Shown: piece after piece, positions 1 to 32,000 of the stretch | Numbering within the stretch: position 1 is the stretch's first letter | How the letters are laid out: the number at the start of each line of letters is the position of its first letter | Source: Cupriavidus necator | GTDB taxonomy: Bacteria > Pseudomonadota > Gammaproteobacteria > Burkholderiales > Burkholderiaceae | Direction: 5' to 3' | DNA length: 32,000 nt | Assembly (NCBI RefSeq): GCF_016127575.1 | Contig: NZ_CP066019.1 | Coordinates: 1,590,001-1,622,000, forward strand | Translations under genes and position numbers: made by a program | The notes under the pieces: model-generated | Told to the model about the DNA's origin: nothing | Database searches by the model: none | What the model saw: only the letters and a program-made list of their open reading frames with translations

Positions 1-192
1 CGCCGGGTCCATGAAATCGCTTTGCGAGCTTGGGCGCACAACCGGCCCACTGCCCTGGTGGCCGAAGCCACTTGCGATGGACGGCTTTGGGGAATCTAAT
101 CCGACGGAGAGGCGTCCCGAGGAGGGTCCCATCGCGCAATGCACAAAATGCGGATCTGAGAACCCCGTGGGCGCCAATTCTTGCCAAACGCC

Positions 193-1410
193 ATGCCAGC
201 CTCCCACTCAGGAACCACCGGCTTCCCCACGATCCTGTTTGGCGCTTTCGATCGCCACAACTTCGGCGACTTGCTGCTGCCGCATGTGATGCGAAGCCTG
301 ATCGGGCCGGCCAACCCGTTCTACGGGGGCCTGGCCGAGCGCAACCTGAGAATCCATGGCGGCCATCGGGTCCACACCCTGGCGCGGCTTGCAGCCAGCG
401 TGGGCGACAGCGCCGTCGATGTCATCCATGTGGGTGGCGAAACCCTGACCTGCTCGCTCTGGGAGGCGGCCGTGATGCTGCAGCCTCCCGGGCAGGCCCG
501 GGCAGTAGTGGCAATGCTCGATGCCCGGCCGCACGAGCGGACGGTCTGGGCCCAGGCGCAGCTGGGCATACGGGACCTTGTCCCCTACCTGTTGCCGGCC
601 GGCATCTTTGCCAACGTCCGGCGTGTCATTGTCCACGCCGTCGGCGGCATTGAACTTGGATCGGTTGAGCCTGCCATGCGGGCCGAGGTGGTGGCCAAGC
701 TCGGGGCCGCCACCAGCGTCGGGGTACGAGACCATCAGACCCGGGCCATGCTCGCGGAGAACGGCATTGCCTGCCGCCTGGAGCCCGATCCGGCCGTGCT
801 GGTGGCCGAGTTGTTCGGCCCCTGCATCCGCCGGCGCGCCCGCCAGGGCGAGTGCGCCCGCATCGTGTCAGGGTTCTCGGGGGGATACCTGGCCGTGCAG
901 TTCAGCGCGGATTTTGGCGACGACGATACCCTTTCACAGCTGGCGGCCCAGCTCGAACGTATCGCCCGGGCCAGGGCCCTGGGCATGGTGCTGTTTCGCG
1001 CCGGCGCCGCGCCCTGGCACGACGACCTGGCTTGCTACCAGCGCCTGGCGGCACGGCTGCGCGGCACGCCTGTGGTCCTGTTCGAATCGCTCAATCTGTG
1101 GGATATCTGTGCGCTGATTGCGCACAGCCAGGGCTTTGTCGGCAGCAGCCTGCACGGCGGCATTGTCGCCGGCGCCTTTTTCCTGCCACGGCTTGGCCTG
1201 CTCCGGCCCGCACAACCTCCTGGCACCAGCAAGCAGGTCGCCTTTGCCGCGGCCTGGGGCGCGGCCGGGGCGCCGGCCGCGGTGATCGTTCAGGATCTTG
1301 CGGACGGCCTGGACGAAGCGATGGCAACCCGGACCGCGCAGCGCAGGGAACTGGCCTGGGAATGGGCCAAGGCATGCAGGAGCGCATTCCAGCTGGTTCA
1401 GGAGAACTAG
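193..1410 (+). CDS. polysaccharide pyruvyl transferase family protein (putative)
   Basis: Long ORF (track 181..1410; TTG at 181, first ATG at 193). 'ILFGAFDRHNFGDLLLP' near the N-terminus and 'GSSLHGGIVAGAFFLP' near the C-terminus resemble the GxxNxGD and (R)LH..I.A..G.P motifs I recall for pyruvyl transferases. Composition is protein-like, unlike the overlapping R/P/G-rich frames. Start codon uncertain. Confidence 0.5.
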   Translation: MPASHSGTTGFPTILFGAFDRHNFGDLLLPHVMRSLIGPANPFYGGLAERNLRIHGGHRVHTLARLAASVGDSAVDVIHVGGETLTCSLWEAAVMLQPPGQARAVVAMLDARPHERTVWAQAQLGIRDLVPYLLPAGIFANVRRVIVHAVGGIELGSVEPAMRAEVVAKLGAATSVGVRDHQTRAMLAENGIACRLEPDPAVLVAELFGPCIRRRARQGECARIVSGFSGGYLAVQFSADFGDDDTLSQLAAQLERIARARALGMVLFRAGAAPWHDDLACYQRLAARLRGTPVVLFESLNLWDICALIAHSQGFVGSSLHGGIVAGAFFLPRLGLLRPAQPPGTSKQVAFAAAWGAAGAPAAVIVQDLADGLDEAMATRTAQRRELAWEWAKACRSAFQLVQEN

Positions 1411-1456
1411 CGCGATCGAAGTGCCCGCCCGAGACGCAAGTCCCCGGTACGAAAAA

Positions 1457-1478
1457 GCGGGCTTCCGAAGAAGCCCGC
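1457..1478. terminator. bidirectional hairpin terminator between convergent genes
   Basis: GCGGGCTTC-CGAA-GAAGCCCGC is a perfect 9-bp stem with a tetraloop. It lies between the stop at 1410 (+) and the stop at 1513 (-). An A5 run lies on the left (U-run for the minus strand) and GGTTTG on the right. Confidence 0.6.
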
Positions 1479-1512
1479 CCGGTTTGCCGCTAGACGCCTG
1501 TATATCGGCCGG

Positions 1513-2832
1513 TCAGGCTGGAACCTGCGTCCCCGCCGCCGCCGTCTCCTTCGAGAAAAGACTCCTGGAAGTCGCTACATGGCTGGCCAGCACCGGCCGC
1601 AAGACCATGATCGCCAGGAAGGCCGCGCTCAGGTCCATGGCCGCCACCGTGTAGAGGACCGTCGACCAGGTGCCGCTCGCCTCCATCATCAGGTTGCCGA
1701 CCGGCACGAACAGTGCGCCGATGCCCTTGGCCGTGTAGAGCACGCCATAGATCTTGCCGATGTGCTTGGTGCCGAAGGCATCGCCGGCCAGTGCCGAGAA
1801 CAGCGAGTAGACCTCGCCCCAGGCCAGGAACACCACGCCCGACAGGATCAGGAAGGCGTACGGGTTGCTGCCGAAGTAGCCGAGCGCGATGATGCCAAGG
1901 CCTTCCAGGGTGAAGGCGATGACCATGGTCTTCTCACGGCCGATGTTGTCCGAGATCCAGCCGAACAACGGACGCGAGATGCCGTTCATGATCCGGTCCA
2001 GCATCAGCGCGAGCGGCAGTGCGGCCATCACGAAGAAGTGCAGGTCGACCTTGAACTCCTTCACACCCAGGTCCTTGGCGATGACGCCAAGCTGGGCCAC
2101 GGCCATCATGCCGCCGGTGACGACCAGGATGAACATCACAAACATCAGCCAGAACAGCTTGGTGGACATCGCTTCCTTGAGCGTGTAGTCGCGCGTGGCC
2201 TGGACCAGCTTCTGCGATGCCTTCACCTCGCTACCCTTCGGTGCGCGCAGGAACCACGCCGCGACAAAGGCGAGTCCGCCCTGCAGCAGGCCGAAGAACA
2301 GGAAGGTGTGCTGGAAGCCCTGCGACTCGATCATGGCCGCGATGGGCAGGATGGTTGCCGCGGAACCGGCGCCGTAACCGCCCGCGGTCAGGCCCACCGC
2401 AAGGCCACGGCGGTCCGGGAACCACTTGAGCGCGTTGTTGATGCAGGTGGCGTAGATCGAGCCCACGCCAAGGCCGCCAACGGCTGCGCCGACGTAGAAG
2501 CCCATCAGGGTGGTGGCCTGGGAGTTGATGCACCACGCCGCGCCGATGAAGACCGCGCCGAAGGCGACCATCATGCGCGGGCCGAACTTGTCGATGAAGT
2601 AGCCTTCGATCGGCGCCAGCCAGGTCTGCACAAGGACGAAGACGGTGAAGGCGATCTGGATGCTGGCGCGCGACCAGCCGTAGGTACTCTGGATTTCAGG
2701 GACGAAAAGGGTCCAGGCGTATTGAATATTGGCGGTGGCGATCATGCAGATCACACCGACGATCAATTGCAGCCAGCGTGTGCCTTCCGGGACCTGGCGA
2801 TTAGCGCCCAGCGCTGCGGACGGATTACTCAT
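1513..2832 (-). CDS. MFS transporter, oxalate/formate antiporter (OFA) family
   Basis: 439-aa ORF that is hydrophobic throughout, with about 12 TM-like segments. The N-terminal 'RWLQLIVGVICMIATANIQYAWTLFVPEI' is typical of OFA/OxlT-like MFS proteins. AGGAG (rc of ctcct, 2841-2845) lies ~8 nt upstream of the ATG at 2832. Confidence 0.8.
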   Translation of the reverse strand: MSNPSAALGANRQVPEGTRWLQLIVGVICMIATANIQYAWTLFVPEIQSTYGWSRASIQIAFTVFVLVQTWLAPIEGYFIDKFGPRMMVAFGAVFIGAAWCINSQATTLMGFYVGAAVGGLGVGSIYATCINNALKWFPDRRGLAVGLTAGGYGAGSAATILPIAAMIESQGFQHTFLFFGLLQGGLAFVAAWFLRAPKGSEVKASQKLVQATRDYTLKEAMSTKLFWLMFVMFILVVTGGMMAVAQLGVIAKDLGVKEFKVDLHFFVMAALPLALMLDRIMNGISRPLFGWISDNIGREKTMVIAFTLEGLGIIALGYFGSNPYAFLILSGVVFLAWGEVYSLFSALAGDAFGTKHIGKIYGVLYTAKGIGALFVPVGNLMMEASGTWSTVLYTVAAMDLSAAFLAIMVLRPVLASHVATSRSLFSKETAAAGTQVPA

Positions 2833-3268
2833 TTGCGCGCTCCTTGAATCATTTGGCCATTCAGTTGCGGGGGTGCGGGCGGGTATGCGGACGCACTGCG
2901 CCTCAGCATAAGGGTGGCTGCTGGCATTTCATGTCTCCTGTGTCATTGGCATTTATTTGCCTCTTATTCCGACGCCGACCTGAGGTCTCCGCCCTCACCT
3001 CTCTCAAGTTCGGAGTGGCGATGGAATACACAGTATGTGATATATCAGGTAAGTCAAGGGAAAGGCATGGCAGGGTTTTCACTGAATTTATGATTGCGAA
3101 GGATGGGTTCCGGATATTCACGCTGAAAATGCATCATCGCCCCTGGAAGGAGGCCCGGCCGGGCACCGCCGGATAACCATGAAACCCTTTACTGGAGCCA
3201 CTTCCGGGCGCGTCGCCGCCGATAGATGAGGGTTCGTTTTGAATGGATGAGGAAAACGACTTAAATCC

Positions 3269-3362
3269 CATCATTACAAATTTGTCATACCCGGAAGCCG
3301 TCCGTTCCGGCCAGAACAGCATGATTACGAAAATGTCATGATTACAGAAATGTCATGATTTT
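3269..3362. repeat. 17-nt tandem repeat CATGATTAC(R)(R)AAATGT, about 2.4 head-to-tail copies at 3320-3362 plus a degenerate copy at 3269-3288
   Basis: Read directly: c-atgattacgaaaatgt / c-atgattacagaaatgt / c-atgatt at 3320-3360. A related copy, catcattacaaatttgtcat, sits at 3269-3288. All lie in the AT-rich spacer. Confidence 0.7.
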
Positions 3363-3430
3363 GACCGCACCGAATGATGAACGAAATAAATCAGAGCGAT
3401 TAATACGGCATAAAACCGCACCGGCGAGCC

Positions 3431-3462
3431 AAAAAAAATGCCCGCAGGCAAGCCTGGCGGGC
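3431..3462 (-). terminator. rho-independent terminator readable only on the minus strand (orphan)
   Basis: The minus strand reads GCCCGC-C-AGG CTTG CCT GCGGGC (9 bp with one bulge, tetraloop), followed by A then T8 (plus-strand A8 at 3431-3438). There is no T-run on the plus-strand side. Confidence 0.65.
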
Positions 3463-3573
3463 GTAGGCATGATGCGTGACATCAGCCGCAGCATGTAGAT
3501 GCAGTTATAGGCGATTATTCGGGCCAGACAAATAAATAAAAACGCTTAGCGCGGGGTGGCGGTCAGGGATTCT

Positions 3574-3616
3574 CGAAAACCCTGAGGGATTTACCGAAAA
3601 ACCCTGAGCGCGATTT
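3574..3616. repeat. direct repeat CGAAAA(A)CCCTGAG..GATTT x2
   Basis: cgaaaaccctgagggattt (3574-3592) and cgaaaaaccctgagcgcgattt (3595-3616). The first copy is also part of the inverted repeat TCAGGG-N11-CCCTGA. Confidence 0.6.
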
Positions 3617-3730
3617 GGCGAGATTCAGCAGATGGCAACTTGTCATGATGGATTTCGATTTGCTGGCCAGATGCGCTGCTGCCCGGGTCGGCAGGCAAGC
3701 ACTGTAGACAAGATCATCCAGGCTGCCCAT

Positions 3731-3870
3731 GAAAGTAGATGAAACGGTAAGTACTGTAGAACTCCTGGAAGCCCGGCGGCCAGGTTGCCCATCCATTGCT
3801 ATAGATAGAATGGAAAGCAGCAGGCATAGAAGTAGATCTTTTGGTAAGTTCTGTAGAAACTCTGGTAAGC
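3731..3870. repeat. pair of ~42-nt imperfect direct repeats immediately upstream of fic
   Basis: Copy A, 3731-3772: gaaagtagatgaaacggtaagtactgtagaactcctggaagc. Copy B, 3829-3870: gaagtagatcttttggtaagttctgtagaaactctggtaagc. Shared blocks are GTAGAT, GGTAAGT, CTGTAGAA and CTC(C)TGG. A third CTGTAGA lies near 3703. Confidence 0.65.
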
Positions 3871-3907
3871 TCCCGAGCAAACCGGCATCCGGAAATTGCG
3901 ACCATCT

Positions 3908-5431
3908 ATGTCTCATGCGCCACTTGGCTACGACGCGCTTATCCGCAAGTTCGGGCTGCGCGTGCCGCCGCTGCGCTCGACGTCCGCCCTTGCCGACAAG
4001 ACCGGGGTCCTCAGCACGCACACCGGACCGGACGGCACCACGCGCACCGTGTACCCAAGGAACCGCTACCGCGGCGGCGATACGACCGTGGACCACCTGA
4101 CTTTCGCGCTGAAGAAGGAGCAGCTCGACCTGACCGTGCTGGCGGCGCTGTTCGAACATGCGCCAGCGGTGCAGGCCGTACGGGAGTGGCTGGCGGCCAC
4201 CCCGACCTCGCGCTATGCGAGGCTGAGCGCGTTCTATGCCAAATGGCTTGCCGGAGCGCAATTCGACTACAAGCTGCCGGCCGGGGCGCCCAGGGTACTG
4301 GCGCTGGACGAGAGCCGGTACCTGACCGGCCCGGCAACGCCGGACCTGCAGTTCGGCATCCAGAACAACCACCTCGGCCCGGCCGCGTTTTGCCCCCTGG
4401 TGCGCCGCACCGAGAAGCTGGCGCAGTACATTGCCGCCGACCTCCCCGGCCGCGTGGCCGCGGCCATCAAGCGGCTCGAGCCAGAGTTGCTGGCGCGCGC
4501 GGTGGACTACCTCTACCTCGCGGAGACACGATCGACCTACTCCATCGAGCACGAGATCCCCGATAACCAGCGGGTTGCCAAGTTCAGGCGGCTGCTGGAA
4601 TATGCCGGCAATCCCGCGCCGTTGACCGAAGCCCAGCTGTGCGAGTGGCAGAACGAAATCATCTCGGGGCTGCGCGCCGAATTCTCCTACCGCGACAAGC
4701 AGAACTGGCTGTCCCGCGGCGGGCGCATGCGCAACATCGCTGACTATATTCCCCCGCCGCCCGGGCAGCTTGGCGCGATGATGGACGGGATTGCCGCGGT
4801 CGCGGGCCTGGTCGAGGCACAGGCGGCGAACCCCATCGTGGCCGCGGCGTGCGTATCGTTTGGCTTTGTCTTCGCCCACCCGTTCTACGACGGCAACGGC
4901 CGGCTCCATCGATTCCTCATCCACCATTTGCTGCGCCAGGCCGGTGTCACGCCAGATGGCGTCGTGCTGCCGGTGTCGGCACGGATGCTCAAGCAGATCG
5001 ATACCTATGCCGCGCTGCTGAAGTCCTATTCCGCCCCGCGGACGGCCCTGCTCAACTACGCGCTGGATTCGGACAGCGACACGATCCTGATCAAGTCGCC
5101 ACAGCCCGGCTGGCTTTACGCATCCTTTGATGCAACAGCGCTGTGCGAATTCGTCTTCGAATGCATCGAGCAGTGCGTCGAGCAGGACCTTGCGCAGGAG
5201 ATCCAGTACCTGCGCGCTTACGATGCCAGCGTCGCACGCCTGGAAAGCTGGCTCGACCTGCGCCAGTCACGCCTGTCGAACCTGATCGACCTGATCGTCC
5301 AGAACCACGGCGAGCTGTCCAGGCGCAAGCGCAAGCTGTTCGAAGACATCACGGACGACGAGCTCGCCCGCATTGAAGCCGTCGTGCGCGACGAATTCAC
5401 GGAATACCTCGAGCTCAACGGCAGCCGCTGA
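3908..5431 (+). CDS. Fic/DOC family protein (putative AMPylase/adenylyltransferase) with an extended N-terminus
   Basis: Canonical Fic motif HPFxDGNGRxxR is present as 'HPFYDGNGRLHR'. Upstream, 'AETRSTYSIEHE' looks like an inhibitory-helix motif, and 'YRDKQNWLSRGG...DYIPPPPGQL' is typical of Fic_N-type proteins. Track ORF is 3896..5431 (TTG at 3896); the first ATG is at 3908. Confidence 0.85.
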   Translation: MSHAPLGYDALIRKFGLRVPPLRSTSALADKTGVLSTHTGPDGTTRTVYPRNRYRGGDTTVDHLTFALKKEQLDLTVLAALFEHAPAVQAVREWLAATPTSRYARLSAFYAKWLAGAQFDYKLPAGAPRVLALDESRYLTGPATPDLQFGIQNNHLGPAAFCPLVRRTEKLAQYIAADLPGRVAAAIKRLEPELLARAVDYLYLAETRSTYSIEHEIPDNQRVAKFRRLLEYAGNPAPLTEAQLCEWQNEIISGLRAEFSYRDKQNWLSRGGRMRNIADYIPPPPGQLGAMMDGIAAVAGLVEAQAANPIVAAACVSFGFVFAHPFYDGNGRLHRFLIHHLLRQAGVTPDGVVLPVSARMLKQIDTYAALLKSYSAPRTALLNYALDSDSDTILIKSPQPGWLYASFDATALCEFVFECIEQCVEQDLAQEIQYLRAYDASVARLESWLDLRQSRLSNLIDLIVQNHGELSRRKRKLFEDITDDELARIEAVVRDEFTEYLELNGSR

Positions 5432-5458
5432 AGCGGCGGCACAGCATTGGCACTGCCC

Positions 5459-5483
5459 GGTGCCGCCACCATGGGGCGGCACC
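5459..5483 (+). terminator. hairpin downstream of fic (possible terminator)
   Basis: GGTGCCGCC-ACCATGG-GGCGGCACC is a perfect 9-bp stem, 28 nt after the fic stop. There is no clear U-tract. Confidence 0.35.
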
Positions 5484-5704
5484 GGCGCCACTATGTATCG
5501 CTTTGTATCCCGGGCCACGGCAGACATGAAAGCTTGCACGGATGCCGGGAAGCGGAAACAACCCGGATACGTGCGGACGGTGGAATGCGTCTATCGCCAA
5601 CACCGGGAGTTCTCCGCCATGTCCGTCGTCGCCATCCATCCGCCGCCGCCCTGCCCCTGCTATCGTGCCTGCCACGACACCGCGCACGCCGACGGAAGCC
5701 ATCC

Positions 5705-6406
5705 ATGATCGACGCCTTCCTTGCCTTTGCCGCCGGCGTGCTGACTATTGCCTCGCCCTGTGTGCTGCCGGTGCTGCCCATGCTGCTGGCCGGCTCGGTG
5801 GGCGAATCCGGCCGGCTGCGCCCGCTGGCGATAGCGCTTGGCTTCGTCAGCGCGTTTTCCGCGCTGGGCATAGTCTTTGGCGCACTGTCCAGCGCCTTCA
5901 GCGAAGCCCCAGGCGTGGTGCGCAACGCGGCCATCCTGTTGCTGCTGGGTGCCGGCCTGGCACGGCTCTGGCCGGCGGGCTTCGAGCGCCTGGCGGCCCC
6001 GTTAGCCGGCGTGGTCGACCGCCTGGCGGGCGCCGGCGGCCGGACCGGCACCGGCGTGGCCGGCGGCTTTGTGCTGGGCATGACGCTGGGCGCGGTGTGG
6101 ACCCCGTGCGCCGGGCCGGTGCTGGCGTCGATCCTCGCGCTGGTGGCCAAGGCGCAAGACCTGCATCGCGCCGCCGGCCTGCTGGCGCTGTTCGCGGCTG
6201 GCGCGGCCATCCCGATGCTGGGCATTGCCTATGGCGGCCAGTTCGCCACCACTCACGTGCGCCGGCTGGCGCGTCACACGCACCGGCTGCAGCAAGGCTT
6301 CGGCGTGCTGGTGGTGGCGACCGCCATCGCCATGTACTTCCAGTACGACACCCTTGCCGTCGCCTGGCTGACCTCCCTTTTCCCTGCCTCCCAACCTGGA
6401 GCCTGA
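5705..6406 (+). CDS. cytochrome c biogenesis CcdA/DsbD-like transmembrane thiol:disulfide electron transporter
   Basis: Both conserved membrane-embedded cysteine motifs are present: 'IASPCVLPVLP' and 'VWTPCAGPVLA'. The protein is hydrophobic. The track ORF starts at 5447, but that 86-aa extension is R/H-rich and not protein-like; the ATG at 5705 starts 'MIDAFLAFAAGV'. Confidence 0.8.
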   Translation: MIDAFLAFAAGVLTIASPCVLPVLPMLLAGSVGESGRLRPLAIALGFVSAFSALGIVFGALSSAFSEAPGVVRNAAILLLLGAGLARLWPAGFERLAAPLAGVVDRLAGAGGRTGTGVAGGFVLGMTLGAVWTPCAGPVLASILALVAKAQDLHRAAGLLALFAAGAAIPMLGIAYGGQFATTHVRRLARHTHRLQQGFGVLVVATAIAMYFQYDTLAVAWLTSLFPASQPGA

Positions 6407-6409
6407 ACC

Positions 6410-6928
6410 ATGCATCGCTTGCTTCGTACCCTGCTTGCCACTACCGCCATCGTCGCCGCCCAGCATGCCGCCGCCGCCCCTGCCGACTATGGCAAGGCGC
6501 CGGAATTCACCGGCATCGACAAGTGGCTCAACTCTGAACCGCTGACCGTTGCCGGGCTGCGCGGCAAGGTCGTGCTGGTCGATTTCTGGACCTATAGCTG
6601 CATCAACTGCATCAACACGCTGCCCCATGTGCGTCAGTGGTACGACAAATACCGCGACAAGGGCCTGGTCGTGGTCGGCGTCCACACCCCGGAGTTCCCC
6701 TTCGAGAAGTCCACCGCCAACGTGCAGGCAGCGCTCAAGCGCTTCGATATCCGCTACCCGGTAGCGCAGGACAACGCCTATGCCACCTGGAACGCCTGGC
6801 GCAACCAGTACTGGCCGGCGCTCTACCTGGTCGACGCCAACGGCACCGTGGTCTACAAGCATTTTGGCGAAGGGAATTACGCCCAGACCGAAGCGGCCAT
6901 TCAGAAGGCGCTGGGCAAGAACAAGTAA
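6410..6928 (+). CDS. periplasmic thioredoxin-like (redoxin / DipZ C-terminal-like) protein
   Basis: Signal peptide 'MHRLLRTLLATTAIVAAQHAAAA'. CxxC motif in 'FWTYSCINCINTLP'. The start lies 3 nt after the ccdA-like stop, suggesting translational coupling. Confidence 0.8.
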   Translation: MHRLLRTLLATTAIVAAQHAAAAPADYGKAPEFTGIDKWLNSEPLTVAGLRGKVVLVDFWTYSCINCINTLPHVRQWYDKYRDKGLVVVGVHTPEFPFEKSTANVQAALKRFDIRYPVAQDNAYATWNAWRNQYWPALYLVDANGTVVYKHFGEGNYAQTEAAIQKALGKNK

Positions 6929-6988
6929 GCCTGCCATATCGCTTACAAGCGACCATTGAGCGCGAATGGCGAACGAGCCTGCCGCGCG

Positions 6989-7016
6989 CTGGGCCGTGCT
7001 CTCCGGCACGGCCCAG
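6989..7016 (+). terminator. hairpin after the thioredoxin-like gene
   Basis: CTGGGCCGTGC-tctccg-GCACGGCCCAG is a perfect 11-bp stem. There is no strong U-tract. Confidence 0.45.
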
Positions 7017-7101
7017 GCCTTGGAGCCTGTTCTCGCTTCCAAGACACATCCGAGCCGGTTCCCCGGCACACCTTACGAAAATTCAGATTCCCCAATCTCT
7101 A

Positions 7102-7128
7102 GTTAATAGGAATCATTCTGATTATAAT
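7102..7128 (+). promoter_or_regulatory. candidate Fur box in an AT-rich promoter region
   Basis: gttaataggaatcattctgattataat contains the AATCATT core and GATTAT/ATAAT hexamers of the Fur consensus GATAATGATAATCATTATC. By hand it matches roughly 13 of 19 positions. It lies ~60 nt upstream of the TonB-dependent receptor start. Confidence 0.4.
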
Positions 7129-7184
7129 TCGCGGGGTTTTCAAAAGCACATTAAACACATCACTACGTTCGCCTGACCATAACC

Positions 7185-9479
7185 ATGCAAACCGCAACGC
7201 GCTCAGTCACCCTGGAGGGGCCGGCCGGCCGCTTCCGGGTCCGTCCGCTCGCCCTTCTCATGGCCGCCATCGGCGCGGGCACTCCGCTGCTGTCAGAAGC
7301 ACAGGAGGTGGCCGCCGGCGCCGCCGTGGCACAAACCGGGACGTCCGGTGCGGGGGCGAAGCAGGAAGGCCCGACCGCTAAGGCCGACGGCGGCGAGCTG
7401 AATGCGGTGGAGGTCAGGGTCGACCGGATCAAGAGCGATCTCGTCAGCCCGACGCGCCAGGTGACGGTGCTGGAGCGCGAGGAAATCGAGGAGCTGAAGG
7501 TGGGCTCCACCAATCTCGCGACCATGCTGAGCAAGCTGATCCCGGGCATGGCGGACTCCAGCCGCACGGTCACGGACTTCGGCCAGACGCTGCGCGGGCG
7601 CGGCACGCTGATCCTGGTGGATGGCATTCCGCTCAACACCAACCGGGATTCGGCGCGCAACCTCGCCACCATCGATTCCAGCAACATCGAGAAGATCGAA
7701 GTCATGCGCGGCAGCAGCGCGATCTATGGCGCCGGCGCCAACGGCGGCATTATCGCGATCACCACGCGGCCCGCGGGCGGCGCGCCCAGCGCGGATACCA
7801 CGGTGACGCTCGGCACCCCGCTGACGCGGCTGAGCAAGGAAGGGCTCAGCGCCAATGTCCAGCAGCATTTTTCAGGCAGCCAGGGGCCGATCGACTACGC
7901 GTTCCACCTCGGCGCGCAGCGTATCGGCGGCTCCTACGACGCGCACGGCCACCGCATCGCGCCGGAGCCCAGCCAGGGCGACCTGTTCGATTCCAACGTC
8001 TACAACGTCAGCGGCAAGCTGGGCTGGCGCATCGACAGCCAGCAGCGCATCGAACTGAGCGTGAGCCAGTACCAGGCCAAGCAGAACACCGACTACGCCT
8101 CCGATCCGTCGGTGGCCAGGCTGACGCCGGGCACCGCCGCGGCGCGGGCGATCAAGGGGCTGCAGCTGGAAAACCAGAACGAACTGCGCAACACCGTGGT
8201 CAATCTGGGCTACCAGAACCTGGACCTGCTCGGCAGCACGGTGTCGACGCAGATCTACTACCGCGACTACTTCACCCGCTTCCCCCCGTTCGATGCGCGC
8301 GCGGTGGCCACGCGTGGCGGCAATGTGGACCAGGTCAGCCAGAACAGCGACGTGTTCGGCGGGCGCCTGACCATCAGCACCCCGCTGGGTGCCGACAAGA
8401 AGACCAAGCTGCTGTGGGGCGCTGACTACAACCAGGAGCGCAGCGACATGCCGCTCGACGTGTTCGATCCGCGCGCCTACGACCAGAGCGGCGGGCTGGT
8501 CTTCAACAAGACCGGTTCGCTGACCTACATGCCGCCGCTGACCACCCGCAGCGGCGGGATCTTCGGGCAGCTTCAGCACAAGTTCAACGAGCAGTGGTCG
8601 ATGGAAGGCGGCGCGCGCTATGAACGCGCCAGCGCCACGTTCGACGACTTCGTGCCGCTGTCGCAATCGCGGGTCAGCAACCCGGTCGCGGTCCAGGGCG
8701 GCACCGTCAACTACGGCGCGTGGCTCTTCAATATCGGCGGTGCGTACGCGCCGGTGAAGAACCAGGAGTTCTATGCCTCGTTCGGCCAGGGCTTCCAGTT
8801 GCCCGATATCGGCCTGCAGATCCGCAATGCGCGGCCGGGCTTCAATATCAATTCGTCGAGCCTTGAGCCGGTCAAGACCAACAACTATGAAATCGGCTGG
8901 CGCGGCGCATTCGGCAATACGATGGCGAGCCTGGCGCTGTTCTACACCACCTCGCAGCTGGGCGACGTGCAGAGCTTCAACAACGGCCTGATCCTGACCC
9001 GGACCAAGGAACGCATCGCAGGCGTTGAGGCTTCCGCCGACTACCTGAGCGACAGCGAGACCTGGGGCGCCGGCGGCACGTTCACCTGGATCAACGGCCG
9101 CGAGCAGCCGCAAGGCAGCAGCAGCTTCCAGAACATGACGGGCTATCGCATCCCGCCGCTGAAGCTGACCGCCTACGTCCAGTACCGGCCGATCAGCACT
9201 TGGAGCAACCGCCTGCAGGTGACCTACTACGGCGGCCGCGACTACCGGCTCAACGACCAGAACAGCTTCGGGCGGCGCGAGGTCAGCAGCTACACCACCG
9301 TCGACCTGATCAGCCGCTACCAGGTCAGCAAGAAGGACACGATCACGGTGGGGATCGAGAACCTGTTCAACCGCTACTACTACCCGTTGTACAGCCAGCT
9401 GATGCGCAACAGCAATAACACCAGCCGCCTGCCGGCTGCGGGCATCACGCTGACCGCGATGTACCAGCACCGCTGGTAA
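7185..9479 (+). CDS. TonB-dependent outer-membrane receptor (siderophore/metal-chelate type)
   Basis: 764 aa. It has a signal peptide, a plug-domain signature 'LILVDGIPLNTNRDS...IEKIEVMRGSSAIYGAGANGGII', a long G/Y/N-rich beta-barrel-like region, and a C-terminal aromatic residue '...YQHRW'. Confidence 0.9.
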   Translation: MQTATRSVTLEGPAGRFRVRPLALLMAAIGAGTPLLSEAQEVAAGAAVAQTGTSGAGAKQEGPTAKADGGELNAVEVRVDRIKSDLVSPTRQVTVLEREEIEELKVGSTNLATMLSKLIPGMADSSRTVTDFGQTLRGRGTLILVDGIPLNTNRDSARNLATIDSSNIEKIEVMRGSSAIYGAGANGGIIAITTRPAGGAPSADTTVTLGTPLTRLSKEGLSANVQQHFSGSQGPIDYAFHLGAQRIGGSYDAHGHRIAPEPSQGDLFDSNVYNVSGKLGWRIDSQQRIELSVSQYQAKQNTDYASDPSVARLTPGTAAARAIKGLQLENQNELRNTVVNLGYQNLDLLGSTVSTQIYYRDYFTRFPPFDARAVATRGGNVDQVSQNSDVFGGRLTISTPLGADKKTKLLWGADYNQERSDMPLDVFDPRAYDQSGGLVFNKTGSLTYMPPLTTRSGGIFGQLQHKFNEQWSMEGGARYERASATFDDFVPLSQSRVSNPVAVQGGTVNYGAWLFNIGGAYAPVKNQEFYASFGQGFQLPDIGLQIRNARPGFNINSSSLEPVKTNNYEIGWRGAFGNTMASLALFYTTSQLGDVQSFNNGLILTRTKERIAGVEASADYLSDSETWGAGGTFTWINGREQPQGSSSFQNMTGYRIPPLKLTAYVQYRPISTWSNRLQVTYYGGRDYRLNDQNSFGRREVSSYTTVDLISRYQVSKKDTITVGIENLFNRYYYPLYSQLMRNSNNTSRLPAAGITLTAMYQHRW

Positions 9480-9615
9480 GGCTGCCGCCGGACGGCGCTG
9501 GCCTGGTCCCTTGACCGGCCGCGCCGTTTGCGCCGGGTTGGCGCAACGGCCGCGGAAGCGGCACGCCGGCGCACGGCGCCTCTCCCCGCTCCTATATCCT
9601 CCTGCGCAAGGGAGT

Positions 9616-9645
9616 TGATACAAACTGTATGCAATTTTTGTATCA
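9616..9645 (+). promoter_or_regulatory. 9-bp inverted repeat (candidate operator) in an AT-rich promoter-like patch
   Basis: TGATACAAA-N12-TTTGTATCA is a perfect inverted repeat. It overlaps a TTGATA -35-like hexamer (9615-9620), ~190 nt upstream of the NCS2 permease start. Confidence 0.45.
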
Positions 9646-9834
9646 CGGAGTGCTTATCCCTGCTATTCTTGCTCCCCGGTTGCGGCCTGGAATTGGATCC
9701 AGGCCACGCTCGCGGCAGGCGGTCTCCGCCTGCCCGTCAGCGCGCAATGACAGGGCCCGGGGGCAGCCCCTTCCCCGGCGCCAGAAGAACAAGACAGTCC
9801 GGAAACCTATCCGGCCAGACAACAGGAGACATGA

Positions 9835-11166
9835 ATGGCGCCCTTGCTATTCAAGGTGGAAGACCGCCCCCCTCGGCTGACGACGTTTTTGCTTGCGCTC
9901 CAGCATCTGCTGGCCGCCCTGGGCGGCATCATTGCGGTGCCGCTGGTCATTGGCGGTGCGCTGAAGCTGCCGCCGGACCAGGTCATTGCCCTGGTGAATG
10001 CGGCCCTGCTTGGCTCGGGCATCGTCACCATCATCCAGTGCAAGGGCATTGGCCCGGTGGGCATCCGCATGCCATGCGTGATGGGCACCAGCTTCGCCTT
10101 TGTCGGCGCGGCCATCAGCGTGGGCGTCGAACACGGCGTGGCTGGCATCCTGGGCTCGGCGCTGGCGGGTTCGCTGGTGATGATCCTGGGCAGCTTCTTC
10201 ATGCCGGCGATCCGCAAGCTGTTTCCGCATACCGTCACCAGCGTGGTAGTCACCATGATCGGCCTGTCGCTGATTCCGGTGGCCATCGACTGGGCCGCAG
10301 GCGGCCAGGGCAGCAGCCGCTATGGCGCACCCGGCAACCTGGCGATTGCCGTCGCGGTGCTGGCGCTGGTGGTCGCGGTGGTGCAGTGGGGCAAGGGCAT
10401 GCTGTCGGCCTCGGCCATTGTGGTCGGCATTGCCGGCGGCTACCTGCTCTGCCTGGCGCTGGGCCTGGTCGACTTCACCCAGTTTCACCAGGCGCCGATC
10501 ATCGCGGTGCCGCAGCCGCTGCACTTCGGGATGTCGTTCCCAATCTCCGGCATCGTCGCCATGTCGATCGCTTTCCTGGTGACCATCGTCGAATCCACGG
10601 GCACGTTCATGGCACTGGGCGCGGCCACGCAGCGGCCGATTTCCGGTAAATGCCTGTCGCGCGGCATCCTGTGCGATGGCTTTGGCTCGGCCTTTGCGGC
10701 ACTGGTGTCGAGCCCGCCGCTGTCCACCTTTGCGCAGAACGTCGGCGTGGTTTCGCTGACCGGCGTGGCCAGCCGCCATGTGGTCGCGCTGACCGGCGTC
10801 ATGCTGCTGCTGGCGGGGCTGTTCCCGGTGCTGGGCGCGCTGGTGGTGACGATTCCGCAGCCGGTGCTGGGCGGCGCCGGCCTGATGATGTTCGCGATGA
10901 TCGTGTCGGGCGGGATCCAGATGCTCAGCACCGTCAAGTTCACGCAGCGCAATACCCTGATCGTGGCCGTGTCGATCGGCTGCGGCCTGGCGGTGACGTT
11001 CCGCCCGGAACTGCTGTCCAAGCTGCCTGCCTTCGTCCATGAAGTGTTTGGCTCCGGCATCACGGTGGGCTCGCTGTCGGCGGTGATCCTCAACCTGCTG
11101 CTGCCCGGCGGCAAGGACGAGCCTGCCGAACAAGCCGGCCACGGCACCGTCGGCGAGGCTGCCTGA
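9835..11166 (+). CDS. nucleobase:cation symporter-2 (NCS2) family permease (xanthine/uracil-type)
   Basis: 443 aa and polytopic. 'LTTFLLALQHLLAALGGIIAVPLVIG' and 'ESTGTFMALG' are typical of NCS2 permeases. AGGAG at 9824-9828 lies 6 nt before the ATG at 9835. Confidence 0.85.
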   Translation: MAPLLFKVEDRPPRLTTFLLALQHLLAALGGIIAVPLVIGGALKLPPDQVIALVNAALLGSGIVTIIQCKGIGPVGIRMPCVMGTSFAFVGAAISVGVEHGVAGILGSALAGSLVMILGSFFMPAIRKLFPHTVTSVVVTMIGLSLIPVAIDWAAGGQGSSRYGAPGNLAIAVAVLALVVAVVQWGKGMLSASAIVVGIAGGYLLCLALGLVDFTQFHQAPIIAVPQPLHFGMSFPISGIVAMSIAFLVTIVESTGTFMALGAATQRPISGKCLSRGILCDGFGSAFAALVSSPPLSTFAQNVGVVSLTGVASRHVVALTGVMLLLAGLFPVLGALVVTIPQPVLGGAGLMMFAMIVSGGIQMLSTVKFTQRNTLIVAVSIGCGLAVTFRPELLSKLPAFVHEVFGSGITVGSLSAVILNLLLPGGKDEPAEQAGHGTVGEAA

Positions 11167-11196
11167 GCAGCCTGCCTTGAAGCCCGCGGGCGCGCG

Positions 11197-11790
11197 CTAG
11201 CGTGCGCCGCCTCGCGCGGCCGCCCCGCCCCCTGGCGCGGGCGCCTTCAGCAGCGGGTAGGGATTGATCGCCCCGCCCGCGGTGTAGACGCCATAGTGCA
11301 GGTGGGGCGGCGTGCCCCGCGCATTGCCGCTTGTGCCGACATAGCCCAGCACCGTGCCGGGCACAATCACGTCGCCGGCACGCACGCCGGCGTAGTCGTC
11401 AAGATGGGCGTAGTAATGCAGCTGGCGCCCGGGCCCCATCACCCACACCACCTTACCGCCCAGCTTGTTGGTGCCCACGCGCGTGACAATGCCCTCGGTA
11501 GCCGACACCACCGGGCGGCCGCGCGGCGCAAAGATATCGATGCCCTCATGCTTGCGTCCGCCGGAGCGCGCGCCGTGCCAGGTATCGCGCAGCGCGCCCG
11601 GGACAATGCCCTGGACCGGCACCGGCAATGCCACCGGCGCGGGGCGGACCGAGAGCCGGGCCACGTAGATCGCGCGTTCGAGTGGCGGCCGCAACCAGGG
11701 CCAGGCGAGCCAGATCAGGCCGATGCTCACCACCAGCCAGATCAGGCCGGCGAAAGCGCGGGGACGGGAAGACAGACGGGAGGCATGCAT
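11197..11790 (-). CDS. M23 family metallopeptidase (LytM domain)
   Basis: HxxxD motif 'HEGIDIF' and HxH motif 'PPHLHYGVY'. There is an N-terminal TM anchor. Confidence 0.85.
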
Positions 11791-11949
11791 ATGCCTTCGA
11801 CGGCAGCCAGCCCCGCAAATTCCCCGTCAGGCGGGCCTGCGCGCCACATCAAACGGCCCCGGCACCACTTTCGAAAGCACTCTCCGGCCGAACCATACGG
11901 GCTGGCGCCGGTCATACCCTGACTGTTTTCACTGCAATGAGGAGAAGCA

Positions 11950-12249
11950 ATGGATTGTCCGGTGTGCCCGCAAACGCAACTCGTGATGTCCGAACGCCAG
12001 GGCATCGAGATCGATTACTGCCCGAAATGCCGCGGTGTCTGGCTGGACCGGGGCGAACTCGACAAGATCCTTGAGCGCTCCGTGGCAACCGCCCCGGCAC
12101 AGCAGGCGGCGCCGATGCAGCAAATGCCGCAGCAAACCCCGCCCCCGCGACAGGAATACCAGCGCGGCCATGGCGACCGCGACCGGTACTATGAGCGCGA
12201 GCAGAAGCACTATAAGAAGAAGAGCATCTGGCACGAACTGTTCGACTGA
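11950..12249 (+). CDS. TFIIB-type zinc-ribbon domain protein
   Basis: Two CxxC pairs, 'MDCPVCP...' and '...YCPKCRGVWLDRGELDKIL', followed by a Q/P-rich low-complexity tail. GAGGAG lies upstream of the ATG. Confidence 0.75.
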   Translation: MDCPVCPQTQLVMSERQGIEIDYCPKCRGVWLDRGELDKILERSVATAPAQQAAPMQQMPQQTPPPRQEYQRGHGDRDRYYEREQKHYKKKSIWHELFD

Positions 12250-12296
12250 AGCCGGATTGCTAGTGCCACTGGTTCCAGCACAACGTTTGTGTGCTC

Positions 12297-12318
12297 GCTC
12301 TCCCGCTTGCGGGAGAGC
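12297..12318. repeat. REP-like hairpin
   Basis: GCTCTCCCG-CTTG-CGGGAGAGC is a perfect 9-bp stem abutting the truncated end of the IS110 fragment. Confidence 0.5.
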
Positions 12319-12325
12319 AACCGTG

Positions 12326-12683
12326 TCAAGTCGGCATGCTGTCGAGCAATTCGACCTTGTTCTTCCACACGTCGCTGGTGCGCAGCTTGTGCGTCATGTC
12401 GATGTCGTGAGACTTAATGCGGGCGTCCAACCGCGCTATATGCTCCTTCAAACTCTTAAGTGCGACTGGCGGGGCAGTGGCAACCCATGCCTTCTCCTGC
12501 GCGCGCATCGCCACCAGTTGGCTGCGTCTATCCAGTAGATCGGCAAACTCGCGCTGCGCCTCGTCGGGCAGCGGCCGCGCCGGCGGGCGAATCTGCAGGG
12601 CGAAGCGTGCCAGTACCATCGCATCAAGCCGATCGGTCTTGGCCAGGATCCCGCAGGCCGAAGGCCCGGCTTGATGTCGTTTC
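12326..12683 (-). pseudogene. IS110-family transposase remnant (internal fragment only)
   Basis: The minus-strand translation '..LAKTDRLDAMVLARFALQIRPPARPLPDEAQREFADLLDRRSQLVAMRAQEKAWV...DVWKNKVELLDSMP' matches the conserved KTDxxDA / ARFA / RRRQLV central region of IS110 transposases. The N-terminal catalytic domain and the C-terminal part after 'LLxS(I/M)P' are both missing. A stop lies immediately upstream. Confidence 0.7.
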
Positions 12684-12707
12684 TAGCTAAACCACCCCTC
12701 ACCCCGG

Positions 12708-12731
12708 CCCTCTCCCCATGAGGGGAGAGGG
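12708..12731. repeat. REP-like hairpin
   Basis: CCCTCTCCCC-ATGA-GGGGAGAGGG is a perfect 10-bp stem, preceded by CCTCACCCCGG. Confidence 0.5.
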
Positions 12732-12810
12732 AGAACACCTTGCTTAGGCTAGTTCGGGCGGCTTTGGCGCACCCAAAACCGTTGGCTTGCTGTCTGGGTG
12801 CTCCCAGCCC

Positions 12811-14496
12811 TCACGCCGCCTTGCGCCGGCGCCGCGAAGCTTCCGCGGCAGCATCGCGCAACTCAGGCGGCAAGGCACGCAATTCCACGGTGAAGAAGGC
12901 ACGCTCGGCCGGCCGCAGCGCCGGCAACTGGGCGGCCAGCCGCTCCACCGCGGCACACGCTATGGCGGTAGCGCCTTGCTCGTGGGTGAGGTACCAGGCC
13001 GATTCGAGCAGCAGGTTGGCCAGCTGCAACGGCCCCAGCCTGACGTGGCCGGCGTCATGGTCTTCCAGCGCGAACGCAGCCACGGCGGACCAGCGCACGA
13101 AGCCCTTGGCCGGTGCGAACGGCGCGTGGAACGGCCGCAGTGCGTCGACAGCGTCGGCAACGGACAGCGGGCGCTGGCGGCGGAACGCGGCCATGCTGTC
13201 GTTGGCCCTGGCTGGCCGGTCGGACGGCGGGGTATCGGGCCCGCAGCTGCCGCGTGCGATGCGCAACAGGAAGATTGCGTTCCACGCCGTGCCACCGCCC
13301 ACGCCGAACCGGTCGCAGATCCACTCCGACAAGCCCAGCCAGCGCATCGCCTGCCGCTGCACCGCGCTGGCGGACAAGGTGCGCGCGGCATCGACCAGGC
13401 CGTGCTGCCAGAACAGCCACAGGCACAGGCCGATATTGGCCGCGGCATGCTGCACGGCGTCGACGGAATCCGCCTCGTAGGCGGCCTGCAGCGCACCGGC
13501 GAAGGTATCCAGCGCCAGCTGCGCGGCCCGCGCCGTGCCGGCATGACCGGCGCGCATGGCATCGGCCTTGTGCAGCAGCGCTTCGAGGTTCAGCACTTCA
13601 AAGCGCACGCGCGGGTTGTAGCGCACCACCAGGCGCAGTTCCGGATCGGACTGCAGCCCTTCCAGGCCGGCACGCGCGCCGTCGCTGTCACCGCGGGTAT
13701 AGCGCTCCCAGGCCCGCACGATATGCGCCATGGCGCAGAACGCGGGCGTCGCTGCGCCGGCCTCAGCCGCCTGCACCAGGCGGTCGACACGCCTGAGTGC
13801 CGCCCGGCTCTGATCGAGGCGGCCGCAGCGCCGCCACGCCAGGCTTTCCTTGAGCAATGACAGTGCTTGCTGGAATCCGTCGCCGGCACTGCGGCCTGCC
13901 GCGCGGAAGGACTCGGCCACGGCCGAGCCGTGCATGCCCGCGTGGCCGTCCTGCGCGCCGCGCATGGCCTGGGTCAGCTCGCTCCAGAAGGCCATGTCGC
14001 GCATCACGTAGCCGACGCCGTCCGGCTGGCCCGCCGGCGCCGCTTGCGGCCCCGTGGGAAAGCCAAGGCGGCGGGCCAGCGCGGCCGGGCCCAGCGTGCG
14101 CCCGTCCGCCACAAAGCGCAGGTGGCGCGCGCACGCTGCCGTGATCCAGAACGGCCCGCGGCTGCGCTGCGCCGGATTGGCCGCGGCCGGGTCGCGCTGG
14201 CGGTCGGCCCCCCATCCGACCACCACCTGCCAGCGCGCAAAGTCCGCGAACGCGCGCGACACCAGCATGCGCAGGTTGGCCGCCGTCGGGAAGGCGCTGC
14301 GCACCACCGCCGCGGTGACACCGCCCTCCCCGGTGCGATGCGCATGCCAGATGCGCGCCAGCAGCCAGACCGACTGGTAGCGCGCGGGTTGGCCGTCGAC
14401 CCGGTACGGGGCCGACACGTCGATATGGATCGGAGCAGGCGTGGCTGGCATCAGGTAGGCAGGGATCGAGTGAAAACCGCTGGTGGCGCCCGTCAT
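12811..14496 (-). CDS. large uncharacterised protein, candidate transcriptional regulator divergent from class D beta-lactamase (possibly Rp3-like)
   Basis: An uninterrupted 1.9-kb minus-strand ORF with protein-like composition; the antisense frames are R/G/P-rich. The in-frame codons upstream of 14496 include rare ata, gga, cgt, gtt, tgt and ttg, so the start is probably ATG 14496 (561 aa) or ATG 14451 (546 aa). The N-terminal 'YQSVWLLARIWHAHRTGEGGVTAAVVRSAFPTAANLRMLVSRAFADF' resembles an OmpR/SARP-type winged-helix segment. That resemblance is a tentative reading by eye. Confidence 0.65.
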   Translation of the reverse strand: MTGATSGFHSIPAYLMPATPAPIHIDVSAPYRVDGQPARYQSVWLLARIWHAHRTGEGGVTAAVVRSAFPTAANLRMLVSRAFADFARWQVVVGWGADRQRDPAAANPAQRSRGPFWITAACARHLRFVADGRTLGPAALARRLGFPTGPQAAPAGQPDGVGYVMRDMAFWSELTQAMRGAQDGHAGMHGSAVAESFRAAGRSAGDGFQQALSLLKESLAWRRCGRLDQSRAALRRVDRLVQAAEAGAATPAFCAMAHIVRAWERYTRGDSDGARAGLEGLQSDPELRLVVRYNPRVRFEVLNLEALLHKADAMRAGHAGTARAAQLALDTFAGALQAAYEADSVDAVQHAAANIGLCLWLFWQHGLVDAARTLSASAVQRQAMRWLGLSEWICDRFGVGGGTAWNAIFLLRIARGSCGPDTPPSDRPARANDSMAAFRRQRPLSVADAVDALRPFHAPFAPAKGFVRWSAVAAFALEDHDAGHVRLGPLQLANLLLESAWYLTHEQGATAIACAAVERLAAQLPALRPAERAFFTVELRALPPELRDAAAEASRRRRKAA

Positions 14497-14511
14497 GTTA
14501 CGCAAGTTACA

Positions 14512-14550
14512 GCCAACGCGGTTGGCCTTATCCGGACGCTCTCCTATGCT
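14512..14550 (+). promoter_or_regulatory. candidate bla promoter with an overlapping palindrome
   Basis: Palindrome GCCAAC-GCG-GTTGGC at 14512-14526. It overlaps a -35-like TTGGCC (14522-27), followed by a 17-nt spacer and a -10-like TATGCT (14545-50), ~54 nt before the bla ATG. A direct GTTAC..GTTAC repeat lies at 14497-14510. Confidence 0.35.
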
Positions 14551-14603
14551 GCGCACCACGGTCCGGGCCCGGATTGCCATCCCCTCAACTCTTCTGCAAA
14601 GCC

Positions 14604-15443
14604 ATGAACAAACATCTTGCTCGTCTGCTGACACCGATGGCGATCGGCTTCGGCCTGCTCGCCTCCACCCTGCCCGCCCTGGCGGCACCGAAAGAAGTCC
14701 CGCTGGATGCCGCGGCGCTGTTCCGCCAGGCCGATGCCACCGGCACCATGGTGATCTACGACCTGCGGCGCGACCGCATGCTGACCTACAACAAGCCGCG
14801 TGCGGCCACGCAGTACTCGCCGGCGTCGACCTTCAAGATCCTGAACTCGATGATCGGCCTGGAGAGCGGTGCCGTGGCCGACGTCGACCATGACAAGCTG
14901 CCGTGGGACGGCAAGGTCTGGCTGGTCGGCGGCAAGGCTGTCCTGCCCGACGCCTGCAACGCTGACGTGCCGCTGCGCGTCGCCTTCCCGAATTCCTGCG
15001 TGCCGGCCTACCAGGCGCTGGCGCGGCGGGTTGGCAGCGCGGCCTACCAGCGCTACCTGACCGCATCGCACTATGGCAATGCCAACAGCTCCGGCCAGGT
15101 CGACCGCTTCTGGCTGAACGGCACGCTGCAGATCTCCGCCTACCAGCAGATCGACTTCCTGAAGGGCGTGGTACAGCGCACGCTGCCGTTCTCCCCGACC
15201 ACCTTCAAGGCCGTGGACGACATCACTGTGATGGAGCGCACCGCCGGCTACACCCTGCACGCCAAGACCGGGTGGGCCGATTCGGCCAAGCCCGCAGTGG
15301 GCTGGCTGGTGGGCTGGGTTGAGCGTGGCGACGACGACTACCTGTTTGCACTCAATCTCGACATGGTGCAGCCCGAACACGCCAAGGCGCGCATGGAGAT
15401 TGCGCGCGCGGCGCTGCGGCAGGCGGGGGCGTTGCCGGATTGA
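14604..15443 (+). CDS. class D (OXA-type) beta-lactamase
   Basis: All class D motifs are visible: S-T-F-K ('PASTFKILNS'), S-x-V ('NSCVPAY'), Y-G-N ('HYGNANS'), 'FWLNGTLQIS' and K-T-G ('HAKTGWA'). Signal peptide is 'MNKHLARLL...LPALAAP'. The track ORF starts at 14574; ATG 14604 gives the signal peptide. Confidence 0.9.
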   Translation: MNKHLARLLTPMAIGFGLLASTLPALAAPKEVPLDAAALFRQADATGTMVIYDLRRDRMLTYNKPRAATQYSPASTFKILNSMIGLESGAVADVDHDKLPWDGKVWLVGGKAVLPDACNADVPLRVAFPNSCVPAYQALARRVGSAAYQRYLTASHYGNANSSGQVDRFWLNGTLQISAYQQIDFLKGVVQRTLPFSPTTFKAVDDITVMERTAGYTLHAKTGWADSAKPAVGWLVGWVERGDDDYLFALNLDMVQPEHAKARMEIARAALRQAGALPD

Positions 15444-15688
15444 CGCAGCCGAAGGCGCCCGCCGCACGCGCGGCCGCCTGCAGTGACTGCCCTCGGATAT
15501 TCACACAGGCAATTTCTCCCCCGTATTTCAGATCCGTCTGATTTACCTGCCGACCCCGGATCGATAGCTTTGGCCGGCCGGCATTTCCCACCGCGTCGCC
15601 CGACGCAACCATTCCGTAGTGGGATCTGCCCGACGCCCATATGCAACGGGACAGCTAGACCTTTCCCACAATCCGGAGGTGAAATCCA

Positions 15689-16600
15689 ATGAGAAAAATG
15701 GCAATGCCGGCAGCCCTGCTGTCGGCCATCGCGCTGCTGGCCGCCTGTGGCGGCGGCGGGGACGACGCAACGACCACACCGGCGGCACAAACGCCACCGT
15801 CCGAAAATAATCCGGCACCGGCGCCTGCACCAAAGCCTGAGCCCTCGCCCGAAGCAGCACCGCAACCTGCACCCACTGGCGAGCTGCCGCCGAGCCTGAG
15901 CGCACCGCAACCGGGCTCGACGGCAACGGTCGGCAATGGCAGCGAAGGTCTCTGGGTCGGCTTCATGAACGCCACGCTGGTCGACAACAGCGGGAAGTTC
16001 GTGCACGCGAGACTGACGGGCGTGCTGGCAGGCGCGTTCCAGTTTTCTGGCTCGGCCTGGACGCTGGGCCCCGGCACGCTGTACGAAACCGGCTTTGCCT
16101 ACCCGGCCACCGGGGCCGGCACCATTACCCCGGGGCAGCGCTTTGACGGCAATTTCGTCGCCACGCCAAGCAACCCTATCAATTTGCTATCCGGTACCTA
16201 TGATCCGTCCAACGCGCTAGCCGTGGACCAGGCTGCCATCGCCGGCAACTGGAAGCAAGACGGCTTTGCCATGCAGATCGATGACGCGGGCAACGTCACC
16301 GGTACCTATACCAGCGGCACCCGCATTTGCGACCTGCAGGGCACGGCAACGCTTGCCACCCCGGGATCGGCCAAGAACCTGTATGCGGTCAGGATCGTTG
16401 CCGAAAACTCCACGCAGCCGGGCAGCACCGGCTGCGCGCTGTCGACCGGCGTGCCGCACAACGGCTTTGCCGCGATCCGCCTGATGCCGGCCGACGGCAG
16501 CATCATCGTGAGCAGCAGCACGCGCTATGCACGCACGCTGGTGATGGCCGCCAGCACCGGGACCGGCGGGTACTTCACCATGCAGATGTCCAAACAATAA
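15689..16600 (+). CDS. lipoprotein of unknown function
   Basis: Lipobox 'LLAAC' follows a signal peptide 'MRKMAMPAALLSAIA'. A Pro/Ala/Glu-rich linker precedes a ~230-aa G/T/A-rich domain with two Cys. GGAGGTG lies 8 nt upstream of the ATG. Confidence 0.7.
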   Translation: MRKMAMPAALLSAIALLAACGGGGDDATTTPAAQTPPSENNPAPAPAPKPEPSPEAAPQPAPTGELPPSLSAPQPGSTATVGNGSEGLWVGFMNATLVDNSGKFVHARLTGVLAGAFQFSGSAWTLGPGTLYETGFAYPATGAGTITPGQRFDGNFVATPSNPINLLSGTYDPSNALAVDQAAIAGNWKQDGFAMQIDDAGNVTGTYTSGTRICDLQGTATLATPGSAKNLYAVRIVAENSTQPGSTGCALSTGVPHNGFAAIRLMPADGSIIVSSSTRYARTLVMAASTGTGGYFTMQMSKQ

Positions 16601-16624
16601 GCCCGCCCCCCCGCAACGCCCCCG

Positions 16625-16650
16625 GGCGGTCCTCCTGCGGGCGGACCGCC
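16625..16650 (+). terminator. possible terminator hairpin after the lipoprotein gene
   Basis: GGCGGTCC-N10-GGACCGCC is an 8-bp stem followed by the C/T-rich tract gctaccttcttccttcc. Confidence 0.3.
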
Positions 16651-16761
16651 GCTACCTTCTTCCTTCCGAGCCATGGCAGTGGCTTCCCGATCACCTGACA
16701 CCCAGGCGGCGCATCCGCCCTCCGGGTTTCCCCGCGGTTGAGTTCTGCGCACCCATATCAT

Positions 16762-16780
16762 TTAATTCAACATGAATTAA
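16762..16780 (+). promoter_or_regulatory. perfect AT-rich palindrome, candidate ROK-repressor operator
   Basis: TTAATTCA-ACA-TGAATTAA is an 8-3-8 perfect palindrome, 22 nt upstream of the ROK regulator start, in the only AT-rich patch of this intergenic region. Confidence 0.5.
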
Positions 16781-16801
16781 TTAATAGCGGACGGAGACAA
16801 G

Positions 16802-18070
16802 ATGACCGCATCCAAAGCGGGCCGTGGCGTGAATTCCGCCAGCCTGCGCCTGTACAACGAACGCGCGCTGCTGCTGGCGCTGCGCCGTGCCGGCGAGGCC
16901 TCCAAGGCTGACCTGGCGCGCATGGCGCAGCTGACCAATACGGCGGTGGGGAGCATCGTGCAGACCCTGTCCGAGGAAGGTCTGGTCGAACAGTCCGGGC
17001 GCCGCACGGAAGGCCAGCGCGGCCAGCCGGCCAGCCTGATCCGGCTGCAGCCCAAGGGCGCCTTCGGCATTGGCGTACGGCTGGACCGCGGCAGCATCGA
17101 GGTGGTGATGGTGGACTTTGCCGGCCATATCCTGGCCAGCCGCGCCCACCAGCTGGTCCTGCCCCACCCTGACCAGGCGCTGGCAATGGTGCGGCACGAT
17201 ATTGCCGAGCTGCGCGCCCTGCTCACCCCCACCGAACAGAAGCGCCTGCTGGGCATCGGCGTGGCGCAGCCCTATAACCTGGGTGCCTGGCTGCGCGAGC
17301 TGGACGTACAGGGCGAAGCCTTCCAGGCAAGCTTCCGCGCCTGGGACCAGGCTGACTTCCCGGCAATGCTCAACGCCGCCACCGGCTTGCCGGTCTTCGG
17401 CGAGAACGACGGCACCGCCGCCGCGGTGGCCGAACTGTTCTACGGGCGCCACCATGCCCGGCATTTCCTCTATGTCTTCCTTGGCCCCGCCATCGGCGGC
17501 GGCGTGGTGCTCAATGGCGACTGCGTGCGCGGTGTCTCCGGCAATGCCGGCGATATCGCGATGATGCCGGTGCCGCCCAGCACCCTGCCCTCCGCGCCGG
17601 TTGCCACCGGCACCGGCAAGCGGCGCGACATCCTGATCTCGCGCGCGTCGCTCAACGCCCTGACCCGCCACCTGCGCCACCACGGCGTGGTGGTCAACGG
17701 CCATGCCGACCTGCAGCGCCAGGTCGAGCTGGGCCACCCCGCGGTCGAGGAATGGATTGCCGACTGCGTCGATGCGCTGGCGCCGGCGCTGCAGTCCGCC
17801 CTCGCCGTGCTCGACGTGCCGCTGGTGATCTTCGATGCCGATATCGACGGCGGCCTGGTCGCCACGCTGATTGCGCGCCTGCAGCAGGTGCTGGATGAAA
17901 GCGCCCCCGAAGCCCGCGCGCCCGCCACCGTGGTGCGCGGCTGCTTTGGCGCCAACGCCGGCGCGGTGGGTGCCGCGTCGCTGCCGATGTTCATGAACTT
18001 CTCGCCGCGCGCCGAACTGCTACGGGGCGCGTCTGCCATCGTTCCGGAGGCCGGCCATGCCATTGTCTGA
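16802..18070 (+). CDS. frcR: ROK family transcriptional regulator of the fructose transport cluster
   Basis: N-terminal wHTH '[48 protein letters not shown]'. ROK sugar-kinase-like fold motifs 'GIGV', '[11 protein letters not shown]' and 'GNAGDIA'. It sits first in the frc-like cluster. The symbol comes from recalled synteny with C. necator. Confidence 0.75.
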
Positions 18071-19652
18071 AGCACCGCGTACCTCGCCCATGGCAGCGCA
18101 CCTGCATGGCGGCCATGCGGGCCCAGCGCCGCTGCTTGAACTGCGCAATATCTCCAAGACCTTCCCCGGCGTGAAGGCGCTCAGCAACATGGAGCTGACC
18201 GTCTACGCCGGCGAAGTCCATGCCCTGATGGGCGAGAATGGCGCCGGCAAATCCACGCTGATGAAGATCCTGTCCGGCGCCTACATCGCCGACCCGGGCG
18301 GCGAGTGCCGCATCGCCGGCAAGCCGGTGGCCATCGACGGCCCGGCCACGGCGCGCGCCCACGGCGTGGCCGTGATCTACCAGGAGCTGAGCCTGGCGCC
18401 CAACCTGAGCGTGGCCGAGAATATCTACCTGGGCCGCCACCTGCACCACCGCGGCATGGTCGACCGCGCCGCCATGGCGCGCGCCTGCGAGGCCACGCTG
18501 GCCCGGCTGGGCGCGGACTTCACGCCGCAGACGCCGGTGCATACGCTGTCGATCGCGCAGCGCCAGCTGGTGGAGATCGCGCGCGCGGTGCATTTCGAGA
18601 CCCGCATCCTGGTGATGGACGAGCCCACCACGCCGCTGTCCACCCGCGAGACCGACCGCCTGTTCGCCCTGATCCGCCAGCTGCGCGCCGAAGGCATGGC
18701 CATCATCTATATCAGCCACCGTATGGCGGAAATCGATGAGCTGGCCGACCGCGTCACCGTGCTGCGCGACGGCTGCTTTGTCGGCACGCTCACGCGCGAC
18801 GTTCTGACGCAGGCGGCGCTGGTCAAGATGATGGTCGGGCGCGACCTGTCCGGCTTCTACACCAAGACCCATGGCGCGGCCGCGCCGGGCGAGATCATGC
18901 TGTCGGTGCGCAATATGTCCGATGGCCGGCGCGTGCGCGGCTGCAGCTTCGACCTGCGCGCCGGCGAGGTGCTGGGCCTGGCCGGGCTGGTGGGCGCCGG
19001 GCGCACCGAGCTGGCGCGGCTAGTCTTCGGCGCCGATGCCCGCACCGATGGCGCCGTGTTCGTGGCCGGCACGCCGCTGGCCGTCACCGGCCCGCGCCAG
19101 GCGATCGATGCCGGCATTGCCTACCTGACCGAAGACCGCAAGCTGCAGGGCCTGTTCCTGGACCAGAGCGTGCACGAGAACATCAACCTGATCGTGGCCG
19201 CGCGCGATGCGCTGCGCGGCGGGCGCCTGAACCGCGCCAGCGCGCGCCAGCGCACCGCCGCGGCGATCCGCTCGCTCGGCATCCGCGTGGCGCACCCGCA
19301 GGTCAACGTGGGATCGCTATCCGGCGGCAACCAGCAGAAGGTGATGCTGTCGCGGCTGCTGGAAACCCGGCCGCGCGTGCTGATCCTGGACGAGCCCACG
19401 CGCGGCGTGGATATCGGCGCCAAGGCCGAGATCTACCGGCTCATCAATGAGCTGGCGAGCTCCGGCGTGGCGGTGCTGATGATTTCCAGCGAACTGCCCG
19501 AGGTGGTCGGCCTGTGCGACCGCGTGCTGGTGATGCGCGAAGGCGAGCTGGCCGGCGAAGTGCCGGGCTGCGCCGATGCCGCCGCCATGCAGGAACGGAT
19601 CATTGCGCTGGCGACCGGCGCCGGCGAGCAACCGCCCCCGGTCCTGCACTGA
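18057..19652 (+). CDS. frcA: sugar ABC transporter ATP-binding protein (duplicated ATPase, RbsA-like)
   Basis: Two ABC cassettes: Walker A 'GENGAGKST' and a second 'GLVGAGRTE', with signatures 'LSIAQRQ' and 'LSGGNQQK'. GGAGG lies 8 nt upstream of ATG 18057, which overlaps the frcR stop by 14 nt. An alternative ATG is at 18090. Confidence 0.85.
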
Positions 19653-19731
19653 ACCGCTGAATTCCCGTACAGGCCGGCAAAGAACGGCCGCACCGGGGCG
19701 GCATCCCGCCTCGCAGCATCAGGAGACACAT

Positions 19732-20754
19732 ATGCGCAATCCCCTCTCATCCACGGCCCATGGCGTCACCGCCCAGGCTGCCACGCCGGTGGGCCACGCC
19801 ACCGGCCGCGCCACCACGCAGGAACGCCTGCGCGCGCTCGGCATGCTGCCGGTGCTGGTGCTGCTCTGCTTTGGCTTCACGCTGCTGACCGAGAACTTCG
19901 CCAGCCTGCAGAACCTGTCGATCATCGCCCAGCAGGCGTCGATCAACCTGGTACTGGCCGCGGGCATGACATTCGTGATCCTGACCGGGGGCATCGACCT
20001 GTCGGTGGGATCGATCCTGTCGGTGTCGGCCGTGGTGGCGATGCTGGTCTCGCTGATGCCGCAACTGGCGGCGCTGAGCGTGCCGGCAGCGCTGCTGTGC
20101 GGATTGCTGTTCGGACTGGTCAACGGTGCGCTGATCGCCTTCATGAAGCTGCCGCCGTTCATCGTGACGCTGGGCAGCCTGACCGCGGTGCGCGGGCTGG
20201 CGCGGCTGGTCGGCAACGACAGCACGGTCTACAACCCGGATATCCCGTTCGCATTTATCGGCAACGGCGACCTGCTGGGCATCCCCTGGCTGGTGGTGAT
20301 TGCCGTTGCGGTGGTCGCGGTGTCGTGGCTGGTGCTGCGCCGCACGGTGCTGGGGCTGCAGATCTACGCGGTCGGCGGCAATGCCGAGGCGGCGCGCCTG
20401 TCGGGCATCAAGGTGTGGGTGGTGCTTCTGTTCGTCTATGCGGTGTCGGGCCTGCTGTCGGGGCTGGGCGGCGTGATGTCGGCGTCGCGGCTGTATGCGG
20501 CCAACGGGCTGCAGCTGGGGCAGTCCTATGAGCTGGATGCGATCGCCGCGGTGATCCTGGGCGGCACCAGCTTTGTCGGCGGGGTCGGATCGATTGCCGG
20601 CACGCTGGTGGGTGCGCTGATCATCGCGGTGCTGTCCAACGGGCTGATCCTGCTGGGCGTGTCGGATATCTGGCAATACATCATCAAGGGCCTGGTGATC
20701 ATCGGCGCGGTCGCGCTCGACCGCTATCGCCAGAAGGGCTCGGCCCGTACCTGA
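19732..20754 (+). CDS. frcC: sugar ABC transporter permease (RbsC-like)
   Basis: Polytopic, with 'LTGGIDLSVGS' typical of ribose/fructose-type permeases. AGGAGA lies upstream of ATG 19732. The track extension from 19576 is R/P-rich and overlaps frcA. Confidence 0.85.
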   Translation: MRNPLSSTAHGVTAQAATPVGHATGRATTQERLRALGMLPVLVLLCFGFTLLTENFASLQNLSIIAQQASINLVLAAGMTFVILTGGIDLSVGSILSVSAVVAMLVSLMPQLAALSVPAALLCGLLFGLVNGALIAFMKLPPFIVTLGSLTAVRGLARLVGNDSTVYNPDIPFAFIGNGDLLGIPWLVVIAVAVVAVSWLVLRRTVLGLQIYAVGGNAEAARLSGIKVWVVLLFVYAVSGLLSGLGGVMSASRLYAANGLQLGQSYELDAIAAVILGGTSFVGGVGSIAGTLVGALIIAVLSNGLILLGVSDIWQYIIKGLVIIGAVALDRYRQKGSART

Positions 20755-20779
20755 GCTGCGGCCGCACAGGAGACAGACC

Positions 20780-21766
20780 GTGATCCAACCCATCCTCAAA
20801 GCCCTTGCCGCGAGCGCGCTGGCAGCGCTGTGCGCGGCGCCGGCCCTGGCACAAGCGCCCGCGCAGACCGCGCCGGCTTCAGATGTCCAGTCCGTGCAGC
20901 GCCCGCTCAAGAAGGTTGGCGTGACCCTGGGTTCGCTGGGCAACCCGTATTTTGTCGCACTGGCCCGCGGTGCCGAGGCCGCGGCCCTGCAGGCCAACCC
21001 GAAGGCAAAGGTCACCGTGCTGTCGGCGGACTACGACCTGAACAAGCAGTTCATGCACATCGACAGCTTTATCGTCGCCGGCGTCGACCTGATCCTGATC
21101 AACGCCGCCGACGCCCGCGCCATCGAGCCGGCGGTACGCAAGGCGCGCAAGGCCGGCATCGTGGTGGTGGCGGTCGATGTGGCCGCCGCCGGCGCCGATG
21201 CCACCGTGCAGACCGACAACACCCAGGCCGGCGAACTCGCCTGCGGCTTTATCGCCGACCGGCTCAAGGGCCGCGGCAACGTCATCATCCAGAACGGCCC
21301 GCCCGTATCGGCGGTGCTGGACCGGGTCAAGGGCTGCAAGACCGTGCTGGCGCGCCACCCCGATATCCGCATCCTGTCCGACGACCAGGATGCCAAGGGC
21401 TCCCGCGAAGGCGGGCTGAACGTAATGCAGCTGTACCTGACGCGCTTTCCCAAGGTGGATGCGGTCTTCACCATCAACGACCCGCAGGCCGTGGGCGCGG
21501 ACCTGGCCGCGCGCCAGCTCAACCGCCGCGGCATCGTGATTGCCTCGGTCGACGGCGCGCCTGACATCGAGGCGGCATTGAAGGCCGACACGCTGGTGCA
21601 GGCCTCGGCCAGCCAGGACCCGTGGGCCATTGCCCGCACCGCTGTGCAACTGGGCGTGGGCATGATGAATGGCCAGCGCCCGCCCAACCCGACCGTGCTG
21701 CTGCCGTCCACGCTGGTGACGCGTGCCAATGTAGGCCAGTACAAGGGCTGGGCCGCGCCGCGGTAA
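20780..21766 (+). CDS. frcB: sugar ABC transporter periplasmic substrate-binding protein (RbsB-like)
   Basis: Signal peptide '...AAPALAQAP' and periplasmic-binding-protein type I features ('LGNPYFVAL', 'INDPQAVGA'). The start is GTG at 20780, with AGGAGA upstream. Confidence 0.85.
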   Translation: MIQPILKALAASALAALCAAPALAQAPAQTAPASDVQSVQRPLKKVGVTLGSLGNPYFVALARGAEAAALQANPKAKVTVLSADYDLNKQFMHIDSFIVAGVDLILINAADARAIEPAVRKARKAGIVVVAVDVAAAGADATVQTDNTQAGELACGFIADRLKGRGNVIIQNGPPVSAVLDRVKGCKTVLARHPDIRILSDDQDAKGSREGGLNVMQLYLTRFPKVDAVFTINDPQAVGADLAARQLNRRGIVIASVDGAPDIEAALKADTLVQASASQDPWAIARTAVQLGVGMMNGQRPPNPTVLLPSTLVTRANVGQYKGWAAPR

Positions 21767-21811
21767 GCGGCACGGCCGGTCCTTCCACCCTCTTTTCCAT
21801 TTGCTGATTCC

Positions 21812-23308
21812 ATGATGGCTAGCCCCCCTGCCGGCGCTCCGGCACCTGAACCTGCTCCAGAGTTCGATTTCGTACTGTTCGGCGCCACCGGCGACCTGGC
21901 GCGGCGCAAGCTGCTGCCGGCACTGTTCGATGCCCACGCCGCCGGTTCGCTGCATCCGCGCGGGCGCATCCTGGCACTGGGCAGCCAGCCGCTGTCGCAT
22001 GACGCCTACCTGGCGATGCTAAACGACGAAGTGCTGCCAGCGCTGGCCGGCAACGCCGCGGCCGCAGCGTGGCAGGGCTTTCTCGACCGCATCGTGTACC
22101 TGCAGGTCGATGCCAACGCCGATGCCGGCTTCGGCGCGCTGGCCGAGCTGGTCAATGCGCGCGCGGCGCCAGTGGTGGTGTTCTACCTGGCCACGGCCCC
22201 GCACCTGTTCGTCACCATCTGCGAGCAACTGGCGCGCGTGGGCCTGACCGGCCCGCGCAGCCGCATCGTGCTGGAAAAACCGCTCGGGCACGACCTGGCC
22301 TCGTCCGAGGCCATCAACGCGGAAGTGGCGCGGCACTTTGCCGAGGACCAGATCTACCGGATCGACCACTACCTGGGCAAGGAGTCGGTGCAGAACCTGA
22401 TGGCGGTGCGCTTTGGCAACGTGCTGTTCGAGCCGCTGTGGCGGCGCGAATGGGTGCGCCAGGTGCAGATCACCATCGCCGAAGAGCTGGGCGTGGAGCG
22501 CCGCGGCAACTTCTATGACGGCATCGGCGCGCTGCGCGACATGGTGCAGAACCACCTGCTGCAGCTGCTGTGCATGGTGGCGATGGAGCCGCCCACGAGC
22601 CTGTCGGAAGACGCCATCCGCGATGAGAAGCTCAAGATCCTGAAGGCGCTGCGGCCGATCCGGCCGGAAGACGTGGCCGAAAAGGTGGTGCGTGGCCAGT
22701 ACTCCCGTGGCGCCGCGGGCGGCGACCCGGTGCCCGGCTATGCCAGTGAACCCGGCATCGCGCCCGACAGCCGCACCGAGACCTTCGTCGCTATCCGCGC
22801 CGAGATCGCCAACTGGCGCTGGGCCGGGGTGCCGTTCTACCTGCGTACCGGCAAGCGCATGCAGTCGCGCGTGGCGGAGATCGTAATCCATTTCCATGAC
22901 GTGCCCTACCCGCTGTTCCCGCACCCGCTGGGAATCATGTCCGGCAACCGGCTGGTGATCACGCTGCAGCCCGAGGAGAGCATCCGGCTGTATTTCCTGA
23001 CCAAGCAGCCGGGCGACACGCAGGCGCTGATTCCCGCGTCCCTCGACCTGCAGCTGAACACTGCCGCCCCACGTGTACGGCGCGTGGGCGCGTACGAGCG
23101 CCTGCTGCTCGACGTGATCCGCGGCCGGCTGGGCCTGTTCGTGCGGCGCGATGAGCAGGTACAGGCGTGGCGCTGGGTCGCGCCCATCCTGAAGACGTGG
23201 GAGAACTCGCCCACGCCGCCCAAGCCTTACACCGCCGGCACCTGGGGCCCGGCAGCCTCCAGTGCCCTGCTGTCGCGAGACGGCATGGCCTGGCATGAAG
23301 AGATGTAG
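21812..23308 (+). CDS. zwf: glucose-6-phosphate 1-dehydrogenase
   Basis: 'FGATGDLARRKL' NADP-binding motif, 'EKPLGHDL', and the active-site signature 'RIDHYLGKE'. Confidence 0.92.
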   Translation: MMASPPAGAPAPEPAPEFDFVLFGATGDLARRKLLPALFDAHAAGSLHPRGRILALGSQPLSHDAYLAMLNDEVLPALAGNAAAAAWQGFLDRIVYLQVDANADAGFGALAELVNARAAPVVVFYLATAPHLFVTICEQLARVGLTGPRSRIVLEKPLGHDLASSEAINAEVARHFAEDQIYRIDHYLGKESVQNLMAVRFGNVLFEPLWRREWVRQVQITIAEELGVERRGNFYDGIGALRDMVQNHLLQLLCMVAMEPPTSLSEDAIRDEKLKILKALRPIRPEDVAEKVVRGQYSRGAAGGDPVPGYASEPGIAPDSRTETFVAIRAEIANWRWAGVPFYLRTGKRMQSRVAEIVIHFHDVPYPLFPHPLGIMSGNRLVITLQPEESIRLYFLTKQPGDTQALIPASLDLQLNTAAPRVRRVGAYERLLLDVIRGRLGLFVRRDEQVQAWRWVAPILKTWENSPTPPKPYTAGTWGPAASSALLSRDGMAWHEEM

Positions 23309-23332
23309 CCCACGTATTGCGGAGTATCTGAC

Positions 23333-24967
23333 ATGACCACTTCCCTGCCCGCCTGGCAAGCCCTGCGCGCGCACGCCGACACCCTGCGCGGCACCCATAT
23401 GCGCGACTGGTTCGAAGGCCCGCGCGGCCCGCTGCGCGCCGAGCGCTTCACCGCCGAAGCCTGCGGCCTGACGCTGGACTACGCCAAGAACCGCATCACC
23501 GACGAAACGCTGGCGTTGCTGTTCACCCTGGCTGGCCAGGCGCGCGTGGCCGAGCGGCGCGACGCCATGTTCGGCGGCGAACCGGTCAACACCACCGAGC
23601 ACCGCGCAGCACTGCATATCGCGCTGCGCGCCTATCCGGAGGACGGCTATCGCGCGCTCGGCGTGCCCGTGGGCGCTGACGTAGCCACGGTGCTGGCACA
23701 GATCGAGCGCTTTGCCAACGCGGTGCGCAGTGGCGCCTGGACCGGGTTCGATGGCCGCGCGATCACCGACGTCGTCAATATCGGCATCGGCGGGTCGGAC
23801 CTGGGCCCGCGCATGGTCTGCCGCGCGCTGAGCGATGCACAAACCACCGGCCCGCGCATGCACTTTGTCGCCAATGTCGACGGCAGCGATTTGGCACGCA
23901 CGCTGTCGGGGCTGGATGCCGCCACCACGCTGGTGATCGTCTGCTCCAAGACCTTCACCACGCTGGAAACCATGGCCAACGCCTGCACCGCGCGCGACTG
24001 GTTCCTGCAGCAAGGCGTGACCCGCGCCGGGCTGGCGCGCCATTTCGTGGCGGTGTCGACCAACCGCGATGCGGTGGCCGAGTTCGGCATCGACCCGGCC
24101 AATATGTTCCCGTTCTGGGACTGGGTGGGCGGACGCTTCTCGCTGTGGTCCGCAGTGGGACTTTCGATCGCCGTGGCCATCGGCTTCGAGCGCTTCCGGC
24201 AATTGCTGGACGGCGCGCGCGCGATGGACCTGCATTTCGCCAGCGCACCGCCCGAGCGCAACCTGCCGATGATCCTGGGCCTGCTCGACGTCTGGTACCG
24301 CAGCTTCCTCGGCGCCGGCAGCCGCTGCGTGGCGCCCTACTGCGAGCCGCTGGAACTGCTGCCGGCCTTCCTGCAGCAACTGGAAATGGAAAGCAACGGC
24401 AAGTCCGTGCGGCTTGACGGCGGCGCGCTCGATGCGGGCTCGGCCGCTGTGGTATGGGGCACGACCGGCACCAACGGCCAGCACGCCTACTTCCAGATGA
24501 TGCACCAGGGCTCGCAGCTGGTTCCGGTAGACTTCATCGCCACGCTGGAACCCGTGAGCGACTTGCCCGGCCACCATACCAAGCTGCTGGCCAACTGCTT
24601 TGCACAGGGCGAGGCGCTGCTGCGCGGGCGCACCGCCGACGAAGTGCGCGCCGAGGGCGTGCGCGACGAAGCGCTGGTGCCGCACCTGGTGTTCGAGGGC
24701 AACCGGCCCAGCAATACGCTGCTGCTGCAGCGGCTGGACCCGTACCACCTGGGCGCGCTGCTGGCGCTGTCGGAACACCGCACCTTCGTGCAGGGTGCGC
24801 TGTGGCAGATCAATTCGTTTGACCAGTGGGGCGTGGAACTCGGCAAGAAACTGGCCGCGCCGATCCAGCGCGAACTGGAAGGCACGGCCGGCGCCGCCGC
24901 GCATGATGCGTCGACGGCCGCACTGATCCGCCGCGCCCAGGCAGTGCGGGCAACGGCCGCAGGCTAA
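23333..24967 (+). CDS. pgi: glucose-6-phosphate isomerase
   Basis: PGI signatures '[11 protein letters not shown]', 'SKTFTTLET', and '[11 protein letters not shown]' to '[10 protein letters not shown]'. Confidence 0.92.
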
Positions 24968-24996
24968 CCCCGCGGCAAACAACACAGGAGACGCCG

Positions 24997-25908
24997 ATGT
25001 CCACGCCCCTTCCCCGCTATGTCGTGTTCGGAGAAGCCCTGACCGACATGGTCCGCCAGGCCGACGGCAGCTGGCTGGGCCTGCCCGGCGGCTCATGCTG
25101 GAACGTGGCGCGCGTGGGCGCCCGGCTGGGCATTGCCACCGCCTTTGCGGGAGCCGTCAGCCAGGACCTGTTCGGCGATGACCTGGCCCAAGCCAGCGCT
25201 GACGCCGGCCTGGACAGCCGCTTCCTGCAGCGGGTGGCGCGCTCGCCGTTGCTGGCCTTTGTCGCGTCACGCCATCCGCCGCAGTACTTCTTTGTCGGCG
25301 ACGACAGCGCGGACCTGCATTTCGATCCGGCGCGCCTGCCAGAGGGCTGGCGCCAGGCGGCAGAGGTGATCCACTTCGGCTCCATCAGCCTGGTGCGCCA
25401 GCCGCTGGCGGCACGGCTGTGTGAAGAAGCCACGCTGGCCGCAACGGCGGGCAAGCGCATTGCCTTCGACCCCAACTTCCGGGACCTGATGCGCGCACCG
25501 GGCTACGCCAACGTCCTCGCACACATGCTGCGGCTGGCCAGCTACGTCAAGATCTCCGACGAAGACCTGGCCGGACTCTTTCCCACGCTCGATATCGACG
25601 CGGCACTGGCACAGGTACGCGCCATGGCGCCCGATGCAACCGTCATGCTGACGCGCGGCGCGCATGGCATGACGTTGCTCAAGGGCAGTATTGTCGTCGA
25701 GCAGCCCGCGCTCGCAGTTGATGTGGCCGACACCGTCGGCTGTGGCGATGCGGCGATGGGCGGCTGGATGGCCGGCGTGCTGTCCGGCGCGGCGGGCGAC
25801 CTTGCCGCGCAGGCGCGGCTGGCTGCCGCCGCGGCGGCAATTGCTGCGACCCGGGCCGGCGCGTATCCGCCGCGGCGCGAGGAAGTGGAAGAATTGCTGG
25901 CTGCCTGA
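24997..25908 (+). CDS. frcK: PfkB-family carbohydrate kinase (fructokinase)
   Basis: PfkB signature 'DTVGCGDAAMGG' near the C-terminus and 'GGSCWNVA' at the N-terminus. It is the last gene of the frc/zwf/pgi cluster. The symbol comes from recalled C. necator synteny. Confidence 0.75.
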   Translation: MSTPLPRYVVFGEALTDMVRQADGSWLGLPGGSCWNVARVGARLGIATAFAGAVSQDLFGDDLAQASADAGLDSRFLQRVARSPLLAFVASRHPPQYFFVGDDSADLHFDPARLPEGWRQAAEVIHFGSISLVRQPLAARLCEEATLAATAGKRIAFDPNFRDLMRAPGYANVLAHMLRLASYVKISDEDLAGLFPTLDIDAALAQVRAMAPDATVMLTRGAHGMTLLKGSIVVEQPALAVDVADTVGCGDAAMGGWMAGVLSGAAGDLAAQARLAAAAAAIAATRAGAYPPRREEVEELLAA

Positions 25909-26138
25909 AGGGCCGGCGACAGGAGCCGCAAGCGATCAGCAACGGAAAAGCCGGAGCCAGCAAGGAAAGCCCTTTGGGAAAGCTCTGAATATGCGCCAGA
26001 TTTCCAGAAAATAACCTCCTCGTTACATTGTCGGTGGCAAAGTGATGTGCTAACCAGACGGGCCTTGGCCACAGACAAACGTTGTTCGGGCGTCCTATGG
26101 ACGTACGAAACTATGCAAGCGGTCGGGCTCGCTATACT

Positions 26139-26153
26139 TATCACACTGTGATA
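26139..26153 (+). promoter_or_regulatory. perfect palindrome (candidate autoregulatory operator) just upstream of the two-gene cassette
   Basis: TATCACA-C-TGTGATA ends 8 nt before ATG 26162. It is preceded by a -10-like TATACT (26133-38). No Shine-Dalgarno sequence is visible, which implies a very short leader. Confidence 0.5.
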
Positions 26154-26161
26154 GCATACCT

Positions 26162-26515
26162 ATGCGCGACCGTAGCCTCGACACACTATTGGACCTGGAT
26201 GGGCTCCGCTTCGTCATGGATGACGAAAGCTTGCATTGGGTGAAAATCGTGGTGCGCACCTGCGCTGTCTCGCAGGAACGCCCTCACGGACTGAGGTATT
26301 CGCTGACACTGCATGACAGGATTGGCTGCCGTTTGCTTGGCTTTGACAATGCGCACGGCATCAATGAGGGATCCGGGCCAGGAGTGCGGACGCGCATTGA
26401 ATACGACCACCAGCACATGGCGGCGGGCGTTCGATTCTACGGCTACCACGATGCTTCCACGTTGCTGGAAGATTTCTGGACAGAGGTCGACAAGATCCTG
26501 CAGCAAAAGGAGTGA
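26162..26515 (+). CDS. small protein, DUF6516/TumE-like candidate toxin (tentative)
   Basis: 117-aa ORF in a lower-GC islet. 'LRYSLTLHDRIGCRLLGFDNAHGI....EYDHQH' resembles the 'Y..H....G.L..R.DNAPHH....HHKH' pattern I recall for DUF6516-type proteins, which pair with COG4190-type regulators. The stop abuts the next start. Confidence 0.55.
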   Translation: MRDRSLDTLLDLDGLRFVMDDESLHWVKIVVRTCAVSQERPHGLRYSLTLHDRIGCRLLGFDNAHGINEGSGPGVRTRIEYDHQHMAAGVRFYGYHDASTLLEDFWTEVDKILQQKE

Positions 26516-26881
26516 ATGATGAGCGGCAACCTCAAGATTGGCATCGCCTCACTGGACGACTTCAAGGCCCGCACCATGGCGATCGCCCGCGGCAAACTCA
26601 AGCCCGGAAAGGATGAGCCCAAGGTCTGGTTTCAATCGCTGGACGTGCTGGCAAAGGTCCTGTCCCCAGCCAATCGCCAATTGCTTGCGCTGATCGCGGA
26701 AACGAATCCTGAATCGCTCGAAGAGCTATCGCAAAAAACCGGACGGGCCGTGTCGAACCTGTCGCGGACACTCCGCACGATGGAGGGCTATGGCTTGATT
26801 CACTTTGAACAAGGGCCACGCCGCAGGCTTGCTCCGCGCGTTGACTACAGCGGCGTGGAGCTTGAGCTTGCTTTTCACTAG
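26516..26881 (+). CDS. winged-helix DNA-binding protein (COG4190 / HVO_A0114-like), candidate antitoxin/regulator
   Basis: 121 aa. 'NRQLLALIAETNPESLEELSQKTGRAVSNLSRTLRTMEGYGLI' is a clear wHTH. The N-terminal 'IASLDDFKARTMAIARG' and C-terminal 'PRVDYSGVELEL' match the architecture I recall for this family. The ATG follows the upstream TGA directly. Confidence 0.7.
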   Translation: MMSGNLKIGIASLDDFKARTMAIARGKLKPGKDEPKVWFQSLDVLAKVLSPANRQLLALIAETNPESLEELSQKTGRAVSNLSRTLRTMEGYGLIHFEQGPRRRLAPRVDYSGVELELAFH

Positions 26882-27041
26882 CGTCCGCTGACATGATTGG
26901 CTGCATGGCCCGCGCGCTTGCCACTACAGCAGGAACGCCGGCCACAGCAGCTGCCCGGGGTTGAGCGCCGCGAAACTGCTGCTCTTGAGCAGGCGGCAAT
27001 GTCCGGGCGGCAAATACTCTCAACGACGCGATCACCCCGAG

Positions 27042-27058
27042 CCATGCGCCACGCGCAT
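27042..27058 (+). promoter_or_regulatory. LysR-type T-N11-A dyad (candidate regulator binding site)
   Basis: CATGCGC-CAC-GCGCATG is a perfect 7-bp inverted repeat that contains T-N11-A (TGCGCCACGCGCA). It lies ~130 nt upstream of the MHS transporter start. Confidence 0.4.
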
Positions 27059-27188
27059 GCATTCATGCGGAGATATCGCTACCGTCTGCGCCCCGCCTTC
27101 TCCTAACATCAGCTGCACCATCTGCCCGGCCGGCCTGAGACGACACCGGCCCTTGCCCCCGGCAGCTGTCACAGAGGAGGAAACACCC

Positions 27189-28514
27189 ATGCAAAACAGC
27201 GCTGCGCCAACGAGCGCGCCCTACACACCGGCTGCGCCAGCGGCGCCCGCCATCCAGCCCAGCCAGCGCCGCCGCGCCATCATCGCGACGGTGATCGGCA
27301 ATGGCCTGGAATGGTTCGATTTCACCGTCTACAGCTTCTTCGCGGTCATCATCGCGAAGCTGTTCTTTCCCACCGGCGACGACCTCAGCTCGCTGCTGCT
27401 GGCCGTGGCCACCTTCGGCGTGGGCTTCTTCATGCGCCCGGTGGGCGGCATCGTGCTGGGCATCTACGCCGACCGCGTGGGCCGCAAGGCGGCACTGTCG
27501 CTGACCATCCTGCTGATGGCGCTCGGCACCACGCTGATCGGCATTGCGCCCACATACGACCAGATCGGCCTCTTCGCCCCGCTGCTGATCGTGGTGGCGC
27601 GCCTGATGCAGGGCTTCTCCGCCGGCGGCGAGATGGGCGGCGCCACCGCCTTCCTGACCGAGTACGCCCCGGCGCGCCAGCGTGCCTACTACTCCAGCTG
27701 GATCCAGGCCAGCATCGGCGTGGCCGTGCTGCTGGGCGCGGCGGTGGGCACCTTCGTCACCAGTTCGCTGAGCACCGAGGCACTCAACAGCTGGGGCTGG
27801 CGCCTGCCGTTCCTGCTGGGCATCGTGATCGGCCCGGTGGGCTACTACATCCGCCACCACCTCGATGAAACCCCGACCTTCCGCGACAACGCCGAGCGCG
27901 CCGATTCACCGCTCAAGGAAATCGTGCAGGCCTACCCGCGCGAGACCCTGGCCAGCTTCTCGATGGTGATCCTGTGGACGGTGTGCACCTATGTGCTGCT
28001 GTTCTACATGCCGACCTACGCGGTCAAGGTGCTGAAGGTGCCGCAGGCCGATGGCTTTATCGCCGGCATGGCGGGCGGCAGTGCCATCATGGTGTTCGCG
28101 CCGCTGGTGGGCCTGCTGGCCGACCGCATCGGCCGGCGCGTGCTGCTGAGCGGCTCGGCGCTGCTGATCCTGGTGCTGGCGTGGCCGATGTTCGCGTATA
28201 TCAACCATGCGCCCGGCCTGGCTTCGCTGCTGGTATTCCAGCTGGTGTTCGGCGTGCTGATCGCCACCTATACCGGCCCGATCCTGGCGGCGTTCTCCGA
28301 ACTGTTCCCGGCGCGCGTGCTGTCGACCGGCCTGTCGGTGGCCTACAACTTCGCGGTGACGATCTTCGGTGGCTTTGCCTCGTTCATCATCACCTGGCTG
28401 ATCGCCACCACCGGCAGCAGCATGGCCCCGGCCATCTACGTGATGATCGCCGCCGCCATCAGCCTGGTCGGCACCCGCTTCGTGCGCGAACCTTCCTACC
28501 TGCAACAACGCTGA
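27189..28514 (+). CDS. MFS transporter, metabolite:H+ symporter (MHS) family
   Basis: 'GNGLEWFDFTVYSFF' and 'DRVGRKAALSLTILLMALGT' are typical of MHS (ProP/KgtP-like) carriers. GAGGAGGA lies upstream of ATG 27189. The track extension from TTG 26961 is not protein-like. Confidence 0.85.
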   Translation: MQNSAAPTSAPYTPAAPAAPAIQPSQRRRAIIATVIGNGLEWFDFTVYSFFAVIIAKLFFPTGDDLSSLLLAVATFGVGFFMRPVGGIVLGIYADRVGRKAALSLTILLMALGTTLIGIAPTYDQIGLFAPLLIVVARLMQGFSAGGEMGGATAFLTEYAPARQRAYYSSWIQASIGVAVLLGAAVGTFVTSSLSTEALNSWGWRLPFLLGIVIGPVGYYIRHHLDETPTFRDNAERADSPLKEIVQAYPRETLASFSMVILWTVCTYVLLFYMPTYAVKVLKVPQADGFIAGMAGGSAIMVFAPLVGLLADRIGRRVLLSGSALLILVLAWPMFAYINHAPGLASLLVFQLVFGVLIATYTGPILAAFSELFPARVLSTGLSVAYNFAVTIFGGFASFIITWLIATTGSSMAPAIYVMIAAAISLVGTRFVREPSYLQQR

Positions 28515-28515
28515 C

Positions 28516-29754
28516 ATGTCCCAGAGTCCCCAGATCCTTTTCCACGGCGGCGATGTGCTCGAACCCGCCACGGGCGAGCTCCTGCGCGGCCACGATGTCC
28601 TGGTTGAAGGCGAGCGCATTGCCGCGGTCGGCCCGGCCATCGATGCCCCCAACGCACAGCGCATCGACGCGCGCGGCAAGACCGTGATGCCCGGCCTGAT
28701 CGACTGCCACGTGCATGTGCTGGCCTCGCTGGCCAACCTCGGCCTGAACGCGGTGCAGCCCAACGTGCTGGTGGCGATCCGCGCGCTGCCGATCATGCAG
28801 CGCATGCTGGAGCGCGGCTTCACCACCGTGCGCGATGCCGGCGGCGCCGATTGGGGCCTGTCGCAGGCGGTTGCCACCGGGCTGGTGCCGGGGCCGCGCA
28901 TCTTTGCGTCGGGCAAGGCACTGTCGCAGACCGGCGGCCATGGTGATTTCCGTCCGCGCTCGGATGTGCTGGAGCCCTGTTCGTGTGCCTTCCGCGCCGG
29001 TGCCATCGCGCGCGTGGTGGATGGCGTCGATGCCGTGCGCCTAGCCGTGCGCGAAGAAATCCAGAAGGGCGCCAGCCAGATCAAGATCATGGCCTCGGGC
29101 GGCGTGGCCTCGCCTACCGACCCGATCGGCAACACCCAGTACAGCGAAGACGAGATCCGCGCGATCGTTGCCGAAGCCGAAGCCGCACAGACCTATGTGA
29201 TGGCCCACGCCTACACCGGCCGCGCCATCACGCGCGCGGTGCGCTGTGGCGTGCGCACCATCGAGCACGGCAACCTGGTCGACCGCGACAGCGCCGACGA
29301 GATGCGCAGGCACGGCGCCTTCGTGGTGCCGACGCTGGTCACCTACGACGCGCTTGCGCGCGACGGCGCCCGCCTGGGCCTGCCGGCCGACTCCGTGGCC
29401 AAGATCGAGACCGTGCGCCAGGCCGGCCGCGACTCGCTGCGCATCTATGCCGATGCCGGCGTGCCGATGGGCTATGGCTCGGACCTGCTGGGCGAGATGC
29501 ACGACCACCAGGCCGAAGAGTTCCGCATCCGCGCCGATCTGCTCGGCAATCTGGAAGCGATCCGCTCGGCCACCTCGATCGCGGCCGCCATCCTGCAGCG
29601 CGAAGGCGAGCTTGGCACCGTGCGCGCCGGCGCGCTGGCCGACCTGCTGCTGGTCGACGGCAATCCGCTGGCCGATATCGGCCTGATCGCCGGCCAGGGC
29701 GAGCGCCTGAGCGTGGTGATGCAGGCCGGCCGCATCCACCGCCGCGCCGGCTGA
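28516..29754 (+). CDS. amidohydrolase-superfamily metal-dependent hydrolase (COG1228-like)
   Basis: HxH motif 'PGLIDCHVHV', 'QIKIMASGGV' (candidate carboxylated Lys), 'VMAHAY', 'TIEHG' and 'GYGSDL'. The start lies 1 nt after the transporter stop. Confidence 0.85.
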   Translation: MSQSPQILFHGGDVLEPATGELLRGHDVLVEGERIAAVGPAIDAPNAQRIDARGKTVMPGLIDCHVHVLASLANLGLNAVQPNVLVAIRALPIMQRMLERGFTTVRDAGGADWGLSQAVATGLVPGPRIFASGKALSQTGGHGDFRPRSDVLEPCSCAFRAGAIARVVDGVDAVRLAVREEIQKGASQIKIMASGGVASPTDPIGNTQYSEDEIRAIVAEAEAAQTYVMAHAYTGRAITRAVRCGVRTIEHGNLVDRDSADEMRRHGAFVVPTLVTYDALARDGARLGLPADSVAKIETVRQAGRDSLRIYADAGVPMGYGSDLLGEMHDHQAEEFRIRADLLGNLEAIRSATSIAAAILQREGELGTVRAGALADLLLVDGNPLADIGLIAGQGERLSVVMQAGRIHRRAG

Positions 29755-29836
29755 TCCGGGCGGCGCGCCCCTCCCGCTGGCCTCCATCTGGATGCGCCGG
29801 CGGTCTATCATGGCGGCTTCTCTGACCGGAAACCCC

Positions 29837-30742
29837 ATGCGCATTTCCCCGCTCCCGCCCCTGCCCAACCTGGTCGCGTTTGAAGCCGCGATGCGCCACG
29901 GCAGCTTCACCCGCGCCGCGGCCGAACTGCACCTGACCCAAAGCGCGATCAGCCGCCAGGTGGCCCAGCTGGAAGACTTTCTCGGGCGCAAGCTCTTTAT
30001 CCGCGAACCGCGCGCGCTGCGCCTGACCGTCAGTGGCCAGCGCTATGCCGAGGTGGTGCAGCGCCTGCTGGTGGGCTGCGCCGAAGCGACCGAAGACGTG
30101 ATGAAGGTGCGCAGCCATACCGCCCTGACGGTGGCGTGCTCCAGCGGCGTGGCGGTGCTGTGGCTGACGCCGCGGCTGGCCTCGTTCCGCGAGGCGCACC
30201 CCGAGATCCAGCTGCGCCTGACCGTCAACGACAGCCTGGCGTCGCTGTCGCCGGCGGAGTTCGATATCGGCATGTACTACCTGCGCGAGGGCCCGCCGCC
30301 GGGACTGGCAGCACGACGGCTGTATGGCGAGGAAGTGTTCCCGGTGTGCGCGCCGGGCTACCTGAACGGCCGCACGCTGGCCCCGGCCGCGCTGGCCAAT
30401 GAAACGCTGCTGATGCTCGACGACGGCCAGCGCCAGTGGATGTCCTGGCAGACCTGGCTGGCCAACCAGGGCCTGCCCGACGCCACGCTGCGCAACGTGC
30501 TCACCTCCAACCAGTACCCGATCCTGCTGCAGCTGGCCATGGAAGGCCATGGCATCGTACTGGGCTGGCGCCATATGATCGACGCCTGCCTGCGCGAAGG
30601 CCTGCTGGTGCGCGCCAGCGAGGCCAGCGCCAGCCTGGGCGGCGGCTACTACGCGGTGTGGCCGCGCGACCGGATGGAACCGGCCGCGGCGCGCGCGTTC
30701 CGCAGCTGGCTGGTGCGGCAGGCGACGCCTGCACCAGCCTGA
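29837..30742 (+). CDS. LysR-family transcriptional regulator (GcvA-like subgroup)
   Basis: HTH 'LPNLVAFEAAMRHGSFTRAAAELHLTQSAISRQVAQLE'. The first 15 codons of the track ORF (29792) are probably not translated; ATG 29837 gives a typical LysR N-terminus. Confidence 0.85.
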   Translation: MRISPLPPLPNLVAFEAAMRHGSFTRAAAELHLTQSAISRQVAQLEDFLGRKLFIREPRALRLTVSGQRYAEVVQRLLVGCAEATEDVMKVRSHTALTVACSSGVAVLWLTPRLASFREAHPEIQLRLTVNDSLASLSPAEFDIGMYYLREGPPPGLAARRLYGEEVFPVCAPGYLNGRTLAPAALANETLLMLDDGQRQWMSWQTWLANQGLPDATLRNVLTSNQYPILLQLAMEGHGIVLGWRHMIDACLREGLLVRASEASASLGGGYYAVWPRDRMEPAAARAFRSWLVRQATPAPA

Positions 30743-30746
30743 TCGC

Positions 30747-31718
30747 TCAGGAACCCGCCTTGTAGTTCGTATCCTTGACGATCTTCGCCCACCTTGCCGC
30801 ATCCTCGGCAATGGTCGCGGCAAACTGCTCCGGCGTGCCGCCCACCACCTCATAGTCGATCGCTGCCAGGCGCTGCTTGATCTCGGGCTGCGCCAGGATG
30901 CGGTTCACCTCCTGGTTCAGCCGCGTGACGATTTCCTTGGGCGTGCCAGCCGGTGCCAGCAGCCCCGCCCAGGAATTGAAGGCCATGCCGTCATAGCCGG
31001 CCTCATGCATGGTCGGCACGTCCGGCAGCGCGGGCGAGCGCTTGGACGCGAACACCGCCAGCGGACGCAGCTTGCCGGCCTTGATCATCGCCATGCCGTT
31101 GAACGGGTCGATGGTCATGTCGACCTCGCCTGCCACCACTGCCTGCATCTGCGGCCCGGTGCCGCGGTAAGACACGCTGACGACGTCCGGCGTGCCCGCC
31201 GCGGACTTGAAGGTGGCGCCGATCAGCTCGATCATGCTGCTGCCGGCCGACAGGCTCAGCGGCTTGGTCTTGGACTTGGCCAGCGCCACGAACTCCTGCA
31301 CGGTCTTGGCCGGCACCGACGGATGGACCACCATCACGAAGCCGATATTGCTGATCTGCGAGATCGGCGCAAAGCTCTTCAGCGGCTCATAGCCCGCCTT
31401 GTACAGCACCGGGCTGAGGGTCTGCGCGCCGGCGCTGTTCAGCAGCAGGGTGTAGCCGTCCGGCGCCGCGCGCGCCACGATGTCCGTGCCGATGATGCCG
31501 TTGGCTCCGGGACGGTTTTCCACCACCACCGACTGCTTGAGCGCTTCGCCCAGCTTCTGCGAAATCAGCCGCGCCACCACGTCTGTGGCCCCGCCTGGCG
31601 CAAACGGCACCACCATGCGGATCGGCTTGCTGGGATAGGTGTCACTCCAGGCCAACGCGGGCATCGCGCCCAGCATGGCGGCGCACAGCATCAGGCGGCG
31701 GCGCAAGTTCGGTTTCAT
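30747..31718 (-). CDS. Bug-family (TctC-like) tripartite tricarboxylate transporter substrate-binding protein
   Basis: Signal peptide 'MKPNLRRRLMLCAAMLGAMPALA' and the hallmark 'YPSKPIRMVVPFAPGGATDVVAR'. AGGAGA lies upstream of ATG 31718. The track extension to 31787 is unlikely. Confidence 0.85.
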   Translation of the reverse strand: MKPNLRRRLMLCAAMLGAMPALAWSDTYPSKPIRMVVPFAPGGATDVVARLISQKLGEALKQSVVVENRPGANGIIGTDIVARAAPDGYTLLLNSAGAQTLSPVLYKAGYEPLKSFAPISQISNIGFVMVVHPSVPAKTVQEFVALAKSKTKPLSLSAGSSMIELIGATFKSAAGTPDVVSVSYRGTGPQMQAVVAGEVDMTIDPFNGMAMIKAGKLRPLAVFASKRSPALPDVPTMHEAGYDGMAFNSWAGLLAPAGTPKEIVTRLNQEVNRILAQPEIKQRLAAIDYEVVGGTPEQFAATIAEDAARWAKIVKDTNYKAGS

Positions 31719-31789
31719 CGGGTTGTCTCCTGGACGGCGGTTGTCGGAAGCCGGCACCGGCATGGCCAGCCATGGCTGCACCTGCATTT

Positions 31790-31805
31790 ATTCATAGTTG
31801 TGAAT
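31790..31805. promoter_or_regulatory. inverted repeat upstream of the Bug-family gene
   Basis: ATTCA-TAGTTG-TGAAT lies in the AT-rich patch ~70 nt upstream (minus-strand sense) of the Bug gene start. Confidence 0.3.
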
Positions 31806-31953
31806 TGGATTTTACCCACATAAATTACCCCGTCAACCGAGGGTATGTGCGGACAGGCGGCCGACCGTGACACTGACGGTACCGACCCCGCCGGAAGTGC
31901 AGGCGAAGGACGCGGCCAACACGGTCTGCACCTGAGCCGCTGGGTTCAATCAT

Positions 31954-31985
31954 GCAAGAAGGGACGCCAAGGCGTCCCTTCTTGC
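31954..31985. terminator. 15-bp perfect hairpin (probable terminator of a gene outside the window)
   Basis: GCAAGAAGGGACGCC-AA-GGCGTCCCTTCTTGC. There is no U-tract on either strand, and the strand cannot be assigned from this window. Confidence 0.45.
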
Positions 31986-32000
31986 TACTGCTTCCGAACC

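Follow-up and report, generated by a model that had tools for sequence, protein, structure and literature searches.

A predicted Rp3-family regulator, a conserved GTTAC repeat and a divergent OXA-1206-family beta-lactamase gene in Cupriavidus necator

Gene pair and control region

The window, a 32,000-nucleotide stretch of Cupriavidus necator DNA (contig NZ_CP066019.1, positions 1,590,001 to 1,622,000), contains a class D beta-lactamase (bla) gene on the forward strand (14604-15443) that is transcribed divergently from a large gene on the reverse strand (12811-14451), as read from the list of its open reading frames. The features of the locus are outlined below, each with the evidence on which it was placed.

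12811-14451, reverse strand: Rp3-family regulator gene, 546 aa (open reading frame, start-codon analysis, homology, structural model)
14452-14603, no strand: divergent control region of 152 bp between the regulator and bla genes (sequence and a phylogenetic footprint of 15 Cupriavidus loci)
14497-14510, forward strand: tandem direct repeat GTTACgcaaGTTAC (GTTAC-N4-GTTAC, 9-bp period), the proposed Rp3-family box (conservation, uniqueness)
14522-14527, forward strand: -35-like hexamer TTGGCC, 11 nt after the box (weak match; GGTTGGC invariant in Cupriavidus)
14545-14550, forward strand: predicted -10-like hexamer TATGCT, separated from the -35 by a 17-nt spacer (invariant in 15 Cupriavidus loci)
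14551-14578, forward strand: conserved block GCGCACCACGGTCCGGGCCCGGATTGCC with a 12-bp palindrome, TCCGGGCCCGGA, at 14562-14573 (nearly invariant in Cupriavidus, with diverging flanks)
14604-15443, forward strand: intrinsic OXA-1206-family class D beta-lactamase gene, 279 aa (NF041812, Pfam Transpeptidase)

The predicted product of the forward gene is a member of the OXA-1206 family, as it matches NCBIfam NF041812 ('OXA-1206 family carbapenem-hydrolyzing class D beta-lactamase') at 552.4 bits against a cutoff of 420, aligned over 1-278 of 278, and its translation contains all four of the STFK, S-C-V, YGN and KTG motifs. A Pfam Transpeptidase match and a Sec-type signal peptide ending in ALA/AP were also found. 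The neighbouring genes are ordinary chromosomal genes, and no mobile element adjoining bla was found among the surrounding genes of the window, in keeping with an earlier reading of the sequence alone, which had called this a chromosomal OXA-type gene. The regulator and bla pair is also present in other Cupriavidus genomes, the nearest being Cupriavidus sp. UYPR2.512 at 95% identity. Literature searches on OXA-1206, and on Rp3 homologues outside Ralstonia, returned nothing, and no Rfam family reached its gathering threshold in a scan of the window.

Care must be taken with the start of the reverse gene, whose third-position GC is 0.84. The sequence-only reading had placed it at ATG 14496, giving a 561-aa product and a gap of about 107 bp. 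ATG 14451 is favoured, giving 546 aa and a likely intergenic region of 152 bp, because the upstream ATG is in frame and open in just 12 of the 35 related loci that have it (out of frame or closed in the other 23) and because protein alignments of the homologues begin at M16 of the 561-aa numbering. The rejected ATG abuts the conserved repeat and is itself part of a conserved CATGTTAC element. No promoter for the regulator gene was identified by eye. The palindrome TCCGGGCCCGGA was considered as an RNA hairpin in the 5' region of bla and was rejected, as its folding was not significant (z +1.23).

The regulator protein and its predicted fold

The regulator is a 58.9-kDa protein with a pI of 10.3, and its hydropathy profile (highest 19-residue Kyte-Doolittle average 1.22) shows no transmembrane segment. 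It has more than 130 homologues of full length, in whose alignment many Trp, Arg and Asp positions are invariant, a clear sign of purifying selection. Searches against Pfam and NCBIfam gave no match for the regulator, in line with the earlier description of a large gene with no assignable motif; a PDB sequence-profile search of the regulator and Pfam searches of ten distant homologues likewise returned nothing. A LysR-type AmpR was rejected as an identity, since neither HTH_1 nor LysR_substrate was found (Pfam, NCBIfam), and so was a BlaR1/MecR1 sensor-transducer, for want of a transmembrane segment and of a Peptidase_M56 or Transpeptidase match. The absence of a LysR domain, transmembrane segment or sensor domain thus bears out the proposal of a non-AmpR, non-BlaR system.

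Structural modelling can give further insight into the layout of the protein. The AlphaFold model has a pLDDT of 82.8 over the full length and 93.4 over the N-domain. In the 561-aa frame, the N-domain spans residues 23-145 and is modelled as a basic alpha/beta domain (pI 11.7) with a weak resemblance to winged helices; the model of residues 160-560 is a solenoid made up entirely of helices and TPR-like in shape. Foldseek matches to the N-domain are weak (best E 0.17, TM 0.3-0.48), and the top ones are mostly winged-helix proteins, namely SSV1 F-93, MarR, MepR, histone H1 and the SaeR DNA-binding domain. This generic resemblance is what is left of an OmpR/SARP-type winged helix, which had been suggested from the N-terminal sequence and is rejected by sequence and profile comparison. 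Trans_reg_C and BTAD were absent from 20 regulator-family members by Pfam at E<=10, and an hhalign comparison of the N-domain alignment with the DNA-binding domains of seven E. coli OmpR-family proteins gave a probability of 0.3%; the E. coli genes served as the reference, and no OmpR-family genes were found inside the fetched regulator loci. SARP and HilA structures were likewise absent from the best 50 Foldseek matches of either model.

The C-terminal body, which had been suggested to be TPR-like, holds up at the level of fold, without support for a Pfam family. Its best Foldseek match is the LGN/Pins TPR (E 1.7e-4, probability 1.0; TM over the matches 0.27-0.55), and Pfam TPR was reached in 2 of 20 family members, below threshold (E 0.47). 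The models support placing it in the TPR-like fold class, and membership of the TPR family is not supported.

Two groups of known regulators have a comparable layout. In SARP/HilA proteins, an OmpR-type winged helix is followed by a helical or TPR region; the regulator is predicted to share this overall arrangement of an N-terminal direct-repeat reader next to the -35 and long helical repeats, but shows no Trans_reg_C or BTAD signature. RNPP regulators (Rap, NprR, PlcR) are TPR sensors of short peptides, and the TPR-like solenoid resembles Rap proteins at the fold level (Foldseek E 0.008-0.03). By analogy, this suggests that the ligand may be a peptide or muropeptide. RNPP proteins differ, however, in having an XRE-type HTH as their N-domain and Gram-positive hosts, and they have no sequence similarity to the regulator.

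Relation to Ralstonia Rp3 and the GTTAC box

Rp3 (ORF-RP3) of Ralstonia pickettii is reportedly an activator of blaOXA-22 and blaOXA-60, in work said to be that of Girlich from 2006 and 2009. A BLASTP comparison of the kind proposed in the sequence-only reading found similarity, in that the regulator aligns end to end with a 532-aa R. pickettii protein at 34% identity (residues 2-527 of 546, E 2e-68). The gene for this protein is separated by 187 bp from a divergent class D gene that encodes 271 aa. Since this neighbour of blaOXA-60 agrees with Rp3 in position, species and length (we take Rp3 to be 532 aa long), we infer that the two are the same protein. In a tblastn search, 95% of the regulator sequence could also be aligned to Ralstonia megaplasmids, with 34% identity (E 7e-54). 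The R. wenshanensis orthologue is a 532-aa hypothetical protein, divergent to an annotated OXA-60-family gene 191 bp away.

In both genera, the regulator gene stands back to back with an intrinsic class D gene, about 150-200 bp apart (152 bp in the window, 187-191 bp in Ralstonia). Together with the full-length homology, the similar size (546 versus 532 aa) and a GTTAC repeat shared with both published Rp3 target promoters, this supports the earlier suggestion that the locus has the Rp3/blaOXA-60 architecture in a Cupriavidus genome. By homology, the predicted regulator is an addition to the Rp3 kind, known but mechanistically obscure, and like Rp3 it belongs to no recognisable sequence family. 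The two systems do differ. The OXA-1206-family partner in the window shares 39% identity with the OXA-60-like enzyme of R. pickettii. Two repeats lie in the window, against three at the Ralstonia OXA-60 promoter (GTTAC-N4-GTTAC-N4-GTGAC), where the spacing between repeats and -10 is also different, and Rp3 has been studied experimentally whereas the Cupriavidus regulator is known here from its sequence.

One of two reviews that cover Rp3 (PMC3660660, PMC10039701) places RP3 192 bp upstream of oxa-60, states that induction of both OXA-22 and OXA-60 needs RP3, and describes DNase I footprints of Rp3 on tandem repeats that precede the start of transcription at both genes. The GTTAC repeat presumably corresponds to these footprinted repeats. 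It occurs upstream of Ralstonia blaOXA-60 and also of unlinked Ralstonia OXA-22-family genes, the second published Rp3 target. No box was found at a class D gene of R. solanacearum for which neither the fetched locus nor its megaplasmid contains an Rp3 gene.

Synteny can also reveal how closely the box follows the pairing of regulator and enzyme. The divergent neighbour of the regulator is a beta-lactamase in 75 of 80 informative homologous loci, the enzymes being class D of the OXA-1206/60/62-like, OXA-22/42-like and OXA-1-like types and, in Chromobacterium, a subclass B2 metallo-enzyme. A single box per locus, always intergenic and facing bla, was found in 75 of the 80. It is missing from four of the five loci whose regulator has no bla neighbour; the fifth, P. 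terrigena L076, has it. Further copies were absent from 760,753 bp of fetched locus DNA, and the window contains no second box even with one mismatch, where 0.21 would be expected by chance.

The box also stands in a fixed relation to a predicted promoter, and does so across genera. In 73 of 78 cases it is followed after 9-12 nt by a TTG/TTT hexamer and, 16-18 nt further on, by TAnnnT, an arrangement found at 0.13% of random positions; in 73 of 78 loci the TAnnnT starts 33-35 nt after the box. In the window, this geometry would place the box at about -60 to -47 of the bla promoter. A generic promoter and terminator scan of 14300-14750 called nothing; the proposed hexamers are weak and match 8 of 12 positions. 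Box, -35 and -10 are invariant over 15 Cupriavidus loci in which the surrounding non-coding DNA is unalignable.

Proposed mechanism, alternatives and known induction systems

The reading that we favour, with a probability of roughly 0.8, is that the regulator is a cytoplasmic one-component activator of the Rp3 family, which binds the GTTAC repeat and switches on the OXA gene upon beta-lactam damage to the cell wall. The basic N-terminal domain would bind the tandem GTTAC-N4-GTTAC repeat just upstream of a weak sigma-70-type bla promoter, and cell-wall damage by a beta-lactam would lead the bound regulator to activate the divergent OXA-1206-family gene. By binding there, the protein probably controls its own gene as well, given that the box is 46 bp from the start codon of that gene. 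The large TPR-like C-terminal solenoid would be the signal-receiving part, and the signal is most likely a product of peptidoglycan recycling that builds up when beta-lactams stress the cell or AmpD is lost. The present analysis contributes homology, synteny, the conserved box, promoter geometry and fold class to this mechanism, and the literature on relatives contributes Rp3 DNA binding, the need for Rp3 in induction and the AmpD dependence seen in C. violaceum. Ligand identity, autoregulation and inducibility in Cupriavidus stand as predictions.

Chromobacterium offers a clue to the signal. The blaCVI/cmcB gene of C. violaceum is divergent to a member of the regulator family and has the box upstream. 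According to published data, imipenem, ampicillin and cefoxitin each induce cmcB, by 10-20 fold overall, eight other antibiotics do not, and ampD1 mutants show derepression of the gene; in 2025 its regulator was still reported to be unknown. These data suggest, but do not prove, that the regulator family senses products of cell-wall recycling. The link from ampD1 to the C. violaceum family member is indirect.

Alternatively, the regulator could be a broader envelope-stress or stationary-phase regulator, with bla as one of many targets and with pH, osmolarity or a protein partner as its signal in place of a peptidoglycan fragment. A review ascribes pH, osmolarity and stationary-phase phenotypes to Rp3, and TPR solenoids often bind proteins. 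In addition, the regulator occurs with neither a bla neighbour nor a box throughout a large clade from Variovorax/Acidovorax and in four species of Chromobacterium, so the family is not exclusively one of beta-lactamase regulators. Within the clade of the window protein, however, the 75 of 80 loci are paired with some beta-lactamase, and in the DNA examined the box is confined to that clade and has no second copy in the window. Coupled with the selectivity of cmcB for beta-lactams over other antibiotics, this makes a broader role improbable here.

It is also conceivable that the pair is a conserved relic, in which the OXA gene is constitutive in Cupriavidus and its neighbour is no longer, or never was, its regulator. 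Expression reports for OXA-1206-family genes were not found, and a search of the C. gilardii OXA-837 paper returned no mention of a regulator, but the invariance of box, -35 and -10 amid unalignable DNA and the purifying selection on the regulator leave a relic very improbable. That a different factor binds the repeat, with the TPR protein acting indirectly as an adaptor or anti-repressor that makes no DNA contact, would fit an N-terminal fold lacking a significant match to any known DNA-binding domain and is hardly credible, given the Rp3 footprints that a review describes at both Ralstonia promoters, a box whose presence tracks that of the regulator and a very basic N-domain.

The favoured reading, an Rp3-family activator acting at the GTTAC repeat, can be set beside the induction routes already described. 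What is understood of chromosomal beta-lactamase induction comes mainly from AmpR and BlrAB/CreBC. AmpR-AmpC is a LysR-type divergon that senses anhydro-MurNAc-peptides and UDP-MurNAc-pentapeptide. The window locus resembles it in having a regulator divergent to a chromosomal bla gene (predicted to be inducible), in probable autoregulation from the shared intergenic region and, by analogy with C. violaceum cmcB, in probable AmpD dependence. The window regulator is, by contrast, about twice the size and lacks the LysR-type domains, and its candidate operator takes the form of a direct repeat, in place of the T-N11-A dyad of LysR proteins. BlrAB/CreBC is a two-component system controlling CphA (subclass B2), AmpC and OXA enzymes in Aeromonas. 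As proposed for the Rp3 family, subclass B2 and class D enzymes are controlled upon beta-lactam damage, and the response regulator of the two-component system reads short direct repeats. Unlike that system, the window regulator would be a soluble one-component protein with neither receiver domain nor kinase partner, and its N-domain has no profile similarity to OmpR-family DNA-binding domains.

A wider interpretation, which we put forward tentatively and at somewhat under even odds, is that the Rp3 family constitutes a third general route of bla induction in Gram-negative bacteria, in which a muropeptide-binding TPR-like solenoid drives any bla gene placed behind a portable GTTAC-N4-GTTAC cassette. 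That same judgement includes the view that the regulator may be a structurally unclassified one-component sensor, composed of a novel basic winged-helix-like domain and a TPR-like solenoid. If true, this route would stand beside AmpR and BlrAB/CreBC and drive class D enzymes of three lineages or subclass B2, and the family member adjoining cmcB would be the missing C. violaceum regulator, possibly also that of the co-induced ampC.

The locus and its relatives make the family tractable, as they provide a diverse alignment (Cupriavidus, Achromobacter, Pandoraea, Chromobacterium and other genera), confident structural models and a precise candidate operator with fixed promoter geometry, as well as a link to a subclass B2 carbapenemase whose control was recently an open question. 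Opportunistic pathogens whose intrinsic enzymes hydrolyse carbapenems occur in Achromobacter, Pandoraea, Ralstonia, Cupriavidus and Chromobacterium, and a regulator and box common to these genera would offer a single point at which to block induction. In genome sequences, the box would in addition be a simple marker of inducible beta-lactamase genes. As judged from its distribution, GTTAC-N4-GTTAC marks putative target promoters of the regulator family in many bacteria, before two unrelated classes of beta-lactamase.

The divergent gene pair and its family

The locus comprises the following features.

12811-14451, - strand: regulator gene, the long ORF ending at 12811
14497-14510, facing bla: GTTAC-N4-GTTAC box, located by pattern search
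14522-14527: TTGGCC, -35-like hexamer of the predicted bla promoter, placed by box-relative geometry
14545-14550: TATGCT, -10-like hexamer of the predicted bla promoter, after a 17-nt spacer
14604-15443, + strand: class D beta-lactamase gene (bla), an ORF of 279 aa

The bla product has a Pfam match to Transpeptidase and scores 552 bits in an end-to-end alignment with the Cupriavidus NCBIfam model 'OXA-1206 family carbapenem-hydrolyzing class D beta-lactamase', whose cutoff is 420 bits. Its translation shows the STFK, S-C-V, YGN and KTG motifs, which bears out the OXA-type gene described in the sequence-only reading. Other Cupriavidus genomes carry the pair as well; that of Cupriavidus sp. UYPR2.512 comes closest (95% identity).

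The regulator ORF has coding-type composition (third-position GC 0.84), and its homologues, of which there are more than 130, are all annotated 'hypothetical protein'. As had been noted from the sequence, its product cannot be assigned to a family in Pfam or NCBIfam. The earlier start at ATG 14496, with a gap of about 107 bp, did not hold up: this ATG directly abuts a conserved DNA element and opens the long frame in only 12 of the 35 related loci that have one at the equivalent position, closing after 3-234 codons in the other 23. Since alignments of 20 family proteins start at residue 16 of the longer, 561-aa version and the upstream frame is mostly closed, ATG 14451 is the likely start. This gives a protein of 546 aa (58.9 kDa, pI 10.3) without a transmembrane segment, and an intergenic region of 152 bp (14452-14603).

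A family scan, limited to one genome per species, yielded 103 loci, and 80 of them were kept. These belong to Cupriavidus, Chromobacterium, Iodobacter, Noviherbaspirillum/Herbaspirillum, Achromobacter, Pigmentiphaga, Pusillimonas, Allopusillimonas, Advenella and Pandoraea, with one record each labelled Pseudomonas and Xenophilus. The family is small: only 100 clusters at E<=1e-3 emerged when 1.84 billion cluster representatives were searched exhaustively by HMM. Its distant members contain no Pfam domain. With two Ralstonia loci added, 80 of 82 loci were informative, the other two being cut off at the regulator. The gene directly upstream of and divergent to the regulator is a beta-lactamase in 75 of these 80: the 'main' class D lineage (OXA-1206/60/62-like) in most loci, the 'alt' class D lineage (OXA-22/42-like) in the Cupriavidus basilensis group, an OXA-1-like class D enzyme in Iodobacter, and a subclass B2 metallo-beta-lactamase (NF033087, >410 bits) in four Chromobacterium species and the record labelled Xenophilus. 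Because the regulator pairs with mechanistically unrelated beta-lactamases, these neighbourhoods are strong guilt-by-association evidence that the family's job would be beta-lactamase control.

Exceptions without an adjacent beta-lactamase include Chromobacterium aquaticum (L030), fluminis (L033), alkanivorans (L034) and sp. CV08 (L061); in the first two, a GNAT acetyltransferase gene lies upstream of the regulator in the same orientation, and other genes lie upstream in the remaining two. Pandoraea terrigena (L076) keeps the regulator and the box with the beta-lactamase gene missing, and P. terrae (L079) keeps both with that gene reduced to a remnant of ~63 aa. In a large Variovorax/Acidovorax (Comamonadaceae) clade, represented by loci L095 and L096, the regulator shares ~47% identity with the Ralstonia protein; a 64-aa YjiS-like gene comes before it, along with a LysR gene in divergent orientation, and the clade has neither a beta-lactamase neighbour nor a GTTAC box. 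In Cupriavidus sp. 30B13 (L021 2126-3859), one GTTAC box is followed by two tandem class D genes of different lineages, first OXA-22/42-like and then OXA-1206-like, which suggests a two-enzyme operon under one regulator.

A probable shared operator and the Ralstonia Rp3 system

Alignment of the intergenic regions of 15 Cupriavidus loci reveals sharp footprints in otherwise unalignable DNA, namely CATGTTACGCAAGTTACAG, GGTTGGC and CTCTCCTATGCTGCGCAYCACGGTCCGGGCC(C/T)GGATTG. The first of these holds the direct repeat GTTAC-N4-GTTAC. In 75 of 80 loci there is exactly one copy of this box, and every copy lies between bla and the regulator and faces bla. One further locus has it with a single mismatch, and the 760,753 bp of locus DNA hold no other copy. 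The box precedes all four enzyme types and is missing from the four Chromobacterium loci that have no bla neighbour. Within the window it is unique even with one mismatch allowed (0.21 expected). Its head-to-tail pentamers and 9-bp period imply two DNA-binding domains that would be bound in tandem, unlike LysR-type AmpR sites, which are dyads.

In Ralstonia pickettii, RP3 lies 192 bp upstream of the oxa-60 ATG; once it is inactivated, neither OXA-22 nor OXA-60 is induced any longer, complementation brings induction back, and in DNase I footprinting RP3 occupied tandem repeats that precede the transcription start sites of both genes (PMC3660660, review). The sequence-only reading had stated this requirement for a divergent ORF correctly. 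A tblastn search of plasmid and megaplasmid records with the window protein returned two Ralstonia matches, at 34% identity and covering 87-95% of the query. The match in R. wenshanensis p56D2 is a hypothetical protein of 532 aa, with an annotated OXA-60-family gene divergent to it across a 191 bp gap. An R. pickettii assembly encodes a 532-aa protein that is 92% identical to it, and here 187 bp separate the gene from a class D gene of 271 aa in divergent orientation. By position, species and length, the R. pickettii protein is taken to be the published Rp3. BLASTP aligns residues 2-527 of the window protein with 3-524 of the R. pickettii protein (34% identity, E 2e-68), the N-terminal domain being somewhat better conserved (41% against 34% for the rest). 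The proposed kinship with Rp3, and the shared architecture with the blaOXA-60 locus, are thus supported.

The R. pickettii OXA-60 promoter carries three repeats, GTTACaggcGTTACgcgcGTGAC, and Ralstonia OXA-22-family genes, which are unlinked to the regulator gene, have an exact GTTACAGCCGTTAC, likewise oriented, at 93-97 bp before their start codon. The repeat therefore marks both promoters reported to be footprinted by Rp3. As a negative example, an R. solanacearum OXA-22-like gene lacks the box, with no Rp3 gene in the fetched locus and no homologue on that megaplasmid by tblastn. Very probably, GTTAC-N4-GTTAC is the Rp3-family operator.

Promoter geometry is fixed relative to the box. In 73 of 78 cases a TTG- or TTT-initiated hexamer follows 9-12 nt on, and a TAnnnT hexamer 16-18 nt later; random positions pass the same test at 0.13%. 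This places the window box at about -60 to -47 of the predicted bla promoter. TTGGCC and TATGCT match consensus at 8 of 12 positions only and were not called by a generic promoter scan, as expected for an activator-dependent promoter. The box lies only 46 bp from the regulator ATG, so the regulator's own promoter must overlap or flank it, and autoregulation is likely from this spacing. Directly downstream of the bla -10, block 14551-14578 is (near-)invariant across the 15 Cupriavidus loci and contains a perfect 12-bp palindrome, TCCGGGCCCGGA, at 14562-14573. Loci of C. basilensis, Pandoraea and Achromobacter have GGCC-centred palindromes in comparable places, and no significant RNA hairpin was detected at the block. 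The block may serve as a second operator or as the promoter of the regulator gene.

The window locus belongs to none of the AmpR, BlaR1/BlaI or two-component systems; a regulator with neither a known family nor a membrane span agrees with the non-AmpR, non-BlaR system proposed earlier. By the available sequence tests, it is a member of the Rp3 system and would work like it. The Rp3 system itself is already known, and the window locus adds another member. In a literature search, the family-wide picture, the operator consensus and fixed promoter spacing, the association with subclass B2 enzymes and the fold description appear to be absent; together they open a long-stalled question to direct testing.

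Regulator fold and candidate signal

An AlphaFold2 model built from a 20-sequence alignment has a mean pLDDT of 82.8 at full length, with a mixed alpha/beta region at residues 23-145 and an all-helical body at 160-560 (numbered from ATG 14496). The body matches TPR solenoids, namely LGN/Pins (E 1.7e-4, probability 1.0) and Rap proteins (E 0.008-0.03), with TM scores of 0.27-0.55 only. The TPR-like body suggested earlier is thus retained in the model at fold level only, but not as a Pfam TPR, matches to which are sub-threshold.

Modelled alone, the N-domain reaches a pLDDT of 93.4 and has no significant structural neighbour (best E 0.17). The weak matches are mostly winged-helix DNA binders (SSV1 F-93, MarR, MepR, histone H1, IscR and the SaeR DNA-binding domain), and the modelled order of small strands, long helix, strand, two helices and more strands is compatible with a winged helix; the helices WLLARIWHAHR and NLRMLVSRAFADF singled out earlier are the first and third. 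The OmpR/SARP identity proposed with them was rejected: no Trans_reg_C or BTAD match occurs among 20 family members, and an hhalign comparison with seven E. coli OmpR-family DNA-binding domains returned a probability of 0.3%. What may stand of that proposal is a generic winged helix, on the weak matches. The N-domain is basic (pI 11.7) with motifs conserved across the family (Q-S-x-W-L-L-x-R, R-M-x-x-S-R-A-F, G-W-G and R-S-x-G-P-F-W), which fits the invariance of the box.

Chromobacterium violaceum points to a possible signal. Imipenem, ampicillin and cefoxitin induce its CmcB (CV_3150, subclass B2) and AmpC 10-20 fold, eight non-beta-lactam antibiotics induce neither, and both enzymes are stably overexpressed in ampD1 mutants (PMC12323641, 2025). 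Neither gene adjoins AmpR or BlrA; the regulator was left unknown, and the family-member neighbour of cmcB goes unmentioned (PMC12323641). In two C. violaceum assemblies a 519-aa family member, 50% identical to the window protein, is divergent to a blaCVI-family gene (604.7 bits, cutoff 575) across a 188 bp gap that holds GTTACGGCAGTTAC, then TTTACC and TAGAAT. In GCA_014117535.1 the blaCVI/cmcB gene, the divergent regulator and the GTTAC box between them span L085 5045-7560. If this neighbour is the cmcB regulator, the family would respond to the AmpD-controlled anhydro-muropeptide pool. RNPP TPR sensors bind peptides, and by analogy the TPR-like solenoid would be a natural receptor for anhydro-muropeptides, a mode of sensing to which we give about even odds.

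Genomic surroundings

The pair is flanked by ordinary chromosomal genes, encoding a TonB-dependent receptor, a xanthine/uracil permease, an M23 peptidase, a ROK regulator with a sugar ABC transporter, glucose-6-phosphate dehydrogenase and phosphoglucose isomerase. In the window, bla has no mobile element beside it, and the chromosomal location claimed earlier is confirmed. Just past the regulator's 3' end lie the M23 peptidase gene (11197-11790, - strand) and a gene for a 99-aa zinc-ribbon protein (11950-12249, + strand). At 26162-26881, a TumE-like toxin ORF followed by an HVO_A0114/HTH ORF forms a putative toxin-antitoxin pair inside a low-GC islet (GC 0.575 against ~0.68 in the flanks). GC content within the window is lowest at 3001-4000 (0.517), next to a gene for a 511-aa Fic/DOC-domain protein (3896-5431), and 3001-5431 may be a horizontally acquired islet.

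Follow-up and report, generated by a model that had tools for sequence, protein, structure and literature searches.

The TumE-TumA pairs are the closest described relatives of the two-gene cassette reported here. They were validated in 2023 as a toxin-antitoxin (TA) family aimed at translation (Durairaj et al., Nature, PMC10584680). According to the passages of that paper that deal with the family, it is divided into seven clusters, six gammaproteobacterial pairs of subcluster 1a were validated in E. coli, the subcluster 1a TumE proteins caused growth arrest and inhibited 35S-Met incorporation, and the TumE fold consists of two helices on an antiparallel seven-strand sheet (PMC10584680). The validated TumA proteins are described in the same passages as small, upstream-encoded and annotated as hypothetical, with one class being a remote RelB homologue; in most of the validated pairs, the antitoxin accession directly precedes the toxin accession in the supplementary tables (PMC10584680). 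These passages do not describe any validated TumE antitoxin as a winged-helix protein (PMC10584680). The original prediction for the present locus had counted the TumE-like proteins among the toxins of poorly studied TA pairs; the assignment to a toxin family stands, but the validation of TumE-TumA as translation-targeting, as far as those passages go, has overtaken the rest. A literature search found no papers on the TumE mechanism after 2023.

The cassette lies on chromosome 2 of Cupriavidus necator H16, just 3' of the frc/zwf/pgi/frcK genes, in a window (the whole stretch of DNA that was analysed) of 32,000 nucleotides. As originally predicted, it comprises two small abutting open reading frames of 117 and 121 aa, at 26162-26515 and 26516-26881, respectively. 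We consider it likely that the two genes form a TumE-family TA module of type II in which the toxin comes first. The toxicity of the H16 TumE would follow from its distant homology to the validated TumE toxins. Judged by the passages cited above, the H16 pair has in common with TumE-TumA the Pfam toxin family, a predicted α+β fold without a PDB relative, a bicistronic arrangement, a predicted DNA-binding partner and a patchy, mobile spread. The gene order, however, is reversed with respect to the TumE-TumA order given there, the toxin-like gene being upstream in H16 as well as in 83 related loci, and the partner is a 120-aa winged-helix-turn-helix (wHTH) protein of the HVO_A0114 family, set apart from the small TumA by the available TumA descriptions. 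The subcluster 1a layout is not matched by the H16 pair, in which there is no conserved open reading frame upstream of tumE. The operator, the leaderless/Shine-Dalgarno (SD) asymmetry and the DHxH motif described below come from the present analysis and are new relative to the TumE-TumA passages.

Several type II TA systems, such as higBA, mqsRA and hicAB, are also encoded toxin-first, with an antitoxin that has its own DNA-binding domain. The H16 pair resembles them in that the toxin gene comes first and the partner would be expected to repress at a palindromic operator in the promoter. It differs from them in the unrelated fold and family of the toxin and in the type of DNA-binding domain, which, in place of an Xre-type HTH, is a winged helix resembling ArsR/MarR and extended at the N-terminus. 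The ratio of the two products also appears to be controlled differently, through a toxin cistron that is SD-less/leaderless and an antitoxin cistron that is led by an SD.

The pair is housed in an approximately 1-kb indel between frcK and the gene of an MFS transporter. The lower-GC islet that had been noticed after the frc block is evident both from GC and from GC3. The 0.98-kb islet has 56% GC compared to 67% in the window (0.563 at 25934-26910 vs 0.666, with an sd of 0.038 for equal-size windows); the GC profile changes from 0.68-0.70 to 0.55-0.60 at the islet, GC3 of the pair is 0.70-0.71 vs 0.82-0.91 in the adjoining genes, and the intergenic segment 25909-26161 has a GC of 0.534. The non-coding 5' part of the islet is conserved in C. 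alkaliphilus with a 40-bp indel. In C. oxalaticus-type loci unrelated sequence takes its place, and homology begins at 26137/26138. An antitoxin reading frame hidden upstream of tumE was considered and rejected because of this indel and this replacement; it is also disfavoured by an Enterobacter plasmid, whose operator falls within the final part of the preceding open reading frame. Searched against Rfam at E<=1, the region 25800-27300 showed no match to an RNA family, and no intrinsic terminator was found 3' of the pair in the promoter/terminator scan. The features of the locus are collected in Table 1.

Table 1. Features of the tumE/wHTH islet in window coordinates
Feature	Positions	Strand	Basis or remark
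Left copy of the diverged direct repeat flanking the islet	25890..25933	.	Overlaps the frcK 3' end and stop codon
Non-coding 5' portion of the islet, low in GC	25934..26137	+	Low GC; no Rfam family
TATACT, earlier -10 candidate	26133..26138	+	Not conserved
Putative operator TTATCA-cactg-TGATAG, inferred wHTH-dimer site	26138..26154	.	Conservation, covariation
Candidate extended -10, TG-a-TAGCAT	26149..26157	+	Homologous to family-wide TGATAAyAT; overlaps the right operator arm
tumE, TumE/DUF6516-family protein, 117 aa, putative translation-inhibiting toxin, without SD	26162..26515	+	Pfam PF20126
Shine-Dalgarno AAGGAG of the wHTH gene, within the last tumE codons	26507..26512	+	Read from sequence
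HVO_A0114-family winged-helix protein, 120 aa, putative antitoxin and autorepressor	26519..26881	+	Pfam PF25212
Right copy of the same diverged direct repeat	26911..26954	.	Remnant of an ancestral overlap between the 3' ends of frcK and UCP029691

The TumE-like protein and its winged-helix partner

The product of the first gene scores 26.1 bits (E 8.5e-6) with the Pfam model PF20126 (TumE/DUF6516), whose cut-off is 23.4; this bears out its earlier recognition as a DUF6516/TumE-like protein. The match spans model positions 11-80 of 81. It should be mentioned that this score is marginal, being 2.7 bits over the threshold. An hhalign comparison with a strong archaeal TumE, a 54.8-bit member of the family, gave a probability of 93%. 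Relatives of the protein fall into 2797 clusters at 90%, with PF20126 flagged on all of the matches listed, and NCBI labels those that have a name as 'toxin-antitoxin system TumE family protein'. The AF2 model (pLDDT 77, pTM 0.74) agrees with the α+β fold of the TumE type, with a helix at 4-12, six DSSP strands in an antiparallel sheet and a second helix at 98-116. A seventh strand is perhaps missed because of the low model confidence at residues 69-73 and 85-87. There is no confident PDB match: the TumE profile gave 0 matches to PDB sequences, Foldseek against the PDB returned noise only (best E 0.48, TM 0.28), and no TumE structure was found in a 2026 copy of the PDB.

The motifs FDNAH (61-65) and DHQH (82-85) are invariant within this subfamily. 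Both halves of the DNAH/DHQH pattern that had been associated with TumE are thus real. DHQH, however, is peculiar to the subfamily, and a haloarchaeal TumE was found to be without this segment. The HMM searches that had been proposed for the two proteins succeeded in Pfam for both of them; in NCBIfam, no model matched the first protein and the second had generic HTH matches only.

The second protein was correctly foreseen to be a winged-helix protein of the COG4190/HVO_A0114-like type. Its PF25212 (HVO_A0114) score of 74.4 bits exceeds the cut-off of 27.6, and it has 3118 related clusters. NCBI names its relatives 'HVO_A0114 family putative DNA-binding protein' and does not term them antitoxins. 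Our literature search found no report on HVO_A0114, nor on presumed locus tags of the H16 genes. The AF2 model (pLDDT 84) shows a winged-helix fold, in which the C-terminal 70-80 residues match the winged helices of the ArsR/SmtB/MarR group. The best match is YgaV (3cuo, E 7.5e-4), and together with SmtB (1r23) and MexR (1lnw) the Foldseek E values range from 7.5e-4 to 1e-2 with a probability of 1.0. As with these repressors, binding to an inverted repeat as a dimer would be expected. The partner nevertheless differs from them in its weak sequence similarity (E about 0.1), in a conserved 40-residue N-terminal extension that has no structural match, and in being always paired with TumE. No metal- or ligand-binding motifs were identified in it.

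Read from the upstream ATG, the second gene extends over 26516-26881, but its functional start is probably the second ATG at 26519, which would yield 120 aa. This assignment is based on the SD AAGGAG 6 nt away, on an ACG at the first position in C. taiwanensis, and on the C. oxalaticus-type alleles, which begin at the equivalent of 26519.

A pair in the same order, DUF6516 followed by HVO_A0114, is found on a plasmid of Haloarcula pelagica (L189), where a recombinase adjoins it as on an Enterobacter plasmid. The H16 and haloarchaeal partners are homologous over their full length (98.6% probability), and the probability for the two TumE proteins is 93%. The haloarchaeal pair differs in that its genes are 23 nt apart and its TumE is without the DHxH segment, and its archaeal promoter architecture is necessarily different from that of the H16 pair.

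Operator, promoter and translation signals

A perfect palindrome, TATCACA-C-TGTGATA, is located at 26139-26153 and ends 8 nt 5' of the ATG at 26162, exactly as the original prediction had it. It is single-copy in the window even with 3 mismatches tolerated. Although a 7+1+7 palindrome alone might be due to chance, its conservation argues otherwise: the 17-bp element TTATCA-N5-TGATAA overlaps the promoter (-10 and spacer) in 67/69 distinct homologous loci, its presence being scored at >=9/12 matches. The arms of the operator are unchanged across Cupriavidus, where the sole difference is the central unpaired base in two loci (L005 and L014). The half-site also covaries with the protein. Where the half-site reads GTTA(A/C)C (6 loci), residue 80 of the recognition helix is invariably Ser and not Asn; none of the approximately 57 loci with GTTATC has this substitution. 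The covariation amounts to about two independent events.

The position of the promoter had to be revised. The -10-like TATACT noted earlier does exist upstream of the palindrome, and it is retained in H16 and C. alkaliphilus, but C. necator EM36 (L015) reads GTACCT at this place, and two other loci (L023 and L017) read GGACTC and GGACTA, respectively. TATACT was rejected as the -10 box because of this lack of conservation. The candidate favoured here is a conserved extended -10, TGaTAGCAT at 26149-26157, which lies in the right arm of the palindrome. A scan for canonical sigma-70 promoters called none. Of the 69 family loci compared, 42 carry a -35 box (TTGACx, >=4/6 matches), spaced by 17 nt in 37 of these 42, and the distance between the -10 box and the tumE start codon has a mode of 6 nt (5-8 nt in 45/67 loci). 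This usual distance of about 6 nt suggests that tumE would be a leaderless gene. In H16 itself, just 4 nt separate the -10 candidate from the ATG and TCGCTA is a poor -35, which makes the tumE start site and the leaderless status uncertain for this strain.

The translation signals of the two genes are clearly asymmetric. The absence of an SD 5' of the first gene, pointed out earlier for H16, extends to 69/74 loci. An SD-like motif precedes tumE in 5/74 loci vs 73/74 for the wHTH gene. At the H16 junction the genes abut (TGAATG), gagTGAATGatg, whereas they overlap by 4 nt (ATGA) in 50/74 loci and by 8 nt in 7/74. Two small co-directional genes with abutting or overlapping frames match the layout of type II TA systems. 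Taken together, the conserved operator, the covariation, the SD asymmetry and the 6-nt mode lend comparative support to the near-leaderless, autoregulated operon that was predicted.

Pairing, decay and distribution

In all 83 related loci from metagenomes and viruses, and in all 33 plasmids whose TumE matches were checked, a wHTH gene lies directly 3' of tumE. These 33 plasmids with homologues include clinical IncR plasmids of Enterobacter and Klebsiella. Homologues adjoin integrases, transposases and serine recombinases, and a trio of TumE, wHTH and serine recombinase recurs on bacterial and haloarchaeal plasmids. It is noted that one of the three IMG/VR contigs with a match (L172) has an HNH endonuclease and unknowns as neighbours, which is uninformative.

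The tumE gene is broken next to an intact wHTH gene in three lineages, by a +1 frameshift in C. taiwanensis CBM2634, by a frameshift on pSymA of S. meliloti 1021, and by reduction to the last third of the gene on pSym of P. phenoliruptrix. The reverse breakage was never seen, and every intact tumE among the loci examined was accompanied by a wHTH gene. Such an asymmetry of decay is toxin-like and lends indirect support to growth arrest by TumE, but the broken genes could be ordinary pseudogenes.

Within Cupriavidus, the pair follows frcK in 7 GTDB species representatives, while at least 18 lack it at this site, one of the pair-less loci (L021) having a clean frcK-MFS junction. The proposed comparison of related genomes has thus shown that the position is not universally conserved, and this presence and absence at one site, along with the plasmid and mobile-gene neighbours elsewhere, agrees with the small mobile islet envisaged originally. 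The islet is flanked by diverged direct repeats (family D1 of the repeat search, 25909-25933 vs 26934-26958). H16 positions 25800-25933 and 26911-26954 both align to 6894-6938 of the pair-less C. nantongensis locus L024; the right copy is 84% identical to this segment and 87% to L026. The repeats were rejected as proof of insertion polarity, for insertion with target duplication and loss by recombination fit them equally well. Across several species, the nucleotide identity of the pair is 93-98%, vs 88-93% for the flanking genes. Such vertical inheritance at the site indicates that the pair is not recently mobile here and could be a domesticated regulator.

In a different interpretation, the module is autoregulated and non-toxic, the wHTH protein being an ordinary repressor and the TumE-like protein a small enzyme, sensor or co-regulator. 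The pair is kept vertically at one chromosomal site and is more conserved than its neighbours; its partner is annotated as a DNA-binding protein only; the PADLOC and NCBIfam toxin models were all without a match; and toxicity, according to the TumE-TumA passages, was shown only for TumE of subcluster 1a, while the Pfam score here is marginal. What a non-toxic module leaves unexplained is that tumE was in no case encountered without the wHTH gene, yet the wHTH gene stands beside a broken tumE in three lineages. It also leaves unexplained an SD design that disfavours translation of tumE and favours that of the partner, as well as the patchy distribution linked to mobile elements. We regard a non-toxic module as rather unlikely.

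The location of the pair between the frc and the MFS/amidohydrolase gene blocks, all on the same strand, might also suggest that the wHTH protein is a local regulator of one of these blocks and that the pair is part of their operon. The presence/absence data effectively refute this idea, which we find hardly credible. At least 18 Cupriavidus representatives keep frcK without the pair, several of them with the adjacent MFS/amidohydrolase genes as well, and plasmids and archaea carry the pair in settings unrelated to these gene blocks. Moreover, the window holds a single copy of the operator, and the MFS/amidohydrolase genes already have a LysR regulator.

Many type II TA systems serve in defence, and the module could be an anti-phage abortive-infection system, biochemically a TA pair, in which TumE is freed upon phage infection. 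Some neighbourhoods fit this function: an HNH endonuclease and a 1269-aa protein beside the L172 homologue, SbcCD beside L180, SNF2-related and ATP-binding proteins beside L191, and a PhdYeFM-PIN pair near the L183 homologue. A consistent defence-island context is nevertheless absent from the loci examined, and the H16 neighbours of the pair are sugar-metabolism and transporter genes. PADLOC-DB 2.0 gave no match for TumE and a weak, generic wHTH similarity (Csa3/CARF-type) for the partner. There were 0 matches in 50,697 cultured phages and 3 in 2.9 million IMG/VR contigs. The alternative of a defence cassette raised in the original prediction is thus unsupported, with no specific PADLOC match and none in cultured phages, and we judge an abortive-infection function to be very unlikely.

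Proposed mechanism and implications

For the favoured reading, a toxin-first TA module, we propose the following mechanism. One promoter would drive both genes, and the 17-bp TTATCA-N5-TGATA(A/G) element would cover its spacer and -10, a geometry that is based on comparison of loci. A wHTH dimer would bind this operator via its recognition helix (approximately residues 79-91, with Asn80 near the start) and repress the operon; both binding and repression are suggested by the conservation of the operator and its covariation with the protein. The tumE message, being SD-less and (nearly) leaderless, would be expected to be poorly translated. The wHTH gene, whose strong SD lies within the tumE 3' end, would be translationally coupled to tumE, which could provide an excess of antitoxin despite the toxin-first order. 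While this excess is inferred, the SD asymmetry itself is a comparative observation. Given its distant homology to the validated toxins, TumE may inhibit translation and thereby halt growth, and it could do so as an RNase that uses the conserved residues H51, D62-N-A-H65 and D82-H-x-H85. It would be neutralised through direct binding of the wHTH protein, a contact that we infer from the strict co-occurrence and the translational coupling of the two genes and that would probably involve the 40-residue N-terminal extension. The DNA on which the module resides would then benefit from it as a means of addiction or stabilisation.

Two more speculative ideas, both of which we consider quite unlikely, are that the module is a sensor of the translational state and, separately, that the trio of TumE, wHTH and serine recombinase constitutes a self-stabilising mobile unit across two domains of life. 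If the module were such a sensor, conditions that favour leaderless initiation or weaken SD initiation would produce more TumE and cause arrest without proteolysis of the antitoxin. Stress-altered ribosomes, low temperature, some antibiotics and phage takeover would be candidate triggers.

TumE is one of few toxin families to have come out of 'dark' protein space. The subfamily described here, with approximately 2,800 clusters, combines TumE with another type of antitoxin in the opposite order; it extends the described superfamily and is not a new kind of system. It offers testable handles in the 17-bp operator, the candidate specificity residue Asn80, the conserved His/Asp catalytic candidates and the translation asymmetry. 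In CO2-based and PHA biotechnology, C. necator H16 serves as a major chassis. Because plasmid loss is a practical problem in this strain, a native addiction module could be used to stabilise plasmids, and the cassette might need to be deleted from streamlined H16 strains. On the clinical IncR plasmids of Enterobacter and Klebsiella, the related pairs may aid plasmid maintenance.

Two small genes at the frcK boundary

An exact match of the 117-aa protein is found on C. necator H16 chromosome 2 (AM260480.1) at ~1.6907 Mb. The gene pair, tumE (ORF A) and a winged-helix gene (wHTH, ORF B), lies directly after fructose ABC transporter, zwf, pgi and PfkB-kinase (frcK) genes, and is followed by MFS transporter, amidohydrolase and LysR genes. 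The original prediction described two abutting small ORFs in a stretch of lower GC, with a palindrome 8 nt before the first ATG, an upstream TATACT and no Shine-Dalgarno (SD) motif. Every one of these features is present (see the table), inspection of the sequence upstream of ORF A in H16 revealing no SD. The GC content is 0.563 in the islet versus 0.666 in the window, and GC3 is 0.70-0.71 in the pair versus 0.82-0.91 in neighbouring genes.

Features of the islet and of a second low-GC region (window positions)
Feature	Position	Size	Remarks
Islet	25934-26910		low-GC stretch carrying the pair
ORF A (tumE)	26162-26515	117 aa	putative toxin gene
ORF B (wHTH)	26516 or 26519 to 26881	121 or 120 aa	putative antitoxin gene
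ORF A/ORF B junction			gagTGAATGatg
Perfect palindrome	26139-26153		TATCACA-C-TGTGATA; ends 8 nt before tumE ATG
TATACT	26133-26138		originally predicted -10 box
TGaTAGCAT	26149-26157		conserved -10 candidate
Flanking repeats	25890-25933 and 26911-26954		~30-45 bp of the pair-less site
UCP029691 gene deletion	26882-27188		3'-end relic only, ~26911-26954
MFS transporter gene	1513-2832		minus strand
Lowest-GC region	roughly 2600-3900	~1 kb	GC ~0.50-0.53; mostly non-coding
Fic-type ORF	3896-5431	511 aa	HPFxxGNGR motif (AHPFYDGNGRLHR)
Candidate acquired element	2850-5431		

The lowest GC of the window is found elsewhere, between another MFS transporter gene and an ORF with a Fic-type motif, a region that may be another acquired element.

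The assignment of ORF A as DUF6516/TumE-like holds narrowly, with a score of 26.1 bits against the cut-off of 23.4 for Pfam TumE (PF20126, formerly DUF6516). Its relatives form 2797 clusters at 90% identity, all flagged PF20126, and the named ones are labelled 'toxin-antitoxin system TumE family protein' by NCBI. When 1.84 billion cluster representatives were searched with a TumE profile, 1069 clusters matched at E<=1e-3. The tumE subfamily is strongly conserved overall, with H51, D62-N-A-H65 and D82-H-x-H85 invariant. The AF2 model of ORF A (pLDDT 77) consists of a helix, a six-strand sheet and a helix, a predicted fold in agreement with the published TumE description; no solved relative was found by sequence or fold search. 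Alignment of the ORF A profile with a strong haloarchaeal TumE by hhalign yielded 93% probability, the DNAH motif being common to both. The DHxH segment is absent from the haloarchaeal protein, which indicates that this motif is subfamily-specific.

ORF B matches the HVO_A0114 winged-helix family at 74 bits, as anticipated, and has 3118 related clusters. The C-terminal 70-80 residues of its model (pLDDT 84) superpose on ArsR/SmtB/MarR repressors. They are preceded by a conserved N-terminal extension of 40 residues, for which comparison of the model with known structures gave no match.

Conserved pairing, operator and asymmetric translation signals

Searches with the TumE profile yielded 80 metagenome and 3 IMG/VR loci, and in every one of them a wHTH homologue is located immediately 3' of tumE on the same strand. 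Among the 72,556 plasmids of PLSDB, tumE is carried by 33 and the wHTH gene by 39, with nearly full overlap of the bacterial records. The gene order is also kept on the plasmids examined, including a Haloarcula plasmid whose partner is homologous to ORF B over its full length; in the one apparent exception, Lichenicola, the partner is of MarR type and has diverged further. In 50 of 74 distinct loci the two genes overlap by 4 nt (ATGA). On the C. taiwanensis symbiotic plasmid (L191, 2453-3165) there is a second, far more divergent pair, 38% and 48% identical to the H16 proteins and flanked by an SNF2-related and an ATP-binding protein; the genus thus has at least two paralogous modules.

The H16 palindrome is one version of an operator, (G)TTATCA-N5-TGATAA(C), found upstream of tumE in 67 of 69 distinct loci. 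Its arms are invariant in Cupriavidus orthologues, the sole substitution falling on the central unpaired base in one C. alkaliphilus strain, and in C. oxalaticus-type alleles (78% DNA identity) homology to H16 starts exactly at the operator. The typical family promoter has a -35 TTGACx, a 17-nt spacer and a -10 TAAyAT preceded by TG; the right operator arm runs into the -10 box, its final bases being the first of that box. The start codon follows after 5-8 nt in 45 of 67 loci, and at the modal distance of 6 nt (25 loci) transcription would be expected to begin at the start codon itself. Of 74 loci, 73 have an SD-like motif ahead of the wHTH gene and 5, mainly those with longer spacing, have one ahead of tumE.

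In all six loci with a GTTA(A/C)C half-site instead of GTTATC, Asn at wHTH position 80, one of the first residues of the predicted recognition helix, is replaced by Ser; as L174 is only remotely akin to the remaining five, the six loci count as about two independent events. No other evidence that ORF B would read the operator is as good as this covariation, and DNA binding by the wHTH protein is strongly indicated. The proposed autoregulated, near-leaderless operon is supported by comparative data on the operator, the SD-less tumE (69 of 74 loci), the -10 to start distance and residue 80. Its proposed -10 box was rejected: TATACT is not conserved within Cupriavidus, and the conserved candidate is TGaTAGCAT. 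Since the latter lies just 4 nt before the ATG and the -35 is poor, a leaderless start in H16 is a candidate only. In four metagenome loci (L128, L135, L140, L146) the operator end abuts the only available ATG (GTTATCAtccggTGATAAC-ATG), so that a -10 box in its usual place would run into the start codon. One explanation is a different promoter, for which the left arm TATCAT would also make a good -10 box; the other is an incorrectly assigned start codon.

Presence, absence and damage of the pair

Among GTDB species representatives anchored on frcK, seven Cupriavidus genomes have the pair after this gene, including C. alkaliphilus, C. oxalaticus and other C. necator-like strains, and at least 18 other species representatives lack it at that site. 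This absence effectively excludes the wHTH protein as a regulator of the neighbouring operons. The common pair-less layout is frcK, a convergent UCP029691 gene and an MFS gene; in strain UYPR2.512 MFS directly adjoins frcK. Part of the pair-less site is present on both sides of the insert in pair-bearing genomes, and the repeats would fit equally well with insertion with target duplication or pair loss by repeat recombination. In C. alkaliphilus (L003, 6762-7475), C. oxalaticus, C. nantongensis (L024, 6911-7621) and others, the UCP029691-family gene (237 aa, minus strand) separates the MFS gene from the pair or from frcK; it is deleted in H16.

Interspecies DNA identity of the pair is 93-98% versus 88-93% for the flanking high-GC housekeeping-type genes (window 26162-26881 against L003, L009 and L010), which indicates that in this clade the pair is old, vertically inherited and under constraint. 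Its GC shows no drift toward that of the genome. In C. oxalaticus-type loci L017 and L023 (~7050-7790), TumE is 67-68% and its partner 88% identical to H16, and the non-coding DNA 5' of the operator is unrelated; this unequal divergence points to either a faster-evolving toxin or an allele that arose by recombination.

Elsewhere the pair neighbours a tyrosine integrase, transposases, another TA pair, conjugation genes or a serine recombinase. Defence, one of the two roles originally suggested for such a cassette, found no specific support as a primary role in searches of PADLOC and of cultured phages. Enterobacter and Klebsiella copies reside on clinical plasmids beside trbG/trbI. A recombinase-family gene lies directly 3' of the pair on Enterobacter (L175, 2938-5329) and Haloarcula (L189, 2166-3765) plasmids; in the former, the E. 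hormaechei IncR plasmid pCAV1668-85, it encodes a large serine recombinase (548 aa, assigned by Pfam) and shares 4 nt with the wHTH gene. A Paracoccus plasmid (L188) has a recombinase gene adjoining the wHTH gene on the opposite strand. TumE, wHTH and recombinase may form a recurrent three-gene mobile unit. Two contigs of the same species (L178 and L180, 5600-9200) are identical in the left flank and pair and differ in the right flank, a tyrosine integrase overlapping the wHTH 3' end in one and SbcCD in the other; the pair therefore borders a variable or integrated element.

Damaged tumE genes beside an intact wHTH gene occur in three lineages: a +1 frameshift shortly ahead of the DHxH motif in C. 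taiwanensis CBM2634, a frameshift at the SLTLHD motif in S. meliloti 1021 pSymA, and only the last third of tumE on the P. phenoliruptrix symbiotic plasmid. On further Sinorhizobium plasmids tumE matches in multiple pieces, and no intact tumE without its partner was seen in the loci and plasmids examined. Such an asymmetry would be expected for a toxin with its antidote and is not proof of toxicity; the main alternative, a non-toxic, autoregulated pair, is considered unlikely.

A putative toxin-first module

The original prediction was largely right, and we regard a toxin-first type II TA module as the best-supported and probable reading. TumE-TumA was first defined by Durairaj et al. 2023 (PMC10584680). 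In that account, E. coli ceased to grow with any of six gammaproteobacterial DUF6516 proteins of subcluster 1a and was rescued by their partners, one of the six reduced 35S-Met incorporation, and RNase activity was proposed, not proven. The partner gene is described as upstream of the toxin gene in the validated pairs and clusters 1, 2, 4 and 6, and the validated partners as small proteins annotated as hypothetical. In contrast, the putative H16 toxin gene comes first and, judged from these descriptions, its partner differs in being a winged-helix protein.

In the proposed mechanism, a wHTH dimer would repress the promoter by occupying the operator. Translation would be weak for the tumE cistron, which has no SD and is probably leaderless, and efficient for the SD-led, coupled wHTH cistron, leaving the antitoxin in excess. 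Neutralisation might involve the wHTH N-terminal extension, and freed TumE, if toxic, would inhibit translation. The toxin family was already described in 2023, and public databases carry its label. The novelty here, as known from sequence, lies in how the parts are arranged: the putative toxin gene comes first, the antitoxin candidate is of the HVO_A0114 family, the operator is embedded in the promoter, and the two genes differ in their translation signals.
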